Shown piece after piece: positions 1-64,000 of a stretch of 64,000 nt of DNA; the stretch's first letter is position 1, and every line of letters starts with the position of its first letter. The notes beneath the pieces are model-generated. The model ran no database searches. It was given only the letters and a program-made list of their open reading frames with translations, and had not been told where the DNA came from. The stretch covers positions 171,146 to 235,145 of the forward strand of contig CAYNWA010000002.1 in the NCBI GenBank assembly GCA_964400795.1, read 5' to 3'. The DNA is from an uncultured Smithella sp. (lineage in GTDB: Bacteria > Desulfobacterota > Syntrophia > Syntrophales > Smithellaceae). Made by a program: the position numbers and the translations under genes.

Positions 1-62
1 AGATCCAGATGCTGGTTATTGCAAGACGTATCCTGGACTATGGACGAGACATGCTTGCTTAA
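1..62 (+). CDS. 3' end of an unidentified CDS entering from the left edge (partial)
   Basis: Frame 3 is open from the edge to TAA at 60-62 (...IQMLVIARRILDYGRDMLA*) and is followed by a strong terminator hairpin. Frame 1 is also open to 64-66, so the frame choice is uncertain. Confidence 0.3.
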   Translation, partial: IQMLVIARRILDYGRDMLA

Positions 63-87
63 ATAATAGAAAAATATTGTCTTTCCA

Positions 88-127
88 AGGTGGCTTGCGT
101 GTAGAACACACAAGCCACCTTTTTTTA
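88..127 (+). terminator. Rho-independent terminator
   Basis: aggtggcttgcgtgt / acacacaagccacct stem (13 of 14 pairs, 5-nt loop) followed directly by tttttt at 121-126. Confidence 0.7.
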
Positions 128-293
128 CACAATTTCTTTACCCTGCCTATTTCAGTATAAGCAAAGAGGCCATTGGTGTTCTTTTCACTTTTTCAATGAG
201 GTAAAAATTAATTATCAACTGGATTTATGTCATGAAGTTATGCTATTTCTGCGCAAAATTAAATGTTTTTTGAATCAACATTGAAGGCTTTTT

Positions 294-1661
294 ATGAAAA
301 AACATATTTTAGTGATCGATGACGACGCCATTGCCTGTGAATTCCTGCAGGAAGCCCTTCGATTTGACGGCTATGATGTAATGGCTTGCACATCCGCTCT
401 GGAAGCACTTCAACAGGATCTTACTTCATTCGATCTGATTATGTCTGATATTCGCATGCCTAAAATGGACGGATTGGAATTCTTAAGCCAGGTACAAAAA
501 AATTTCCCGAATGTCCCGGTTATTATCATGACGGCGTATGGTGCCCTGGATACGACCATGGAAGCATTAAGTCTTGGCGCGTGGGATTATATCAGCAAGC
601 CTTTTTCTCCGGAAGATTGTCGCGCTATTGTCAAGAAAGTGCTCGATGTAAGAGACTTACGCGAACGACGCTTGAAATTTGACTCACCTGAAGCAGGCAC
701 AGAAGCAAAACTAATCGGTACGTCGGCGGCCATGGTGGAATTCTACAAGCAGATAGCGCGCATTGCCGACGCGCCGGCCAGCGTTCTCATCGAAGGGGAA
801 AGCGGAACAGGCAAGGAATTGACCGCCCGTTCCTTACACAACATGTCCTCACGCCGGAACAAGCCTTTTGTGGTCGTTCACTGTGGAGCCATTCCCGACA
901 ACTTACTGGAATCGGAACTTTTCGGTTACGAAAAAGGTTCTTTTACCGGTGCCAATCATCAACATGTCGGACTGCTGGAATCAGCGGAAGGCGGAACCGT
1001 ATTTCTGGATGAAATAACCGAAATGTCCACGGCTCTGCAAGGGAAATTCTTACGTTTCATGCAGGATGGCGAAGTAAGAAGAATCGGCGGGCACGAAGTG
1101 CGCCACACCACGGTTCGTGTGTTAGCGGCAGCGAATAAAAATATCAATGAAGAAGTCAACGCCGGGCGTTTTCGCATGGATCTCTTATACAGATTTATCG
1201 TCCGTTTGCGTATTCCGCCACTGAGGGAACATAAAGAAGATATTCCTTTGCTTGTTGAATCGTTACTGAAAAAATTCGGTTATACTAATGTCCGTATTTC
1301 CATGGAAGCGATGGAATTACTCATGGCCTATGACTGGCCGGGCAACGTGCGGGAAATGGAAAATACGCTTCAGCAGACTTTGTTACTTTCACCTTTCGCG
1401 GTCATTCTCCCGGAAAATCTGCCGAAACGTTTTTCACAAAAAGAAGGCGCAAGGGAAGAAACAACATCCCAAGACATGTCACCGCTGGAAACAGTGGAAC
1501 GGGACAAAATACTGCAGATACTTAAAGAGACTTCATGGAATCAATCCAAAGCAGCGCAACTTCTGGATATTGACCGCAAAACGTTACGGATGAAAATCCG
1601 ACGCTACGGTTTGCAGGAAGAAAAAAATAACTCGAATGGAAAACCTGCGGCTAAACATTGA
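294..1661 (+). CDS. Sigma-54-dependent response regulator (NtrC family bacterial enhancer-binding protein)
   Basis: N-terminal receiver domain; AAA+ sigma-54 interaction domain with Walker A GESGTGKE and a GAFTGA-type loop (GSFTGA); C-terminal Fis-type HTH (WNQSKAAQLLDIDRKTLRMKIRRYG). Confidence 0.9.
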   Translation: MKKHILVIDDDAIACEFLQEALRFDGYDVMACTSALEALQQDLTSFDLIMSDIRMPKMDGLEFLSQVQKNFPNVPVIIMTAYGALDTTMEALSLGAWDYISKPFSPEDCRAIVKKVLDVRDLRERRLKFDSPEAGTEAKLIGTSAAMVEFYKQIARIADAPASVLIEGESGTGKELTARSLHNMSSRRNKPFVVVHCGAIPDNLLESELFGYEKGSFTGANHQHVGLLESAEGGTVFLDEITEMSTALQGKFLRFMQDGEVRRIGGHEVRHTTVRVLAAANKNINEEVNAGRFRMDLLYRFIVRLRIPPLREHKEDIPLLVESLLKKFGYTNVRISMEAMELLMAYDWPGNVREMENTLQQTLLLSPFAVILPENLPKRFSQKEGAREETTSQDMSPLETVERDKILQILKETSWNQSKAAQLLDIDRKTLRMKIRRYGLQEEKNNSNGKPAAKH

Positions 1662-1703
1662 AAGCCGGACTTTTTAGAAAGAATACTTATTCCCGCTTCA
1701 ATT

Positions 1704-3257
1704 TCATGTAGAAGACTTGTCATCATCTTTAAATATCGGCAAATAAAGAATAATGGAAGTTCCTTGACCGGGAGAACTCTTTATCTCCATTTTACCGCCA
1801 TGGGTTTTTATGATGTCGCGAACAATTGCCAGTCCCAGTCCGCGCATGCCTTCATCCTGTCTTGTGCTGAAAAATGGTTCACACACTTTTTCAATCAAAT
1901 CAGGAGTCATTCCCGTACCGTTATCTCTTATGGTTATTGTCACAACACCATCGGACAAAACGGTTTTTGCCGTTATCGTTATTTCTCCTACTTGCGGCAT
2001 GGCTTCCAGCGCGTTTTGGATGACGTTCATTAGAGCGGTTTGAATACGGTAACGATCCACATAGAGACAGCCAGTCCCTTCACTGATATCGACCTTTATC
2101 CTGACTTTACTTTTACTGATGAAAGGTTCCACCAGAGGAAGTGTCTCACTGAGAATCTGTTGAACGGTCAACACTTCAAAACGCGGTTCGGGGAGGCGCG
2201 TTGCCCTGCGTACGTTTTGAATGATATTATCCAGGCGCTGCGTCTGCTGAACAATCAGATTCAGTTTATGTTCCACATCCTGAGGCCATCCTCCGCGTTC
2301 CAGAAGAAGTTTGGCCAGACCGCCTATGGAATGAAGGGGAGTTCCTAAATCATGGGCCAGGTTAGCTGTCAGTTGCCCCAGAGTGGTCAACTGCTTCAAA
2401 TCGGCAACCTGTTTTTGCAACTGCACAACATTTAACGTTTCTTCACGGACACGATCTTCCAAATGTTTGTTGAGTTCCAGATTTCTTTTCATGACGTCCT
2501 GAATTTCATCAGCCATCTCGTTAAAGTGTTTGGAAATCTGCCCCCACTCATCACTATGAACAGTTGGAATCCGGTTTACATATTGGCCTTTCTGAAACTC
2601 ATCGATGGTTTGAATAATCAGATTCAAAGGCTTGCCGATGATCCAGCGATAACTCAATCCCAATACCATAAGAATGAGAATCAATAATCCCGCACTGCTG
2701 AAAATCAGCAGAATTCGCGCTGTATTCATAATCTCCGTATTCGAACGGGAAAAGCCTATGGCGCCTATGACGATTTTTGATCCTTTTACATCTCCAGAAA
2801 CGGGATAAAGTAGTCCCAGAGCGGGACCGCTTTCCGTATCAATCTTTTTATAAATTGGCTTATTCACGCTTACCGCGGAAGCGACAAGACTGTCAGGCCA
2901 TTCGTACTGGACACGGCCTGCTCCTGCCACATAATCAACATTTTTATGTCTGGTATCAAAAATATCTATTCTTGCCAGACGCACATCACTCTGGATATGA
3001 TCTTTAAGGGCTGAATCAAGAGCTCTCAGGCCGCGCCTTGTCGGAAAGTACTGATAAAAGGTACTGACTGTTTCCGCAACATCTTCCAGTCTTTTCACCT
3101 GCTGATCAACCAGTATCTTATCCAGAGCGGTCAGTTGAATGATTCCCCAGATAGCCATGGTCATAGCAAGGCCGGAAATAATAAGAATCATCATTCGTAC
3201 CCGGACTGTCAGCTTATCGTTGAAATTGATCGCATTCAGGAAAAGTTTTTTAAACAT
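1704..3257 (-). CDS. Sensor histidine kinase (two TM segments, periplasmic sensor, HAMP, HisKA, HATPase)
   Basis: TM-periplasmic-TM architecture, HAMP-like linker, H-box LAHDLGTPLHS, ATPase N/G boxes (NALEAM, RDNGTGM, GLGLAIV). Convergent with the response regulator. Confidence 0.85.
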   Translation of the reverse strand: MFKKLFLNAINFNDKLTVRVRMMILIISGLAMTMAIWGIIQLTALDKILVDQQVKRLEDVAETVSTFYQYFPTRRGLRALDSALKDHIQSDVRLARIDIFDTRHKNVDYVAGAGRVQYEWPDSLVASAVSVNKPIYKKIDTESGPALGLLYPVSGDVKGSKIVIGAIGFSRSNTEIMNTARILLIFSSAGLLILILMVLGLSYRWIIGKPLNLIIQTIDEFQKGQYVNRIPTVHSDEWGQISKHFNEMADEIQDVMKRNLELNKHLEDRVREETLNVVQLQKQVADLKQLTTLGQLTANLAHDLGTPLHSIGGLAKLLLERGGWPQDVEHKLNLIVQQTQRLDNIIQNVRRATRLPEPRFEVLTVQQILSETLPLVEPFISKSKVRIKVDISEGTGCLYVDRYRIQTALMNVIQNALEAMPQVGEITITAKTVLSDGVVTITIRDNGTGMTPDLIEKVCEPFFSTRQDEGMRGLGLAIVRDIIKTHGGKMEIKSSPGQGTSIILYLPIFKDDDKSST

Positions 3258-3290
3258 ATATAAAATATATCAAATAAATCAATAATTAAC

Positions 3291-3329
3291 CAGAAAACAA
3301 AGAAGGGACAGGAGATACCTGTCCCTTCT
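3291..3329 (-). terminator. Rho-independent terminator downstream of the two small secreted-protein genes
   Basis: agaagggacagg / cctgtcccttct 12-bp stem with 5-nt loop. On the minus strand it is followed by tttgttttc. Confidence 0.6.
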
Positions 3330-3356
3330 TTTGAAAACCATGAAGTTCTTTCCGGC

Positions 3357-3623
3357 TTATTTGGCAGCAGGAGCTTCTTCAGCTTTTTCTTCACCTTTGG
3401 CTTTGGCTTTCGCTTTGGCTTTTCCTTTACCTTTGACTTTAGCTTTAGCCAAGGTCTTGTCTTTTGCATCGTCTTTCTTTGCGTCATCGTTTTTGACGTC
3501 GTCTTTCTTGACATCAGCCTTTGTAGCGGGTGCGGCGGCGGGTGCAGCAGCTTTCTCAACTGCTATGGCCGTCATGGAAAATGCGAAAACCAATGCAACA
3601 ACTAACAATACTAAACGCTTCAT
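3357..3623 (-). CDS. Small secreted Lys/Ala/Asp-rich low-complexity protein (88 aa)
   Basis: Strong SD aaggagg 8 nt upstream of the ATG. Signal peptide MKRLVLLVVALVFAFSMTAIA, then the repetitive DVKKDDVKNDDAKKDDAKDK and AKAKVKGKGKAKAKAKAKG. The antisense ORF 3331..3648 is judged a shadow ORF. Confidence 0.6.
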   Translation of the reverse strand: MKRLVLLVVALVFAFSMTAIAVEKAAAPAAAPATKADVKKDDVKNDDAKKDDAKDKTLAKAKVKGKGKAKAKAKAKGEEKAEEAPAAK

Positions 3624-3700
3624 CCTAAAATCCTCCTTCTTAATTTAACATTTTATTTTTATACCACCCTCATAAACGAGGGACTCCAACCAAACTGCAA

Positions 3701-4084
3701 TTATTTTTTACCCGGAACCGGTCTCATGTCTGCCGGTTTAATTCCTTTATTTTTCAAAGTGACTTTGGATATTTTAGATGCGATCAGACTCCCATCTTTT
3801 TCAACATAATCTATTTTCACCATGTCACTTATAGCAATGTCGGCAGCCGGTCTTTCCAGAGCAAATTCCATCGTTTCGATATCGCCTTTCAAGGCGCGTT
3901 CAATTTTAATAAGTTCTCCTGAAATTTCGATAACCTTCCCTGTTGCATGCATTTTTGCGGCTTTGACAATATTTGTCTTCGCCTCATTAGCCTTTACGGA
4001 AGGAACAGGTTTCTCAACTGCAAAAACCAAACTTGAGAACAGAAAAAAAACAGCAACGATAATCAACAAAGACTTATTCATCAT
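3701..4084 (-). CDS. Small secreted protein of unknown function (127 aa)
   Basis: Signal peptide MMNKSLLIIVAVFFLFSSLVFA. ATG at 4084 is preceded by gagg. The ORF-track start 4123 is a TTG inside the predicted sigma-54 promoter, so the shorter start was chosen. Confidence 0.65.
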   Translation of the reverse strand: MMNKSLLIIVAVFFLFSSLVFAVEKPVPSVKANEAKTNIVKAAKMHATGKVIEISGELIKIERALKGDIETMEFALERPAADIAISDMVKIDYVEKDGSLIASKISKVTLKNKGIKPADMRPVPGKK

Positions 4085-4118
4085 GACCTGCCTCAAAAAG
4101 ATTTCTGCGACGCGTAAC

Positions 4119-4134
4119 AGCAACTAATATGCCA
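4119..4134 (-). promoter_or_regulatory. Sigma-54 (-24/-12) promoter
   Basis: Minus-strand sequence TGGCATattagTTGCT matches TGGCAC-N5-TTGCW, with GG and GC at the canonical spacing. It lies about 35 nt upstream of the ATG at 4084. Confidence 0.65.
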
Positions 4135-4332
4135 GCAGAAACATATAATAAATTGATCTCTATATTATTGAAATTATAGATAAATTATTTTACGCTGCAA
4201 ATATTCACAATTTTTTTATAGAGATTGAACAATAAGTCCCCAGCGATGGGGATTTACTCCCCTCCCTTATTGAAAGATTGACCATCCGTATCTTTTCATG
4301 TTACGCGCACAGATGCGCTTAAGTGAAAATTC

Positions 4333-5679
4333 ATGAAAAAAGAAGAGAAACAAAACGATATTATTGTGGTCGGCGGCGGAGCCGCAGGCTTCATGGCGGC
4401 GGGACGTGCGGCCGAACTCGGTGCCAACGTGTTGCTTTTGGAAAAAACAGATGGCTGCGGCAAAAAAATTCTGGTTAGCGGCAAGACGCGATGTAACCTA
4501 ACCAATTCGGCAGACTTAAAAAATTTCATTTCCATGTACGGTAACAACGGTCGTTTTCTTTTCAGCGCTTTTCATAATTTTTTCCGCCCGGAATTGCTTG
4601 ATTTTTTTAATAACCATGGCCTGTCCACCAAGGTGGAACGGGGCGGAAGAATCTTTCCCGTTTCTGATAATGCAAATGATGTCCTCCGCGTTTTTAAAAA
4701 ATATCTTTCCGTTAATCATGTTGAAGTAAAACTAAACACTAAAGTAAAGGACGTTATAACAAAAAACAATGCGGTATGCGGAATTATAACAGAACATACA
4801 AATTATCCCTGCAAATCCGTTATTCTGGCCACAGGAGGAGCATCCTGGCCTTCCACAGGTTCTACCGGTGACGGCTATAAAATGAGCGCCTCGCTTGGAC
4901 ACACGATAGTAAAACTAAAACCGGCCCTGGTGCCTTTGATTGTGTATGAGCAGAAACTTGCGCAATCGATGCAGGGAGTGAGTCTGCGCAATGTCCGTGC
5001 AACGGCTTTTCAGGGAGCAGCAGAATCCATCGACTCCAAACTAACCCCGGACTGTGTTTACGGACGTGGACAACAAAAACACCCCCATCCTCCCGTAATC
5101 GAAAGCCGTTTCGGAGAAATGCTTTTTACTCATTTCGGATTGGGCGGACCGATTATTTTGCTGATAAGTCTGGCCGTTGTTGAAGCACTGGGAAAAGGGC
5201 CCGTATCAATACTCATCGATTTAAAGCCGGCCTTGACCAGAGAGCAACTGCATAAGCGATTGCAAAGGGATATGGATAAATCCAGCAAAAGAAAAATTGC
5301 CGGTATCATAAAAGACTACCTGCCCCATAAGATGATTGAGCCGTTTATTGAACTGACCGGCATTGATCAGGAAAAGCTTGCTCACCAGATTACTGCCACT
5401 GAAAGAGGAAAAATTGTCGAACTTTTCAAAGCTCTGCGCTTCAACATCAAATCACCTCTGGCACTGGAAAAAGCAATCGTTACCGCGGGCGGTGTCTCAC
5501 TTTCAGAAATAGATCAGCGCACAATGGCTTCCAAACGAATCAAAGGATTGTACTTTTGCGGAGAGGTGATGGATATTGACGCCGACACCGGCGGATTTAA
5601 TCTACAAGCCGCTTTCTCCACCGGTTATCTGGCGGGCGAAAAAGCAGCTGAATATGCAGCAAGTTCAAATCAAAAATAA
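4333..5679 (+). CDS. HI0933-family NAD(P)/FAD-dependent oxidoreductase (BaiN/aminoacetone-oxidase-like flavoprotein)
   Basis: IIVVGGGAAGFMAA FAD fold followed by GKKILVSGKTRCNLTN, and the C-terminal CGEVMDIDADTGGFNLQ motif typical of the family. Confidence 0.85.
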   Translation: MKKEEKQNDIIVVGGGAAGFMAAGRAAELGANVLLLEKTDGCGKKILVSGKTRCNLTNSADLKNFISMYGNNGRFLFSAFHNFFRPELLDFFNNHGLSTKVERGGRIFPVSDNANDVLRVFKKYLSVNHVEVKLNTKVKDVITKNNAVCGIITEHTNYPCKSVILATGGASWPSTGSTGDGYKMSASLGHTIVKLKPALVPLIVYEQKLAQSMQGVSLRNVRATAFQGAAESIDSKLTPDCVYGRGQQKHPHPPVIESRFGEMLFTHFGLGGPIILLISLAVVEALGKGPVSILIDLKPALTREQLHKRLQRDMDKSSKRKIAGIIKDYLPHKMIEPFIELTGIDQEKLAHQITATERGKIVELFKALRFNIKSPLALEKAIVTAGGVSLSEIDQRTMASKRIKGLYFCGEVMDIDADTGGFNLQAAFSTGYLAGEKAAEYAASSNQK

Positions 5680-5746
5680 TTCTGTTGAACGTTAGATGCC
5701 GACAGCCCCAGTCTTCGTGTCTTAATTATCCTTCATGTCATTTCGA

Positions 5747-5825
5747 CCCGGCGCATGCCGGGGAGAAATTTTTCTTAATTATGATATCAAAGATTAAGAT
5801 TCCTCGCGTACGCTCGGAATGACAT
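5747..5825. repeat. REP-like palindromic intergenic repeat (family 1), inverted pair
   Basis: gtcatttcgacccggcgcatgccgggg ... gattcctcgcgtacgctcggaatgac. GTCAT/ATGAC ends flank short GC hairpins. Confidence 0.6.
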
Positions 5826-5891
5826 CTGCCCTAATTGTGACTCGCCGGGATAGGTTGTGCCAAAAAAGTTATCTAAAGAAGAAACGTGGTA

Positions 5892-6248
5892 TTACAGCTC
5901 CGGAACACCTGACGGTATGATACACGCAAAAATCAGTTTTTCACTACCCGTATTTCTAACCTGATGTTCTTCACCGAGCGGCATGAAAACAACATTTCCC
6001 GCCTGCAAAGGATTCCATTTGCCGTTACCGTATATTTCACCGGCGCCGGAATGAATAAACATTTCGTGCTCCCAGGGATGAGTGTGCTTTGGCGTATATC
6101 CTCCTGGAGCGACTTCAAAAACACGCATGCAAAAATTATTCGCGCTGTCAGCCTTACCCGCGACCACTCGTCCGGCAACTCCTTTCGCTGTACCGCCATT
6201 AAATTTAGTCGGTGAAACGGATGTATAATTTATTAATTTCATGGCCAC
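5892..6248 (-). CDS. Cupin domain protein
   Basis: 118 aa with cupin metal motifs (GGYTPKHTHPWEHE ... GNVVFMPLGEEHQVRN). SD agaggtgg. Confidence 0.8.
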   Translation of the reverse strand: MAMKLINYTSVSPTKFNGGTAKGVAGRVVAGKADSANNFCMRVFEVAPGGYTPKHTHPWEHEMFIHSGAGEIYGNGKWNPLQAGNVVFMPLGEEHQVRNTGSEKLIFACIIPSGVPEL

Positions 6249-6256
6249 CTCTTGTT

Positions 6257-7615
6257 TTAATCAGTTAAATGTGCAAATACTTCACTTAGCGTCGGATGCG
6301 GCATCACCCAGTTGCGCAGTTGCTTTTTGGTCATTTCATTCGAAACCGCCAGTGTCAGAGGCGAGATAAGTTCGGCGGCTTTTTCGCCTACGATTGTCGC
6401 ACCGATAAACTTACCCTGATGAAAAATCGCTTTCACAAAACCCTGCCCCATCAATTCCGCACGGGCAATGATATTGGCACTGTATGGTGATTTGACAACT
6501 TCTACCGCCAGACCTTCATCTTCCGCGCGTTTTTGCGTATAACCCACACGTGCGATCTGCGGATGACTGTAAACAACGGAAGGAATAAAATTTTCGTTAT
6601 AGGGAAAGTCTCCATTGCCAAAGATATTTTGTGCGGCATATTTTGCCTGTTGCATCGCCCGGTGCGCCAGCATCATGCCACCGGTTACGTCGCCAATCGC
6701 GTATATGCCGGGAACATTCGTCATCATATTTGAATCAACCTTGATTCCGGCTTTTGTATATTCGAGACCCAGCTTGTCCAACTCGTCCGTATTCAACAGA
6801 GGCTTTCTTCCGGTACAAAGAAGCGCACAGTCGACGCTGATTTCCAATTGTTTGCCGTCTTTTTGAGCAACCATAACAACCGAGTTGCCTGTATCTTTCA
6901 GGCTTTCCAGTTTTGTAGAAGTATGTATGGTAACACCTAGGCGGGCTAATTCCTGTTTAAATAAATCAGCACATTCCTGATCCTCAAGGGGAATAATCCT
7001 GTCCAGTATTTCCACGATGGTTACTTTCGAGCCCAGCTCGGCAAAGAAGGTGGCGAACTCAACACCGATCACACTGCCGCCGACAATGATGATGCTCGCC
7101 GGAAGCGTATTTAAATTCAAAATGCCGTCCGATGTTAGAATTCTTTCGGAAAGACTGATTCCCGGAAGCACCTGCGGCACGGAGCCCCAGGCAATCATTA
7201 TATTTTGAGTTGATAAATTTTCGCTCTTGCCTGATGCATCGGTAAAACGAACTTCCGATGGAGAAATAATTTCGCCAACCCCCTGTTTGTTTTCCACTCC
7301 GGCATCGGTAAGCAGTTTTTGCGCGCCGAGAGCCGAGACCTTCACAATCTGCTGCTGATGTTTTTTAATGGCGGAAAAATCAACAGACGCCTCCGCAATA
7401 TTTATTCCCATTCTCTTCAGTTTTTTCAAATCCGTGTAATACTTGCTACACGAAAGCAGCGCTTTGGTCGGAATACAGCCCCGGTGTGTGCAGGTGCCGC
7501 CCCAGCCGTTCTTTTCAATAATGAGAACTCTTTTTTTCTTGGCCGCGGCAACTTCCGCCGCCGCCAGTCCCCCCGGTCCCCCACCAATTATTATCAAATC
7601 ATATTTTTCAGACAT
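6257..7615 (-). CDS. lpd: Dihydrolipoyl dehydrogenase (E3 / L-protein)
   Basis: GGGPGG FAD fold, redox-active disulfide GGTCTHRGCIPTK, NAD fold GGSVIGVEF, C-terminal HPTLSE interface motif. Confidence 0.9.
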   Translation of the reverse strand: MSEKYDLIIIGGGPGGLAAAEVAAAKKKRVLIIEKNGWGGTCTHRGCIPTKALLSCSKYYTDLKKLKRMGINIAEASVDFSAIKKHQQQIVKVSALGAQKLLTDAGVENKQGVGEIISPSEVRFTDASGKSENLSTQNIMIAWGSVPQVLPGISLSERILTSDGILNLNTLPASIIIVGGSVIGVEFATFFAELGSKVTIVEILDRIIPLEDQECADLFKQELARLGVTIHTSTKLESLKDTGNSVVMVAQKDGKQLEISVDCALLCTGRKPLLNTDELDKLGLEYTKAGIKVDSNMMTNVPGIYAIGDVTGGMMLAHRAMQQAKYAAQNIFGNGDFPYNENFIPSVVYSHPQIARVGYTQKRAEDEGLAVEVVKSPYSANIIARAELMGQGFVKAIFHQGKFIGATIVGEKAAELISPLTLAVSNEMTKKQLRNWVMPHPTLSEVFAHLTD

Positions 7616-7694
7616 TAATTTATCTCACTAAGTTGTTTTGAGAAGGTGAAAATTCATTTTTTAAATTAATCATGGCCGATCTTCTTTTATTCTT

Positions 7695-8168
7695 CTATGG
7701 ATTTATTCCACATTTTTTTAGTTCATCAATAAAATTATCATAATTCAATAATTGGCAATCTTGTAAGACTATTTTACCACTCTTTAACATCTTTTTATCA
7801 TTTGTAACTAATACGAAGTCCTGATTTTGTTGACAAAGAACTATTATAGAGTAATCTTCTGATGAAATATTATTTCCAATAATAACAGATATTTCATTAT
7901 TTTCTTTTTTTATGAATCTATTTTCCTTATCAGGTTTATTGACTATAGTAGATGGATTATTAATAATGTGTTTCAATATTTTTTTATACTTGTCAAAAAC
8001 TTTTGGGAAAAATTGTTCTAATTCACCACGACCTTTTGTCAATTCAACAATTGAGTCATTGGTAATTTTATAATCAATCTCCTGATTATTATCCAATAAG
8101 TCAAATAGATATGGAGTATCTTTCCATATTTTTATAACAATGTTCGTATCTAGTATGTAAGTTTTCAT
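7695..8168 (-). CDS. PIN-domain protein (VapC-like putative toxin ribonuclease)
   Basis: ILDTN at the N-terminus, then the acidic positions IVELT, SSEDY and LVTNDKK in PIN-like order. Visibly AT-rich compared with its neighbours. Confidence 0.7.
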   Translation of the reverse strand: MKTYILDTNIVIKIWKDTPYLFDLLDNNQEIDYKITNDSIVELTKGRGELEQFFPKVFDKYKKILKHIINNPSTIVNKPDKENRFIKKENNEISVIIGNNISSEDYSIIVLCQQNQDFVLVTNDKKMLKSGKIVLQDCQLLNYDNFIDELKKCGINP

Positions 8169-8275
8169 TTACGATTGTTAGTATTGATCTCTATTGTATT
8201 AAGTATATTTTGGACTTTCTTTTGAAGACTATTAACGAAAATAAAAGTGACGGTTCTATTTATTTGCATTTTCAT
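8165..8275 (-). CDS. Candidate 36-aa upstream partner ORF of the PIN gene (possible mini-antitoxin)
   Basis: MKMQINRTVTFIFVNSLQKKVQNILNTIEINTNNRK. Its TGA overlaps the PIN ATG (ATGA), the classic TA coupling. No recognisable family; too short for the ORF track. Confidence 0.3.
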   Translation of the reverse strand: MKMQINRTVTFIFVNSLQKKVQNILNTIEINTNNRK

Positions 8276-8283
8276 TACACCAT

Positions 8284-8365
8284 CCATCATCCACTATCCA
8301 CTATCCACTATCCACTATTCACCATTCACCATTCACCATTCACTATTCACTATTCACTATTCACC
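8284..8365. repeat. Heptanucleotide tandem array (about 11.5 units)
   Basis: ccatcat, 4x CCACTAT, 3x TCACCAT, 3x TCACTAT, then TCACC. It fills the gap between the lipA stop codon (inside the last unit) and the mini-ORF start. Confidence 0.9.
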
Positions 8366-9230
8366 TTGCCCTCGCCGCATGATAGGAACTGCGAACGAGT
8401 GGTCCTGATTCCACGTACTGAAAGCCTTTCCGGTAAGCGATTTCCTTTAATTCGGCAAATTCATCAGGGTGATAGTATTTGGCCACCGGCCAGTGTCTTA
8501 GTGTCGGCTGTTGGTATTGCCCGATGGTGAGACGCTGGCAGGAAACCGACGCCAGATCATCAATCAGTTGCAGAATATCCTCGCGGCGCTCACCAAAACC
8601 GATCATAAAACCGCTTTTGGAAACTACGGATGACGAACTTATATTTTTGAGCAGTTGAAGCGAAACGTCATAATTGCCCTGCGGACGCAGTTTCGCGAAC
8701 ATTGTTTTCACAACTTCTATGTTGTGATTGATGACATCCGGCCCTGCTGCAATAACTTTTTGAAGCGCCTCAGGATTCCCCTGAAAATCGGGAATCAAAA
8801 CTTCCACCTTGCAGCTTAAGTTTTCTTCCCGCAATCTGTTGACGTAATCGGCAAACACCTGCGCTCCGCCATCCGGCAAATCATCGCGGGTCACGGACGT
8901 CATCACCACGTATTCCAGTTCCATTTTTCTTACAGCATACACCAGATGATTGATTTCATTTTCATCAATGGCATGAGGCTGTCCATGTTGTACATTGCAG
9001 TAGAGACAGTCGCGTGTGCAGATATTACCCATAATAAGAAACGTCGCCGTGCCGCTGGCAAAGCATTCGGCCATGTTGGGACAGGCCGCTTCCTGACAAA
9101 CGGTATGTAACTTTAGATTAGCCAGAGTTGATTTTATATTACGGCACTCTCTGGAGAAAGGAGGCCGGACTTTCAGCCAGTAAGGCTTGTGCAGGAGTTG
9201 TGGTTTATCACTCAATGGTGTCATAGGCAT
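8361..9230 (-). CDS. lipA: Lipoyl synthase
   Basis: CPNMAECF and radical-SAM CTRDCLYCNV cysteine motifs. The ORF-track N-terminus (to 9353) runs through a REP element and overlaps gcvPB; 9230 is the first ATG clear of both. Confidence 0.9.
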   Translation of the reverse strand: MPMTPLSDKPQLLHKPYWLKVRPPFSRECRNIKSTLANLKLHTVCQEAACPNMAECFASGTATFLIMGNICTRDCLYCNVQHGQPHAIDENEINHLVYAVRKMELEYVVMTSVTRDDLPDGGAQVFADYVNRLREENLSCKVEVLIPDFQGNPEALQKVIAAGPDVINHNIEVVKTMFAKLRPQGNYDVSLQLLKNISSSSVVSKSGFMIGFGERREDILQLIDDLASVSCQRLTIGQYQQPTLRHWPVAKYYHPDEFAELKEIAYRKGFQYVESGPLVRSSYHAARAR

Positions 9231-9240
9231 TATTACTCGC

Positions 9241-9297
9241 GGAAAAATTCCTGGATTTACCCTGAAGGGCACCATGGCCCGCCTACGCGGGAATGAC
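9241..9297. repeat. REP-like repeat (family 1, long form)
   Basis: Its reverse complement gtcattcccgcgtaggcgggccatggtgcccttcagggtaaatccagg closely matches 17361..17405. Confidence 0.65.
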
Positions 9298-9303
9298 AAA
9301 TAC

Positions 9304-10746
9304 CTAAGATTTCTTCCAGCAGACATCCGGTTTGCGCGCGGCCAGCACTTCATCCAGCCGGGTGACCAGCGTTGATACCGGCGCGTTTTTCACAGCTTCT
9401 GGATTTTCCTTGGCTTCCTGAGCGATGGCAATCATGGAATCACAGAAAATATCCAGAGTCTCTTTGCTTTCCGTTTCAGTGGGTTCGATCATGATGGCTT
9501 CATGCACAATGAGCGGAAAATAAATAGTCGGCGGATGGTACCCGTAATCAATCAGCCGTTTGGCTATATCGGTCGTGTGCACACCGCTTTCAGCAACCTG
9601 TCTGTTGCCGGAAAAAACGCATTCGTGCATGCAGATCCTATCATAGGGCAAATCAAAATAGGGTTTTAATCTCTCCTTGATGTAGTTCGCGTTGAGCACC
9701 GCCATTTCGGTGGCACGTTTCAAACCTTCAGCTCCCAGAGAGCGAATGTAGGTGTAGGCTTTCACAATCACATTGAAGTTTCCGTAAAAAGCGCGGACAC
9801 GGCCAATGCTGTCGTGGAATTTTTCCGTCCAGGCATATTGGTTATCTTTTTTAACAATGCGAGGCACGGGAAGAAAATCAACCAGCGCTTTGCTCACCCC
9901 GACGGGGCCACTGCCAGGTCCGCCGCCGCCATGAGGAGTAGAAAAAGTTTTGTGCAGATTGAGCTGAATCACATCAAAGCCCAGATCGCCCGGCCTGGTT
10001 TTACCTAAAAAAGCGTTGGCATTGGCGCCGTCGCCATAAAGCAAACCGCCTTTCCCGTGAACGATTGCCGCAACCTTCTCGATATTACGCTCAAAAAGTC
10101 CCAGCGTATTGGGATTGGTCAGCATCAGCGCGGCCACGTCTTCCGTCATCAGAGATTCCAGATGCTCAATATCCACACCGCCTTCACTGTTGGATTTCAG
10201 TTCCATAATATCAAAGCCGCAAAGAGCACTCGACGCCGGATTGGTTCCGTGAGCGGCGTCCGGTATCAGAATGATTTTACGTTTCTGACCTTTCTTTTCA
10301 AAATATTTTTTAATCATCATGACGCCGGTGAATTCGCCGTGCGCGCCTGCCGCCGGCTGCAACGTAAAATCGGCCATGCCGAAAATTTCGCTCAATAATC
10401 TCTGCATTTCATAAATCAATTTCAGATTGCCCTGGGCAGATTCCTCATCAACATAGGGATGCAAACCGGTAAAGCCGGGCAAAGCGGCAACATTTTCGTT
10501 GACTTTGGGATTGTATTTCATTGTGCACGATCCCAAAGGATAAAAACCAAGATCAACGCCAAAATTACGACGTGACAAATTGGTATAATGACGAATCAGA
10601 TCAATTTCCGCCACTTCCGGCAAATCAAGTTCATCACGCAGATATTTACTGCCGATTGTCTCCTCAATATTAACAACGGGAACATCGCTCACGGTTATAT
10701 CCGCGGCAACGCGTCCGGATTTGCTTATTTCAAATATTAATTCCAT
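9304..10746 (-). CDS. gcvPB: Glycine dehydrogenase (decarboxylating) subunit 2
   Basis: 480 aa, PLP-lysine region [16 protein letters not shown]. Sits in a gcv operon. Confidence 0.95.
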
Positions 10747-10806
10747 GATTTTCCTCTATTATGCCCCCTCTCCTGCCCTCTCCCACCAGGGGCGATGAAT
10801 TAACCA

Positions 10807-12132
10807 CTATCTCAGAATAGAAACAACTTTATCCATATCTTCCTTGGAAATCATTTCCGTCGCGCAGAAGAGCAACGTATTTTCCAGTTCCGGATAATCC
10901 CTGTCCATCTCATAACCGCCAATGATTCCTTCCTGTTTCAGTTTTTCATTTACCTTTTTGGAATCGGGGCAACGTAAAACGAATTCGTTATAAACGGGCG
11001 CGGAAAATACCTCTTTCCAGCCCGGAAGTTCCAGCAATCTGTGTTTCAGGTATTGAGCTTTATACACGTTAAGTTCGGCAAGCCTTTTCAAATTCCTGCC
11101 CAAAGCGGCAAGATAAACACCCGCCGCCAGAGCGCAAAGCGCTTCGTTGGAACAAATATTGGAAGTGGCTTTTTCCCGGCGAATATGTTGCTCACGGGTT
11201 TGCAGGGTCAACACGAATCCGCGCCGGCCTTTCTTATCAACCGTTGCGCCGACAAGCCTGCCTGGTATCCGGCGCATATATTTTTCCTTGGCCGCAAAAA
11301 TCCCAAGGTAAGGACCGCCGTAATTCAGAGCATTGCCGAAACTCTGGCCTTCACCCACTACAAAATCAGCTCCCTGGGCTCCCGCAGGCTTGAGAATGCC
11401 CAGAGAAGTGCCATCTGTAAAACCGGCTACAAGCAGCGCTCCTTTTTTATGAGCGACATCAACCGCAGGGGCGATATCTTCGATAACACCGAATAGATTC
11501 GGGCTTTGCACGATGACCGCGGCAACTTGATCATCAAGTTTTCTTTCCAACGCATCCAGGTCGATTTGACCGGACGGCGCGTAGGGCAGTTCAACGATCG
11601 TATAGCCGTTGGCCCAGCAGTATGTCCGTAAAACTTGTCTGTATTCGCGATGAACCGATCGGGCAACGATAATCTTATTGCGATTGGACATTTTCGCGCA
11701 GAGCACTGCGGCTTCGGCCATCGCTGAAGCTCCGTCATACATGGAAGCGTTGGCAATCTCCGTACCGGTGAGATGCGCAATCATGGTTTGATATTCATAA
11801 ATCGCCTGAAGGACTCCCTGGCTGATTTCGGCCTGATAAGGTGTGTAGGCGGTGTAAAATTCCGCACGTCCCGTGATATGGCCAACCACCGCCGGAATGA
11901 AATGGTGATAAGCCCCCGCTCCGGTCAATGTAAATCGCGGCAACTTGTTTTTTCCGGCAAGACCGTTCATGACGGACAGCGTTTCCAGTTCGGATAACGC
12001 GTCGGGAATATCAGGAATTTGTTTTAATTTGAATTTTTCTGGAATATCGGTAAAAAGTTCTTCAAGACTTGAAATACCAATAACAGACTGCATTTGAGCA
12101 ATATCATCGGAAGTGTGTGGGCAGTAATCCAT
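10807..12132 (-). CDS. gcvPA: Glycine dehydrogenase (decarboxylating) subunit 1
   Basis: 441 aa, P-protein alpha-subunit pattern (YTPYQAEISQG). Operon context. Confidence 0.95.
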   Translation of the reverse strand: MDYCPHTSDDIAQMQSVIGISSLEELFTDIPEKFKLKQIPDIPDALSELETLSVMNGLAGKNKLPRFTLTGAGAYHHFIPAVVGHITGRAEFYTAYTPYQAEISQGVLQAIYEYQTMIAHLTGTEIANASMYDGASAMAEAAVLCAKMSNRNKIIVARSVHREYRQVLRTYCWANGYTIVELPYAPSGQIDLDALERKLDDQVAAVIVQSPNLFGVIEDIAPAVDVAHKKGALLVAGFTDGTSLGILKPAGAQGADFVVGEGQSFGNALNYGGPYLGIFAAKEKYMRRIPGRLVGATVDKKGRRGFVLTLQTREQHIRREKATSNICSNEALCALAAGVYLAALGRNLKRLAELNVYKAQYLKHRLLELPGWKEVFSAPVYNEFVLRCPDSKKVNEKLKQEGIIGGYEMDRDYPELENTLLFCATEMISKEDMDKVVSILR

Positions 12133-12154
12133 GATTATTTTTTTCTTTCTTTTT

Positions 12155-12559
12155 TTATTGCGATTCTTTTTCCTCTTTAAGCATTTCTTCGTAACCAGCC
12201 GATGTCAGCAGCATATTGAGTTCATCCGGATTGAATAAGAGCATTTTCACAATCCAGCCTTCACCGAAAGCATCCTGATTGATCAGCTCCGGAGTTTCCT
12301 CCAATACTGAATTCACTTCAATGACTTCTCCTGTCACAGGGGAAAATACATCAGATACAGACTTGACGGATTCGACGACAGCCACTGTGGCATGCGGCAC
12401 AACTTTTCTGCCGATTTCCGGCAAATCCACAAAAACAATATCCGTGAGCATTTCCTGCGCGTAATCGGTTATGCCGAGTAATGCTGTTCCGTCGCTGTAG
12501 TAAATGATCCATTCATGGTCACGGGAATAATATCTGTCATCCGGATTTGGCTTGGCCAT
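12155..12559 (-). CDS. gcvH: Glycine cleavage system H protein
   Basis: 134 aa with lipoyl-lysine motif VESVKSVSDV. Confidence 0.95.
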   Translation of the reverse strand: MAKPNPDDRYYSRDHEWIIYYSDGTALLGITDYAQEMLTDIVFVDLPEIGRKVVPHATVAVVESVKSVSDVFSPVTGEVIEVNSVLEETPELINQDAFGEGWIVKMLLFNPDELNMLLTSAGYEEMLKEEKESQ

Positions 12560-12577
12560 AATGCCCCTCCTTTTATG

Positions 12578-13675
12578 TTATTTTAATCTCTTATAGAATG
12601 GTAACTTAACAACTTTTGCCGCAGTCATTGTCTCGCGAATAGTAATTTCTATTTGTGTATCTGGCGCGCTGCAATCAATGTCAACAAACGCCATACCGAT
12701 TGCTTTATTTAATGTCGGCGAAAAGGTACCGGATGTTACGATACCGATTTCTTTTCCATCTTTTATAACCTTATAACCATGACGGGCAATACCTCGCCCG
12801 GTCATTTCCAATCCTACCAGCTTTTTTTTGATTCCGGAACTTTTTTTTGCTTTAAGCGGGGCAGCTCCGATGAATTCCTTGCTTGCGTCAACGATCCAGC
12901 CATAAGGCACTTCCAGCGGACTGATCGACTCGTCCATATCCTGACCATTGAGCATCATGCCTGACTCCAAACGTAACGTGTCACGCGCGCCCAACCCACA
13001 TGGTTTCATTCCGAAAGCGGCTCCCTCTGCCATCAATTTATCCCAGATTTGACCGATTACATTACTTGAAGCGTATACTTCAAATCCGTCTTCCCCTGTA
13101 TAGCCGCTTCGGGAAATGATTGCCTCAAATCCCGCGACGTGAGACTTGCAGAAATGATAGAAACGCAGATTTTTCAGATCAGCTTTCGTTAGTTTTTGCA
13201 AAATTTCTTCAGAGCGTGGCCCCTGCAAATCTACCTTGCCCGTTTCATCGCTGATATCTTTTAACTCGCAGTCAAATTTTCTATCTTCGCAAATCTTTTT
13301 TATCCATTGCCAGTCTCTATCCTTGGGTGTGGCGTTGGTCACCAGCATGTAGAAATTTTCATCCATTCTATAAACAGTCAGATCATCAATAATGCCGCCT
13401 TCCTCATTAAGGAGTGCGGATAATTTAACCTGTCCAACAGTTTGATCCGTCAGATTTCTGGTTAAAACCAATTGTAGGAGATCAAGCGCTTGCAGACCCC
13501 TGACTTCTATTTCTCCCATGTGGCAGATATCAAAAAGACCGGCGGCGTTTCGGGTTGTTTTGTGTTCATCAATGACATTGGTGTATTGCACCGGCATGGC
13601 CCACCCGCCGAAATCAATTATTTTGGCCTTCAGGGCAACATGCTTTTCATATAAGGGCGTCTTTTTCATGTTCAT
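12578..13675 (-). CDS. gcvT: Aminomethyltransferase (glycine cleavage T protein)
   Basis: 365 aa. GcvT N-terminal pattern TPLYEKH...GWAMPVQY, GLFDICHMGE. Operon context. Confidence 0.95.
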   Translation of the reverse strand: MNMKKTPLYEKHVALKAKIIDFGGWAMPVQYTNVIDEHKTTRNAAGLFDICHMGEIEVRGLQALDLLQLVLTRNLTDQTVGQVKLSALLNEEGGIIDDLTVYRMDENFYMLVTNATPKDRDWQWIKKICEDRKFDCELKDISDETGKVDLQGPRSEEILQKLTKADLKNLRFYHFCKSHVAGFEAIISRSGYTGEDGFEVYASSNVIGQIWDKLMAEGAAFGMKPCGLGARDTLRLESGMMLNGQDMDESISPLEVPYGWIVDASKEFIGAAPLKAKKSSGIKKKLVGLEMTGRGIARHGYKVIKDGKEIGIVTSGTFSPTLNKAIGMAFVDIDCSAPDTQIEITIRETMTAAKVVKLPFYKRLK

Positions 13676-13851
13676 TTTTTATCCTGCTCGCGATGAACAA
13701 ACTGGGAACACTGGATTTTCAGCATGAAACTTTCTTTTCCGGTGAAAAAATAATAGCGGAAAAATCTTCTAATTTCACCTGCAATGATAATTGTTGAAGA
13801 AGCTACTATAAGTAAAAATATATTTCAAGAATGAATCATTATTTGAACTGA

Positions 13852-14424
13852 TTATTCTTTCAGAAGTTTTTCAAAAAACATTTGTTTGTTTTTGGGGTAA
13901 TAAATATCGCCGTAATCAACAATCAGTTTGCCGTCCAGATGGTCAACTTCATGCTGGATAACACGGGCAATATAATCCAGATATTTTTTATTGACCTTCC
14001 CCCCCTTGGCATCCAGAGCACGCACCTTGATTTCCGAAAAGCGGCTGACCTCCACCTGAACATCGGGACACGAAAGACATCCTTCCGCCGCGGCTACTTT
14101 TTCGCCACGCTCTTGGGTAATCCTTGGATTAACTAGCACTTCTATATCATTAATATCCTTTATTTTCTTTTGACCATCCTCGGGAACTTTGGCACGGAAA
14201 ACGATTACCCTTTTATTGATACCGATCTGCGGCGCGGCCAACCCCGAGGCGTCATCTCTTGCCATGAAAGAATCTATTAGCGTTTGAACAATTTCACGCC
14301 CTTCTTTATCCAAAGGCACAGGCAACTCAACGGATTTTTTCCTTAACACAGAGGTATCCTCTGCGTTTATTCCTTCTTGATTCCATAATGCCAAAACTCT
14401 TTTTGTGGACATAGACTTACTCAA
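13852..14424 (-). CDS. def: Peptide deformylase
   Basis: Metal-binding motifs GLAAPQIG, EGCLSCP, QHEVDHLDG. The ORF-track start 14424 is TTG; the first ATG is at 14412. Confidence 0.9.
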   Translation of the reverse strand: MSKSMSTKRVLALWNQEGINAEDTSVLRKKSVELPVPLDKEGREIVQTLIDSFMARDDASGLAAPQIGINKRVIVFRAKVPEDGQKKIKDINDIEVLVNPRITQERGEKVAAAEGCLSCPDVQVEVSRFSEIKVRALDAKGGKVNKKYLDYIARVIQHEVDHLDGKLIVDYGDIYYPKNKQMFFEKLLKE

Positions 14425-14544
14425 AAATTATTTTGGTGCGTCCTTTATCATTTATTTTCTGTTATTTCAAGATATTGTCGCTTGCAATCAACACCTATAT
14501 TTTGCTAAGTAACCCACAAGTACGCAAGTAAGTTTTTTAAATAT

Positions 14545-15801
14545 ATGAATATAATTAATCAAATCGTCACCAAATTTTCCCAACGGGAATTCGCCCGTTC
14601 GCTGAAATTTGAAGAAGGAAGCACGCCGGAATTGCCTTCCTGCAATGACGACAAACAGCGTCTTCTCTATCTTCACATTCCTTTTTGCGAAGAGCTCTGC
14701 CCTTACTGTTCTTTTCACCGGATCACTTTTGAAGAGTCCCTAACCAGAAAATATTTTCAGGCTCTGCGCCGGGAAATCAAAATTTATCACGAAAAAGGTT
14801 ATAAATTCGAAGGGATTTACGTTGGCGGCGGCACACCGACCGTGCTGATCGATGAATTGGCCGACACGCTGGATCTGGCACGGGAACTTTTCCCCATCAT
14901 AGACATATCCGTGGAAACCAATCCCAACCATTTAATATCGCGTAATATTGAAATTCTGCAAAAGCATGGCGTCAAGAGACTTTCCGTGGGAGTGCAGACT
15001 TTTAACGACGATATGCTTAAAAAAATCGGCCGTTACGACAAATACGGCTCCGGTCAGGAAATCGCCGAGCGGCTGAAAAACACTCAGGGATTTTTTCACA
15101 CGTTAAACGCCGATATGATTTTTAATTTCCCCGGCCAAACCATCCAAATGCTGGAAGATGACCTGGCCATGATTCTTAAATTAAACATGGACCAGGTGAC
15201 CTTCTATCCTTTGATGATTTCCTCCTTGACGCAGGAGATTATGAAAGAGACCGTGGGTAATGTTGATTTCAGCGGCGAAGAAAAATTTTATAAATTGATC
15301 GTCCGGCGTCTGGAAAAAAATTACGATTTTTCTTCGGCCTGGTGCTTCTCGCGCAAAGAGTCGCTGGTTGATGAATACGTTGTTGAATTCGAGGAATACG
15401 CCGGCCTGGGCAGCGGCGCCATCGGCTATCTTTACGGAACCTGTTATTCCAACACGTTTGACATTGAAGGATATATTGCTTCTCTGGAAAAAGGAAAACT
15501 ACCGCTGCAGGCTTCCCGCACGTTCGGCCTTCACGATCAGATGAGCTACGATTTCATGATGAAACTTTTCAGCACCAGACTTGATATTGAAGCCATGCAG
15601 AAAAAATATGACGGCAAGTTTTTGAAAACCATGTGGAAAGAGATAGCCGCCTTTGAAATTGTTCGGGCTTACCGTTATTTTGATCATTATTTGCACCTGA
15701 CACCGTATGGCCGTTATCTATGGGTGATTATGATGCGGGAGTTTTTTATCGCCGTGAATAATTTCCGCGACTACTGCCGCAAGCAGGTGAAGATAGGATA
15801 A
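14545..15801 (+). CDS. HemN-like radical SAM protein (coproporphyrinogen III oxidase family)
   Basis: CEELCPYCSF CxxxCxxC cluster motif, GGGTP, HemN-type C-terminal region. The exact subfamily cannot be told from sequence alone. Confidence 0.8.
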   Translation: MNIINQIVTKFSQREFARSLKFEEGSTPELPSCNDDKQRLLYLHIPFCEELCPYCSFHRITFEESLTRKYFQALRREIKIYHEKGYKFEGIYVGGGTPTVLIDELADTLDLARELFPIIDISVETNPNHLISRNIEILQKHGVKRLSVGVQTFNDDMLKKIGRYDKYGSGQEIAERLKNTQGFFHTLNADMIFNFPGQTIQMLEDDLAMILKLNMDQVTFYPLMISSLTQEIMKETVGNVDFSGEEKFYKLIVRRLEKNYDFSSAWCFSRKESLVDEYVVEFEEYAGLGSGAIGYLYGTCYSNTFDIEGYIASLEKGKLPLQASRTFGLHDQMSYDFMMKLFSTRLDIEAMQKKYDGKFLKTMWKEIAAFEIVRAYRYFDHYLHLTPYGRYLWVIMMREFFIAVNNFRDYCRKQVKIG

Positions 15802-15822
15802 ACAAAATAATACACTACCTCT

Positions 15823-15887
15823 GTCATGCCGTTGAAGAACGGCATCCAGGAAAAAACAAACTGGATTCCGGCCTTCGCCGGAATGAC
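15823..15887. repeat. REP-like repeat (family 1), inverted pair
   Basis: gtcatgccgttgaagaacggcatcc ... ggattccggccttcgccggaatgac. Confidence 0.6.
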
Positions 15888-15901
15888 GACAAAGGACTTT
15901 T

Positions 15902-17317
15902 ATGGACGAACAACGAAAAGAAATGTTGAAGCAGTTACCGAAAATTGATGAAGTTCTGCTAATTCTAGAGAAGCAAAACATTTACGACCTGGCGCCGAAA
16001 GACGTCGTCAAGGAAACCTGCCGTAAGATTGTACAGGATCTACGCGATAAAATCGTCAACACCAAGAAGAAACTGCCTGCGGAATTCAGTCCCGATGCTA
16101 AAACAGTAGCCAAAGAGGTGGAAAAATCAATCAAAGGATTGTACCGTTACAGCCTGCGCCGTGTCGTCAATGCTACCGGTGTTATCCTGCACACCAACCT
16201 GGGACGCGCGCCGCTTTGTCCCGAAGCACTGGAAAGAATTATCGAAGTGGGCAAGGCCTACTCCAATCTGGAATTTGATTTAACCAAAGGCGAACGCGGC
16301 CAGCGCTACGACCATGTCAGCTCGCTGCTTTGCGCCCTAACAGGAGCCGAAGACGCACTGATCGTCAACAACAACGCCGCAGCGGTTTTACTGGTGCTAA
16401 ATACGCTGGCCCAGAAAAAAGAAGCCATCGTATCCCGCGGCGAGCTTATTGAAATCGGCGGTGAATTCCGCATTCCGGAAATCATGCAGAAAAGCGCGAC
16501 AAAACTTCGCGAAGTGGGAACGACCAACCGCACGCGCCTGAGCGATTACGAAAAAGCCGTCAACGACAAAACCGGTCTGATTATGAAAGTCCACACCAGC
16601 AATTACCGCATTGTGGGATTCACCGAAGAAGCAAGCATTGAATCGCTGGTTGAACTGGGAAAAAACAGGGGCATTCCGATCATGGATGATCTGGGCAGCG
16701 GTTGCCTGATCGACCTTGACCTCTATGGTCTGCAGCACGAACCGACGATTCGCGAAAGACTGGCCACCGGCGTTGATGTGGTCACCTTCAGTGGTGACAA
16801 ACTGCTGGGCGGCCCACAGGCTGGCATCATTGTCGGTAAAAAGGACGTTCTTGCAAAAATCAAAAAGAATCCCTTGAACCGCGCCCTGCGTATCGACAAA
16901 TTCACACTGGCCGCTCTGGAAGCCACACTGATGCTCTACTTGAATACCGCTACGGCACCCAAGAAATTAAGAGCGCTGAAAGCGTTAACCGAACCTGTTG
17001 AGGATGTTAGAAAACGCGCTGAGAAATTAATTGCGAAACTACAGAAAGAAAACTTCGCCTCGCTGAAATTTTCCATCCGCGAAGACTTCGCGGCAGCCGG
17101 AGGTGGTTCTTTGCCTACGCAGCAGATTCCGACTGTTTTGGTCGCTGTCCAAAACAAAAAAATGCCGGCGACAAAGATGGAAGAAAAACTGCGCCAGCTC
17201 GACGTGCCCATCATCGCCCGTGTGGATAAAGACGAAATCCTTTTCGATTTACGCACAGTCTCTGAGGATGAATTTGCTTTCATCGTCGAAGGTTTGAAAC
17301 AGATAACGGCTAATTAA
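15902..17317 (+). CDS. selA: L-seryl-tRNA(Sec) selenium transferase
   Basis: 471 aa, SelA-specific PLP-lysine region FSGDKLLGGPQAGIIVG, typical N-terminal LP.IDEVL segment. Confidence 0.9.
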   Translation: MDEQRKEMLKQLPKIDEVLLILEKQNIYDLAPKDVVKETCRKIVQDLRDKIVNTKKKLPAEFSPDAKTVAKEVEKSIKGLYRYSLRRVVNATGVILHTNLGRAPLCPEALERIIEVGKAYSNLEFDLTKGERGQRYDHVSSLLCALTGAEDALIVNNNAAAVLLVLNTLAQKKEAIVSRGELIEIGGEFRIPEIMQKSATKLREVGTTNRTRLSDYEKAVNDKTGLIMKVHTSNYRIVGFTEEASIESLVELGKNRGIPIMDDLGSGCLIDLDLYGLQHEPTIRERLATGVDVVTFSGDKLLGGPQAGIIVGKKDVLAKIKKNPLNRALRIDKFTLAALEATLMLYLNTATAPKKLRALKALTEPVEDVRKRAEKLIAKLQKENFASLKFSIREDFAAAGGGSLPTQQIPTVLVAVQNKKMPATKMEEKLRQLDVPIIARVDKDEILFDLRTVSEDEFAFIVEGLKQITAN

Positions 17318-17323
17318 GAGCGC

Positions 17324-17484
17324 GGCGCGTTCGGCGAACGCGCCCTACAAAAACTATTTTGTCATTCCCGCGAAGGCGGGCCATGGTGCCCGCTAGGGTA
17401 AATCCAGAAATTGTGTTCAGCCAAGTCTTTTTGACTTGGCTGAACACAACACAGATAAACAGTCGAGTCCAAAAGACTCGACTG
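17324..17484 (+). other. Stack of four stem-loops downstream of selA (one is a family-1 REP)
   Basis: 17324-17344: 9-bp stem. 17361-17405: REP long form. 17412-17448: perfect 16-bp stem with ttttt loop. 17460-17484: perfect 10-bp stem with caaaa loop. Confidence 0.7.
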
Positions 17485-17533
17485 AACTTAAGTCATGCGT
17501 TTCATCTGTAAAATTCAATTTCAGGAGGGCGGC

Positions 17534-18670
17534 ATGAAAAATTTTAAAAGCGCAAAAATAAATAGTTTAGTTTTTCAATTCCTTCTAACATTCGTTTTAA
17601 TAATAATCACAGCACAAACAGGCAATTGTTTTGCCATGCGATCAAAAGGAACAAAAGACAGTATAGACAATTTAAGCTTTTCCCATGATGGGAAGAAAGT
17701 AATATTTGACCGCTGCCGTGAAGGCTGCCAGATACAGGTCTATAATCTGGAGACAGGCGAACTGGCCGCCTATCAATCGCCCGCCAACGAACGTTGGACA
17801 ATGGCAAAGCAGTCTTATGATGGCAAAAAGATAGTATTATCCGTCATGCCTGTTATTGACGGACATGTTGATCTCTCCGAAATGCAGATCGCCGTCATGG
17901 ATGCCGACGGGAAAAATTACAAAAAGATAACCAACGGCCCCGGCGCCAAGCTCTATCCCACCTTTTCGCATAACGGGAAAAAGGTTCTCTATGCCCGTGC
18001 GGCGTACATGAGAAAGAGCGGCAAAACACCCGCCGCGCAGTACGATGCATGGGAAGTTGATTTAACAACCGGCACGCAGAGGCAACTTACCTTTTTCAAA
18101 TACTTTTATATGGGATATCTTACGTATTTGCCTGATGACGAACGATTTATCTATTATGGTGAAATGCCTGAGGCATTTCCCGGTCTTGATCTGCCGAAAG
18201 GTGATCCCAGAAAAGCGCAGGAAATGATCAGGCAGGAACAGATGAAGAGGAAGATTGGCATAGCGGGCATATTAGTCATGAAGAGAGGCGAAGACCTGCC
18301 GCAGGAACAATACCATTTTGGCAAGGGCTTTAACGCCGAACGGCCGCTTTTGAGCAAGGACGGCTCCAAGCTGATCGTTGAAAAAAGTGTATCAGCGGGT
18401 GAATTTTATCTCTATTCAGCGGATGGGAATCATCGGCTCGTGGGAGAAGGCGGTTCTGTTAATGCCGCGGCTATATCGCCGGATGGAGAACTGTTGGCGA
18501 TGATAGCTTTCAGTTTACATGTTTTTACAGTTCGGGACGGCAAACGAAAAGTAATATTATATTTACCATCTGCACCTAAGACAATTGAAAATTGGGAGGT
18601 AGCATACCGAGGAAGTGAAAATCTATACAGGATGATACCAGCAAAACCATTGCGTATACTCAACAGATGA
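17534..18670 (+). CDS. Secreted TolB-like beta-propeller (PD40/WD40-like repeat) protein
   Basis: SD aggaggg before the ATG at 17534. Signal peptide. Repeated PD40-type signatures SHDGKKVIF, SYDGKKIVL, SHNGKKVLY, SKDGSKLIV, SPDGELLA. Confidence 0.75.
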   Translation: MKNFKSAKINSLVFQFLLTFVLIIITAQTGNCFAMRSKGTKDSIDNLSFSHDGKKVIFDRCREGCQIQVYNLETGELAAYQSPANERWTMAKQSYDGKKIVLSVMPVIDGHVDLSEMQIAVMDADGKNYKKITNGPGAKLYPTFSHNGKKVLYARAAYMRKSGKTPAAQYDAWEVDLTTGTQRQLTFFKYFYMGYLTYLPDDERFIYYGEMPEAFPGLDLPKGDPRKAQEMIRQEQMKRKIGIAGILVMKRGEDLPQEQYHFGKGFNAERPLLSKDGSKLIVEKSVSAGEFYLYSADGNHRLVGEGGSVNAAAISPDGELLAMIAFSLHVFTVRDGKRKVILYLPSAPKTIENWEVAYRGSENLYRMIPAKPLRILNR

Positions 18671-18765
18671 TGGGTGAAAACGCTTTTGCAAACTTTCTTT
18701 AGAAATATTTATGATGATGTTTCATGGTAAAAAGAAAATGACAGACCTTAAAGGGGAGAATGAAT

Positions 18766-18915
18766 ATGTCAATTACAAAATGGACTGATCCAATCACGAA
18801 AATAGAATACAAAATCGGCACCATCGGCTGGGAAGCACCGCAAAAATTCTCACAAATTATTGATGCGCTAATTCCCACCTACGGTTTATGGGGCGGCCCC
18901 GGCTGGGCGGAATAA
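18766..18915 (+). CDS. Candidate 49-aa ORF with a C-terminal YGLWGGPGW motif
   Basis: SD ggggag 7 nt upstream. MSITKWTDPITKIEYKIGTIGWEAPQKFSQIIDALIPTYGLWGGPGWAE. Below the ORF-track size cutoff; no family recognised. Confidence 0.3.
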   Translation: MSITKWTDPITKIEYKIGTIGWEAPQKFSQIIDALIPTYGLWGGPGWAE

Positions 18916-18933
18916 AAAAAGTGGAGCAATAAG

Positions 18934-19911
18934 TTGGTCGAACAGACAGAAAAAATCAAATTCAACGTAAACAAAAGCCAAAGCGGGCTGAGGCTGGATA
19001 TTTTTTTAGCGCAGAGCGAGGCGGCGCTTTCCCGTTCGCAGGTCAAGTATGCCATCGAGGAAGGTGATGTGCTGGTCAACGACAAAGTTCCCAAAGTCAG
19101 CCAGCATCTCAAGGAAGGCGATGTGATTGTGCTGACCAAAAAGCCGCCAGTGGAGGCCAAAGCCGTCCCGCAGGAAATGCCTCTGGATATCGTTTACGAA
19201 GACGACGCCGTGATCGTCATCAACAAACCGGCGGGCATGGTGGTGCATCCGGCGCCGGGCAATCCCGAAAAAACGCTGGTCAACGCCCTGCTCTATCACT
19301 GCCATGATTTATCCGGCATCGGCGGGGTTCTGCGACCGGGTATTGTACACCGGCTGGACAAGGACACGTCCGGTTTGATCGTGGCGGCAAAATCCGATGA
19401 AGCGCATCGAAATCTTTCGGCGCAGTTTGAAAAACACGACGTGCACAAAAAATATCTGGCGCTGGTCTGGGGTGATGTCAAAGGCAGCCACGGAGAAATC
19501 GTGGCAGCCGTAGGCAGGCATCCGGTCAACCGCAAGAAGATGTCCACAAAAAGCAAACACGGCAGGGGCGCGCTCACGCTCTGGCAGGTGCGCGAACGCT
19601 ATGGCGTGGTAACGCTGCTGGAAGTGGAAATCAAAACTGGCCGCACGCACCAGATCCGCGTGCATCTGTCCGACCGCGGCTATCCGGTGGTGGGCGACGC
19701 TGTTTACGGCAACACGTCCCGAATCAAAGCGATTGCCGATCCCGTGCTGAAAGCCAGGCTCAAGGAATTCAACCGGCAGGCGCTGCATGCGGTGCAGCTT
19801 TCCTTCATTCATCCGCAAAAAAACGAACGGATGGTCTTTACCGCGGACATGCCGCGGGACATGACTGATTTGTGCGCCCAGTTGCGCTTAAAAACTGCGC
19901 CGACAAAATAA
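18934..19911 (+). CDS. rluD: 23S rRNA pseudouridine synthase, RluA family (RluD-like)
   Basis: N-terminal S4 domain, catalytic motif HRLDKDTSGL, C-terminal RTHQIRVH. TTG start. Confidence 0.9.
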   Translation: MVEQTEKIKFNVNKSQSGLRLDIFLAQSEAALSRSQVKYAIEEGDVLVNDKVPKVSQHLKEGDVIVLTKKPPVEAKAVPQEMPLDIVYEDDAVIVINKPAGMVVHPAPGNPEKTLVNALLYHCHDLSGIGGVLRPGIVHRLDKDTSGLIVAAKSDEAHRNLSAQFEKHDVHKKYLALVWGDVKGSHGEIVAAVGRHPVNRKKMSTKSKHGRGALTLWQVRERYGVVTLLEVEIKTGRTHQIRVHLSDRGYPVVGDAVYGNTSRIKAIADPVLKARLKEFNRQALHAVQLSFIHPQKNERMVFTADMPRDMTDLCAQLRLKTAPTK

Positions 19912-19915
19912 GATT

Positions 19916-20042
19916 GTCATTCCGAAATCCCGATATAGAGGGATGAGGAATCTTGAAGTGATTATTAGCAAGACTTCTCTCCCCGATCAATCGGGGTTCG
20001 AAGTGACATAGGATGTCGCACGCACTGCGCTTTGAAATGACA
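19916..20042. repeat. REP-like repeats (family 1), three units
   Basis: gtcattccgaaatcccgatatagagggatgaggaatc ; ctccccgatcaatcggggttcgaagtgac ; gtcgcacgcactgcgctttgaaatgac. Confidence 0.55.
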
Positions 20043-20126
20043 CAAAAACTAATTGCAGTAACAATTTTTAAATATTAATATATTTCGCAATACACTGATA
20101 AAAATTATCGCCAAGGCAGGGCGCAA

Positions 20127-20981
20127 ATGTTTAATCTGAATAAAAGACATTCCATACAGTATTACGAATCTTCCTATTTGAGCGGATGCGATTTTCTAAC
20201 TCACGCCTTCTGCACCAGACTCGGCGGTGTCTCGGATGAGGATTACAAATCGCTGAACATCAGCTTCAAGGAAGGCGATCTGGAAAGCAAGGTTTTGCAG
20301 AACTGGAATCGCCTGGCCATGGCGTTTGCCATACCGCTGGAAAATTTTCTTACCTTGAATCAGGTTCACGGTGACGATATTTTTGTCATCAAACCGTATG
20401 GCGATTATTTCCCCACCGACAAAGCTCTGGATTACGACGCCATTGTTACCACCCGTGAGAATCTGGCCATCTGCATCAAGACCGCGGATTGTGTGCCGGT
20501 GTTTATCGTTGACCGGGCAAAAAAAATCATCGCAGCGGTTCACGCCGGGTGGAAAGGCACCGCTCTGGAAATAACGGCCAAAGTCATTAATCTTTTATAC
20601 GACAGATATGATTCGTCTCCGCGTGATATTCTTACAGCAATAGGACCTTCTATCGGTTTGTGCTGCTTCGAACTGGATGAAGAGCCGGCGGAAACTTTTC
20701 GCAAGCTGAATGATCATGAAGAATTTTTATTCGCCGGTAACACTCCGGGCAAATGGATAGTGGATTTGCCGGAAGCCAACCGGCGACAGATGATCAATTG
20801 CGGCATTCCAGAATCCAATATCGATCTCTCCCGTTTATGCACTTCATGCCGTCAGAATTTATTTTTCTCATATCGGGGTTCGGGCGGCATTACGGGCCGG
20901 CAGCTTAATTTTATCATGATGAAGGGAGAAGAGCCCTGCCGCGTGATGACCATCGGCGACGAATACCCGCGAATTCAATAA
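20127..20981 (+). CDS. pgeF: YfiH/PgeF-family (DUF152, laccase-domain) protein
   Basis: Motifs HAFCTRLGGVS, NQVHG, KTADCVPV, HAGWKGT. Confidence 0.85.
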   Translation: MFNLNKRHSIQYYESSYLSGCDFLTHAFCTRLGGVSDEDYKSLNISFKEGDLESKVLQNWNRLAMAFAIPLENFLTLNQVHGDDIFVIKPYGDYFPTDKALDYDAIVTTRENLAICIKTADCVPVFIVDRAKKIIAAVHAGWKGTALEITAKVINLLYDRYDSSPRDILTAIGPSIGLCCFELDEEPAETFRKLNDHEEFLFAGNTPGKWIVDLPEANRRQMINCGIPESNIDLSRLCTSCRQNLFFSYRGSGGITGRQLNFIMMKGEEPCRVMTIGDEYPRIQ

Positions 20982-21055
20982 AAACATTGGTATTGACAGT
21001 AATTATTTTCAGTATTACTTAAAAGCCACCGCACTTTGAAAAAGGAGTAAGGTAA

Positions 21056-22033
21056 ATGATTATCGTTACAGGAGGTGCCGGATTTATCGGCAGCGCTTTT
21101 GTCTGGAAACTCAACCAGGAAGGCATTGATAACATTATCATCGTTGACCGTCTGGGCACATCGGACAAATGGAAAAATCTGGTCAACCTTCGTTTTGTCA
21201 ATTACATCCATAAAGACGACTTTCTGGAGATGATTGACACCGACATGGTGCCTTTCAAAATTGACGCCATAATCCACATGGGCGCCTGCTCTTCCACGAC
21301 CGAACGCGATGCCGACTACCTTTGGCACAACAATTACGCGTATACAAAGATTCTAACCGAATGGGCGCTGGAGCATGACGTCCGTTTTATTTACGCCAGT
21401 TCAGCCGCGACATACGGAGACGGTTCCAAAGGTTTTTCAGACAACCATAAAAAAACCGATGACTTGAAGCCAATTAATATGTACGGTTATTCCAAGCAGG
21501 TGTTTGATCTGTGGGTGCTGCGGCAGAAGCTTGAAAACAGAATGGCGGGAATCAAATTTTTCAATGTCTTCGGCCCCAACGAATATCACAAGGGCGACAT
21601 GTCCAGCGTCATCTTCAAGGCCTTTCATCAGATCAGGGAAACCGGCAAGGTCAGACTTTTCAAATCCTATAAAAAGGAATACAAAGACGGCGGCCAGATG
21701 CGCGATTTTGTCTACATTAAAGACTGCGTCAACGTTATGTGGTGGCTGTTTAATAATCCAAAGGCCAACGGCATTTTCAACCTGGGTACCGGCAAAGCCA
21801 GAACATGGAACGATTTAATCAAAGCCGTTTTTGCCGCGATGAAGAAAAAAACCAATATTGAGTACATTCCCATGCCGGAAACTCTGCGCAACCAGTACCA
21901 GTATTTTACTGAGGCGGAAATGACTAAACTGAAGAAGGCAGGCTGTCCGGTGAAGTTTTCCTCACTCGAAGATTCTGCACATGATTATGTAACAAAATAT
22001 TTGCAGAAAACCGACCCGCACTTGGGGAATTAG
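21056..22033 (+). CDS. hldD: ADP-L-glycero-D-manno-heptose 6-epimerase
   Basis: MIIVTGGAGFIGS Rossmann fold, catalytic YGYSK, length and N-terminus typical of HldD/RfaD. Confidence 0.9.
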   Translation: MIIVTGGAGFIGSAFVWKLNQEGIDNIIIVDRLGTSDKWKNLVNLRFVNYIHKDDFLEMIDTDMVPFKIDAIIHMGACSSTTERDADYLWHNNYAYTKILTEWALEHDVRFIYASSAATYGDGSKGFSDNHKKTDDLKPINMYGYSKQVFDLWVLRQKLENRMAGIKFFNVFGPNEYHKGDMSSVIFKAFHQIRETGKVRLFKSYKKEYKDGGQMRDFVYIKDCVNVMWWLFNNPKANGIFNLGTGKARTWNDLIKAVFAAMKKKTNIEYIPMPETLRNQYQYFTEAEMTKLKKAGCPVKFSSLEDSAHDYVTKYLQKTDPHLGN

Positions 22034-22115
22034 AAATTATTTTCTTCCGAAAAATAATTTCGTGAATGAACTTATCCCGATTTATCGGAATTAGGAACTT
22101 AAAAGCTTCCTTATT

Positions 22116-22185
22116 GTCATTCCCGCGTAGGCGGGAATCCAGTATTTTCAATTTTTTTTTGGATTCCGGCTTTCGCCGGAATGAC
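22116..22185. repeat. REP-like repeat (family 1), inverted pair
   Basis: gtcattcccgcgtaggcgggaatcc ... ggattccggctttcgccggaatgac. Confidence 0.7.
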
Positions 22186-22216
22186 AAAAAAAATTGGGAC
22201 TTTTACGGAGTCTTTA

Positions 22217-22975
22217 ATGAAAAGAAAAATTGTTTGTATTATTCCCTCACGCTACGAATCCAGTCGGTTTCCCGGCAAGCCTCTGGCCGACCTTTGCGGT
22301 AAGCCGATGATTCAACACGTTTATCAACGTGTGGCCAAAGCCAAGGTAGTTCCCTACGTGGCGGTAGCCACCGACGATCAGAGAATATTTGACGCGGTAA
22401 AAAATTTCGGTGGTAACGCCGTCATGACGGCCGTCACACATCGCTCCGGTACCGACCGCATTGCCGAAGCGATAAAATCGCTTAATCTTTCCGCCGACGA
22501 TATCGTTGTCAACATACAGGGTGACCAGCCTATTTTCGAACCGGCGCAGGTTGATGAAGTCATTCAGCCGTTGATGGATGATCCATCCATCAACATGTCC
22601 ACACTGATTTATAAAATTGTTCTCGACGAGGAAATAACCCATCCGCACGCAGTCAAGGTTGTTCTCGATCATCAGAATTTCGCTCTTTACTTTTCGCGGG
22701 CAACCATTCCGTATGTCCGTGATAAAAATCTGAAAGCCGATTATTACAAACACCACGGCATATACGCCTACCGGCGCGATTTTCTCGATGTCTTCACCGG
22801 GCTTCCCGAAGGGAAGCTGGAAAAACTCGAAGCCCTCGAACAACTGCGCGCACTGGAATATGGCTATAAAATAAAAGTTGTAATTACACCCTACGATTCC
22901 GTGGAAGTGGACAACAAACAGGAACTGGAAAGAGTGCGGAAGATTCTTATTGCGCAAAGAAAAGAAACAAAATAA
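22217..22975 (+). CDS. kdsB: 3-deoxy-manno-octulosonate cytidylyltransferase (CMP-KDO synthetase)
   Basis: IIPSRYESSRFPGKPL N-terminus. SD acggag before the ATG at 22217. The ORF-track start 22181 lies inside the REP element. Confidence 0.9.
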   Translation: MKRKIVCIIPSRYESSRFPGKPLADLCGKPMIQHVYQRVAKAKVVPYVAVATDDQRIFDAVKNFGGNAVMTAVTHRSGTDRIAEAIKSLNLSADDIVVNIQGDQPIFEPAQVDEVIQPLMDDPSINMSTLIYKIVLDEEITHPHAVKVVLDHQNFALYFSRATIPYVRDKNLKADYYKHHGIYAYRRDFLDVFTGLPEGKLEKLEALEQLRALEYGYKIKVVITPYDSVEVDNKQELERVRKILIAQRKETK

Positions 22976-24147
22976 TGACATTCCTGAAAACAAAACCTAT
23001 AACAAAAATTGTATTAACATGTGCTCTTCTGATGTTGATTGGCACTTTTCCCGGCAATGCTGCTGAAATTGATGAAAGTCTCGCAAAATGCGCAAAAATC
23101 AAGAATGACGCCAAAAGATTAAAATGTTTCGACAAGCTGTCTAAAAAAGCGGCTGTAAAAGAAACAGTTGCAGCAGTCCCTTCAGAAAAACATGATATCC
23201 CCTCTGCTTCCGCTAAAAAAACTGCAAAAAAAGAAATTGCCGCAGAGCAAACGGCTGTTGCCGTTATGGAAAAACATTGGGATATGAACCGTGATCCCAA
23301 AAAGGAAAGAAATATTTTCGTGCTGTGGCCGTATCGCCCCTGTTATTTCCTGCCGCTGGCCTATAATTCAACACCCAATCAAGATGCCGCGCTGGATTTC
23401 GATCCTGATGCCAAAGCCAGACACAACGAGGTTAAATTTCAGTTAAGCTTTAAATTCAAGCTGTGGAGAGACATGATCAGAAACCAGGCCATAAAAGATA
23501 TAATCGAGAAAAGCACCGGCGTCAGAGGAGTCGATCTCTGGCTCGCCTACACACAGCAATCCTTTTGGCAACTTTACAATAACGCATTTTCCTCGCCCTT
23601 TCGAGACACCAATTATGAACCGGAGATGTTGCTGAATTTCCGTCTGCAGCGTGAGATTCCGTACCTGATGGGAACAAAACTGCAATATGTCAATGTGGGA
23701 TTCAACCACCAGTCGAACGGCCGCTCCGAACCGCTTTCACGAAGCTGGAACCGCATTGTTGCCAATGTCGGTTTGGAAAAGAATTTCGGTCCGGAGAAAA
23801 AAGACTCCTTCGGCCTGCAGTTAAGAACATGGTACCGCCTGCCCGAAGAGGATGAAGATGACGACAATCCCGACATGTCTAGATATATGGGATATGGCGA
23901 ACTCATGGGAACTCTCTACTGGAAAGAGCAGCGGTTTTCTGTGATGCTCCGCAATAATTTGCGATCAGAAAATAAGGGCGCCGTACAGGTGGAATGGAGC
24001 ATGCCCCTGCACACAATTAACGAAAATCTGGCGAGAAAGATAAGCCTTTATTTACAGTACTTCAATGGTTACGGAGAAAGCCTGCTCGACTATAACAAAA
24101 GCACCAACAGGATAAGCGCCGGTGTCATGCTGGCGGACTGGAACTGA
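22975..24147 (+). CDS. pldA: Outer-membrane phospholipase A (OMPLA)
   Basis: Signal peptide, YTQQSFWQ and catalytic HxSNG (HQSNG) motifs. The ATG overlaps the kdsB stop (TAATG). Confidence 0.8.
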   Translation: MTFLKTKPITKIVLTCALLMLIGTFPGNAAEIDESLAKCAKIKNDAKRLKCFDKLSKKAAVKETVAAVPSEKHDIPSASAKKTAKKEIAAEQTAVAVMEKHWDMNRDPKKERNIFVLWPYRPCYFLPLAYNSTPNQDAALDFDPDAKARHNEVKFQLSFKFKLWRDMIRNQAIKDIIEKSTGVRGVDLWLAYTQQSFWQLYNNAFSSPFRDTNYEPEMLLNFRLQREIPYLMGTKLQYVNVGFNHQSNGRSEPLSRSWNRIVANVGLEKNFGPEKKDSFGLQLRTWYRLPEEDEDDDNPDMSRYMGYGELMGTLYWKEQRFSVMLRNNLRSENKGAVQVEWSMPLHTINENLARKISLYLQYFNGYGESLLDYNKSTNRISAGVMLADWN

Positions 24148-24293
24148 TATTCTTTATTGCATAATGCAACTGACTGATATATAAATACAAGCGTAATAAG
24201 CATCAAAAGATGTTTGGAAAGTTAACAACATTAAACGATTTCTTAAGCGCTAATATTTCATAAAAACAAGAAGCGGTTTAAAGAGGCTATTTA

Positions 24294-24674
24294 ATGAGTT
24301 ACGACTTTTCTATTGAGTTCAACGGCAAGTACATTCACATAATTCATGCTCCGGATTATGAAATTTGTCCGGAAAGCAATGAAAAAATGTGGAAGGAATT
24401 ATCACAGGCATGTAAAGAGTACAAATGCTTAAAAGTTCTGGCCGAAGGTCCCTCTCAGAAAAGAAGAATTACTTCATTGGATGCATACCAATCAGGTTCA
24501 CAGGCATCGGAATCCATTCCGGGACTAACGTTGGCCATCTGTATTTATAAATATACTCCCGATACAACCACCGACTTTTTTAAAAATGTCGCCTATAACC
24601 GGGGCGCCCGCATCGAATTTTTCAGCGACAAGAAAAAAGCCCTCGCTTGGCTCGGTTTTAAAGAAACCGAGTAA
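24294..24674 (+). CDS. Hypothetical protein (126 aa; possibly a STAS-like fold)
   Basis: No motif recognised with confidence. The C-terminal ...RIEFFSDKKKALAWLG resembles the end of STAS/anti-sigma-antagonist-like domains. Confidence 0.45.
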   Translation: MSYDFSIEFNGKYIHIIHAPDYEICPESNEKMWKELSQACKEYKCLKVLAEGPSQKRRITSLDAYQSGSQASESIPGLTLAICIYKYTPDTTTDFFKNVAYNRGARIEFFSDKKKALAWLGFKETE

Positions 24675-24735
24675 ATCCCTGATCGAGGTATTACATAAAT
24701 AACCAAAGTTCGAATATCAATTGTGAAGTGCTTAG

Positions 24736-25332
24736 ATGGATACTGATCAAGAAAAGTATTTAATTGCTCAGATTAAAGAAGCTATCTCTCGTAGTAGAGG
24801 GTACGCAGACCATTTTTGTTGGCCTCTTGATCGCGATCTAGAGGAGTATGGTATTGCAAAAATATTATCCGATTCTCTTAACGACAAAGGGCAGTTGTTT
24901 TTTGATCGCAACAACCTAATAGAACGCGGTCGAGGCAATGATCCTCCGGATTGTGAAGCAATAGATTTATATGAGAGAAAAATTGGGATTGAAGTTACGG
25001 AGCTAGTTGATCCTATTGCAATAGAAAAACTAAAAAAACACGAAGTGTATGAATGGGCACAATGGGACAAAAACAAGATAGTCCGTGCCCTAAACGAAAG
25101 ACTCAATGCTAAAGATAGGCCCGCTTATATCAAAGGAGGACCTTACGCTACCTATATCGTCATTATTCATACGGATGAACCGTATTTAAATGCAACGGAC
25201 GTTAACAACCTATTGAAGGATGTTCTTTTTGAGAAAAGAAAGTTGGTTAATAGAGCATTCTTACTTCTTTCCTATGATCCAGATCCAAGAGTAAAAACAT
25301 ATCCATATATAGAACTGAAATTCAGCCCTTAA
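24736..25332 (+). CDS. Hypothetical protein (198 aa; possible PD-(D/E)xK-like nuclease core)
   Basis: DPPDCEAIDLYERKIGIEVTELV resembles a PD...E.x core, but the canonical Lys is not evident. Lower G+C by eye. Confidence 0.45.
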   Translation: MDTDQEKYLIAQIKEAISRSRGYADHFCWPLDRDLEEYGIAKILSDSLNDKGQLFFDRNNLIERGRGNDPPDCEAIDLYERKIGIEVTELVDPIAIEKLKKHEVYEWAQWDKNKIVRALNERLNAKDRPAYIKGGPYATYIVIIHTDEPYLNATDVNNLLKDVLFEKRKLVNRAFLLLSYDPDPRVKTYPYIELKFSP

Positions 25333-25393
25333 CTAGTCCAGGTATCTAAACGCCAAAAGTGACCTTCTTCTGCGTATACAAATAAATACTTTA

Positions 25394-25570
25394 GGGCTGT
25401 TCAAAAATGCCCAGATGCAAGGCGCACGAAAAGCGCACCGCGAGGCGTGACGATTTATTCTTTATACCAACTTTGATTTCAAAGGATAACGCGGCGGCGA
25501 GGAGTCGGATCCACAGGCGTATATGACAATACGTCGAGGAAGCCGACGACGCTGCCAACAAAGTTAGCCA
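25394..25570. repeat. Intergenic repeat family 2, two copies in inverted orientation
   Basis: gggctgttcaaaaatgcccagatgcaaggcgc... and ...aggcgtatatgacaatacgtcgaggaagccgacgacgctgcc...ttagcc. Related by eye to 27405..27504. Confidence 0.4.
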
Positions 25571-25588
25571 AAGAAATCAAAATTGGTA

Positions 25589-27250
25589 TCAGTCTTTAAA
25601 GATGGCGCCTGTTGAGGAGGACGTAACCAACTTTGCATACCTCACCAGATATCCCTTGGTAATTCTCGGTTTGAATGGCTTCAAGGCTTTTTTACGTCTC
25701 GCCAGTTCCTGAGCGCTGACTTTCAGGTTCAGTTTCTTGGCCGGAATATCGATGGAAATAATATCGCCTTCCTTGACCAGAGCTATCGAGCCGCCTTCCG
25801 CGGCTTCGGGAGAGACGTGGCCGATGGCCGCGCCCTGCGTGCCGCCGCTGAAACGTCCGTCCGTCAAAAGAGCGACGGTTTTATCCAGCCCCATGCCGAC
25901 AATGGCCGAGGTGGGTGAAAGCATTTCTCTCATACCCGGACCGCCCTTGGGTCCTTCGTAGCGTATAACCACAATGTCGCCGCCTTTGATTTTGCCGCCC
26001 AGAATCGCCTTGATGGCATCGTCTTCGCTGTCAAACACACGCGCTTTGCCGTCGTTCACCTGCATCGCCGGAGCAACCGCCGATTGTTTGACGACTGCTC
26101 CGTCCGGCGCGAGATTGCCGCGCAGAATAGCAATACCGCCCTGCTGCAAATAAGGATTTTTCAGAGGCCTAATCACATCGGTATTAAGAACTTTTGCATT
26201 CTTCAAATTGGCGCCGACGGTTTTTCCGGTCACTGTCATGACTTTTTCATCAATGACACCGAGCGCGCTGATAACTTTCATGACCGCCTGAATGCCGCCT
26301 GCCGCATCCAGATCTTCAACATGATGATGTCCCGCGGGACTGAGTTTGCAGAGATTGGGCGTTTTTTCGCTGATCCTATTAAAGAGATCCAAATCGAGTT
26401 TAATTCCCGCTTCATGGGCAACGGCGGGAATATGCAAAACGGTATTGGTGGAACAGCCAAGCGCCATATCCACGGCTATGGCGTTTTTAAAAGCGGCCAG
26501 TGTGGCAATATCGCGCGGCCGGATGTTGCGCTTGAGCAGATCCATGATTTTCATTCCGGCCTGTTTGGCCAGCCGGTGACGCGCGGCCAGTATCGCAGGA
26601 ATGGTTCCGTTGCCGGGCAAACCAAGACCCAAAGCTTCGGTAACGCAATTCATGGAATTGGCGGTGAACATACCGGAGCAGGAACCGCAACCCGGACAGG
26701 CGCAGTCTTCCAGTTCTTTAAGTCGTGCAGCGGTCATCTTTTTTACTTTGACGGCGCCAACGCCTTCAAAAACACTGATGAGATCAACAGCCTTGTCCTG
26801 GAGTTTTCCGGCCAGCATCGGACCGCCGCTGATGAAAATGGAAGGAATGTTCAGACGCAGAGCGGCCATAAGCATCCCGGGAACAATTTTGTCACAATTG
26901 GTAACAAAAACCAGAGCGTCAAAAGGATGAGCCATGGCCATGATCTCGATGGAATCGGCAATTAGCTCGCGGCTGGCCAGCGAAAACTTCATGCCTTCGT
27001 GACCCATGGCGATGCCGTCACAAACGCCGATGACAGGAAATTCCACGGGTGTTCCTCCGGCCATGCGTATTCCCGCCTTGACATCCTGCGTGATGAGATC
27101 CAGATGAATGTGTCCGGGAATAATTTCATTGGCCGAATTGACCACGCCGATTAATGGTCTGGCAAGTTCTTCATCCGTGTAGCCCATCGCCTTGAACAGC
27201 GAACGATGCGGTGCCCGTTCGAAACCTTTTTTCATGAGATCGCTTCGCAT
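25589..27250 (-). CDS. ilvD: Dihydroxy-acid dehydratase
   Basis: IlvD/Edd family over the full length ([18 protein letters not shown]..., [15 protein letters not shown]). SD gggagag before the ATG at 27250. The ORF-track start 27418 reads through REP elements. Confidence 0.95.
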
Positions 27251-27288
27251 TGTTTTCTCTCCCTTGATGAAATAATCTGTATCATTCC

Positions 27289-27367
27289 GAGGAATCCTGA
27301 TAATCAGGATGACGAGGAATCTTATTCGACAAGAATAAAAAGATTTCTCCCTACGGTCGAAATGACA
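27289..27367. repeat. REP-like repeats (family 1)
   Basis: gtatcattccgaggaatcctgataatcaggatgacgaggaatc ... tctccctacggtcgaaatgac. Confidence 0.6.
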
Positions 27368-27404
27368 AATCTTAATTGTAAACGACTTCTTTAAAAGTTC
27401 CAGA

Positions 27405-27504
27405 GGCGAGGCGCGCAAGTCTTGAGGAATGAGGTGTATTTATACATACTCCGCAATGACGAAAGACGCCGCGCAACGCCGTAGATGGACTTTTTACAAA
27501 GCCT
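27405..27504. repeat. Intergenic repeat family 2, single copy
   Basis: ggcgaggcgcgcaag...aggtgtatttatacatactccgcaatgacgaaagacgccgcgcaacgccgtagatggactttttacaaagcc. Its reverse complement parallels 25394 onward. Confidence 0.4.
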
Positions 27505-27506
27505 GA

Positions 27507-28565
27507 TTATTTTTTCTTGCGTTTTTCCGGCCTCAACTCTCGCACGGCGGCTCCTGCCTTCCACATTTCAGAATTTCGCATCTCTTTGAGTTCCTTCTCC
27601 AGCTTGACCCGGTAATCGGGAGCACTGTTGGCCTTCAATACGATCGCCGTTTCCTTCCCGCTCGCGACCGACTTATAAAGCTGGGCAAACACGGGCGTAA
27701 CCGCTTTGCGAAATTTATGACGCCAATCCAGAGCGCCGCGTTGAGCCGTGGTGGAGCAATTGGCGTACATCCAATCCATGCCGTTTTCCGCAACCAGACG
27801 GATCAGGCTCTGCGTCAGTTCCTCCACGGTTTCGTTGAAGGCTTCACTCGGCGTATGGCCGTGTTTGCGCAGTATGTTGTACTGGGCTTCCATGATTCCC
27901 GCCAGCGCGCCCATGAGCACGCCGCGTTCACCGGTCAAATCGCTGTAAACTTCCTTCTGGAAGGTTGTCGGAAATAAAAATCCGGACCCGATGGCAATAC
28001 CCAGCGCCAGCGTTCGTTCCATAGCCCGTCCCGTATAATTCTGATGCACGGCAAAGCTGGAGTTGATACCGCTGCCATCCAGGAAATTTCGGCGGACGGA
28101 TGTTCCAGAACCTTTGGGAGCCACCATAATAACATCCACAAACTTGGGGGGCACAACGCCCGTCTGCTTCTTGTAAACAATGGAGAAGCCATGCGAGAAA
28201 TAAAGCGCATCTCCTTTGTTCAGATTGGCCTTGACCTTTGGCCAGAGAAGTTTCTGGGCGGCGTCGGAAACAAGGTACTGAATGATCGTACCTCGTTTAA
28301 CAGCTTCTTCAATCGGGAAAAGTGTCTTGCCGGGCTTCCAACCGTCGGCAACGGCCTTTTTCCAGTAGCGCATATCTTCTTTGGCCTGACCGATAATGAC
28401 GTTAATACCGTTATCTTTCATGTTCTTCGCCTGAGCCGGCCCCTGCACGCCGTAACCGATAACCGCTACCACTTCATTCTTTAAAACCTTCTGAGCTTTT
28501 TTCAGTGGAAATTCTTTCGCTGTAATGACATCTTCGAGAACGCCACCAAAATTAATTTTTGCCAT
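27507..28565 (-). CDS. ilvC: Ketol-acid reductoisomerase (class I)
   Basis: GYGVQGPAQAKNMKDNG NADP fold; KARI-specific knotted-domain region. ilv operon context. Confidence 0.95.
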   Translation of the reverse strand: MAKINFGGVLEDVITAKEFPLKKAQKVLKNEVVAVIGYGVQGPAQAKNMKDNGINVIIGQAKEDMRYWKKAVADGWKPGKTLFPIEEAVKRGTIIQYLVSDAAQKLLWPKVKANLNKGDALYFSHGFSIVYKKQTGVVPPKFVDVIMVAPKGSGTSVRRNFLDGSGINSSFAVHQNYTGRAMERTLALGIAIGSGFLFPTTFQKEVYSDLTGERGVLMGALAGIMEAQYNILRKHGHTPSEAFNETVEELTQSLIRLVAENGMDWMYANCSTTAQRGALDWRHKFRKAVTPVFAQLYKSVASGKETAIVLKANSAPDYRVKLEKELKEMRNSEMWKAGAAVRELRPEKRKKK

Positions 28566-28588
28566 GATAACCCCCTATTCTGAATTAA

Positions 28589-29074
28589 TTAATTTTCTAA
28601 ATTTAACGCGATAATGCCTGTTCTTGTTATATCAGCGATACCCAACGGTTCCAGACGCGCCAAAGCAAAACCAATCTGTGCTTGATCACCGATAATTTCC
28701 AAAATCACATAAGCATCCGCATTAGCTATTACTTTCCATTTATTCGTGTCAATTACTTTATTTATTTGTTCTTTCTTGTCTGCTGTCAAATTCAGACGTA
28801 CCAGAATCAACTCGCGGTGAATTGATTCCACATTGGTCAAATCATCAACTTGAATAACATCCACAAGCCGCCTGAGTTGATTTTCAATACGCGTAACGGT
28901 CTCTTTGCTGCCGATAGTCGTCATAACGATTTTAGACACCTCATACTGCATGGTCGAATTCACGCAAAGGCTTTCAATATTATAACCCTTACCCCCCAAT
29001 ACGCCAGCAATTCTCGCCAGCACGTCAGGTTTGTTATGAACAAGCACTGAAATAATATGTTCCTTCTTTTCCAT
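28589..29074 (-). CDS. ilvN: Acetolactate synthase small (regulatory) subunit
   Basis: 161 aa, N-terminal ACT domain (HIISVLVHNKPDVLARIAGVLGGKGYNIESL). Confidence 0.9.
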   Translation of the reverse strand: MEKKEHIISVLVHNKPDVLARIAGVLGGKGYNIESLCVNSTMQYEVSKIVMTTIGSKETVTRIENQLRRLVDVIQVDDLTNVESIHRELILVRLNLTADKKEQINKVIDTNKWKVIANADAYVILEIIGDQAQIGFALARLEPLGIADITRTGIIALNLEN

Positions 29075-29099
29075 TCTTTGTTTCCTTCCTGTTAAAAAT

Positions 29100-30803
29100 T
29101 TAATTGATCATTTCCCGGGATCCCAGCGACATGTTACTGATCGAATCGCCCGGATGTACCATGGGATAAACACATTCTTCACGCGACACGCGGAAATCCA
29201 TCAGAACCGGCTTATCCATCTCAAGTCCCTGCTTCAAAACAGATTCCACCTCTTCCGGTTTCGTCGCGCGCAATCCTACAACGCCGAAAGCTTCGGCCAG
29301 TTTCACAAAATCGGGAGCGTAAGTCATATCCGTATGGGAATAACGTTTTTCATAGAACAATTCCTGCCATTGTCGCACCATGCCCAGATAGCCGTTGTTC
29401 AATAAGACAATTTTAACATTGATTTTATGCTGCGCGGCAGTGGCCAGTTCCTGAATATTCATCTGGATACTGCCGTCACCGGCAATATCCACAACATACT
29501 TATCCGGGAAAGCGCACTTGACACCTATGGCCGCAGGGAAACCGAATCCCATCGTTCCCAAACCGCCTGAAGAAACAAACGTGTTCGGCTTGTCAAAGGG
29601 AAAAAACTGCGCTGTCCACATCTGATTCTGTCCGACTTCCGTAGTAATAATCGCATCACCTTTCGTTAACTTATGCAGCGTCTCAATAACAAACTGCGGT
29701 TTGATGACCTGGCCGTTCTGGCAATAGGTCAACGGCACTTTTTCTTTCCATTCAGCAATCTGATTGAGCCATTCCTGCCGTTCTGAATCTTCATAAGCGT
29801 AATTGTGTTCATCAAAATATTTTGTAAGATCTTTCAACACGGCCTTTGTATCACCGATAATTGGCAGATCAACCGCCACATTTTTGTTGATGGACGAAGG
29901 ATCGATATCAATATGGACAATTTTAGCTTTGGCAGCAAACGTATCAATGGTGCCGGTCACCCTGTCATCAAATCGTACTCCCACGGCAATGAGCAGATCA
30001 CAGTGGCTGACTGCCATGTTCGCATAGTAGGTGCCGTGCATGCCCAGCATCCCCAGCCAAAGTGGATCACTGCCCGGAAAGGAACCCAATCCCATGAGTG
30101 TACCGGTAACCGGAATTTGATATTTTCTCGCCAAGGCGGTTAAAAGTTCAGATGCCTTCCCCAGAATAACACCGCCGCCGGTCATAATCAGAGGTCTTTG
30201 GGCTGAGTTTAGCATTTCCAATAAAATACCCATTTTTTTGAAAGCCGGTTTGTATGAAGGCTCCTGATTTCTGATTTTTATACTGGCTGGGTTATACTCC
30301 GTTGATGCCGCCATTACATTTTTTGGCAAATCAACCAGAACAGGTCCGGGCCTTCCCGAACGCGCAATATGAAAAGCCTCTTTGATGGTCTGAGCAAGGT
30401 CTTCAATATTACGCACCAGAAAATTATGCTTGGTGCATGGACGAGTTATCCCCGTAATATCGCATTCCTGAAAAGCGTCATTGCCGATAAGTCCGGTGGG
30501 GACCTGACCGGTAAAGACCACGAGAGGAATGGAATCCATGTTCGCTGTGGCAATGCCGGTAACGGTATTCGTCGCACCGGGACCCGAGGTCACCAGGCAC
30601 ACGCCTACTTTACCGGTAGCGCGGGCATAACCATCAGCAGCGTGCACAGCGCCCTGTTCATGCCGAACAAGAATATGCTTCATATTACTTTTATAAAGTT
30701 GATCGTAAATATCCAGAACGGCTCCTCCGGGATACCCGAAGATAATCTCCACCTTTTCCTCTTCGAGAACCTTAAGCAGTATTTCAGTTCCTTTCAGTTT
30801 CAT
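29100..30803 (-). CDS. ilvB: Acetolactate synthase large subunit
   Basis: ThDP enzyme with GDGSIQMNIQEL...NNG ThDP-binding motif. 567 aa. Confidence 0.95.
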   Translation of the reverse strand: MKLKGTEILLKVLEEEKVEIIFGYPGGAVLDIYDQLYKSNMKHILVRHEQGAVHAADGYARATGKVGVCLVTSGPGATNTVTGIATANMDSIPLVVFTGQVPTGLIGNDAFQECDITGITRPCTKHNFLVRNIEDLAQTIKEAFHIARSGRPGPVLVDLPKNVMAASTEYNPASIKIRNQEPSYKPAFKKMGILLEMLNSAQRPLIMTGGGVILGKASELLTALARKYQIPVTGTLMGLGSFPGSDPLWLGMLGMHGTYYANMAVSHCDLLIAVGVRFDDRVTGTIDTFAAKAKIVHIDIDPSSINKNVAVDLPIIGDTKAVLKDLTKYFDEHNYAYEDSERQEWLNQIAEWKEKVPLTYCQNGQVIKPQFVIETLHKLTKGDAIITTEVGQNQMWTAQFFPFDKPNTFVSSGGLGTMGFGFPAAIGVKCAFPDKYVVDIAGDGSIQMNIQELATAAQHKINVKIVLLNNGYLGMVRQWQELFYEKRYSHTDMTYAPDFVKLAEAFGVVGLRATKPEEVESVLKQGLEMDKPVLMDFRVSREECVYPMVHPGDSISNMSLGSREMIN

Positions 30804-30972
30804 TATCTTTCCCCTTCAAATTGCATTGATAACTAAGTGCTCATTATCGACCTTACCTCAGTAAGGCTAAATATAGTTCAATTTAAAAATCCTTCGACTC
30901 GTTGCACTCGCTCAGAACAATTCAACTAAGGCTTTTTTCTCGGCTTTGCCTCAAAAAGGCCAAGTCTCATTG

Positions 30973-31012
30973 AAATAAAAAGCCGCCAGTTTCTTCTGAA
31001 AAAAGCGGCTTC
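30973..31012 (-). terminator. Attenuator terminator (segments 3:4) of the ilv leader
   Basis: Minus strand: gaagccgc ... ggcggc followed by tttttatttc. The stem core AAGCCGC/GCGGCTT is shared with two upstream segments. Confidence 0.55.
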
Positions 31013-31079
31013 ATGCCTGAAACAACAAAGCCGCGGGCTTTATTAGGAGCCTGCGGCTTGTATCTTTTGTTTTTATTTC

Positions 31080-31181
31080 CTAAAGATACAGAGCGGCAGA
31101 CCCCGTACGTACGACTACTACGAGTACTAATACTTTATTCAGTATCAGGTTAATGCCGCTTTTCAAATCTTTAAGAAACAT
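31080..31181 (-). CDS. ilv operon leader peptide (33 aa, branched-chain-rich)
   Basis: MFLKDLKSGINLILNKVLVLVVVVRTGSAALYL. Of residues 10-24, 12 of 15 are Ile/Leu/Val, including VLVLVVVV. It lies between a sigma-70 promoter and alternative hairpins upstream of ilvB. Confidence 0.6.
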   Translation of the reverse strand: MFLKDLKSGINLILNKVLVLVVVVRTGSAALYL

Positions 31182-31213
31182 AACATTTCATTCCCTTGAA
31201 TTAATTTATAAAT

Positions 31214-31242
31214 TTAATAACGAAAAACAAAATGTTTGTCAA
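31214..31242 (-). promoter_or_regulatory. Sigma-70-type promoter of the ilv leader
   Basis: Minus strand TTGACA-N17-TATTAA, about 30 nt upstream of the leader ATG. Confidence 0.6.
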
Positions 31243-31306
31243 CAATATTTTTAAAATACATTACCGATTGCTTCAATCCCTATTGTAGCTTCACATAATA
31301 ATCAGT

Positions 31307-33325
31307 TCATCGAAAGAAACTTTTTATTTCATCAGCAAAGCTGCTGTTGGGTGAAGTTCCCAGCAAAAACGCCTCGGAAATTCCTCGCTCCGATACAGAT
31401 TCTCCTGTTTTGGGATCAACTTTTTCAAACACAATACCATCCGGCACGGGGAATGATTCCACGGGCATTTTCTCGAGGGCCTTTTCCATAAAGTAAAGCC
31501 AGATAGGCGCCGCTGTTCTTCCTCCTGCCTCCTGATTTCCCAGGGAAGCTTCCTGGTCGAACCCGACCCACACGCCCGCAATCAAAGAAGGCGTAAATCC
31601 GATAAACCACGCATCGCGATTGTCATTGGTCGTTCCCGTTTTGGCGCCCACAGGTCTTGCTATGCTTCTGACCCTGGTGCCGGTACCGCTTTTCACAACA
31701 TCCTGCATGACATAGGTCGTCAAAAAGGCGATTCGGGGATCGATAACCTGTTCCGATTTAACAATGGTTTCTTCAAAAACATTTCCGGTCCGGTCAACAA
31801 TCTTTTTAATGAAATACGGGGTTACTTTCTGACCCTGGTTGGCCAGGACATCGTAGGCCTGAACCAATTCTTGCAGGGTAACACCCGATACTCCTAAAGC
31901 CAGAGATAATGTATTGACAAGCGGCGAGGTAATTCCCATGTTGATGGCATATGATACAGCGTAATCTATTCCAATTTCCTGTAAAATTTTAACGGTGACA
32001 ACATTGCGGGACAATACAAGCGCTGTTCTCATGGTCGTCGGCCCCATAAATTTACCATCATAATTCTTCGGTCTCCAGACACCGTCTTTCTGAGACGGAT
32101 CCTCCACAGCAATGGGAGAATCAACAAACACAGTTGCCGGGGTGAGTCCTTTATCAAAAGCCGCCGTGTAAATGATCGGCTTAAAAGCGGAACCCGGTTG
32201 CCTGCGGGACTGGGTTGTACGATTGAATTCGCTCTTATTGAAATCACGTCCGCCGACCATTGCCCGTATAGCGCCTGTTTTTACGTCCATGCAAAAAAGC
32301 GCTCCCTGAACAAGACCTTTTTCATATTTATTTCTTTCTTCGAGTTCCGTCAATCCCCGTTCCATGGCTTGGCCGGCGAATTTTTGCATGTTCAAATCCA
32401 GAGTGGTGTAGATGGAAAGACCTTCTTTATAAAGAACGTCCGCACCATATTTTTCCTGTACATAACGGCGAACGGTCTCCACAAAATAAGCGGCCATCTT
32501 ATCCTTGGGTCTGATGGGTCTCAAATTGAGTGGAACGGTGAATGCTTTTTCCATTTCCTCCTTGGTAATGTATTTATCTTCCGTCATCCTTGTAAGAACA
32601 TAAAGTTGTCTTTGCTTGGCCTTGTCATAATGAAGAAAAGGAGAGTAGTTGGTGGGAGCCTTGGGCATGCCGGCCAGAAGAGCCGCCTCATGCAATTTCA
32701 AATCCTTGGCGCTTTTTCCAAAATAGCCAAGAGATGCCGATTCTATTCCGTAGGTTCCGTGCCCCAAATAGATCTGATTTAAATATAAATTGAGTATTTC
32801 CTGCTTCGTCAGATACTTGTCAATTTTATAAGCAAGAATAGCTTCTTTGAATTTACGGGTATACTTTTTCTCCGGAGAAAGATACATCATCTTGGCCACC
32901 TGTTGGGTGATCGTACTTCCTCCCTGAATGATATGCCCTGCCTCGATATTTTTAAAAACCGCTCGAAAAATGCTTTGTATATCAAAACCCTTATGTTCGA
33001 AAAAGCGGGAATCCTCCGCGGCGACAAAAGCCTGAACAACCACCTTGGGAACTTCGGCCATCTTGACAAGCTTTCTGTCTTCCAGAAAAAATTCATCGAT
33101 TAATTCGTTGTTATCATCATAAACACGGGATGAAATACTGGGACGATAATCTTTCAGAGCGTCAATACCGGGTAAATCCATGGTAAAAACATAATAACCC
33201 AACGCTCCGGCAACCGTCATAAACATGACACAGACGATTACGCCAAAAAAAATATAAAAAAGAGAAGAGAGTTTTTTTATTTCTCCCTCACGATAATTCT
33301 TGTTTTTCCTGACACGTAACGGCAT
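31307..33325 (-). CDS. mrcA: Class A penicillin-binding protein (PBP1A; transglycosylase/transpeptidase)
   Basis: N-terminal TM anchor; GT51 motifs EDSRFFEHKGFD and GGSTITQQ; transpeptidase motifs SAFKP (SxxK), SRN, KTGTT. Confidence 0.9.
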   Translation of the reverse strand: MPLRVRKNKNYREGEIKKLSSLFYIFFGVIVCVMFMTVAGALGYYVFTMDLPGIDALKDYRPSISSRVYDDNNELIDEFFLEDRKLVKMAEVPKVVVQAFVAAEDSRFFEHKGFDIQSIFRAVFKNIEAGHIIQGGSTITQQVAKMMYLSPEKKYTRKFKEAILAYKIDKYLTKQEILNLYLNQIYLGHGTYGIESASLGYFGKSAKDLKLHEAALLAGMPKAPTNYSPFLHYDKAKQRQLYVLTRMTEDKYITKEEMEKAFTVPLNLRPIRPKDKMAAYFVETVRRYVQEKYGADVLYKEGLSIYTTLDLNMQKFAGQAMERGLTELEERNKYEKGLVQGALFCMDVKTGAIRAMVGGRDFNKSEFNRTTQSRRQPGSAFKPIIYTAAFDKGLTPATVFVDSPIAVEDPSQKDGVWRPKNYDGKFMGPTTMRTALVLSRNVVTVKILQEIGIDYAVSYAINMGITSPLVNTLSLALGVSGVTLQELVQAYDVLANQGQKVTPYFIKKIVDRTGNVFEETIVKSEQVIDPRIAFLTTYVMQDVVKSGTGTRVRSIARPVGAKTGTTNDNRDAWFIGFTPSLIAGVWVGFDQEASLGNQEAGGRTAAPIWLYFMEKALEKMPVESFPVPDGIVFEKVDPKTGESVSERGISEAFLLGTSPNSSFADEIKSFFR

Positions 33326-33341
33326 AATTATTTACCAGTTT

Positions 33342-34121
33342 CTACTCATTATTTTCTGATTCCACTGCTTTCTTTTCGGCAAATTTGGAAACGAATATAC
33401 TTATTTCATACAGCAACATTAAGGGAATTGCCATTAATATCTGACTGATTGCGTCCGGTGAAGGCGTCAGGACGGCGGCAATGATAAAAATAATCAAAAC
33501 AGCGTATCTTCTTTGTCGGGAAAGCATTTTCGCATTGACTATTTTTAGTTTGGTCAGAAAAAAAATGAAAATTGGCAATTCAAAAGATAAACCGAATCCC
33601 AGTAAAAAAGTCACAAAAAGAGACAGATAATCCTTAAAAGACAGCATCGCCTGCAGATATTCGTTATTGAAGCTTACAAAAAAATTAAAGGCGGGAGGCA
33701 GAACCACAAAATACCCGAATAAAACGCCGCCTAGAAAAAGCGAGGTTGAAGAAACAACGAAAGGGAATACATATTTTTTTTCCTTCGGTAACAAACCGGG
33801 AGAAATAAATTTCCAGATCTGATAAAGAATATATGGGCTGGTGATGATCAAAGAAGCGAAAAACGCGATTTTCATGTAAGTAAAAAAAGCTTCCGTCAAA
33901 CCAAGATAGATAAGATGGCTGCTCTTGGGTAAAACCTGAGTTAGCGGTCTAGTGATAATATCGAAAACAAAATCTTTATAGTAATAACAAACTCCAAAGC
34001 CAATGCCCAAAGCTATCAAGGAACGGGTAAGCCTTTTGCGGAGCTCTATCAAATGTTCGGTAAGGGACATTTTCTGATCTTCACTGTTTTCCTGATTTCC
34101 TTTATTTTCGTTATCTTCCAT
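33342..34121 (-). CDS. tatC: Twin-arginine translocase subunit TatC
   Basis: 259 aa polytopic membrane protein with the TatC N-terminal motif LTEHLIELRKRL. Confidence 0.9.
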   Translation of the reverse strand: MEDNENKGNQENSEDQKMSLTEHLIELRKRLTRSLIALGIGFGVCYYYKDFVFDIITRPLTQVLPKSSHLIYLGLTEAFFTYMKIAFFASLIITSPYILYQIWKFISPGLLPKEKKYVFPFVVSSTSLFLGGVLFGYFVVLPPAFNFFVSFNNEYLQAMLSFKDYLSLFVTFLLGFGLSFELPIFIFFLTKLKIVNAKMLSRQRRYAVLIIFIIAAVLTPSPDAISQILMAIPLMLLYEISIFVSKFAEKKAVESENNE

Positions 34122-34172
34122 AGCACACTTTTTTATATTGGTTTTACAAGTCAGAAAATTTTACTCTTAGTT

Positions 34173-34448
34173 TTATGAATGGGTGGAGGAATTGTTGGAT
34201 GATTCCGGCTTGTTTTCCTCAGTATCCGGCTTTTTCATTAAAAGAGAATTTTTCCATTCGTCATCATTCTGCTTTTTATCTTCCTTGATCGTTTCTTTTA
34301 TATCATCAGTTATTCCATCTGTCGCCTTTTTGAATTCACTGAAACCTTTGCCCAACGTTTTGGCCAAGTCAGGCAGCTTTTTCGGACCGACAATGAGCAA
34401 AGCAATTATCGCAATGATTATAAGTTCTTGCATCCCTATGCCAAACAT
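34173..34448 (-). CDS. tatA: Twin-arginine translocase subunit TatA/E family
   Basis: [42 protein letters not shown]: TM helix, hinge, amphipathic helix. Confidence 0.85.
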
Positions 34449-34682
34449 AGATGACTAATCCTCTATTCCTGTAATTAACGGATAGCTATATATTTATTAC
34501 TATTTTTGTCAATGTTTTTTGTAATCTTCCTCTGTCGCGGTCAAGCTGAATTTGTTCAACATATTTTCTCTTCATATTTTTCTTCATGACTGGAAATATG
34601 GAAATATTTTGCTCTTTGAAGCTATTTGTGATACACAAAACACGTTTTCAATGTATCTTTCATCATATTACGAAGGTTTTTT

Positions 34683-35738
34683 GTGTCCAGAAAAACAGGT
34701 ATTGTCAAAGACAGCAGGTATTTACAGCACTCGGCGGGATTCGCTCATCCGGAAAGCCCGGAAAGACTGGCCGCCATTTATGAAATGCTGGAAAATCCGC
34801 TAATGTCATGGAAATTCACGCCTATCGAAGCACGCGAAGCAACCCATCAAGAAATCGAAACCATCCATGCGCCTTCCTATATTGAATATGTTGCCAGCAC
34901 GGCGGGGAAACATAGCGTTTATCTTGATCCGGATACATCCACATCCGCGGAAAGCTACGAAACGGCAAAACTCGCTGTTGGCGGTGTCTGCAACGCTATA
35001 GACAGCGTTATGGAAGGCAACGTGGATAACGCTTTCGCTTTTGTGCGTCCCCCCGGACATCATGCGGAGAGAGATACAGCCGCCGGTTTTTGTATTTTTA
35101 ACAACATCGCCATCGGTGCAATGCATGCCATTACGAAATATAAATTACGAAGAATTCTCATCGTTGATTGGGATTTGCATCATGGCAACGGCACGCAACA
35201 CAGTTTCTACGGTGACCAGCGTGTTTTGTATTTTTCCACGCATCAATACCCATATTATCCGGGAACGGGAAGTTTACAGGAAACAGGACGGGGACATGGC
35301 GAATATTATACAATCAATGTCCCTTTAAGCACAGGTGCGGGAGATGCCTCTTTCGTTAAAATATACCGCCAAATCCTGCAACCGGCAGCACTGGAGTTCA
35401 AACCCGAACTTATTTTGTTGTCCGCAGGTTTTGACACTTATTATCAGGATCCTCTGGGCGGAATGCAAGTTACACCCGAGGGATTTGCCGCCATGACACG
35501 TGTATTACTCAATATTGCCGAGACCTGTTGTCAGGGCCATTTCGTGGCCGTGCTCGAAGGCGGTTATCATATTGTCGGATTAACCAGGTCTGTAAAGGCC
35601 GTTCTTGAAGAGATGCTTGATGAGACACATTTTTCGGAAGAGCGACTTTCTTTGCTGGAAAAAGAAGCTGATGAAGGAACGAGTCAAATAATCAATAAAG
35701 TCATTTCCAGGATAAGTCCCTACTGGAAAGTATTTTAA
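34683..35738 (+). CDS. Histone deacetylase-family (class II HDAC/AcuC-like) amidohydrolase
   Basis: RPPGHHA, DWDLHHGNGTQ, EGGYH zinc/catalytic motifs. GTG start. Confidence 0.85.
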   Translation: MSRKTGIVKDSRYLQHSAGFAHPESPERLAAIYEMLENPLMSWKFTPIEAREATHQEIETIHAPSYIEYVASTAGKHSVYLDPDTSTSAESYETAKLAVGGVCNAIDSVMEGNVDNAFAFVRPPGHHAERDTAAGFCIFNNIAIGAMHAITKYKLRRILIVDWDLHHGNGTQHSFYGDQRVLYFSTHQYPYYPGTGSLQETGRGHGEYYTINVPLSTGAGDASFVKIYRQILQPAALEFKPELILLSAGFDTYYQDPLGGMQVTPEGFAAMTRVLLNIAETCCQGHFVAVLEGGYHIVGLTRSVKAVLEEMLDETHFSEERLSLLEKEADEGTSQIINKVISRISPYWKVF

Positions 35739-35750
35739 GGAGCATAGGTT

Positions 35751-36038
35751 TTGAAAATAAGTTCGCGGGAAGTTGAGTATGTGGCGAATCTGGCCCGTCT
35801 CGAAATTACGGAAAAAGAAAAAGATAAATTTACCGTCCAGCTAAACGATATCCTGCTCTATATTGATAAACTAAACGAATTGGATACCACGGGTGTGGAA
35901 CCGATGAGTCACGCGATTTCCGTAACCAATGCTTTCCGCGACGATAAGGTGATGGATTCGATTGGAACACAACAAACACTGGCTAATGCGCCGGACGCGC
36001 GCGGTGATTTCTTCCGTGTGCCGAAAGTCATCGATTGA
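35751..36038 (+). CDS. gatC: Asp/Glu-tRNA amidotransferase subunit C
   Basis: 95 aa with GatC pattern (VANLARLEITEKE...). SD aaggag, TTG start. Confidence 0.9.
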   Translation: MKISSREVEYVANLARLEITEKEKDKFTVQLNDILLYIDKLNELDTTGVEPMSHAISVTNAFRDDKVMDSIGTQQTLANAPDARGDFFRVPKVID

Positions 36039-36087
36039 CGGCTTTGGAAAAATTCCCGAACGTTGAGATTGAGTTGTAATAAAAAAT

Positions 36088-36230
36088 CTTACATATCCTC
36101 CGCTAGCGGAGGTGTCCGCCATAGCGGACGGAGGTGGATGTAAGAAATCATAAGTATTTCGGATAAAATATTACACTACATATTAATGCATCCACCCCCT
36201 TAATCCCCCGCCAGCGGGGGACATTTTTTT
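36088..36230 (+). other. Structured gatC-gatA spacer: nested palindromes plus a terminator-like hairpin
   Basis: cttacat.cctccgctagcggagg.tccgccatagcgga.ggaggtggatgtaag (36088-36143). catccaccccc (36189-36199) can pair with ggaggtggatg. cccccgccagcggggg (36205-36220) is followed by acattttttt. Confidence 0.5.
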
Positions 36231-36241
36231 AAAGGAAGATT

Positions 36242-37699
36242 ATGGAGTTATTTAAGTTAACCATTCATGAATTGCAGGAAAAAATAAAAAAAGGTGAAGT
36301 TTCCGCTACACAGATAACACAGTCCGTCTTTTCAAGAATCGACGCCGTGGAAGAACGGGTTCATTCCTTCATACGCCTCATGAAGGAAGACGCTTTGGCC
36401 GCCGCGAAAAAAGCGGATGACGATATCAAAAAAGGCGATATCAAACTGTTAACCGGCATTCCGATTGCGCTGAAGGATATTCTCTGCACCAAAGGTGTCA
36501 CCACGACATGCGGTTCGCACATTCTTCACAATTTTATTCCCCCTTACAACGCCACTGTTGTGGAAAAACTGACGGCTGCCGGAGCAATATTTGTCGGCAA
36601 GGCCAACATGGACGAATTCGCCATGGGGTCTTCCACAGAAACCTCTTATTTCGGACCGACTCATAATCCCTGGGATTTGGAACGAATCCCCGGCGGGTCC
36701 AGCGGCGGGTCGGCAACAGCGGTTGCCGCCGATGAATGCATCGCTTCCATCGGTTCCGATACCGGCGGTTCCATACGCCAGCCCGCGGCGCTCTGCGGTA
36801 TTGTAGGACTGAAGCCGACTTACGGCCGCGTATCGCGCTTTGGTCTGATCGCGTTTGCTTCGTCGCTTGACCAAATCGGTCCCTTTACCAAGGATGTGGA
36901 AGACTGCGCCATTATGATGAACGTTATTGCCGGCTATGATCCTAAAGAATCAACGTCTGTCAACGCGGAAGTTCCCGACTACCGGCAGTTTGTCGGACGT
37001 GACATCAAAGGTTGGAAAATAGGCATTCCCAAGGAATACTTTATTGAAGGCATTGACCCTGAAGTAACCGCTGCCATTAAAAAAGCAATTACTGTTATCG
37101 AACAAAGCGGTGGCCAGTGTGTGGATATAACGCTCCCGCACACGCAATACTGTGTGGCTGTTTATTATATTATCGCTCCAGCAGAAGCCAGCTCCAACCT
37201 GGCGCGTTACGACGGCGTCAAATACGGTTTCCGTGCCACCGATGTCCGCGAGCTTCTGGAAATGTACAAAGAGTCACGTAAGCAGGGATTCGGCGCGGAA
37301 GTTAAAAGAAGAATTATGATCGGCACCTATGCCTTATCCGCCGGTTATTACGACGCTTATTATAAGAAAGCTTCTCAGGTGCGGGCATTACTCAAACATG
37401 ATTTTGATGAGGCTTTCAAAACTTGTGACGTTATCCTGACACCCACCACTCCGACACCTGCTTTTAAAATCGGTGAAAAAACAGACGATCCTTTGCAGAT
37501 GTATCTTTCCGATGTTTTCACCATTTCGGCAAACCTGGCGGGCATATCGGGAATCTCGGTCCCCTGCGGATATAGTTCCAGCGGCCTGCCGATAGGAGTA
37601 CAGTTTCTGGCCGGTAATTTTGAAGAAGGCAAGCTTATTCAAATCGCCTCTGCTTACGAGCAAAACGCCAAGATTGAAAAGAGGAGACCTGCGCTGTAA
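36242..37699 (+). CDS. gatA: Glutamyl-tRNA(Gln) amidotransferase subunit A
   Basis: Amidase signature GGSSGGSA. 485 aa. Confidence 0.95.
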
Positions 37700-39138
37700 T
37701 GGATTTTGAAACAGTCATCGGGCTGGAAGTTCACGCCCAAATGTTAACGGATACAAAAATATTCTGCAATTGCTCCACTAAATTCGGCGGAGATCCCAAC
37801 AGCCATACCTGCCCGGTTTGCCTGGGCATGCCAGGCGTTTTGCCGGTACTGAATAAAAAAGTCGTCGAATACGCCATGAAGATGGCGCTGGCAACAAATT
37901 GCGAAATCAACAAATCCTGCGAGTTCGCCCGCAAAAATTATTTTTATCCCGATCTGCCCAAAGGTTATCAGATATCGCAATACGCCTATCCGCTGGCGGA
38001 ACACGGTTATGTCTTGCTCGATACCAACGGCGAGCAGAAAAAAATCGGCATCACCCGGATTCACATGGAGGAAGACGCCGGAAAACTTCTGCACGATGAG
38101 CACAACCCCGTCAGTTATGTTGATCTGAACCGCACCGGTGTACCGCTGATTGAAATCGTCAGCGAACCGGATATGCGCTCGCCGGAGGAGGCGGCCGACT
38201 ATCTCAAACGTTTGCATGAAATTCTGGTTTATCTGGAAATCTGCGACGGCAACATGGAGGAAGGCTCGTTCCGATGTGATGCCAATGTTTCCATCCGTCC
38301 CAAAGGTCAGAAGGAATACGGCACAAGAACGGAATTAAAGAACATGAACTCCTTCCGCAATGTGCAAAGAGCTTTGGAGTATGAAATCAAGCGCCAGCAG
38401 TATCTTGTAGAAAATGGCGGCACTGTGGTTCAGGAAACACGTCTCTGGGATGACGCGCAGGGCGCCACCAACTCGATGCGCAGCAAAGAAGAAGCGCACG
38501 ACTATCGTTATTTCCCCGATCCCGACCTAGTTCCCATTATCGTTGATGACGAGTGGGTGAAAAATATTAGAAAAGATCTTCCCGAACTGCCGCTGGCCAA
38601 ACGTGAAAGGTTCATCAAGGAATATCAGATTCCTGCCTACGACGCCGGTGTATTGACCGCCGACAAGGCGCTGGCGCTTTATTATGAAGAAGTGGTAAAA
38701 ATCTGCGGTAAACCCAAAGTCGCCAGCAACTGGCTCATGGGAGACGTTATGCGTTTTCTCAATGAAGATAAACGCTCTATCCGTGAATGTCCCATCAAGG
38801 CCGAATCGCTGGCCGATATGATTCGATTGATTGAAGAAGGCGCCATCAGCGGAAAGATGGCCAAGGAAGTTGTGGAGGATATGTATAAGACCGGCAAATC
38901 GCCGCAGGATATCATCAAGGAAAAAGGCCTGGTGCAGATTACCGATAGAGATGCTCTGGTTAAAACAGCCAGCATAACCGTCGGTAAATATCCGCAGCAG
39001 CGTGATGATTATCGCGGTGGCAAGGAAAAACTTTTTGGTTTTTTTGTCGGTCAGGTTATGAAAGAGACCATGGGCAAAGCCAATCCGCAACTCGTCAATG
39101 AAATCCTGAAAGAAATTCTTGATAAGAAAGATGATTAA
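37699..39138 (+). CDS. gatB: Asp/Glu-tRNA amidotransferase subunit B
   Basis: GatB N-terminus [15 protein letters not shown]-terminal GatB/YqeY domain. The ATG overlaps the gatA stop (TAATG). Confidence 0.95.
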
Positions 39139-40180
39139 AACAATTTTCTGGAAAAATAATTCTGTTATTTTGATTGATCAGAACGCTCTGCCGCTAACAG
39201 AAAAATACGTCACGTGTAAATCATACAAAGAAGTTATTGCCTGTATTAAAGATTTAACTGTGCGTGGCGCTCCCGCCATCGGCGTTGCCGCCGCGATGGC
39301 CGCCGCTCTGGGAACATTAAATTTGCCCGCTTTACCACCGCAGGAATTCCGGAGGAAATTTTTCGCTATCTGTGACGAAATTGCCCGGTCGCGTCCCACG
39401 GCACGCAATCTCTTCTGGGCACTGGAGCGCATGAAGAAATGCTTCGATCACGGCAAGAATTTTAATCAACGCCATCTGGTAAAAATACTTGTCAATGAAG
39501 CAAAACGAGTTTGCGCGGAAGACATAGAAATAAACCGCCGGATGGGTCGATACGGCAGCCGTCTTATCAACAATCATGACAATATTCTCACTCACTGCAA
39601 CGCCGGAGCACTGGCGACAGCAGGATACGGTACAGCGCTGGGTGTTATTCGCGCAGCCCGCGAGCAGGGCAAGAAACTGCATGTTTATGTGGATGAAACC
39701 AGACCCGTGTTGCAAGGTGCACGACTGACCACGTGGGAGCTGAAAAAAGAAAAAATCCCCTATACGCTGATCACAGATAATATGGCGGGATTTCTGATGC
39801 AACAGGGCAGGATTGACAAAATTATCGTGGGCGCGGATAGAATCGCCGCTAACGGAGATACAGCCAACAAAATCGGCACCTACTCTCTGGCGATTCTGGC
39901 AAAGGCGCACCGTATTCCATTGTATATTGCCGCCCCGCTTTCCACCATTGATGTCTCCCTGAAAACAGGCAAATCCATTCCCATAGAAGAAAGAAAAAAC
40001 GAAGAAGTAACAAATTTTAAAGGTGTCCGCAGCGCGCCTGAGAAAACGAAAGTGTATAATCCGGCATTTGACGTCACTCCCGCGCAACTCATCACGGCCA
40101 TCATCACGGAAAAAGGAATTCTCAGAAAGCCTTTTCGCAACTCCATCGCCCGATTACACACAGGATCAGGAAGCCCATGA
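39131..40180 (+). CDS. mtnA: S-methyl-5-thioribose-1-phosphate isomerase (eIF-2B alpha/beta/delta family)
   Basis: [40 protein letters not shown]. The ORF-track start 39119 is TTG; the first ATG is 39131. Overlaps the end of gatB. Confidence 0.85.
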
Positions 40181-40791
40181 AATTATTTCTTTTCGATTTC
40201 GACGGAGTGCTGGTTGACTCGCTGGATGTCTATGAAAAAACGGTGACCGATTGTCTGATCAAAATAGGTCAGCCGCTGACACGCGGCCGGGAGGAATTTC
40301 TGGAGTTATTTGAAGATAACTTTTATCAATCTCTTGAGAATAAAGGCGTTAATCTGGATGTTTTCATGAAAGCCGCCGAAGATATTCTCGCACGGATTGA
40401 TTACAATAAAATGAAGCCCTTTACAGCCATGCGGCCAATTCTCGATGAACTCAAAAAAAATAATATTCTTATCGTGATATCCTCCAACGACAGCCCAACC
40501 ATTCAAGAAGCTCTTCGCCTTTATCATTTCAATGGCATATTTCAGGAAATTCTCGGCTCCGATTTTAAATTCAGCAAAAAAGAAAAGATTCTTTATGCCG
40601 CGAAAAAATATTCAGCGGTGCTTGGCAATATTTATTATATCGGCGACACAACCGGTGATATCAAGGAAGGGAAGCAGGCCGGTGTAAAAACGGTCGGCGT
40701 TACGTGGGGTTGGCACAACAAAGAAAAAATCGCCGCGGCTCAACCGGATTATCTTTTTAACGAACCGCAGGAACTTTTAAATCTTATATAA
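40177..40791 (+). CDS. HAD-superfamily hydrolase (phosphoglycolate-phosphatase-like)
   Basis: Motif I DFDGVLVDS and motif IV GDTTGD. The ATG overlaps the mtnA stop (ATGA). Confidence 0.8.
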   Translation: MKLFLFDFDGVLVDSLDVYEKTVTDCLIKIGQPLTRGREEFLELFEDNFYQSLENKGVNLDVFMKAAEDILARIDYNKMKPFTAMRPILDELKKNNILIVISSNDSPTIQEALRLYHFNGIFQEILGSDFKFSKKEKILYAAKKYSAVLGNIYYIGDTTGDIKEGKQAGVKTVGVTWGWHNKEKIAAAQPDYLFNEPQELLNLI

Positions 40792-40805
40792 GGATTGAAT
40801 AAATT

Positions 40806-41147
40806 ATGATTGACTTACTGGAATATATCAGCACCTGGTCTGTCCTGAAATGGATTGTGCTTGTTTTGATTGCCGGATTCATTGGACAGTTCGGTAGAAT
40901 GGCGGCAGAGGTGATCGCTGAAAAAATCCGCGCAGGCCGTGGGAAAAAAGAATTTGCACCGGAAGGATTGATAAAAACACCGGCACAACAAGCATCACCG
41001 GATATACCGGCAAACACGCCAGAACAACCGTCAGCGCCGGATGAAAAGGCCGACAAAAAAATCCAGAAAGCCATGGATAAAGCCAGGAAAAAAGATGCCA
41101 AGAAAAAAATTGGTTTCATTATCGGTGCGTTGAAAAAGCGGTTATAG
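40806..41147 (+). CDS. Hypothetical membrane protein with a Lys-rich tail
   Basis: One predicted TM helix (WIVLVLIAGFIGQFG), then a Pro/Ala/Lys-rich low-complexity C-terminus. Confidence 0.5.
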   Translation: MIDLLEYISTWSVLKWIVLVLIAGFIGQFGRMAAEVIAEKIRAGRGKKEFAPEGLIKTPAQQASPDIPANTPEQPSAPDEKADKKIQKAMDKARKKDAKKKIGFIIGALKKRL

Positions 41148-41183
41148 ATTCCAAGTCATCAATAGAGACAGGCCGGACATATC

Positions 41184-42092
41184 TTAATGGAGTTTATCCA
41201 GCGCCTTTATATGTGTTTCCAGCAGACGGTTTTCGTCAAAATCTTTCAGTTGAAGATACTCCGGTGTAGTGCTTTTGAAAGCGCATTGAGGCGCAAGGCC
41301 GATGAGTTCCGATTCCATTATTTGAGCGCCAGCTTCGGCGGCAAGGTCTTTTACCCGGTCAAAAACCATCTTCAATGGAGTTTCTTTGCAATTGGTCAGA
41401 TTAATTGACACCTGCGCCAAACCTCGGCTTTTCAACATTACCCCAATAGCCCGCACATGCTTCAAACCGCCGCTTTTCTCTCTTATGCGCGAAGCAATAT
41501 GGTGTGCCAGAAGCAAATCATTGCAACCCAGATTTATATTATAAGCCACCAGCAAATCCCGGGCTCCCACGGCGGTGGCTCCCGAGCGGGCATTGAATGT
41601 GTTTTCTCCCACATCGGGAACACTTTCCGCACAGGACATCTTAGCAGCCAGACGTTCATAACCACCTCGACGGACATCCGGAAGTTCCATATGATGATCA
41701 TTTTTCGTCGCAAACCCGTAGAAATATACAGGGACATGGAAATGGTCATGGAATTTCTGTCCGAACGCATGAGCCAAACCGATTGCGTCTTTCATTTTTG
41801 CCCTGCCCAAGGGGATAAATGGGACAACGTCAACGGCACCAAGACGCGGATGTACCCCTGACTGCTTTCGCATATCAATCAACTCGAGAGCCTTACCGCA
41901 CGCCGCCAGGGCAGCTTCCAACAAATACTCCGGCTTACCCAGAAAAGTAAAAACGCTCCGGTTATGATCGGCATCGCTACTGAAATCAACCAGTCGTACG
42001 CCCGGAAAGGATTTGAACACCCGGGCAATCGCGGCAACTTTTTTGTGGTCCTGTCCTTCGCTGAAATTCGGCACGCATTCGATGATTTTCAT
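41184..42092 (-). CDS. Glutamate formimidoyltransferase (FtcD N-terminal-domain type)
   Basis: MKIIECVPNFSEGQD start typical of formiminotransferases. 302 aa. Confidence 0.85.
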   Translation of the reverse strand: MKIIECVPNFSEGQDHKKVAAIARVFKSFPGVRLVDFSSDADHNRSVFTFLGKPEYLLEAALAACGKALELIDMRKQSGVHPRLGAVDVVPFIPLGRAKMKDAIGLAHAFGQKFHDHFHVPVYFYGFATKNDHHMELPDVRRGGYERLAAKMSCAESVPDVGENTFNARSGATAVGARDLLVAYNINLGCNDLLLAHHIASRIREKSGGLKHVRAIGVMLKSRGLAQVSINLTNCKETPLKMVFDRVKDLAAEAGAQIMESELIGLAPQCAFKSTTPEYLQLKDFDENRLLETHIKALDKLH

Positions 42093-42094
42093 TG

Positions 42095-42739
42095 TCAGGC
42101 CTGATAAATCTTTATTTCCGGCAGTTCCACACAGGTCAGTTTTCCTCCATAAACAGCTCCCGTATCAATCCCTATTTTATTTTTTTCAATCAAAGGACTC
42201 ATCAATGGAGTATGACCGAAAATAACGGTTTTCCCGAAGTCTTTTTCATTTTCTATGAACTCATAGCGTATCCATAGAAGATCATCCAAGGTCTGTTCTT
42301 TAAGGGGAACCCCCGGCCTGATGCCCGCGTGAACAAATATATATCCGTCCGTTTCATAGTACGGCAGAAGCGATTCGTAAAATTTCCAGTGAGCCTCCGG
42401 GATTTTCCCTCTTCTTTTCTCGATATTATCCGAGAGAAATATTTCATATGAACTAAGAGTGCTTACGCCGCCGTTTCCCAGATACAGCTCTTCGTCAGAG
42501 CCTTCCAAGTATTGCATAAACATTTGCTCGTGATTACCCAGAAGACAAACAACATTATGATATTGACCTTGCAGATTGATGACATAATCCACCACTTCTT
42601 TACCCGATTTGCCGCGATCGATATAATCTCCGATGAAGACTAATGTATCTTTCTGTCTGTCGATGTCGAGCTTAGCCATCAGCTCCTCGAGCTTTTCCAG
42701 ACAGCCGTGAATGTCTCCTATGGCAAATATCTTACCCAT
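42095..42739 (-). CDS. Metallophosphoesterase (PPP-family Ser/Thr phosphatase / ApaH-like)
   Basis: GDIHG, GDYIDRG, GNHE, GHTP motifs. Confidence 0.85.
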   Translation of the reverse strand: MGKIFAIGDIHGCLEKLEELMAKLDIDRQKDTLVFIGDYIDRGKSGKEVVDYVINLQGQYHNVVCLLGNHEQMFMQYLEGSDEELYLGNGGVSTLSSYEIFLSDNIEKRRGKIPEAHWKFYESLLPYYETDGYIFVHAGIRPGVPLKEQTLDDLLWIRYEFIENEKDFGKTVIFGHTPLMSPLIEKNKIGIDTGAVYGGKLTCVELPEIKIYQA

Positions 42740-42907
42740 AAAATCCTTTTATCAAATGAACAACCCAATCGCAAGAAGCGGGGTATCCAAAGGAACTGCG
42801 CCCCAAGAGGTGGGGAATTAGACCCATGTTTATCCCACTCGGCTTCGCCTCGGGGATAATTTGACCATCAAATTTCAGTGTACTTTGTTTCTGAAATTTG
42901 GGTCTCA

Positions 42908-43825
42908 TTAATCAAGAAGCGCCCTGGTAAAACTTCCGCTTTCGAAAACGCGCAAATCATCCAACCCTTCACCGACGCCTATATATCTTACGGGAAGAGC
43001 AAGCTCACTGGCAATTCTCACAATCACCCCGCCCTTGGACGTTCCATCAAGCTTGGTGAGGACAATACCGGTTGCGCCAATCTCTTCTTTAAACGTTTTT
43101 GCCTGAACGACGGCATTTTGACCCGTTGTGGCATCCAGAATCAACAATATTTCCGGCGATAATTCCGGCAACTCCTTGTTAATGATCCGTTTTACTTTTT
43201 TAAGTTCCTCCATCAGGTTAACACGCGTGTGCAATCGTCCGGCCGTATCCACAATAACAACCCCGGAAAAGCCGGCTTTAATTTTTGCCATGGCGTCGAA
43301 GACGACTGCCGCCGGATCGGCATTTGTTTTATGTTTTACAACCGGAGCGTCCACTCGCGAACCCCACACCTCCAACTGCTCGACTGCCGCAGCCCGGAAA
43401 GTATCCGCTGCAACCAGCATGACGTCATGACCTTCGCCTTTGAGCATACAGGCTAATTTACCGATAGTTGTCGTTTTGCCGCTGCCGTTAACGCCAATCG
43501 TCATGATGATAAAAGGTTTGCTCTGGGGAATGGTCAAAGGTTTATCTATTTTTTGCAAAATAGCATTCATTCTCTCCTGTATAACCTTTTTTATTTCATC
43601 CGCATTCTGCAGATCATTACGACTCACCTTCTTCTTGACATCATCAATTAAATCATACGTAAATTGAGGTCCCATATCCGCCGCAATCAGCAGTTCTTCC
43701 AATTTATCATAAAGATCTTTATCGATAACCTTTTTACTGAAAAGGTCATTTAAATCCATGGTAAGAACATCCCGGGTCTTGGACAATCCTGCTTTTATTT
43801 TTTCAAGAAAATTTAACTTTGCCAT
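42908..43825 (-). CDS. ftsY: Signal recognition particle receptor FtsY
   Basis: SRP-GTPase NG domain: GVNGSGKTTT, DTAGR, TKLDG. Confidence 0.95.
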   Translation of the reverse strand: MAKLNFLEKIKAGLSKTRDVLTMDLNDLFSKKVIDKDLYDKLEELLIAADMGPQFTYDLIDDVKKKVSRNDLQNADEIKKVIQERMNAILQKIDKPLTIPQSKPFIIMTIGVNGSGKTTTIGKLACMLKGEGHDVMLVAADTFRAAAVEQLEVWGSRVDAPVVKHKTNADPAAVVFDAMAKIKAGFSGVVIVDTAGRLHTRVNLMEELKKVKRIINKELPELSPEILLILDATTGQNAVVQAKTFKEEIGATGIVLTKLDGTSKGGVIVRIASELALPVRYIGVGEGLDDLRVFESGSFTRALLD

Positions 43826-44021
43826 AGATACACCTTTCTTACGCTATAGTTGATTCATCACGGGTACGGATTTCTTAGCAATTTGCAGAGCATTGTACCC
43901 TCCGCTTCGCGGGATTGTTCAACTTACCAATTCCAATGCGCCTATAGTGACCTTTAGGTTATTCGCTTTTGCAACTGGAGTTTCACAATAGCCATTTTTA
44001 ATGAAGAAGTAAAGAGGTGGT

Positions 44022-47000
44022 TTAGTTGAGATTAACGGAAACCAGTGATGATATCCCCTGCTTTTGCATGGTCACGCCGAAGAGCGTATCCGCGACTTCC
44101 ATCGTACTCTTGTTATGGGTAATCATAACAACCTGAGATTGCTGGGCAACATCCTTTATCAGATGATTGAAGAGATTGGTATTGGCATCATCCAGGGCAG
44201 CGTCAACCTCGTCGAGAACCAGAAACGGCGACGGCCGAAACTTCAAAATGGCAAAAATAAGAGCGACCGCAACCAGCGATTTTTCACCGCCGGAAAGCAG
44301 ATTAACATTTTGCTTTCTCTTGCCGGGAACCTGAATATCAATATCAACCCCGGTTTCCAGTAGGTCATTTTCATCCGTCAGCAGGAGTTCCCCGCGTCCG
44401 CCGGGAAATATCTGTGCGAATACTTCCTTGAAGCATGCATTGACGGCTTCAAAGGTATCAGCGAATCTGGCACGGGAGATTTTGTTAATACGTGCGATTG
44501 TCCTTTGCAGAACATTCAGAGAAGAATTTAAATCGGCTATTTGAGTCGACAGGAAATTATACCGTTTGTCCAGTTCTTCATATTCATCCAGGGCGAGCAG
44601 ATTCACTTGCCCAAAGGCATCCATCATCTGCTTGTTTTTCTCCAGCAAGGCAATGAGTTCGGCCAGTTTTTCTTCGGTGACTTTTTCAAATCCTAAAGCC
44701 ATACTTCCGAGATCAACATCGTGTTTTTCCTCAATTCCTTTTCTCAGGTTTTCTCTATTTAAACTCACTTCCCGGAACTGAATTTCAGTTTCATTAATCT
44801 GCTGGCGTAACGCATCAAGATTCTTTTTTATCTCCCTGATTTCATTTTCTTTTATCTTTAATTGCGCGTCTTCACGGTTTTGCGCGGCTTTCTTTTCCAC
44901 TAAAAGCGTTTCTTGAGCCGAGAAACTGTTGTACAAATCTTTCAGAGAAATTTGTTCGTTTTCGATCGCCTGAGTCAATTCAATAATCTGTTTTTCGCAG
45001 GAGATGATTTCTTCATCTTTTGATTTATTTTCGTTTTCTATTGCAATGATATCATCCCGCAACCTTGATACCGTCCGTAAATCGGCCTCCTTTTTTTCTT
45101 CCAGAGAAGCCATTTCTATTTTTTTACCGGTCAAATACCGTTCCTGTTCGTCAATCCTGGTACGAGACTGCTCTTTCTTTAGATTAAAAATAGAAATAAT
45201 TTCGTTGATTTCTTTTTCCTCATTATCCTTTTTTAAAACGTCGGCCATGAGATTGCGTAATTTTTCTTCAGCTTCAATTTTCTCGGCATTAAGGGTTTGC
45301 CGGTTGAATTCCAATACGGCAATCCTTTGTTTCAATCTGTTGGTTTCGTCTTCAAACCGTTCCAGATCTTTTTTTCTGCCGTTGATGGCTATTTCCAGCA
45401 AATGAATATCCGCTTTCATTTGACCGATTTCTTCATCCCAGCGGGCAATGGCCGACACCAGGGTTTTTTTCTGATTCGTTTTGATTTCCAGCTCAACCGT
45501 CAGGGCCGATACGTCGTTTTCCAATTCACCGATTTCTCTTTTGGTGGCCAGCAGGCTTTTTTCCACGACTGACCCGCTGCCGCCCGTTAATACGCCATTC
45601 GGGCTGATAATATCTCCTTCCGGCGTCACAAAAGTTCCCCTGAAACCATTTTTCTTCCAGAGAGAAATACCATTTTCAATGGTCGGTATCAGCAAAACAT
45701 CGCCCAGTAAGCAATCGGCGATTTGCTGAAAATCTTCTTTGACGTTAACTTTTTCCAGCAGAGGTTGCGCCTCGTTGAGATGCTCCTGGCTGTAAGTTCT
45801 TGCATTATGATTTCTCAATTCCACCGAAACAAAACTGCCCCGGCCCAACTGGTAGTTCTTTAAATAATCAATCGCCCGAACACCGTCTTCCTGGCTCTTC
45901 ACCACCACATACTGTAATTTTTCCCCTAAAACAGCTTCCACGGCTGCTTCGTATTCGCGGGGCACGCTGATATGGTCAGCCACTACGCCATAAAACTTAT
46001 CGCTTTGCTCCTGATTTTCTATGATCGTCTTAACGCCTTCATTGCACCATTTATACGCTTCCTCAAACTCCCTGAGCGAAATTAACCGTGAAGATTTGAT
46101 GCTCGTGTCTTCCTTGATTTTAGCAATATCTTCTTCATTCAACTGCAAGTCCGATTTCGAACATTCACGTTCGGATAAGGATTCTGTCATTTTTGCTTCC
46201 AGCTGCATTATCGCCGATTCATCTTTCTTTAATTCTTCATTGATCAATTGCAACCGGCCGGATACTTCCGCCATCATTTTTTTATCTTCGTCCAGCTCGC
46301 GAATTTCTCTTTCCTCACGTCTTTTCAAGTCTTCAACATTTTTGTTTAAGCTGGTAATCATATTGTTCAGCCTGGCTTTTTCCGTCACAATATCGATAAA
46401 TAAAATCTTTTTTTCTTCCAGTTGGCTGGTCAATTCTTTATCGGCATTGACGAGTTCCTGCACTTTTTGCTGAACGTCTTCATGTTCTGTTTTAAGAGCA
46501 GCAATTCTGTTTTCCGCTTCCGTCGAGCTTTTCTGGAGCATTTCAATTTCAGAAACCAGATCGGCTTTCTTCATCTGCAACACCTGAATTTCGGCCATAT
46601 CTTTCTGCTTGCGTTCAGACATGTCCAAAATTTGCTGGCGGGCAAATTCGATGCTTTTTTCTTTTATGCTGATAGCGTTTTTAATTTCATAGAGATCGTG
46701 CTGAATTTTGGCTGTCAACTCTTCATTTTCCAAAAGTTTCACTTTCATCTCATCCAGCGCTGATTCCTTTGCCTCCAGATTCGTGTGAACGAGAGCATCC
46801 TGATTATGCAATTGAGCGCGTTGGTCCTGCAGACTTGATTCCTTCTCGACGAATTCAACATAGCTTTGCAGGGCGACCGTTAATTCCGCTTCCTTGCTTT
46901 CCTGCCTGATTTTTTTGTATTGTTCCGCTCTTTTTGCCTGCCGTGAAATGGTATTGAGTTGGGTTTTTACTTCTTTGACAATGTCGTTGAGCCGCACCAT

Positions 47001-47570
47001 ATTTTGTTTCGTCGCTTCCATTTTGCGGACAGCGGCTTCCTTGCGACTTTTATATTTGGAAACACCCGCGGCATCTTCGATGAACAATCGTCTGTCTTCA
47101 GGCTTGGCTTCAACAAGATTTTGCACGTGCCCCTGTTCGACCAGAGAATAGGTTCGCGCGCCAACACCGGTCCCCATGAAAAATTCCTTAACATCCAGGA
47201 GTCGGCAAGGAACCTTGTTAATATAGTATTCACTCTCGCCGTCGAGAACCACTTTGCGGGAAATGGACACTTCATTCAGGTCTGAATACTCGCCGGGGAA
47301 ATGGTGACCATTGGCAAACAACGTCATGGTAACTTCCGCCATACTGACCGGAGCGGAATCCTGGCTGCCGTTGAAAACAACATCTTCCATCTTCGTACCG
47401 CGCAGAGACTTGACTCTTTGTTCGCCCATTACCCAGCGGATGGCATCGACGATATTGGATTTTCCGCAACCGTTGGGACCGACTATTCCTGTGACGCCAT
47501 TGGAGAAATCGAGGACAACCCTGTCGCGAAAAGACTTAAAACCGGATATTTCCAATTTTCTTAGATTCAT
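44022..47570 (-). CDS. smc: Chromosome segregation protein SMC
   Basis: 1182 aa. Walker A GPNGCGKSN, long coiled coils, hinge, signature LSGGEKSL, Walker B LVLDEVDAALD. Confidence 0.95.
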   Translation of the reverse strand: MNLRKLEISGFKSFRDRVVLDFSNGVTGIVGPNGCGKSNIVDAIRWVMGEQRVKSLRGTKMEDVVFNGSQDSAPVSMAEVTMTLFANGHHFPGEYSDLNEVSISRKVVLDGESEYYINKVPCRLLDVKEFFMGTGVGARTYSLVEQGHVQNLVEAKPEDRRLFIEDAAGVSKYKSRKEAAVRKMEATKQNMVRLNDIVKEVKTQLNTISRQAKRAEQYKKIRQESKEAELTVALQSYVEFVEKESSLQDQRAQLHNQDALVHTNLEAKESALDEMKVKLLENEELTAKIQHDLYEIKNAISIKEKSIEFARQQILDMSERKQKDMAEIQVLQMKKADLVSEIEMLQKSSTEAENRIAALKTEHEDVQQKVQELVNADKELTSQLEEKKILFIDIVTEKARLNNMITSLNKNVEDLKRREEREIRELDEDKKMMAEVSGRLQLINEELKKDESAIMQLEAKMTESLSERECSKSDLQLNEEDIAKIKEDTSIKSSRLISLREFEEAYKWCNEGVKTIIENQEQSDKFYGVVADHISVPREYEAAVEAVLGEKLQYVVVKSQEDGVRAIDYLKNYQLGRGSFVSVELRNHNARTYSQEHLNEAQPLLEKVNVKEDFQQIADCLLGDVLLIPTIENGISLWKKNGFRGTFVTPEGDIISPNGVLTGGSGSVVEKSLLATKREIGELENDVSALTVELEIKTNQKKTLVSAIARWDEEIGQMKADIHLLEIAINGRKKDLERFEDETNRLKQRIAVLEFNRQTLNAEKIEAEEKLRNLMADVLKKDNEEKEINEIISIFNLKKEQSRTRIDEQERYLTGKKIEMASLEEKKEADLRTVSRLRDDIIAIENENKSKDEEIISCEKQIIELTQAIENEQISLKDLYNSFSAQETLLVEKKAAQNREDAQLKIKENEIREIKKNLDALRQQINETEIQFREVSLNRENLRKGIEEKHDVDLGSMALGFEKVTEEKLAELIALLEKNKQMMDAFGQVNLLALDEYEELDKRYNFLSTQIADLNSSLNVLQRTIARINKISRARFADTFEAVNACFKEVFAQIFPGGRGELLLTDENDLLETGVDIDIQVPGKRKQNVNLLSGGEKSLVAVALIFAILKFRPSPFLVLDEVDAALDDANTNLFNHLIKDVAQQSQVVMITHNKSTMEVADTLFGVTMQKQGISSLVSVNLN

Positions 47571-47774
47571 AAAAAAACATCTTTATTAAACTGTTTAAAT
47601 TTGAAGAATGCTAACAAAAGATTTAGCCTTTGTAAAGAAAAAATACAACAAAATGTGGTTTTGTAAAATTTCCACCACAATATGTAGTGTTTTGTTTTTT
47701 TTTAGCTTTTTCACTTCCAACTTAATAACACAATAAAATTAAGTAAAAAATCACAAAAAATATCTTCAGGCAAT

Positions 47775-47805
47775 AGAAAAAGGCAGGGTCGTCATAACCC
47801 TGCCT
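47775..47805 (-). terminator. Rho-independent terminator after the CBS gene
   Basis: Minus strand aggcagggt tatgacg accctgcct followed by ttttct. Confidence 0.7.
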
Positions 47806-47851
47806 GAAAAAACAACCAATGAATACTTTCACATGTTGAAAGGACTCGCTA

Positions 47852-48295
47852 TTAATATCTACCTGCAATATAGTTACTTAATTGATTAATCAAAACATCT
47901 TTTTCGGAAATAGCTGACTTAACGGCGTCTCCTATGGAGATAAGACCCATAAATTTGGAACCTTCAAAAACCGGAAGGTGTCTTATATGCTTGCCCGTCA
48001 TCAAGACCATGCAATCTTCAACGGACGAAGAAGGCTTTACCTTTACCATCTTATTGACAGGAGTCATAATTTCCTTGACAGTTGTTTTGGGAGACGTTTT
48101 TCCTTTCAAAACAATTTTTCTGGCATAATCGCGTTCCGTCATTATGCCAACAACTTTACCTTTTTTATCAACAACCATCAATGCCCCGATTTCCTTTTCT
48201 GCCATGAGTTTAAGGGCATCAAACACCGTAGCGTTCGGCTGAATTGTCCACATCTGCTTCGGTTTACTTTTCAAAATGTCACTCACTCTCTGCAT
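47852..48295 (-). CDS. CBS-domain pair protein
   Basis: Two CBS repeats (TIQPNATVFDALKLMAEKEIGALMVVD ; SSSVEDCMVLMTGKHIRHLPVFE). Start taken at the MQRVSDIL ATG. Confidence 0.8.
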   Translation of the reverse strand: MQRVSDILKSKPKQMWTIQPNATVFDALKLMAEKEIGALMVVDKKGKVVGIMTERDYARKIVLKGKTSPKTTVKEIMTPVNKMVKVKPSSSVEDCMVLMTGKHIRHLPVFEGSKFMGLISIGDAVKSAISEKDVLINQLSNYIAGRY

Positions 48296-48454
48296 AATCG
48301 AACACCTCCTCATTCAGTGTGCATTTTTTTAATCATCTTAAAAGAAAATTTAAAATATGGCAAGCATTTATATAACAGTGTTTATATCGTAGGATTTCTA
48401 TTCATTGATTTATAAATTTCAAATTAAATATTTTCAATCAAAAATCATCTTATC

Positions 48455-48664
48455 CTAAAGTCTATATGGTCCGAATCTTTTACTGAAAATTGCGTCGGTT
48501 AATTTGAGAGGAAGCTTGGCAACCAATGGAAGCAGTGCGGAGTCCTGCCCCAGACGAATGAAATCTGGTGTTTTTTTCTGCACAAGTTTATCGACGAGTT
48601 TTTTCGCAAAAACGTCCGCCGGAGATAGCTTTTTCGGACAACTCAGATCAGCCACATGATTCAC
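48455..48664 (-). pseudogene. Possible 3' remnant of a short-chain dehydrogenase-type gene
   Basis: The frame opens 6 nt after the stop of the upstream gene and has no ATG or SD (GTG only). ...KKLSPADVFAKKLVDKLVQKK...LLPLVAKLPLKLTDAIFSKRF resembles SDR C-termini from memory only. Confidence 0.3.
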
Positions 48665-48680
48665 CAGTAACGGTTACTGT

Positions 48681-50879
48681 TCATATTCCCGTATTTAACA
48701 TTTCAACGATACGAATAAAATCAACAGTCATTTGCTGTTCATATTGCGTATCAAGCGGCAAATCAAATCCTATTTGTTGATGTAATCCGATGGAATTTAG
48801 TTTGAAATCAGCAGGAACAGGTAAATTGTACTGTGCGAACATGTTGTGGATATTATCAAGGATGATGTATCCGGCAGAAAATGTGAAATATCCCGTAGTG
48901 CTATTAATATACCAAAATTGATCATTTAATGATAATTCCAATTTATATCCATTATTGAAACTCAGCACCATACCTTGATAGTGGGTGTAGATGCCACTCG
49001 CCGCAGTAATTGGTGATATGGTCATATCATCAATTTTGAACTCAATATATGTGTCTTTTGTAATAGGTATGGGGAATATATTATTTGCATAAGTATTGCC
49101 GGACAAATTATGAATCCCGACCAAAGATAAATTAAAGTGTGCACCGGGATATAGGCCGCTCGGATCTGCAATGGGATAGCGAATATTTGTTTTTATTAAT
49201 TTTCCACCGACAATCTCATTTTGAGCAACGCCATGCTCAATGTTATGGTATGGACATATATTGGTGCCAAAGACAGGAGAGTCCATTTGAAACCAGTTGT
49301 AATCGCCTTTCGGTGCCGTATTGAGTTCTTCATTAAACTTCAATTTGCCGGGACTAAAAACCTTGCCGATAACAGCGCCTTCTTCACTGCCGAGTTTCCC
49401 CTGATAGGTTAACGTCAGTTTGATGGAATCCCATTGATCAACAGGAATCTGCGTGCCTTCGGGAAAAAGGAAGTTAAGGCCTTCTGATACCTGTCCGTAA
49501 TCCAATGATCCTATAACAGCGTAATCTGACGCCCCGTACTTTGCTCTGAAAATTATTTCTTCATTATTGTTGTCTATATACTTTCCGGTCAACATCAGTT
49601 TGCCGTTAGTCATTGCTTCATTAAGGGTCGCGTTTTTTATGCTTAGCTTTACATAGCTGATTTTATTTTCTTTTATAACGGGAAGGCATTTTACTTCCAT
49701 CTGCCCGCGGAAAAAATACTTCAGCAATTCAGAAGAATAACCAATGGCCAAAGGCAGAAGTTCTCTGGCATAAGCGTCGTGGACATTATCATCTAAAACG
49801 AGTTTAAAAGTAGCAATATTATCATTTGTAATTGACGATTCTTCATTGAGCAAACTTATTGCGCCAGATGGATTGCTGGAATCATTACGGCAAACATACT
49901 TTCTCGGATCTGTTGTTTCCATTTCATTATCAATACAAATACTGTAGTCTTGAGAATTGACTTTGGGAAATGGATAAACATGTTCTGTTGATGGGTTATT
50001 ATTAAGTATAGTGCTATCACTTAAATAATTGGTGTTGGTAATTTCCGCCAGCCCCAGTGTTGTGCTGTTAGAAGGGTTTGTCCCGGTGTATTGATTGGTA
50101 TCCCAAAAATCTGTCAGACGGGGATTAGTAAATGTTGGTGGAGTGGATTCAGCGGCAGATACGAGCTGAGAATTGGCTTTAATATAACGTTCAAAAGGAT
50201 TGCCAAACCAGTCAATAGGATTTCCTGAACATTCATCATTGGTACAAAACCCATTAAAAATAAGATGTGATTGGAAATCGTTACGCACATGGGCAGGAAC
50301 GGACATGTCCTGTAGAAGATGCAGAACCTGTCCTAAAGCTGTAAACATCTGGGCAAAGTTGTCTTCTCTTGTGGTTTGAGTCGTCGCTGTCAGGGCACTT
50401 AAATAAAGAGATCTGGCGTTAGCCCACATATTGGGTGATTTTTCGTTACCAGGATTATAGGGAATCGGTGTGCTTGTGGGGGCTGTAAAACCCGTTGCCC
50501 ACGTAACAGTGGAGTAAAAGGGAGTATAGTCATGGCAATAGATATTTATCCACCAAGGAGAATCGCTCATTCCCGCAGTATTCCATAATTTTGTATTCAT
50601 CGGATCATGAAAATGATTACTTGCTCTACACATGGGACTGTCTTCAGCAGTAGAACCATCTGTCAACCATTTTAAAATAGTATTTTCTCCATTATTTGGC
50701 AGTTTTGTTTCTAAACCATCTTTAAAATTTAGATTATTCTTAAGATAGTTGTGAACTTGAGAATTTTTAGCTGAATTTTCTGTAATCAATGGGTGTATTC
50801 TTTCATCATCATGAGCATAAATTTGACTACTGAAAGAAGTAAATATTATAAGTACAAATATCAGTATTCTTATTTTCAT
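48681..50879 (-). CDS. Secreted protein with an N-terminal zinc-phospholipase-C/P1-nuclease-like domain and a large uncharacterised C-terminal region
   Basis: Signal peptide. The His-rich N-terminus (AHDDERIHP..., CRASNHFHDPMN, HLLQDMSVPAHVRND) recalls the ASHFYDPD region of zinc PLCs. The C-terminal ~450 aa has no recognised motif. Confidence 0.55.
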   Translation of the reverse strand: MKIRILIFVLIIFTSFSSQIYAHDDERIHPLITENSAKNSQVHNYLKNNLNFKDGLETKLPNNGENTILKWLTDGSTAEDSPMCRASNHFHDPMNTKLWNTAGMSDSPWWINIYCHDYTPFYSTVTWATGFTAPTSTPIPYNPGNEKSPNMWANARSLYLSALTATTQTTREDNFAQMFTALGQVLHLLQDMSVPAHVRNDFQSHLIFNGFCTNDECSGNPIDWFGNPFERYIKANSQLVSAAESTPPTFTNPRLTDFWDTNQYTGTNPSNSTTLGLAEITNTNYLSDSTILNNNPSTEHVYPFPKVNSQDYSICIDNEMETTDPRKYVCRNDSSNPSGAISLLNEESSITNDNIATFKLVLDDNVHDAYARELLPLAIGYSSELLKYFFRGQMEVKCLPVIKENKISYVKLSIKNATLNEAMTNGKLMLTGKYIDNNNEEIIFRAKYGASDYAVIGSLDYGQVSEGLNFLFPEGTQIPVDQWDSIKLTLTYQGKLGSEEGAVIGKVFSPGKLKFNEELNTAPKGDYNWFQMDSPVFGTNICPYHNIEHGVAQNEIVGGKLIKTNIRYPIADPSGLYPGAHFNLSLVGIHNLSGNTYANNIFPIPITKDTYIEFKIDDMTISPITAASGIYTHYQGMVLSFNNGYKLELSLNDQFWYINSTTGYFTFSAGYIILDNIHNMFAQYNLPVPADFKLNSIGLHQQIGFDLPLDTQYEQQMTVDFIRIVEMLNTGI

Positions 50880-50911
50880 ATCGGGGCTCCCTAATAAAGT
50901 GATTCTCTATT

Positions 50912-51442
50912 CTATCTTTGCTTTTGGCTTCTTTCTTCAGATGCTTTAAGCTCTTCCCATCTAATAGCATGATTCATTATTTGTTTCTCTTTTGAGGCCA
51001 TTCCAAAATTCATCGAATAATTTATGAAAGATGTATGTTTATCATAACTATATTCCGGCTTAAATTTTTCCAGCTTAAACACGTAATGATTTTCCCATTT
51101 AAAATCGGTTCTCTTTTTCCAATCGGGGAAAATAAATTCGTTATTCCAGGCAACGTAACCTTTTTTGTAAACTGTAACGCGAGGTGCACTAACCATGGGG
51201 TTTGATACTCCTTCAATAGAAGCTTTGCCCTCTTTGTCTGTAACTACTTCCACAACCTTATAACTCTCCGTATAGCTCATCCCCGGCAATCCTTTTGCCT
51301 GTGTCCATTCCACAAGAATCACAGCACCCTCAATCGGCTGGCCGGTTTCCGCGTCAACAACAACGCCGGTAATCGTTCCTTCACAGCCAGTGACTATGAA
51401 AAGAGATAATAATATTGCTAAAAATATTTGTCTGACTTTCAT
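50912..51442 (-). CDS. Lipoprotein with a carboxypeptidase-regulatory-like (CarboxypepD_reg) domain, copy 1
   Basis: Lipobox IVTGC. ITGVVVDAETGQPIEGAVILVEW is typical of that beta-sandwich domain. Confidence 0.7.
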   Translation of the reverse strand: MKVRQIFLAILLSLFIVTGCEGTITGVVVDAETGQPIEGAVILVEWTQAKGLPGMSYTESYKVVEVVTDKEGKASIEGVSNPMVSAPRVTVYKKGYVAWNNEFIFPDWKKRTDFKWENHYVFKLEKFKPEYSYDKHTSFINYSMNFGMASKEKQIMNHAIRWEELKASEERSQKQR

Positions 51443-52023
51443 GAAACTACCTCCTGAATAAGATGCAGAACCTGTCCTAAAGCTGTAAACATCTGGGCAA
51501 AGTTGTCTTCTCTTGTGGTTTGAGTCGTCGCTGTCAGGGCACTTAAATAAAGAGATCTGGCGTTAGCCCACATATTGGGTGATTTTTCGTTACCAGGATT
51601 ATAGGGAATCGGTGTGCTTGTGGGGGCTGTAAAACCCGTTGCCCACGTAACAGTGGAGTAAAAGGGAGTATAGTCATGGCAATAGATATTTATCCACCAA
51701 GGAGAATCGCTCATTCCCGCAGTATTCCATAATTTTGTATTCATCGGATCATGAAAATGATTACTTGCTCTACACATAGGGGAGTCTTCTCGTTTTGAAC
51801 CTTCACGTAACCAGTACAAAATAGTATTCCCATTATTAGATGGTGTTTGAGTTTCAACTCCATTCTTAAAATTTAGATTATTTTTAAGATATGCATCAAA
51901 TTCTGGATTTTCAGCGGCCATTTTTGTAATTTCAGGGTGAATTAATCTGTCTTCATGGGCAAACAAATAGCTACAGTAAAATTGGACTAATATAAATCCT
52001 AATAGAAATAACCATTTTTTCAT
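51439..52023 (-). CDS. Truncated paralog (194 aa) of the PLC-like protein N-terminus
   Basis: Own signal peptide. Residues about 79-187 are identical to 48681..50879, then 7 junction-encoded residues. The stop overlaps the next ATG (ATGA). Confidence 0.5.
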   Translation of the reverse strand: MKKWLFLLGFILVQFYCSYLFAHEDRLIHPEITKMAAENPEFDAYLKNNLNFKNGVETQTPSNNGNTILYWLREGSKREDSPMCRASNHFHDPMNTKLWNTAGMSDSPWWINIYCHDYTPFYSTVTWATGFTAPTSTPIPYNPGNEKSPNMWANARSLYLSALTATTQTTREDNFAQMFTALGQVLHLIQEVVS

Positions 52024-52036
52024 ATCAAAACCCCTT

Positions 52037-52582
52037 CTATTGTTTTATTTCCTTTTTCTTTTGTATTTCACTTCTTTCTTCAGATGCTTTTAGTTGTTCC
52101 CATCTTATAGCATTGAACATTTGTTGTTTTTTCTCTGAGGCACCAACTAGAATTGCAGAACTAAGAAAGCTTGTATGTTTAACGAAGCTATACTCCGGCT
52201 TAAATTTTTCCAACTTAAACACATAATTATTTTCCCATTTAAAATCGGTTCTCTTTTTCCAATCGGGGAAAATAAATTCGTTATTCCAGGCAACGTAACC
52301 TTTTTTGTAAACTGTAACGCGAGGTGCACTAACCATGGGGTTTGATACTCCTTCAATAGAAGCTTTGCCCTCTTTGTCTGTAACTACTTCCACAACCTTA
52401 TAACTCTCCGTATAGCTCATCCCCGGCAATCCTTTTGCCTGTGTCCATTCCACAAGAATCACAGCACCCTCAATCGGCTGGCCGGTTTCCGCGTCAACAA
52501 CAACGCCGGTAATCGTTCCTTCACAGCCAGTGACTATGAAAAGAGATAATAATATTGCTAAAAATATTTGCTTGAGTTTCAT
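52037..52582 (-). CDS. Lipoprotein with a CarboxypepD_reg-like domain, copy 2
   Basis: Same lipobox and first ~115 aa as copy 1; divergent C-terminal third. Confidence 0.7.
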   Translation of the reverse strand: MKLKQIFLAILLSLFIVTGCEGTITGVVVDAETGQPIEGAVILVEWTQAKGLPGMSYTESYKVVEVVTDKEGKASIEGVSNPMVSAPRVTVYKKGYVAWNNEFIFPDWKKRTDFKWENNYVFKLEKFKPEYSFVKHTSFLSSAILVGASEKKQQMFNAIRWEQLKASEERSEIQKKKEIKQ

Positions 52583-52606
52583 GAAGTGACCTCCTGCATC
52601 ATCTCT

Positions 52607-55213
52607 TTAAAATTCATAAATTTTCCATATACCATAGTTATCTTTAACAAAGATAAGCGGATATGAATACGTGCCTCCTGCTTCCGCACGCATAGCTCCG
52701 CAAGAAGCAACCGTTTCGTAATTCTTGGCAAGACGAATTGAACTAATACCGGAAAAAATTGCGTTTATTTTTGTTTGCCCAAGTGCCGTAAATATTTGCC
52801 TGAACTTTTCCTGATTCCCCGGCATAAAATAACTTAAAGCCGCATCCATGTTACCGGCCATAAGTGCCGACTTCATTCCTTCCCATTTGGCTTTCAATAA
52901 CACTTCAAGTTGCGCCTTTGACAGAACAGTTACATTCGTACTGCTGGAGTAATTGTTACCGACGCTATCCATGACTGTTACTTGAGGATGATAAGTGCCT
53001 TCCACAGTGTAAGTATAATTTACATTATCAAATGATAAACCCGTGTAGTCTGTGATGCCATCACCATTAAAATCTATCTGATAGTTCAGAATTGTATTTG
53101 ATAAGTTTTCTGAAACAACAAAAAAAACGGTAAGCGGCGCCGTACCCGATACCGGATAAGCGCTGAGGGTGATAAAGTTTTCAGGGATGGTTGCATTAAC
53201 CGTAATGGATTTGGATGCCGAGGTGCCGTTGACATCCGTTGCCGTAACGGTGATGGTGTTTGCTCCTTCTGATAAAGGCACGTTGTTGACAACGAATTGA
53301 TTGTTGTTCAGAGTGGCGGTCATGCCGTTGACTGTTACGCCGGTTTCCACATTGGCAGTGTTATTGATCGAACCGGTCACCATCACGCTGTTCCCGCTGA
53401 TACTGGCGCCGTTGGCCGGCGAACTGATCGTGATATAAATGGCTCCATTTGTTTTGAAAGTCTTATCCGAAGAATAAGTTGTAGTGCCATTATCCGATGC
53501 CGCCACAACGCGAAAATGATAAGTTGTCGATGGCGTCAGATTCGTCAGCGTGAGACTGTGCGATGTTGCTTCAAGGACGTTTGAAACACCTGTTTCATAG
53601 GAGGTTGTTATCCCGTAGTCGACACGGCCTTGCGTTGGCTGATCCGTCGTCCAGTTTATTTTGGCCGAGTTTTCTGTAATATCCGTTACATTAATACTAC
53701 TGATGACCGGTTGTATAGGTGCCAGAGATACGTTAATGATATTTGTTTCTCCTATGGCAACAGAACCGGCAAAGGAAAAGGGTAAATACCAGGGCTTGGT
53801 GATCGTTCCAGAATATGCGCCTCCGGCCACTTGGGCAGTAAATGCACCTGATGCATTGGTTGGTATTGCCTGAGTATTTCCCTGCGCATCGGTTATCGAT
53901 ACTAAAGCCGAAGGCAGCGGGAGGCCTGTTAAACCGTTAATCACTGTGCCGGTGAGAGTGCCCTTAACCGGCACAACAATATTGACGGTAATGTCATCGC
54001 TGGCGGTGCGGCCGTATTGATCGGTGGCAATAGCAAGAATCGTATTTTCCCCTTCCTCTAAAGTCAGTTTTGAGGAAAAGGTGTCTCCGCTCACCAGGGC
54101 GATAAGATCATTGACGGTCACGTTTGTGCTATTTTCAACCGTTCCCGAAACATCCACGGTTTTAGAGGAAATCTGAGCCTTGTCCTGTGGGGAGGTAATC
54201 TTTATTTTGGGCAGAGGCGCGGAAAGGGGCAAGGATATGATGGTCAGGCTGTCTGTTTCGTCATCGGCAACGATAGCCGTATTGCGATTGCTGTTTACGG
54301 CAACACTATGAGGATGACGGGTTAATGAATAGGTTTTTATGATTTCATTTGTGCTTAAATCCAGAAGAATTAGCTTTTTATCCTGATCACATAAAATCAC
54401 TGCGCGGTTATCTATGGTGTTTATCGCCACATCCAGTGGACCTGTTCCCAGTGCTTTTGTAGTGAGGCGTTTTGTTAATAAGTCTACAACTGTTACGCTT
54501 TTGTCCTGGTAATTGGTAATAATTACGGTATTGGTCTCGGGATTGACATCAACGGCCTGCGGTTTTTTCTCCAAAACAATAGAGTCGCTGAGGCTATAAT
54601 TGTTCATATCGATAATATTGAGGTTGGTTTTGTTTTTATTGAGAACAAGAGCAATGTTGCTTTCAGAATCGATTGCCACATCACCAGATTTTATGCCTAC
54701 GTCCGTTTGGCCCACAACCGTTCGCGTGCTTATATCGACAAAGAATACTTCTGTGTCGGTGGCGCTGGTCACAGCGGCGATATGTGTTTCAGAATTGATG
54801 GCAATGTTTCTTGGCTTGGTGTCAATATCCAGAGTGGCAATGACATTGTTCGCATTTAAATCAATAAACGTCAGAAGGCGTTCGTTTTCATGGGCAATAA
54901 CGGCGATATTTTCAATCGTATCAATGGCTACGCCTTCGGGTAATTTTTCCACAGACAATTCGGCTATGACACTTTCCGTATTGAGATCAACGATGGAAAC
55001 AGAGTTGGTATTGGAATGGCCGTGGGTTATCACCGCTGTGTTAGTTGCCGGATTAACGGCAACCATGGCCGGACTATCTTCTATGGCGATAGTGGCTTGC
55101 TCATTAGCGGAATAAACGCTGGAATGTAGAATAAATAGGCTCAGAAAGATGAAGATTACTGAAAAGACTGGAAGAAACTTACTTCGGAAGAACATCGGTG
55201 TACGTCCAGGCAT
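52607..55213 (-). CDS. Large secreted multidomain protein: YVTN-type beta-propeller repeats, Ig-like/CarboxypepD_reg, Fn3, PKD and an NTF2/SnoaL-like tail
   Basis: SD ggaggtg before the ATG at 55213. Signal/TM segment. About 7 repeats of the ..NP.TN.A.V.N....SV.V.DL... type. Fn3 (INWTTDQPTQGRVDYG...TTYHFRV). PKD (FNGDGITDY...YTVEGTYHPQVTVMDSVGN). Confidence 0.75.
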   Translation of the reverse strand: MPGRTPMFFRSKFLPVFSVIFIFLSLFILHSSVYSANEQATIAIEDSPAMVAVNPATNTAVITHGHSNTNSVSIVDLNTESVIAELSVEKLPEGVAIDTIENIAVIAHENERLLTFIDLNANNVIATLDIDTKPRNIAINSETHIAAVTSATDTEVFFVDISTRTVVGQTDVGIKSGDVAIDSESNIALVLNKNKTNLNIIDMNNYSLSDSIVLEKKPQAVDVNPETNTVIITNYQDKSVTVVDLLTKRLTTKALGTGPLDVAINTIDNRAVILCDQDKKLILLDLSTNEIIKTYSLTRHPHSVAVNSNRNTAIVADDETDSLTIISLPLSAPLPKIKITSPQDKAQISSKTVDVSGTVENSTNVTVNDLIALVSGDTFSSKLTLEEGENTILAIATDQYGRTASDDITVNIVVPVKGTLTGTVINGLTGLPLPSALVSITDAQGNTQAIPTNASGAFTAQVAGGAYSGTITKPWYLPFSFAGSVAIGETNIINVSLAPIQPVISSINVTDITENSAKINWTTDQPTQGRVDYGITTSYETGVSNVLEATSHSLTLTNLTPSTTYHFRVVAASDNGTTTYSSDKTFKTNGAIYITISSPANGASISGNSVMVTGSINNTANVETGVTVNGMTATLNNNQFVVNNVPLSEGANTITVTATDVNGTSASKSITVNATIPENFITLSAYPVSGTAPLTVFFVVSENLSNTILNYQIDFNGDGITDYTGLSFDNVNYTYTVEGTYHPQVTVMDSVGNNYSSSTNVTVLSKAQLEVLLKAKWEGMKSALMAGNMDAALSYFMPGNQEKFRQIFTALGQTKINAIFSGISSIRLAKNYETVASCGAMRAEAGGTYSYPLIFVKDNYGIWKIYEF

Positions 55214-55558
55214 AAAAACACCTCCATAAGTTTTTATATATTTGAAAACAAATTGAAACCAGCCGCTTAAACGGCCAAAAAGCATTTAAGCAAAATACTT
55301 CAGAACACTGTTTGTAAAGCAAGTACCGCCTTGAGCATCTGCAAAAGAATCTTGTTTTCTTGGGACTATTGTTACTGAACGAAACAACATTTTAATACGT
55401 TACATGGAACATAATGTTGTTTCCGGTGAAGACTGGTATTTTGTTTATTAAATGAGAAAATGGATGTCAAGGTTTTTTTATTCATTATTTATATAACTTA
55501 AAAATAGATAACTATAATGATTCATTTTTAATCTTTAGATTTAAATCTCTTGTTTTCA

Positions 55559-57487
55559 TTATATTTCATCACCCGCTTTATATCCCTCGTGAATGGCTTC
55601 CAGAATCCGGCGCGGACTCTTTGCATCGCCAACAACCCTGTAGGGAATAGCCAGTTCCTTCAGCGTATCCTCCAATGCGTTATCTGATCTGGCGCCCATC
55701 GCGGTTACAATCAAGGCTGCTTTTTCCTCTTTTTCTTCACCCATCTGTTGATAACGCACGATATCATCTTCGATAGCCAGTACTTTAGCGCCGAACAGCA
55801 GTCTGCAGCCACTCTCCTTGATCCGTTTGTGCAGCCAATAACCATGAGCCGTGAGTTTTCCCACCGGCGGAAATGCCTGCATCTCCAGAACAGTAACCGC
55901 AATGCCTTTGGCGAGTAGATAATCCGCGGTTTCCATTCCCACATATCCGGCGCCCAGAATCACAACCGGACTTTTGAGTTCAATCTTGCCCGTAAGCACA
56001 TCGCGCGCATCTACTACTATTTTTGAATCCAGTCCGGAAACCGGAGCCGTCACCGGATAAGCGCCACAGGCCAGTATGACCGCATCAGGCCTTTCTTGTT
56101 TTATCGCATTTGCGTCAACTGTATGTTCATACTTTATATTAACGGATGCTTTACCCAAAGAACGCAAAGACCACGAAACCCAATCCATGAAGCTCTTTTT
56201 GTGCGGCGGACGGCTGGCTGATAAAAGTTGTCCCCCTGCCTGTTCCTGTTTTTCAAAAACGTCCACCTTGTGCCCTCTGGCGACCACCGCCATGGCAGCG
56301 GAAAGACCCGCCGGGCCTGCTCCAACAATCCAGACATGCTTTGGAGGATCAGCCTTGGGCGCCACTCCTTTATATTCGCGTCCGCACTCCGGATTGAAAC
56401 TGCACGTTGCCGATTTCAGCTCGAAACTCAATCGTTCGATGCAACCCTGATTGCAGGCAACGCACCAGCGAATATCATCACGCTTTCCTTCACGGGCTTT
56501 ATTGATAAAATCAGGATCGGTCAGATGCTGACGTCCGAAACTGATCAGGTCGGCATCACCTCTGGCGATGGCCTGATCGGCCAGCTCCGGATCATTGATA
56601 CGACCGACACCGATAACGGGAACATTGACCACTTCTTTTACAGCGCGGGCACGGAACAAATTAAATCCGGGATCGGTATCCATGGAAGCAATGGAAAGAC
56701 CACCGGGCGTGGAATAAACTCCCACGGAACAATGAATGGCATCAACCCCGGCCTCAACCAGTTTCGGCGCAAATTTCAGCATGAAAGACAAATCATAACC
56801 GCCGCGCACCAGTTCATCAGCCGATATACGAATCCATACAGGGAAATCACGCCCCACAACTTTTCGTACAGCTGCAATTATTTCCAGAACAAAGCGCATG
56901 CGGTTTTCATCGCTTCCGCCATATTGATCTTCGCGCTTGTTGGAAAAAGGAGAAAGAAACTGATTCAATAAATAACCATGAGCGCCGTGAAGCTCCACGG
57001 CATCAAAACCCGCCTGACGTGCCCGTCCGGCCGCCCGGGCGAAGGCGTCTATCACTTCGACAATACGTTCCTGAGACATCGCTTCGCAAGGCTGACCCAA
57101 GATAACACTGGGAATGGCCGAAGGCGCCTCCGGCATGGCACCGGCCGCCGCCTCAAACGTTTCACGTCCGGCATGATGCAGTTGCAGCGCAGCCTTGGCT
57201 CCATAGCGATGCAAGGCCTCCGGAATGCGCGCCAGTCCCGGAATAAATTCATCGCTCCACACACCAATTTCACTGGGAAAGCCCTTGCCGCGCGGTACAA
57301 CAGCGCATACTTCCGTAATAATCAGACCGGTTCCTCCCTGCGCCCGGCGTGCCAAATACGCCAGCAGCCGATCGCTTATCGTACCGTCGCTATTACCGTA
57401 ACCGGTACCCATGGGCGGCATCACCGCCCGGTTTTTCAAGGTCATTCCATTAATAGTGATGGGTGAAAAAAGATGCGGGAAATTCAT
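55559..57487 (-). CDS. OYE-family FMN oxidoreductase fused to an FAD/NAD(P) domain (2,4-dienoyl-CoA reductase / NADH oxidase-like)
   Basis: N-terminal OYE TIM barrel (LFSPITINGMTLKNR..., HGAHGYLLNQFLSP), CVACNQGC Fe-S motif, Rossmann folds GAGPAGL and GAGYVG. The SD ggagga favours the ATG at 57487 over 57499. Confidence 0.85.
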   Translation of the reverse strand: MNFPHLFSPITINGMTLKNRAVMPPMGTGYGNSDGTISDRLLAYLARRAQGGTGLIITEVCAVVPRGKGFPSEIGVWSDEFIPGLARIPEALHRYGAKAALQLHHAGRETFEAAAGAMPEAPSAIPSVILGQPCEAMSQERIVEVIDAFARAAGRARQAGFDAVELHGAHGYLLNQFLSPFSNKREDQYGGSDENRMRFVLEIIAAVRKVVGRDFPVWIRISADELVRGGYDLSFMLKFAPKLVEAGVDAIHCSVGVYSTPGGLSIASMDTDPGFNLFRARAVKEVVNVPVIGVGRINDPELADQAIARGDADLISFGRQHLTDPDFINKAREGKRDDIRWCVACNQGCIERLSFELKSATCSFNPECGREYKGVAPKADPPKHVWIVGAGPAGLSAAMAVVARGHKVDVFEKQEQAGGQLLSASRPPHKKSFMDWVSWSLRSLGKASVNIKYEHTVDANAIKQERPDAVILACGAYPVTAPVSGLDSKIVVDARDVLTGKIELKSPVVILGAGYVGMETADYLLAKGIAVTVLEMQAFPPVGKLTAHGYWLHKRIKESGCRLLFGAKVLAIEDDIVRYQQMGEEKEEKAALIVTAMGARSDNALEDTLKELAIPYRVVGDAKSPRRILEAIHEGYKAGDEI

Positions 57488-57637
57488 TGATTCCTCCATT
57501 ACAAAAATAATTTAAAGACAAAATTTTGATCGACACTCAATCATATTGTCATTTAAACAATATGACTGAATAATAAAGTACCACTAAATCTTTAAAGAGT
57601 CAGTTGATTTTTTAAATCAAGATGAGATTATTTTATT

Positions 57638-58183
57638 TTATTTTATGTTGCGTTCTATTTTCTCAATCAGCGTTTGGGTTTGATCCGGCAGGAGCGCAAA
57701 CCCCATATCGTTTCTGTAAATGACATTCATTTTTTTATCGATGATCACATAGACGCGTTTGGAAAGCGGCAGCAGCCAGTGGTCGGCTTTGTACATTTTG
57801 GCGATTCTGCCTTTTTCATCCACCAGCAGGGTCATGTTTTTCAGGCCGTGCTTGGCGATAAACTTGCGGTGCGATTCGGCCGAGTCTCTCGACAGGCCGA
57901 GGATTTTGATATTTTTGGCGTTGTATTTTTCGATGTTTTGTTGAAACTCAACAAACTGGCGTATTCAAAGCTTGGTGTCGTCTTTGGGATAAAAGGCGAG
58001 CACGACGGCACGATACTTTTTGACGGCATCGCTGAGTTTCCAAGTTTTCCCGTCCTGATCGGCAAGTGTAAAATCGGGAGCTATCTGACCGGCGACGGAA
58101 GTTGTCGTTCTGACATCCGTTCCCGCGCAGGCAAATAGTACGAAAAGAAAAAACAAAATAAATAAAGACGAAATGCGTCGCAT
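57638..58183 (-). CDS. Predicted selenocysteine-containing BCP/peroxiredoxin-like lipoprotein (in-frame TGA at 57965-57967)
   Basis: ORFs 57965..58183 and 57638..57835 are in the same frame, and the 129 nt between them is open. The joined sequence reads ...VVLAFYPKDDTKL-U-IRQFVEFQQNIEKYNAKNIKILGLSRDS..., matching the PxxxTxxC active site with U in place of C. Lipobox LFAC; SD aggagg. Confidence 0.75.
57935..57956 (-). promoter_or_regulatory. Candidate bacterial SECIS stem-loop
   Basis: Starts 9-10 nt after the UGA: GUUUGUUG AGUUU CAACAAAAC (7 bp plus a bulge, G/U in the apical loop). Confidence 0.5.
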
Positions 58184-58256
58184 AAGACCTCCTGAGTAAA
58201 AGGTTGCGGCGGGCAGCTACTTGGGAAACGCCGCCCGCCGTTGATGCTGGAAAGGG

Positions 58257-58982
58257 TTAATCGTCGAACGCCATCTTGGTTTTCCAGACTTCCCAGACCT
58301 TGCCCACCAGATCGGGGCCGGGTTTGAGCGTCGGCTTGCCGGGTTTCCAACCGGAGGGCGTGGCTTCGGCGCCTTTGGTTTTGCGCACGTGCTGGAAGGC
58401 CTGAATCTGACGGATGCTTTCCATGACGTTGCGTCCGACCGGCGGTGTCAGCACTTCAAAGCCCTGAATGATGCCGTCCGGATCGATGATGAACCGGCCG
58501 CGGGCTTCCACGCCGGCATCCTGAAGATAAACGCCAAAGACGTCTCCGACCTTGCCGCCGCCGTCGGAGAGCATGGGGAAGGGGATGCCGCCTTTGACCA
58601 TTTTGGAAAGTTCATGGTCATCCCACATTTTGTGGACAAAGACGCTGTCCACACTCATGGATAAAACTTCAACGCCGAGTTTTTTGAATTCGGGATATTT
58701 CTCGCCGACCGACGAGATTTCGGTTGCTCAGACGAAGGTGAAGTCGCCCGGATAAAAACACAGGACAACCCATTTCCCCAGATAATCGGAGAGTTTAACA
58801 TTGATGAATTTCCCCTTGTGATACGCGGGCGCCGTGAAGTCGGGCGCTTTCTTTCCTACAGTAACCATGCTTTTGACCTCCTTGACAGGTACGGGTTGAG
58901 CGGTTTCTTTCTTCACGTCGGGTTTTTCGCCGACCGGTCCGCCGGTGGGTCTGGCGCAGCCGGCCTTGATTTCTTCAGCCAT
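58257..58982 (-). CDS. Predicted selenocysteine-containing peroxiredoxin (AhpC/Prx type; in-frame TGA at 58728-58730)
   Basis: ORFs 58728..58982 and 58257..58658 are in the same frame, with 69 open nt between them. The joined sequence reads ...[39 protein letters not shown]..., i.e. FTFVCPTE with U in place of C. An alternative start at 58868 also has a strong SD. Confidence 0.8.
58700..58717 (-). promoter_or_regulatory. Candidate bacterial SECIS stem-loop
   Basis: Starts 11 nt after the UGA: UCUCGUC GGUC GGCGAGA (7 pairs including one G-U, GGUC tetraloop). Confidence 0.5.
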
Positions 58983-59019
58983 AGACGATGCCCTCCTTTG
59001 TTTTATTTTTGTCGCTTAT

Positions 59020-59334
59020 TTATTTTTTTGATTTCTTCATTTTCGCGATTTCTTCCTCCACTTCTTCGGAGCCTTCGGCATAAAATTTTTCTTCATCCGG
59101 CGCCAGCTCGTGCAGCAGTCTTAAAAACTCCCCGGCGTGAACGCGTTCCTCGTCGGCAATGTCCCTGAGGACCTCGATGGCCAGTTTGTTGTCGGTTGAC
59201 TCCGCGAGCTGCATGTAAAGTTGGATGGCTTCATATTCCGCTGCCACCATAAAGCGAATGGCTCTGATCAGTTCTTCTTTGGTCAGTTTCCTGTCCTTCT
59301 TCAACCCTGAAAAAGGTGTTCCAAATTCCGGCAT
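59020..59334 (-). CDS. Small ferritin-like (EncFtn-type half-ferritin / rubrerythrin-family) protein
   Basis: 104 aa. Two-helix pattern AAEYEAIQLY ... DIADEERVHAGEF, with Glu ~33/35, Glu 62/63 and His 66, similar to the E..E..H ligand spacing of encapsulated ferritins. SD aaggagg. Confidence 0.55.
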   Translation of the reverse strand: MPEFGTPFSGLKKDRKLTKEELIRAIRFMVAAEYEAIQLYMQLAESTDNKLAIEVLRDIADEERVHAGEFLRLLHELAPDEEKFYAEGSEEVEEEIAKMKKSKK

Positions 59335-59374
59335 GGTATCATCCTCCTTTCCTAATTAGGTTAATATTTTGGTA

Positions 59375-59611
59375 TCATTCATTCTTTTGCTCTATGGCTT
59401 TTTGCAGGTCGGAAAGAAACGCGTCCTTATCCAGAGAAAAACGGGCAGCGACATCTCCAATAGTGTCGAAAAGGCAGGAGCAGCACAAACATACTCCCGC
59501 CTTTTCGTCATATTTTTTGATCGCTGTTTCTGTTGCCGGCCAGTTGGAAACAACATCCAAAAGGATGGTATCCTCCGCGATGGCCTTATTATCTTCAGAT
59601 TTTAAGGACAT
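59375..59611 (-). CDS. DUF1858-type small redox-disulfide domain protein
   Basis: 78 aa. ...WPATETAIKKYDEKAGVCLCCSCLFDTIGDVAARFSLDKDAFLSDL fits the DUF1858 pattern (Y..G..C..C...T...A...D..L). The ATG abuts the stop of the upstream gene. Confidence 0.6.
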   Translation of the reverse strand: MSLKSEDNKAIAEDTILLDVVSNWPATETAIKKYDEKAGVCLCCSCLFDTIGDVAARFSLDKDAFLSDLQKAIEQKNE

Positions 59612-61312
59612 TTATTTCTCCCTCGGATACGGCCAGGCCATAATGCCGCCTTCCATGACCTTGACGTTTTTCCAGCCGTTTCCTTCCAGTGCCAGCGCCG
59701 CCTCATAACCGCGTAGGGATATCTTGCAGTATAGAATAATTTCGCGGTTCTTGTCTTCGGGCAGTTCCTTGAGGCGCTTACGGATCGCGCCGAGCGGTAT
59801 CAGCGTCTCACCGATGCCTAAACGCATCTCTTCGAATTCCTCCGGTCCGCGTGTATCTATCAGGAAAGGTTTCTCTCCGGCCCGTATTTTATCATAAACC
59901 TCTTTACAACTGATACCTTTCATTCTGCCTTTCATTTTGTTCTGCATAATATGTGCTGTGGCGATGAAGTGATCGATGGCTAGGGAAAAGGGCGGCGCAT
60001 AGGGAAGATCGGCGTTGACAAGATCCTCCACGGTCATCTTGCCCTGGATGGCCATGGCCCACTGGGCAATCTGTTTGGCGACATTGCCGGGGCCGATACA
60101 CTGCGCGCCAAGGACGCGGCCGGTTTTGGCATCAGCGGTTAATTTAGTTACCAGAAGCTTGCCTTCCATGAATCCCGGTTTGTCGGGACTGGTGTTGATG
60201 ACCGTGATGATGTCGGAATAACCCAGACGCTTTGCCGCTGTTTCCGAAAGACCCGTGGAACCGGCTCCGTAATCAAAAACCTTGCAGATGCCGGTCTGAA
60301 TTGTTCCCGGAAAGGTCACGCAATTTGTCGAGGCGGCGTTTTCACCTGCCACGCGTCCCTGAAGATTGGCCAAGTCGCCATAGGGCGCGTGGACTTTTTT
60401 GCCGGTGATGCGGTTGAGGGTTTCCACGCAGTCGCCCACGGCGTAAATGTCCGGGTCGGAGGTCTGCATGTATTCATTGACCTCGATACCGCCCAGGTCT
60501 CCGATTTTCAAACCGGCTTCTTTGGCCAGTGTGATGTTGGGACGGACACCGATGGCCACAACGGCCAGTTCGCAGGGAAGCTCCGTGCCGTTTTGCAGTT
60601 TGACCGCTGTGAGTTTTCCGTTTTCACCCAGGAAAGCGGCTATGCCGTTTTCGGTAATGACGTTGGCGCCCTTGCTCCGCACATGGTTTTCCACCAGCTT
60701 GGCCAGTTCCCAGTCCAAAAACGTCAGCAGTTGAGGAAGCAGTTCAATGACGGTGATTTCAATACCCGCCAGTTGCAGCGCTTCGCAGGTTTCTATACCG
60801 ATGAGTCCGCCGCCGATGACCACGGCCTTTTTGATTTTACCTTCATCGCGGACGTTACGCAGAAAATCGGCGTCCTTCATGGATTGTAATGTGGTAATGC
60901 CCTGGAGATCCGTGCCCGGAACCGGCGGCATGCGCGGAACCGCACCGGTCGCGATAACAAGCTTGTCGTACGTTAACGTGTCGGTTTCTCCCGAAACGAC
61001 ATTTTTAAAAGACACCGAATGATTTTTTGTGTCAATGTTGGTGACCTCGGTATTGACGCGGGCGTCAATGTCCTTGGCGTTAAGATAAAACATCGGATTG
61101 CGCACGATCCCTGCAGGTGTGCAAAGAAGCGCATTGCGGTCGTTAAAAAAACCTCCGACATAATACGGATAGCCGCAGGACGCCATGGAGAGGTCGGCTT
61201 CCTTCTGGATAATGATGACTTCCGCGTCGTTGTCGATGCGTCGGGCTTTTGCCGCCGCCTTGGGACCGGCGGCCGAACCGCCGATGACGATGATTCTTTT
61301 TCTATTACCCAT
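59612..61312 (-). CDS. CoA-disulfide reductase / NADH-dependent persulfide reductase-like flavoprotein with a C-terminal rhodanese domain
   Basis: IIVIGGSAAG FAD fold, single redox Cys in SMASCGYPYY, NAD fold VIGGGLIG, C-terminal rhodanese with active-site loop YCKISLRG. SD aaggag 6 nt before the ATG at 61312 (ORF-track start 61351 is TTG). Confidence 0.85.
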   Translation of the reverse strand: MGNRKRIIVIGGSAAGPKAAAKARRIDNDAEVIIIQKEADLSMASCGYPYYVGGFFNDRNALLCTPAGIVRNPMFYLNAKDIDARVNTEVTNIDTKNHSVSFKNVVSGETDTLTYDKLVIATGAVPRMPPVPGTDLQGITTLQSMKDADFLRNVRDEGKIKKAVVIGGGLIGIETCEALQLAGIEITVIELLPQLLTFLDWELAKLVENHVRSKGANVITENGIAAFLGENGKLTAVKLQNGTELPCELAVVAIGVRPNITLAKEAGLKIGDLGGIEVNEYMQTSDPDIYAVGDCVETLNRITGKKVHAPYGDLANLQGRVAGENAASTNCVTFPGTIQTGICKVFDYGAGSTGLSETAAKRLGYSDIITVINTSPDKPGFMEGKLLVTKLTADAKTGRVLGAQCIGPGNVAKQIAQWAMAIQGKMTVEDLVNADLPYAPPFSLAIDHFIATAHIMQNKMKGRMKGISCKEVYDKIRAGEKPFLIDTRGPEEFEEMRLGIGETLIPLGAIRKRLKELPEDKNREIILYCKISLRGYEAALALEGNGWKNVKVMEGGIMAWPYPREK

Positions 61313-61347
61313 AAAATTCTCCTTAAAAACATATTGATATGTGTCGC

Positions 61348-62106
61348 TCAATCTTTACTGATCTCTTCTGTCTCTTTCTCTCCATTCACTGGTAGGTTCT
61401 GATCTTTTTCAACTTCATCCCCGAGGAAAGGCTCAATCGGTTCAAAATCGGCAATCCAAAGAGGATGACGGTGCCGCGCATAATCCAAACGAACTTTTCC
61501 CGTAAATATTCCGCGGATCATAGGCCAGTTAGGTCGCAAAGCGATCGCCGCCATGTGCGCCAGGAAAATCAGAAAAAACAAAACGAAAAAAATATTATGA
61601 ATCCAGCTCGCCCACAACAAGATGGCATGGGACATATCGGGCGCATAAATATTCTTGTAGGTTTTGACCAGGCCGGACAGAATAAGCATCAAGATGATAA
61701 AAGCCATCCCTGCATAAGCGAGACGTTGTTCCGGCAGATATTTTTTCATGGGTGGCTCCTTTCCGAAACCCAATAAGCTTCTAATAACGGCAATGGATTC
61801 GGAAAAATCATGCTTCTGGGGAAGCAATCCTTTTTCACCGCGCAAACCATGATAGAAAACATGAAACAATGCGGTCGCTGTAAAAATCAGCGCTGCTCCG
61901 TAATGAAGATAGAGTGACGTAATAAAATCGGCAGACCAGCCAAGCCCTGGAAAATGAACGATGTAGTAGCGTTTGCCCACCGGTAGCTCAAATATTCCGG
62001 TGAGAAGAAGAACAAGGCCGGAAAGGGCAATCGCCCAATGTTCGATTAATTCCAAAGCGCTGTGGCGGACAATCAGATTTTTTTCAAATAATATTTTTTC
62101 AGTCAT
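61348..62106 (-). CDS. Membrane b-type cytochrome (FdnI/HyaC-like, Ni_hydr_CYTB family)
   Basis: Four predicted TM helices with conserved His (IEHWAIA, HYGAALIF...FH, WIHN...AHM). Start at the MTEKILF ATG with SD-like gggggaa. Follows the Fe-S subunit gene after 4 nt. Confidence 0.75.
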   Translation of the reverse strand: MTEKILFEKNLIVRHSALELIEHWAIALSGLVLLLTGIFELPVGKRYYIVHFPGLGWSADFITSLYLHYGAALIFTATALFHVFYHGLRGEKGLLPQKHDFSESIAVIRSLLGFGKEPPMKKYLPEQRLAYAGMAFIILMLILSGLVKTYKNIYAPDMSHAILLWASWIHNIFFVLFFLIFLAHMAAIALRPNWPMIRGIFTGKVRLDYARHRHPLWIADFEPIEPFLGDEVEKDQNLPVNGEKETEEISKD

Positions 62107-62110
62107 GGTC

Positions 62111-63112
62111 CTATTCCCCCTTTCCCGCTTCATCTCTTCTCTTGAACAACCAATTAAACGCACCAGCCACACCAGCGGCAGCGATTCCCAATACAGGAGC
62201 AGCCAGTACTGTCCTGGCTAAGCAATCCGTTCCTTCCATTCTTCTCTGAACATCAACTTTCATATCGGGCTGACCGGGTTTCTTTATCATGGTTTTATTG
62301 ATTTCTTCAAACGGAACCGGTGAAACGTAAATCGTCGCAGTGCCTCCATTTTGAGTTTTGCCGTAGATGAAGCCATTCATTTTTCTCGCACGGGATTCGG
62401 CTATTTTTTCGATAGCGTTCCGGGAACCGATCAACAATGCTTCCCGGGGACAGGCTTCGATACAACCGGGCAATTTCCCGTCAGCCAATCTTTCCACACA
62501 TAAATCGCACTTGTACATCACGCCATTACCCATCAGCCCCGGCAACACATTCAGGTAGATACCGACACCGGATTGACGTTGCGGAATTTCCCAGGGACAA
62601 ACGTCGCGACATTTCGCGCCACCGAAACAAAGATCCTGATCAATGACCACGGCTCCGTTTTTGTTCTTATGATTGGCGGAAAACGGGCAGATCGTCGCGC
62701 AAGCGGGATTATCGCAATGCATGCAGCGACGCGGCACAAAGACCGTTTTTTGCTGACTGCCTAAATTAACTTCGGCTTTGTGCACGTAAATAAAATTATA
62801 AGGGGTAAGGCGATTGAATACATCCTGCTTTTTGGACCAGTCTTCAATGGTTTTGCGTGGCCATGGTTCGGGAATGGGTTCCGTTACCGGTGGTATTTTA
62901 TCTTTGTTGATTGTTTTACATGCGCTGACGCATGCTGGTATATTTCTGCCGGTGCAACCATCGCAGAGGCTTAAATCAATGAGCGTTGATAATTTTTTGT
63001 CGCTTTTGGCCAATGCTTTTTTCGGCAAACCAAAACCGGAAAGAGCTGCTGCTCCGGCTGTCAGCTTTAAAAAAGATCGGCGACCGATATGAAAGTTATG
63101 TTCAGTGCTCAT
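62111..63112 (-). CDS. Tat-exported 4x[4Fe-4S] ferredoxin-type subunit with a C-terminal membrane anchor (HybA/FdnH-like)
   Basis: Twin-arginine signal HIGRRSFLKLTAGAAALSG...ALA. Cys clusters CMHCDNPACATICP, CFGGAKCRDVCP, CDLCVERL...CIEACP. C-terminal TM helix VLAAPVLGIAAAGVAGAF. Confidence 0.85.
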   Translation of the reverse strand: MSTEHNFHIGRRSFLKLTAGAAALSGFGLPKKALAKSDKKLSTLIDLSLCDGCTGRNIPACVSACKTINKDKIPPVTEPIPEPWPRKTIEDWSKKQDVFNRLTPYNFIYVHKAEVNLGSQQKTVFVPRRCMHCDNPACATICPFSANHKNKNGAVVIDQDLCFGGAKCRDVCPWEIPQRQSGVGIYLNVLPGLMGNGVMYKCDLCVERLADGKLPGCIEACPREALLIGSRNAIEKIAESRARKMNGFIYGKTQNGGTATIYVSPVPFEEINKTMIKKPGQPDMKVDVQRRMEGTDCLARTVLAAPVLGIAAAGVAGAFNWLFKRRDEAGKGE

Positions 63113-63183
63113 CTTAGATCTCCTTTACAACCGTTTCTTGATAAAGAAGTTAATTCGTCTTTTTATTTTTAACAAGCAATATC

Positions 63184-63561
63184 TTAATCCTCAACACAAA
63201 TGGTTTTATTTTTCATGGCGGCGAATGTCATGACAGCAAGCATGACACTTACAGCGGAAAGAAATGCGCTTTGTTCCCACCAGGCAACGGAAAGCAAAAT
63301 AAGACTTACGGAAATGACCGGGAAAAATAAGAGTTTGGGAATATTTTTCAATTCTCTTTGAATTTCTTTAGGAAGCTTGATCGTTTTTGTTGCATACGCA
63401 ATAAGGATAGCCAGAAAAGTGCTGGTCTCCGACAGCATAGAACTCTCCGCAGCATTGAAATTCCAAATGATTTCCGTACGTTTCCACGCAATCCTTGCGC
63501 CTGTCAGTCCCATCACCACAGCAAAAATTGAAACGGGAAAGTTCTTTAATCGGTCGTTCAT
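63184..63561 (-). CDS. TehA/SLAC1 (TDT)-family-like membrane protein, N-terminal third only (125 aa)
   Basis: NFPVSIFAVVMGLTGARIAW resembles the TehA family N-terminus. The family is normally ~300+ aa, so this may be a truncated remnant. Confidence 0.4.
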   Translation of the reverse strand: MNDRLKNFPVSIFAVVMGLTGARIAWKRTEIIWNFNAAESSMLSETSTFLAILIAYATKTIKLPKEIQRELKNIPKLLFFPVISVSLILLSVAWWEQSAFLSAVSVMLAVMTFAAMKNKTICVED

Positions 63562-63638
63562 AAAAGTTGCTCCTTATTCCCTGGGAACATAACCACTGAC
63601 AACCGTTTTTACATTGATCTAAGTCAATTTTTTATAAA

Positions 63639-64000
63639 TTATTTTTTACGAAATTCCTCCATCAAATTTTCCGGTACCTGTACGGCGACAACTTCGCCCG
63701 TGGCGCAAACCTGTCCTCCGGCAATCAGCCTCGATTCTATAACCACTTTTCGCCTTCTGATTTCCTTGACTTTACCACGTATTTCTATCGGCCCGTTTAA
63801 GGGTGTAGGCAACAAATAATTGACATGTAACGATGCTGTCAGAAAGCGAATCGGCGGAAGAGTATTCATCTCGCGGTTTTCCGCCCGGTATTTAGCCGCC
63901 GCGGCTGTGCCGGTGGAATGACAATCAATCAGTGAGGCGATGAGTCCACCGTAAGCCATGCCGGGTATGGCCATGTAACACGATTTAGGCTGATGAATGC
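63639..64000 (-). CDS. PaaI/hotdog-fold thioesterase family protein (5' end beyond the window)
   Basis: ...PGMAYGGLIASLIDCHSTGTAAA... and a hotdog C-terminal sheet. The frame stays open upstream of the Met at 63974 to the window edge. Confidence 0.65.
   Translation of the reverse strand, partial: IHQPKSCYMAIPGMAYGGLIASLIDCHSTGTAAAAKYRAENREMNTLPPIRFLTASLHVNYLLPTPLNGPIEIRGKVKEIRRRKVVIESRLIAGGQVCATGEVVAVQVPENLMEEFRKK

Follow-up and report, generated by a model that had tools for sequence, protein, structure and literature searches.

A minus-strand gene (58183..57638) in the 64-kb stretch of DNA analysed here, below called the window, is proposed, with a probability of roughly 0.8, to encode a selenoprotein, namely an exported, usually lipid-anchored peroxiredoxin (Prx) of the BCP/PrxQ type that carries selenocysteine (Sec) instead of the peroxidatic Cys. 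Judging from sequence comparison, the in-frame stop codon is real and almost certainly encodes Sec, which would sit in the catalytic centre of an enzyme that is secreted, anchored by lipid and detoxifies peroxides. By the field's own definition, which for the Prx selenoprotein family is PF00578 with a T/SxxU active site (PMC2398784 Table 2; PMC1794560; PMC13188914), the predicted product of this gene belongs to that family.

Gene structure, export signal and BCP/PrxQ affiliation

The gene is complete (57638..58183, minus strand) and comprises 181 codons, including UGA73 and followed through to a TAA stop at 57640..57638. The ATG at 58183 is most reasonably taken as the true start, because a Shine-Dalgarno sequence, AGGAGG (58188..58193, minus strand), can be read directly 4 nt upstream of it. 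The preliminary description had joined two minus-strand ORFs, 57965..58183 and 57638..57835, as lying in frame with 129 open nucleotides between them, and had given the joined product as 181 amino acids; the sequence agrees with the former and the translation (72 + 1 + 108) with the latter. This product begins with MRRISSLFILFFLFVLFAC and internally reads VVLAFYPKDDTKL, then the single in-frame TGA of the gene, then IRQFVEFQQ. The TGA lies inside the AhpC/TSA domain, and the Pfam AhpC-TSA match (PF00578) runs across it (residues 32–156, E = 3e-31, 108.4 bits against a cutoff of 26).

The active-site motif P66-K-D-D-T70-K-L-U73 (57965..57988, minus strand) ends with the TGA itself (57967..57965, codon 73), and the residues of the P-x3-T-x2-U motif (P66, T70, U73) are conserved in the alignments together with R143, the peroxiredoxin active-site Arg, whose codon (57755..57757, minus strand) is invariant in three alignments. 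The placement of U on the peroxidatic Cys and the replacement of the +5 resolving Cys by Val, proposed earlier, were confirmed by alignment with canonical BCPs (PKDDTPGCTKQAC) and with PDB 2ywn; U73 also aligns to Cys in the Cys homologues (P0009 onward). The +5 residue is Val78, and the mature protein is free of Cys apart from the lipobox Cys19.

The fold was assessed on a structure model of an orthologue, P0003, which is 69% identical and has a code-4 “W” at the Sec position, and only its backbone and fold were used. In this model (pLDDT 84.7), position 73 falls in the first turn of helix 71–81, and the top Foldseek matches are 3drn and 5epf, with target-normalised TM-scores of 0.81–0.83. 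The sequence matches in the PDB are 2ywn (2.9e-16) and 3drn (1.7e-13), so that the nearest relatives by both sequence and predicted fold are BCP/PrxQ proteins, as the preliminary description had supposed. At the same time, the best NCBIfam matches, PrxQ NF053650 (68.9 bits, cutoff 260) and BCP NF006960 (66.0 bits, cutoff 140), lie far below the equivalog cutoffs; exact functional equivalence to BCP is therefore not established, and the protein is BCP-like, not an equivalog of the characterised enzymes.

With the BCP/PrxQ group (E. coli BCP, NF006960; Sulfolobus Bcp1, 3drn; M. tuberculosis BcpB, 5epf; S. tokodaii, 2ywn) the protein shares a monomer-sized Trx fold and the PKDDT-x2-[C/U] context, and its nearest Cys homologues (35–41% identity) are exported BCPs with PKDDTPGCTKQAC. 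It differs from the group in having Sec for Cys, Val for the +5 resolving Cys, family-specific motifs (ADHWLLPLSKRVY and a C-terminal helix) and a predicted lipoprotein anchor. The missing resolving Cys does not exclude membership of this subfamily, since 1-Cys BCPs also exist.

Export, claimed earlier for the window protein, is backed by a pattern-based signal peptide that is conserved across the orthologues, most of which also have the lipobox Cys. In the window, the predicted signal peptide comprises codons 1–19 (MRRISSLFILFFLFVLFAC; 58127..58183, minus strand) and ends in the lipobox L-F-A-C (residues 16–19), in which Cys19 is the predicted lipidation site and Phe at −2 is non-canonical with respect to the pattern [LVI][ASTVI][GAS]C. 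The architecture of n-region, h-region and Cys is common to most orthologues (LSAC, ISAC, LLAC, LTAC, LSGC and others); the lipobox Cys is found in about three quarters of them, and a minority have a Cys-less signal of the AxA type.

Conservation of the TGA codon and of the downstream hairpin

Orthologues were found in Smithella, Smithellaceae and Syntrophaceae MAGs, in some Spirochaetota MAGs and in a paralogous subclade that includes Desulfatitalea alkaliphila; those of subclade 2 have Ser instead of Thr in the active-site motif. They were checked for TGA or Cys at the column in question, or termination there, and all 59 intact distinct orthologues have TGA, followed by approximately 108 conserved in-frame codons with abundant synonymous change. 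No Cys form of this clade was found among 1.84 billion representatives, and homologues at ≤41% identity mostly have Cys (TGC/TGT) at the TGA column, with some having Sec. Two candidates from the representative search were rejected as full-length relatives: P0128 is a chimera or fragment, and P0130 is a Sel1/TPR repeat protein that matched “EWLLPLAK”. The earlier remark that a periplasmic Sec lipoprotein is the less common case is plausible; exported Sec-BCPs occur in Poribacteria too. In 20 of 21 pairs, protein identity downstream of the TGA (0.69–0.86) equals or exceeds that upstream, and synonymous variation is seen at 43 of the 48 invariant degenerate codons downstream; purifying selection acts on the sequence downstream of the TGA.

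These data bear on the reading of the locus as a pseudogene, or as two small genes encoding a 72-aa lipopeptide and an internally initiated C-terminal fragment. Gene callers do split the locus in this manner (P0005–P0008, with a 108-aa “redoxin domain-containing protein”), and two copies, L001 and L065, look frameshifted. Against this, the TGA lies within one Trx-fold domain, of which neither half could fold by itself; across Desulfobacterota and Spirochaetota, the position of the codon does not vary in the 59 intact distinct orthologues, which show no other disruption and are under purifying selection in both halves. A pseudogene would not retain one particular stop codon over such divergence. 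We consider this reading the least probable of those discussed here. The public gene calls themselves take several forms: a pair of genes of 72 and 108 aa, a fragment labelled “redoxin domain-containing protein”, or a protein whose active site has Trp through a code-4 call. Among the database proteins, four show “W” at the Sec position, each a code-4 miscall of TGA; another four are C-terminal fragments that have the N-terminal half and the TGA directly upstream in the genome. The clade spans more than 60 genomes; no curated NCBIfam model covers it, and its public annotation is systematically wrong.

A stem-loop of 7–8 bp had been described 9–10 nt after the UGA. The SECIS-like hairpin (57937..57955, minus strand) indeed starts 9 nt after this codon and has 8 bp and a GUU loop, or alternatively 7 bp and an AGUUU loop; its 5' arm is UUUGUUGA (57955..57948), the loop occupies 57947..57945, and the 3' arm is UCAACAAA (57944..57937). 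The distance from UGA to the loop is 17 nt. As a single sequence, this AU-rich element folds with −6.9 kcal/mol, which is not better than shuffles (z = −1.07), and the energies of the orthologous hairpins range from −5.9 to −20.6 kcal/mol. It is the comparative data, not single-sequence folding, that lift the hairpin above chance: in 51 distinct orthologous sequences, 408 of 408 cells are paired with no one-sided changes, and two compensatory U-A to C-G pairs occur, one of which couples a synonymous Phe change to a Gln-to-Arg change. Shifting the register lowers the pairing to 35–62%. Moreover, the six hairpin codons have a synonymous heterozygosity of 0.03, compared with 0.35 or more in other fully conserved six-codon windows. 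The hairpin is thus selected at the RNA level, at a constant distance from the UGA.

The published bSECIS model has an apical loop of 3–9 nt, a stem of 4–16 bp, G in the first two loop positions and a spacing of 16–37 nt from the UGA (PMC13188914 Fig. 2); the corresponding search used a minimum free energy of ≤ −7.5 kcal/mol, which is a search threshold and not a functional criterion. Three of the four constraints (loop, stem and spacing) are satisfied by the GUU hairpin, and the energy is narrowly missed (−6.9 against −7.5 kcal/mol). The SECIS-type structure that the preliminary description asked for is thus present, conserved and covarying. Rfam gave no SECIS or other credible match in the whole 64-kb window at the gathering threshold or in a permissive search of 57500–59100. 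A strict scan of the bSECISearch type could miss this element, because the energy of such a short AU-rich hairpin falls just short of the threshold, and the element is a concrete example of why SECIS-based scans under-count selenoproteins.

Decoding context and gene neighbourhood

A search for the Sec machinery, recommended in the preliminary description, found selA, encoding L-seryl-tRNA(Sec) selenium transferase, on the same DNA (15902..17317, plus strand; Pfam SelA 3.5e-158; TIGR00474 626 bits against a cutoff of 268), and the gene adjacent to the Sec BCP-type gene is an equivalog-level PrxU selenoprotein. SelB, SelD and tRNA-Sec were not found within the 64-kb window, in which ARAGORN detected no tRNA and hence no tRNA-Sec.

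Decoding of the UGA as one of the standard amino acids (Trp, Cys or Gly), whether through an altered code or near-cognate suppression, is highly improbable. In favour of such decoding, several public gene calls give W under code 4, and the hairpin is weak in energy. However, 13 of 48 other ORFs in the window end in TGA as their normal stop, and translation with table 11 leaves its long ORFs intact; a scan of the window found convincing in-frame TGAs only in two Prx genes, at the catalytic Cys column of each redox enzyme. SelA is encoded in the window, the hairpin is selected at the RNA level with its distance from the UGA kept constant, and, by established Prx chemistry, an enzyme with Trp or Gly in place of the peroxidatic residue would be inactive. 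Decoding as Sec is thus the preferred reading. The other in-frame-TGA candidates in the window look like antisense or shadow ORFs and were rejected.

The second Prx gene is the upstream tandem partner (58257..58982, minus strand), a known Sec-peroxiredoxin, PrxU (NF040737 peroxi_PrxU, 418.3 bits, cutoff 270), with one in-frame TGA (58730..58728). The earlier statement that a neighbouring gene also uses Sec at the catalytic position therefore holds. Its canonical SECIS hairpin, UCUCGUC-GGUC-GGCGAGA (58717..58700, minus strand), has the GGUC loop in 24 of 25 variants and a stem that covaries at two positions, with single-sequence folding that is not significant (z = −0.28). The tandem of PrxU and the Sec BCP-type gene is kept in 27 loci, including the window.

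Further upstream, a CoA-disulfide-reductase-like flavoprotein with a C-terminal rhodanese domain (59612..61351, minus strand) is a conserved member of the cluster, co-located in 18 loci; its best matches are to CoA-disulfide reductase, below the equivalog cutoffs, and it is to be read as context and not as a shown partner. An exported double-rhodanese lies directly downstream of the Sec BCP-type gene in nine loci, and a Fur/PerR-type regulator is linked in seven. In the neighbour tally over all family loci (±4.5 kb), no DsbD/ScsB/CcdA/TlpA-type reductant gene recurs. A formate dehydrogenase operon considered at 61.3–64 kb (an FdnH-like Fe-S protein and cytochrome b) was dropped, the next ORF being TehA-like and not a molybdopterin subunit.

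Possible mechanism and relation to known peroxiredoxins

According to the proposed mechanism, UGA73 would be recoded as Sec by SelB and Sec-tRNA(Sec), recruited by the 8-bp GUU-loop hairpin 9 nt downstream; the conserved TGA, the covarying hairpin and SelA point to such recoding, with SelB, SelD and tRNA-Sec presumed. The signal peptide would direct the product to the Sec translocon, Cys19 would be lipidated, and a membrane-anchored enzyme of approximately 162 residues would face the periplasm, as the conserved sequence features suggest. There, the U73 selenolate, activated by Thr70 and Arg143, would reduce H2O2 or organic hydroperoxides and become a selenenic acid, a step to which the conserved complete Prx catalytic set and the fold point. 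Since the mature protein has no other Cys and has Val at the +5 resolving position, such a “1-Sec” Prx would depend for its recycling on an external reductant in the periplasm; as no DsbD/CcdA/TlpA-type reductant recurs in the neighbourhood, the data do not close the catalytic cycle. In the Smithella-type cluster, the Sec BCP-type gene, the cytoplasmic PrxU and the CoADR-rhodanese flavoprotein may together constitute a two-compartment peroxide defence in strictly anaerobic syntrophs.

A genuine exported selenoprotein need not be a peroxidase, and a selenol oxidoreductase whose substrates are sulfur species (persulfides, polysulfide, sulfenic acids) or some other periplasmic compound is conceivable, though unlikely. 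Such an activity would fit the divergence from the characterised enzymes (69 bits on the PrxQ model, cutoff 260, and 66 bits on the BCP model, cutoff 140), the absent resolving Cys, the recurrence of rhodanese proteins nearby (CoADR-rhodanese in 18 loci, exported double-rhodanese in nine) and the lack of a thiol-reductant partner within ±4.5 kb. On the other hand, the full Prx catalytic set is kept (P-x3-T/S-x2-U and Arg), and Sec lies where helix alpha-2 begins, exactly as in peroxidases, the gene is linked to PrxU and, in seven loci, to a Fur/PerR-type regulator, and the nearest Cys homologues are ordinary exported BCPs. Peroxide reduction is therefore the preferred activity.

With the known Prx selenoprotein family, the protein shares PF00578, PxxxTxxU with Sec at the peroxidatic position and a bacterial SECIS right after the UGA, as well as the occurrence in anaerobic Deltaproteobacteria/Desulfobacterota rich in selenoproteins. 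PrxU of Eubacterium acidaminophilum is cited in PMC13188914 as experimentally verified (Sohling et al. 2001). PrxU is of the AhpC/Prx1 type and cytoplasmic, and the Sec BCP-type gene scores only 32.9 bits on NF040737 (cutoff 270); in contrast to PrxU, it is of the BCP/PrxQ type, with a signal peptide and lipobox, no resolving Cys, no Cys orthologues found, and an AU-rich GUU-loop hairpin in place of the GGUC loop. The terms periplasm, lipoprotein, signal peptide and BCP are absent from the reviews consulted. That a peroxiredoxin can work in the cell envelope of a bacterium and not in the cytoplasm has a precedent in PprX of Caulobacter crescentus, reduced via ScsB/TlpA (PMC3322552) and likened here by description; PprX is Cys-based with an identified membrane electron donor, whereas here no ScsB/DsbD/CcdA/TlpA gene recurs within ±4.5 kb. 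Prx-like thiol:disulfide oxidoreductase selenoproteins (PF00578, UxxC/UxxU), listed for Syntrophus aciditrophicus (PMC1794560), have the same Pfam domain and come from the same kind of organisms, but they carry a thioredoxin-like UxxC. In the Sec BCP-type protein, TxxU is followed by I-R-Q-F, with neither UxxC nor UxxU, and it is not assigned to those oxidoreductases because it has no UxxC.

Sec-containing peroxiredoxins (TxxU) are well established among the selenoproteins of prokaryotes, so the central claim adds to what is known and overturns nothing. What is new is an exported, apparently Sec-only, 1-Sec clade of the BCP type, which has no curated model and is mis-annotated publicly. A more far-reaching and rather doubtful proposal is that these are Sec-only, periplasmic, lipid-anchored “1-Sec” peroxidases that would dispense with the DsbD/thioredoxin route, use an unconventional or non-protein reductant and guard periplasmic enzymes. 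Such a reductant would be possible because reduction is far easier for a selenenic than for a sulfenic acid, and because the former is resistant to over-oxidation. If this proposal were true, recycling would proceed by sulfide, persulfide or thiosulfate (via the co-located exported rhodanese) or by a c-type cytochrome, and the role of the enzyme would be to shield the oxygen-sensitive periplasmic formate dehydrogenases and hydrogenases of syntrophs such as Smithella. The main reading itself would place a selenol peroxidase without a resolving Cys in the predicted cell envelope of strict anaerobes, and it makes the periplasmic reductant of this enzyme a testable redox question.

The interrupted peroxiredoxin gene and its product

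The Sec-BCP gene is located on the minus strand, where it starts with an ATG at 58183, preceded by AGGAGG with 4-nt spacing, and ends with a TAA at 57640..57638; the sole stop interrupting its frame is an in-frame TGA at 57967..57965 (codon 73). As stated in the preliminary description, the mechanical ORFs 57965..58183 and 57638..57835 share a frame with 129 nt open between them, and sequence and translation confirmed a joined product of 181 aa, with the N-terminus MRRISSLFILFFLFVLFAC, the C-terminus NIK and the sequence VVLAFYPKDDTKL-[UGA]-IRQFVEFQQNIEK around the TGA. When Cys was put in place of the stop, Pfam AhpC-TSA was matched over residues 32-156 (E = 3e-31), so a single domain extends across the TGA. 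Both the earlier observation and its interpretation are supported, and the gene is regarded as a genuine Sec-decoded peroxiredoxin gene with a probability of about 0.9; the fuller reading, in which export, lipidation and peroxidase function are all included, is likely, though somewhat less probable.

The top PDB sequence matches were BCP/PrxQ proteins (2ywn, 2.9e-16; 3drn, 1.7e-13), and alignment with them placed Sec on the peroxidatic Cys, as had been proposed. The replacement of the +5 resolving Cys by Val was also borne out by the translation; the mature protein is Cys-free except for the lipobox Cys and, judged by its sequence, is a predicted “1-Sec” peroxiredoxin. An AlphaFold model of the orthologue P0003, 69% identical to the window protein, was confident (pLDDT 84.7, pTM 0.78), with the N-terminal 30 residues predicted to be disordered and position 73 modelled in the first turn of helix 71-81; the folds nearest to this model, at target-normalised TM-scores of 0.81-0.83, were those of Bcp1 (3drn) and of BcpB from M. 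tuberculosis (5epf). P66, T70 and R143 are conserved in the family, with Ser for T70 in the paralogous subclade 2. The best NCBIfam matches, PrxQ (68.9 bits, cutoff 260) and BCP (66 bits, cutoff 140), were below the cutoffs and therefore indicate a subfamily without a curated model.

In nearly all orthologues the N-terminus has a basic n-region and then a hydrophobic core 12-15 residues long; most of the orthologues have Sec at codon 73. Roughly three quarters carry a Cys near position 19 whose surroundings resemble a lipobox (commonly LSAC, ISAC, LLAC, LTAC or LSGC; LFAC in the window), and the remainder have an AxA-type cleavage site without Cys. Export is thus predicted to be a conserved family trait, with lipidation frequent but not universal; the lipoprotein signal described earlier stands as a signal-peptide pattern across orthologues, and as a lipobox in about three quarters of them. 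The nearest Cys homologues are likewise exported BCPs.

Decoding of the TGA and the hairpin downstream of it

Among 5.8 billion proteins searched, the TGA column is occupied by Trp in four close full-length homologues (61-86% identity), and a further four matches are fragments of about 105 aa that cover the post-TGA part alone. In the homologues whose DNA was examined, each “W” goes back to a TGA wrongly translated with genetic code 4, and each fragment has the N-terminal half and the TGA upstream. Public calls for the family (proteins P0001-P0008; loci L001-L008) are systematically wrong: some, on short contigs, apply code 4, which puts Trp at the Sec position, and others split the gene into pieces of 72 aa and about 108 aa, one of which GenBank names “redoxin domain-containing protein”.

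When the clade alignment was used to scan GTDB, with each species represented by a single genome, 80 loci were obtained. The window's clade was found in dozens of Smithella, Smithellaceae and Syntrophaceae MAGs (best match, 86% identity), which makes a Smithella-like Desulfobacterota genome the very probable source of the window, and also in several Spirochaetota and Leptospirales MAGs. Subclade 2 (FYPKDDSRN-U-T[PS]EFVEFQRN; 43-56% identity) is a paralogue in the same genomes, e.g., L017 and L051 on chromosome OY821638.1, and occurs further in Desulfobacterales, Desulfohalobiaceae and the isolate Desulfatitalea alkaliphila M08but. The question raised earlier, whether orthologues carry Cys or TGA or end at this codon, has a uniform answer: in genome loci and protein homologues alike, all family members have TGA at the same codon, and in 59 distinct genes the frame is intact over a stretch that starts 45 codons ahead of the TGA and extends 85 codons beyond it. 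At ≤41% identity, homologues have Cys (TGC/TGT) at this column, e.g., in Obscuribacterales and Blastocatellia (PKDDTPG-C-TKEMC), and some others have Sec. When the C-terminal 108 aa were searched against 1.84 billion representatives with HMMER (index-free), the strong matches were fragments only, and a full-length Cys form was not found.

In a seven-gene codon alignment, identity was 0.69-0.86 after the TGA against 0.47-0.73 before it (after ≥ before in 20 of 21 pairs), and synonymous variation occurred at 43 of the 48 invariant degenerate codons after the TGA. Such high identity combined with synonymous change means that the downstream part is translated under purifying selection, which rules out a pseudogene or genuine termination at the TGA. 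An altered genetic code (code 4) was also ruled out, since TGA terminates 13 of the 48 other ORFs in the window; with the two peroxiredoxins as the only convincing TGA-interrupted genes there, this common use as a stop points to the standard code with site-specific recoding.

Two Smithella loci (L013 and L030) have Ala for the otherwise invariant Pro of PxxxTxxU (FYAKDDTKL-U), with the TGA and hairpin kept. L001 looks frameshifted in the signal-peptide region (nt 4-140) and L065 in several places (nt about 6000-6500), which reflects either misassembly where coverage is low or the decay of an occasional copy into a pseudogene.

The hairpin UUUGUUGA-GUU-UCAACAAA (57955..57937, minus strand) begins 9 nt after the UGA. 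The bacterial SECIS model comprises a 3-9 nt loop with G in its first two positions, typically N1-G-[G|U]-N-N2 with N1/N2 paired, a 4-16 bp stem, a distance of 16-37 nt from the UGA and an MFE of -7.5 or lower (PMC13188914). The loop (A-G-U-U-U, A-U closing pair), stem and 17-nt spacing agree with this model; the energy of -6.9 kcal/mol narrowly misses the cut of -7.5, and the window hairpin alone folds no better than shuffles (z = -1.07). The stem-loop described earlier agrees with the model in its geometry but not in its folding energy, and it is conserved and covarying in 51 distinct sequences, where each of the 408 stem cells holds a standard pair; two of the eight pairs have undergone compensatory double changes from U-A to C-G, and none a one-sided change. 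One event couples synonymous Phe TTT->TTC with non-synonymous Gln-to-Arg CAA->CGA, and the other Val-to-Ala with a synonymous Gln change; a shifted register cuts pairing to 35-62%. The 20-nt core was identical in the first seven genes, with flanking codons varying synonymously. Over 59 genes, mean synonymous heterozygosity was 0.03 across the six hairpin codons (FVEFQQ), against 0.35-0.44 in the fully conserved windows that come next in constraint, among them the active-site motif AFYPKD. Rfam gave no match at the hairpin.

Gene neighbourhood and selenocysteine machinery

The upstream neighbour (58982..58257, minus strand) likewise contains a single in-frame TGA (FYPGDFTFV-[UGA]-ATE) and is an equivalog-level PrxU match (NF040737, 418 bits, cutoff 270), in agreement with the earlier claim of a second gene with Sec at the catalytic position. 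The biochemical proof that PrxU is a Sec-peroxiredoxin is cited in a 2026 review, as is the conserved PxxxTxxU motif (PMC13188914). The PrxU hairpin, UCUCNNC-GGUC-GNNGAGA, shows covariation at two positions of the stem across about 25 genomes, and the GGUC loop is present in 24 of 25 variants.

In 27 loci, the window among them, PrxU precedes Sec-BCP on the same strand at a distance of about 80 nt; it is absent beside the Spirochaetota and subclade 2 copies. Further upstream, 18 loci have a flavoprotein that resembles CoA-disulfide reductase and carries a rhodanese domain, in some cases separated from PrxU by an EncB-type ferritin-like protein and a small DUF. An exported double-rhodanese follows Sec-BCP in 9 loci, and a Fur/PerR-like regulator is close by in 7. 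No DsbD/ScsB/CcdA/TlpA-type reductant recurs within 4.5 kb on either side of the family loci.

In the window, this peroxide-defence cluster contains an EncB-family encapsulin ferritin-like cargo gene (104 aa; 59020..59334, minus strand; NF058679, 97.7 bits, cutoff 90), placed identically in five other Smithella-type loci; no encapsulin shell gene was evident adjoining it. The PrxU-Sec-BCP intergenic region (58184..58256, minus strand; -31.4 kcal/mol, z = -3.26) contains an 11-bp GC-rich hairpin, GGCGGGCGGCG...UGCCCGCCGC, followed by CCUUUU and the strong AGGAGG ribosome-binding site, and may act as a partial terminator or an mRNA-processing/stability element setting the ratio of the two peroxiredoxins. 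Between the Sec-BCP stop and the start of an OYE/FadH-type flavoenzyme gene (55559..57499) there is a perfect palindrome of 17 bp, UUCAGUCAUAUUGUUUAAAUGACAAUAUGAUUGAG (about 57520..57575), which could be an operator or bidirectional terminator; the region has a folding z of -4.23 and shares positions with promoter-like hexamers. Genes for a 4Fe-4S dicluster protein (Fer4_11) and a cytochrome b561-type membrane protein (61348..63112, minus strand) adjoin the CoADR-rhodanese gene, as they also do in L012 and L014, and together look like a membrane redox module; a formate dehydrogenase operon was rejected here, the next ORF being TehA-like.

As for the Sec machinery, selA is present at 15902..17317 on the plus strand (Pfam, 3.5e-158; TIGR00474, 626 bits, cutoff 268), whereas SelB, SelD and any tRNA, hence tRNA-Sec, were not found within the 64-kb window, so the expected machinery is represented there by SelA. 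selB does not follow selA; the next ORF (17495..18670) has a weak PD40 repeat match only.

Relation to known selenoproteins

Lists of prokaryotic selenoprotein families have included “Prx, pfam00578, TxxU” since the mid-2000s, with a T/SxxU/C active site as the defining feature (PMC1794560, PMC2398784), and by this definition Sec-BCP is a member. It differs from PrxU by NCBIfam comparison and from the UxxC “Prx-like” families by motif. The terms periplasm, lipoprotein, signal peptide and BCP are absent from the selenoprotein reviews consulted (e.g., PMC13188914); PprX is a Cys-based cell-envelope peroxiredoxin (PMC3322552), and selenoproteins that are secreted or lipoproteins are on record from other families. 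Since Poribacteria have exported Sec-BCPs as well, one form of which has two domains and two Sec, what is new is a poorly annotated member of a known family.

In Poribacteria MAGs (L077, L079-L081, L084-L086; about nt 5890-6890), one exported ORF with two BCP domains is interrupted by TGA twice in frame (78 aa - U - 150 aa - U - 103 aa); FYPKDFTGG precedes both TGAs, which have a GC-rich hairpin apiece, and the ORF is predicted to encode a double-Sec, two-domain secreted peroxiredoxin; L082, L083 and L087 have a single-domain exported Sec form.

Follow-up and report, generated by a model that had tools for sequence, protein, structure and literature searches.

The analyzed stretch of DNA, 64,000 nucleotides in its full length (hereafter, the window), carries on its minus strand a single gene, prxU (58257..58982), that with high probability encodes a Prx1/AhpC-type peroxiredoxin in which selenocysteine (Sec) is the peroxidatic residue and is specified by an in-frame TGA together with a bacterial SECIS (bSECIS) hairpin (Table 1). 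By orthology, the gene belongs to a selenoprotein family that is known, curated and fairly common: PrxU, together with its UGA and SECIS, is already in the catalogue, to which the window contributes one more member. What goes beyond this is limited to the Cys motif at the N terminus, the internal start and a neighboring gene for a probable Sec-containing BCP. The added value is modest and comparative, and consists of the clean proof by covariation that the PrxU SECIS provides, the invariance of the N-terminal Cys motif and the internal ribosome-binding site.

Table 1. Coordinates of prxU, its sequence elements and other genes of interest in the window.
Feature	Coordinates	Strand	Details and support
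prxU, long reading frame	58257..58982	-	241 codons plus TAA stop (58257-58259); Sec is codon 85
Shine-Dalgarno AAGGAGG of the first ATG (58980-58982)	58992..58998	-	Read from sequence; SD-like motif before the first start in 68/78 homologs
Conserved N-terminal motif, residues 8-19; Cys9 codon 58956-58958	58926..58961	-	Cys9 in 81/81 sequences
Internal Shine-Dalgarno AAGGAGG, with an 8-nt spacer before the internal ATG	58877..58883	-	SD-like in 82/82, strong in 80/82
Internal ATG, codon 39, where a short isoform of 203 aa may start	58866..58868	-	ATG 80/82, GTG 1, ATT 1
Cys75 codon (VVLC75FYPGD), ten residues before Sec	58758..58760	-	81/81 sequences; Phe in solved 2-Cys Prx
In-frame TGA, codon 85, predicted Sec at the place of the peroxidatic Cys, motif P78xxxT82xxU85	58728..58730	-	80/80 loci, P. 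acidaminophilum, PDB alignments
bSECIS hairpin, UCUCGUC-GGUC-GGCGAGA	58700..58717	-	5' arm 58717-58711, loop GGUC 58710-58707, 3' arm 58706-58700
Thr208 codon, usual place of the resolving Cys (EVCPAGW; here EATPSGW)	58359..58361	-	PDB alignments
OYE/NADH-oxidase-like flavoprotein	55559..57499	-	Family search
Second peroxiredoxin, BCP/PrxQ type	57638..58183	-	AhpC-TSA 108 bits; immediately downstream of prxU
EncB-family ferritin-like protein	59020..59334	-	Family search
Small protein, no family match	59375..59611	-	
CoA-disulfide-reductase-like flavoprotein with rhodanese domain	59612..61351	-	Domain/family search
selA, L-seryl-tRNA(Sec) selenium transferase	15902..17317	+	TIGR00474 equivalog, 626 bits (cutoff 268), full length

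A single reading frame interrupted by a conserved TGA

The ORF listing and the translation show that 58728..58982 (84 aa) and 58257..58658 (133 aa), two ORFs of the minus strand, have a common frame. In the joined frame of 241 codons, obtained by translation of 58257-58982, the TGA at 58728-58730 is the sole internal stop, and the 69 nt that separate it from the next ATG (58659-58727) are stop-free. Structure-sequence alignments superimpose the TGA on the peroxidatic Cys (CP) of the FTFVCPTE motif of solved 2-Cys peroxiredoxins, and in the protein alignment, Cys occupies this column in several homologs (P0015, P0017, P0039, P0066 and others).

Protein searches retrieve many full-length homologs (~239 aa, 60–82% identity), most of them with W, and one with G, at the stop column. 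Of the 120 best protein clusters, 106 have W at this column and 8 have C, while G and S occur in one cluster each. W or G at such a column is what gene callers put out under genetic codes 4 or 25, and for one homolog (protein P0010, locus L085), the W was traced to a TGA on the DNA. A scan for relatives, with one genome per GTDB species, yielded at least 593 loci, the best 80 of which were analyzed; in all 80, which come from 80 different species, the homologous codon is TGA. The nearest of these 80, with 85–94% amino acid identity, belong to Smithellaceae/Syntrophales, and the set additionally spans Desulfobacterales, Desulfobulbales, Thermodesulfovibrio/Nitrospirota, Spirochaetota and Caldithrix (Calditrichota), as well as KSB1, Cloacimonadota, Anaerolineae, Pirellulales and Chitinispirillaceae. 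On the 3' side of the TGA, it is the protein sequence that is conserved and the variation is located at third codon positions; the 23 codons that separate the TGA from the following ATG display in-frame protein conservation in 81 of the 81 sequences.

Assignment to the PrxU family

When the stop is replaced with Cys, the joined protein is recognized by Pfam as AhpC-TSA (130 bits) followed by 1-cysPrx_C, and the NCBIfam equivalog model NF040737 (peroxi_PrxU) matches it with 418.3 bits against a cutoff of 270, with residues 7–237 corresponding to profile positions 2–233 of 233. The archetypal prxU was located with tblastn against plasmids, on an 809-kb megaplasmid of Peptoclostridium (Eubacterium) acidaminophilum DSM 3953; the window protein is 68.6% identical to it over residues 1–241 (100% coverage). 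In RefSeq, the P. acidaminophilum gene is a single 240-aa CDS across the TGA (WP_084481301.1). The AF2 model of the window protein (mean pLDDT of 82) superimposes on typical 2-Cys Prx structures with target-normalized TM scores of 0.85–0.9, and the nearest structures are of the Prx1/AhpC type rather than of the Prx6 type.

The title of Sohling et al. 2001, a paper referenced in PMC13188914, presents the archetypal PrxU as a selenocysteine-containing protein. Reviews that refer to this paper count peroxiredoxin (PF00578, motif TxxU) among the experimentally verified bacterial selenoproteins (PMC13188914, PMC9312934), the peroxiredoxin of C. sticklandii has 240 aa with Sec84 (PMC3091704), and prxU is also on record for Desulfobacterium autotrophicum and Desulfotignum phosphitoxidans (PMC4046663). 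A thioredoxin-dependent peroxidase activity is ascribed to PrxU by the name of the family and by the literature. The family is not rare, as it had been called in the preliminary description of this region, given the at least 593 relatives, with TGA in each of the best 80, and the W in 106 of the 120 best clusters. That description also anticipated that standard pipelines would report two fragments or a pseudogene; this is true of the ORF caller, which splits the gene, but RefSeq annotates across the TGA and metagenome gene callers often place W or G there. For annotation, the two fragments are to be merged into one prxU CDS with a translation exception at 58728-58730.

A covarying bSECIS hairpin downstream of the TGA

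The hairpin that follows the TGA consists of 7 pairs; pairing sets in with the 11th nucleotide past the UGA, and 17 nt separate the UGA from the loop. Folding of the single sequence is weak evidence for this structure, and the comparative data carry the case. Folding had been proposed earlier as a check, and its outcome depends on the context: alone (28 nt), the hairpin reaches -9.5 kcal/mol (z = -3.1; 2 of 200 shuffles fold as well), whereas in wider contexts of 41–66 nt, the minimum free energy (MFE) structure of the single sequence is a competing fold and the values are not significant (z of -0.4 to -0.8).

The comparative evidence comes from alignment A2, which covers 54 nt around the TGA in the window and the 80 loci (81 sequences). 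In the stem, where columns 20–26 face columns 31–37, 99.5% of the cells are paired, and compensatory changes affect 4 of the 7 pairs (59 cells). None of 500 column shuffles attains any of the five measures used, sliding the 3' partner by 1–3 columns as a control lowers the pairing to 42–69%, and RNAalifold, run unguided, predicts the same 7 pairs. Pair 24–33 is found as GC in 45 sequences, AU in 28, UA in 6 and CG in 1; because it joins the third positions of a Ser and an Ala codon, both synonymous, its covariation reflects base pairing. Pair 21–36 (UA 57, CG 17, AU 4) connects the third position of an Ile codon with that of a Glu codon, and its AU state comes at the cost of replacing Glu with Asp. 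The substitutions A91S and A93G, which the window shares with one other locus (L002), change one G-C pair to U-G. As the peptide encoded by the stem, I-S-A-V-A-E-K, is conserved, the hairpin varies mostly at paired synonymous positions.

The loop follows the consensus (G/A)GU(C/U), in which GU is invariant among the 81 sequences. GGUC, the version present in the window, is the loop sequence of the fdhF SECIS as well. A search of the whole window with Rfam at gathering thresholds gave no match and, specifically, no bacterial SECIS family. The published bSECIS model specifies a loop of 3–9 nt with a G in the first two loop positions, an upper stem of 4–16 bp, a UGA-to-loop distance of 16–37 nt and an MFE of -7.5 kcal/mol or lower (PMC13188914), and the prxU hairpin, with its loop of 4 nt, 7 bp, 17 nt and -9.5 kcal/mol, lies within each of these bounds.

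Decoding of UGA85

Following the established bacterial Sec pathway, the hairpin 11 nt past UGA85 would recruit SelB with Sec-tRNA(Sec), and Sec would be inserted without termination. Of the genes for this pathway, the window contains selA; selB and selD were not found among the large ORFs scanned in the 64-kb window, and ARAGORN detected in it no tRNA of any kind, tRNA(Sec) (selC) included. The ORF that comes next after selA (17495..18670) has no family match. A gene for the alpha subunit of formate dehydrogenase, a common selenoprotein, is not present upstream of the genes for an Fe-S protein and cytochrome b at 61348..63112; the Fe-S protein has a Tat-like leader of its own, and the end of the window is not crossed by any long ORF.

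Among the 32 longest open stretches of the window (at least 300 codons), 9 are terminated by TGA. TGA is thus an ordinary stop elsewhere in the window and the genetic code is the standard one; a reassigned code, considered as a candidate, was rejected from this stop-codon usage. The broader possibility is that UGA85 is translated not, or not only, as Sec, either through a reassigned code, as Trp or Gly, or as Cys, through a tRNA(Cys) that resembles tRNA(Sec) and has the anticodon UCA, of the kind reported for some Deltaproteobacteria. Such decoding would fit the W (106 clusters) or G (1 cluster) that database callers place at this codon, and the tRNA that decodes it is not among the genes of the window, which has no tRNA gene. 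Nevertheless, it is very improbable: global reassignment is at odds with the 9 of 32 stretches that end in TGA, Trp or Gly at the peroxidatic position would abolish catalysis, and the presence of selA, the conservation of a SelB-type hairpin and the description of the archetype as selenocysteine-containing all speak for Sec. Occasional insertion of Cys by SelB-dependent decoding at UGA85 may nonetheless take place.

Still less credible is termination at the UGA, with the production of two polypeptides, one of 84 aa from the N-terminal part and another of 133 aa from the ATG at 58658. This is the split that a mechanical ORF caller makes, and a homolog of the neighboring Sec-type peroxiredoxin is divided in the same manner in a GenBank MAG (72 + 108 aa). 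However, neither piece would hold a complete Prx active site, the codons from the TGA to the ATG are conserved in frame in 81/81 sequences (23 codons) and no other stop breaks the frame, the covarying SECIS is located exactly at this point, and the PrxU model is matched from end to end. Finally, an error of sequencing or assembly, or a recent nonsense mutation in a Cys peroxiredoxin, which would make the TGA an artefact or the gene a pseudogene, has a negligible chance of being true even though TGA is one base away from TGC and TGT and Cys-type homologs exist at 61–66% identity: it is excluded by the TGA in 80/80 species (the best loci, from independent assemblies), and it disagrees, too, with the TGA in the finished P. 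acidaminophilum replicon, the W or G that 107 of the best 120 clusters have at this column, the protein conservation 3' of the TGA with variation at third positions and the covariation of the hairpin.

Insertion of Sec at UGA85 is, then, the preferred reading. Much of the preliminary description agrees with it: the two ORFs do share a frame of 241 aa, parted by the TGA and 69 stop-free nucleotides; the replacement of the peroxidatic Cys of FTFVCPTE stands in the alignments to solved 2-Cys peroxiredoxins; the 7-pair stem with the GGUC loop 11 nt from the UGA is recovered from the sequence, the covariation and RNAalifold; and selA is in the window, at 15902..17317 on the plus strand, with 626 bits to TIGR00474. 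Its proposed alignment with Cys homologs and PrxU confirms the U/C column, and its prediction of a PrxU-like selenoprotein is upheld by the TGA in 80/80 loci, the covarying hairpin, the Cys/Sec pairs, NF040737 and the 68.6% identity to the archetype. At the level of the organism, a Smithellaceae-like syntroph, the gene would be the mark of a selenium user with a Sec-dependent peroxide defense.

Conserved cysteines and the recycling of selenocysteine

In its pattern of conserved Cys, PrxU matches neither the typical 2-Cys nor the 1-Cys scheme of peroxiredoxin recycling. In place of the C-terminal resolving Cys (VCP) of typical 2-Cys enzymes, it has Thr208, which is near-invariant in alignment A1, and whereas a 1-Cys (here, '1-Sec') enzyme would have no other conserved Cys, PrxU has Cys9 and Cys75 in 81/81 sequences. 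The ATP at the usual resolving-Cys site had been correctly read in the preliminary description, but the 1-Sec mechanism that it took to be implied does not follow, because Cys9 and Cys75 are invariant in the 81 sequences and either could, in principle, act as the resolving residue.

The N-terminal motif that contains Cys9 has entropies of 0.22, 0.20 and 1.70 bits at the first, second and third codon positions, respectively, which shows that selection acts on it at the protein level. The linker that follows (residues 20–35) is variable in sequence. In the AF2 model, residues 11–16 form a beta-strand (block 11–20 has a mean pLDDT of 82) and the linker, with pLDDT below 50 at residues 23–37, is modelled as disordered.

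In the proposed catalytic cycle, the selenolate of U85, held in the P78xxxT82xxU85/Arg161 site, would reduce the hydroperoxide and be converted to a selenenic acid. With Thr208 in the place of the canonical resolving Cys of the C-terminal part, recycling must rely on another thiol. The preferred guess, and a tentative one, is that the resolving thiol would be that of Cys9, with the N-terminal motif tethered by the variable linker. The alternative routes of recycling would be resolution by Cys75 or a direct attack by thioredoxin, as in the 1-Sec scheme.

An internal start and possible isoforms

A second potential translation start is located within the gene, at codon 39. All 82 sequences have an SD-like motif before it, and in 80 of these, the motif is strong (AGGAG/GGAGG); for comparison, the remaining in-frame Met codons of these genes are preceded by an SD-like motif in 32 of 478 cases and by a strong one in 6 of 478. 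The motif is retained in the nucleotide sequence even though the residues that it encodes vary (KEV, QEG, EEV, KKE, TGG). The conservation of the internal SD and ATG suggests that, besides the 241-aa form, an additional, short form of 203 aa, devoid of Cys9, is probably produced.

As computed from the sequence, the equivalent start in P. acidaminophilum would give a protein of 203 aa with Sec at position 47. Sohling et al. reportedly described purified PrxU originally, in 2001, as a protein of 203 aa with Sec47. The internal ribosome-binding site may explain why PrxU has been described both as a 203-aa and as a 240-aa protein. A more elaborate scheme, rather doubtful as it stands, is that of a gene with two products, in which the 241-aa form would resolve the selenenic acid through Cys9, with its motif docked on a flexible tether, by an intramolecular or inter-subunit Se-S bond and the 203-aa form would be recycled otherwise. 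In that case, the family would have given up the C-terminal resolving Cys in favor of a Cys near the N terminus, and recycling could be tuned by the proportion of the two isoforms. No description of the two-product or N-terminal-Cys reading was found in the surveyed literature, to which the original 2001 paper does not belong.

The genomic neighborhood and a second TGA-containing peroxiredoxin

The prxU gene sits amid redox and oxidative-stress genes transcribed from the same strand. Among the best 80 of the at least 593 loci, the order of the CoA-disulfide-reductase-rhodanese flavoprotein, the small protein and prxU is found only in the Smithellaceae relatives. Clustering of the neighbors detected no conserved redox partner or reductase beside prxU in the 80 loci, and no neighbor family is present in more than 9 of them.

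The BCP/PrxQ-type gene downstream of prxU has features of its own. Its product starts with a lipoprotein-like signal (LFAC), and the reading frame includes a TGA at 57965-57967, in the context FYPKDDTKL-TGA-IRQFVEFQQ. Cys homologs read DDTPGCTKQAC in this region, which puts the TGA at the CP place; the resolving Cys of BCP is missing as well. No NCBIfam model scores above its cutoff against this gene (57638..58183). The TGA-containing type is kept in 7 distinct sequences, one of which belongs to a Spirochaetes MAG and is the gene that GenBank splits in two. A hairpin of 8 bp with a GUU loop lies 17 nt past this UGA and is invariant at the nucleotide level, synonymous sites included, whereas the flanking synonymous sites vary; its MFE, between -5.9 and -6.9 kcal/mol, falls short of the -7.5 kcal/mol of the bSECIS model. 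Judging from these sequence features, the gene is probably a second, much rarer Sec-peroxiredoxin, and it probably needs the same kind of treatment in annotation as prxU.

Comparison with known systems

The closest system is the archetypal prxU of P. acidaminophilum, which likewise has TGA at the same codon, within an FTFV-U-ATE motif, a SECIS hairpin (there, UUUCAGC-AGUU-GCUGAAA), the N-terminal GCARP motif, a Cys at position -10 relative to Sec, no C-terminal resolving Cys, and an internal SD with an ATG. The differences concern the host, which for the window is a Smithellaceae/Syntrophales-like member of Desulfobacterota rather than of Clostridia; the hairpin, where A91S and A93G in the window change one G-C pair to U-G; and the neighbors, namely, CoA-disulfide reductase/rhodanese, a ferritin-like protein and the probable second Sec-peroxiredoxin in the window as opposed to Fur and Mrp/NBP35 in P. 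acidaminophilum.

Typical 2-Cys peroxiredoxins, such as human Prx2 (1QMV), Salmonella AhpC (1N8J) and Arabidopsis 2-Cys PrxA (5ZTE), adopt the same fold with 37–46% identity and share with the window PrxU the PxxxTxxC-type motif, the conserved Arg and the 1-cysPrx_C region. Unlike these enzymes, the window PrxU has, by prediction, Sec in place of the peroxidatic Cys, as well as Thr (ATP) in place of the resolving Cys (VCP), Cys75 in place of Phe and an N-terminal extension of 38 residues with an invariant Cys. With the fdhF-type SECIS of E. coli and the bSECIS consensus of Zhang and Gladyshev, as far as these are relayed in PMC13188914, the prxU element has in common the location of the hairpin inside the coding sequence, right after the UGA. 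It differs from the fdhF type in that the stem is a plain 7-bp helix, without a bulged U, and in that the sequence of this stem is constrained by the conserved peptide that it encodes.

Features of prxU and its neighborhood

The reading frame of the selenocysteine peroxiredoxin gene prxU contains two conserved elements upstream of the Sec codon (Table). The internal Shine-Dalgarno sequence preceding the ATG at codon 39 is found in all 82 homologues compared, versus about 7% for the remaining in-frame Met codons. Because this signal is conserved together with its ATG, the sequences suggest that a short isoform of 203 amino acids is produced besides the 241-residue form. The N-terminal motif, which is carried on a variable linker, is an ordered beta-strand in the AF2 prediction; its Cys9 may be a tethered resolving Cys.

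Features of prxU, its neighbors and the selA region
Feature	Position	Strand	Remarks
selA	15902-17317	+	solitary
ORF next to selA	17495-18670	+	not selB
BCP/PrxQ-type peroxiredoxin gene	57638-58183	-	directly 3' of prxU
Its hairpin	57937-57955	-	8 bp, GUU loop, 17 nt downstream of TGA
Its in-frame TGA	57965-57967	-	peroxidatic-Cys position, FYPKDDTKL-U-IRQF
prxU internal Shine-Dalgarno and ATG	58866-58883	-	AAGGAGG, ATG at codon 39; conserved
PrxU N-terminal motif	58926-58961	-	12 residues, invariant Cys9; protein-level selection
Ferritin-like protein	59020-59334	-	104 aa; just upstream of prxU; NCBIfam EncB-family match
78-aa protein	59375-59611	-	no family match; after the oxidoreductase, upstream of prxU
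Pyridine-nucleotide-disulfide oxidoreductase	59612-61351	-	C-terminal rhodanese domain (CoADR/NADH-oxidase-like); upstream of prxU

The order of the rhodanese-domain oxidoreductase, the 78-aa protein and prxU is retained in the Smithellaceae relatives (L001-L008), and the two upstream genes could constitute a local reductant system. The ferritin-like protein scores 97.7 bits (cutoff 90) against the NCBIfam model of the EncB family (encapsulin ferritin-like cargo); among the best 80 of at least 593 relatives, such a gene occurs near prxU in a single locus (L023).

The BCP/PrxQ-type peroxiredoxin has a lipoprotein-like signal peptide, scores above the cutoff of none of the curated NCBIfam models and has few close homologues. 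Its TGA and nucleotide-invariant hairpin are retained across 7 distinct sequences; the MFE of the hairpin (-5.9 to -6.9 kcal/mol) falls short of the bSECIS energy criterion (at or below -7.5 kcal/mol; PMC13188914).

In the search of the window, no tRNA(Sec) gene was found near selA, and the ORF that follows selA, which is not selB, has no NCBIfam match at E <= 1e-30.

The Sec codon in public gene calls

Among the best 120 protein clusters matching PrxU, the Sec codon is printed as Trp in 106 and as Gly in one, because metagenome gene callers, run on short contigs, changed to genetic code 4 or 25. These residues are a systematic mis-annotation of selenoproteins in public metagenome calls.
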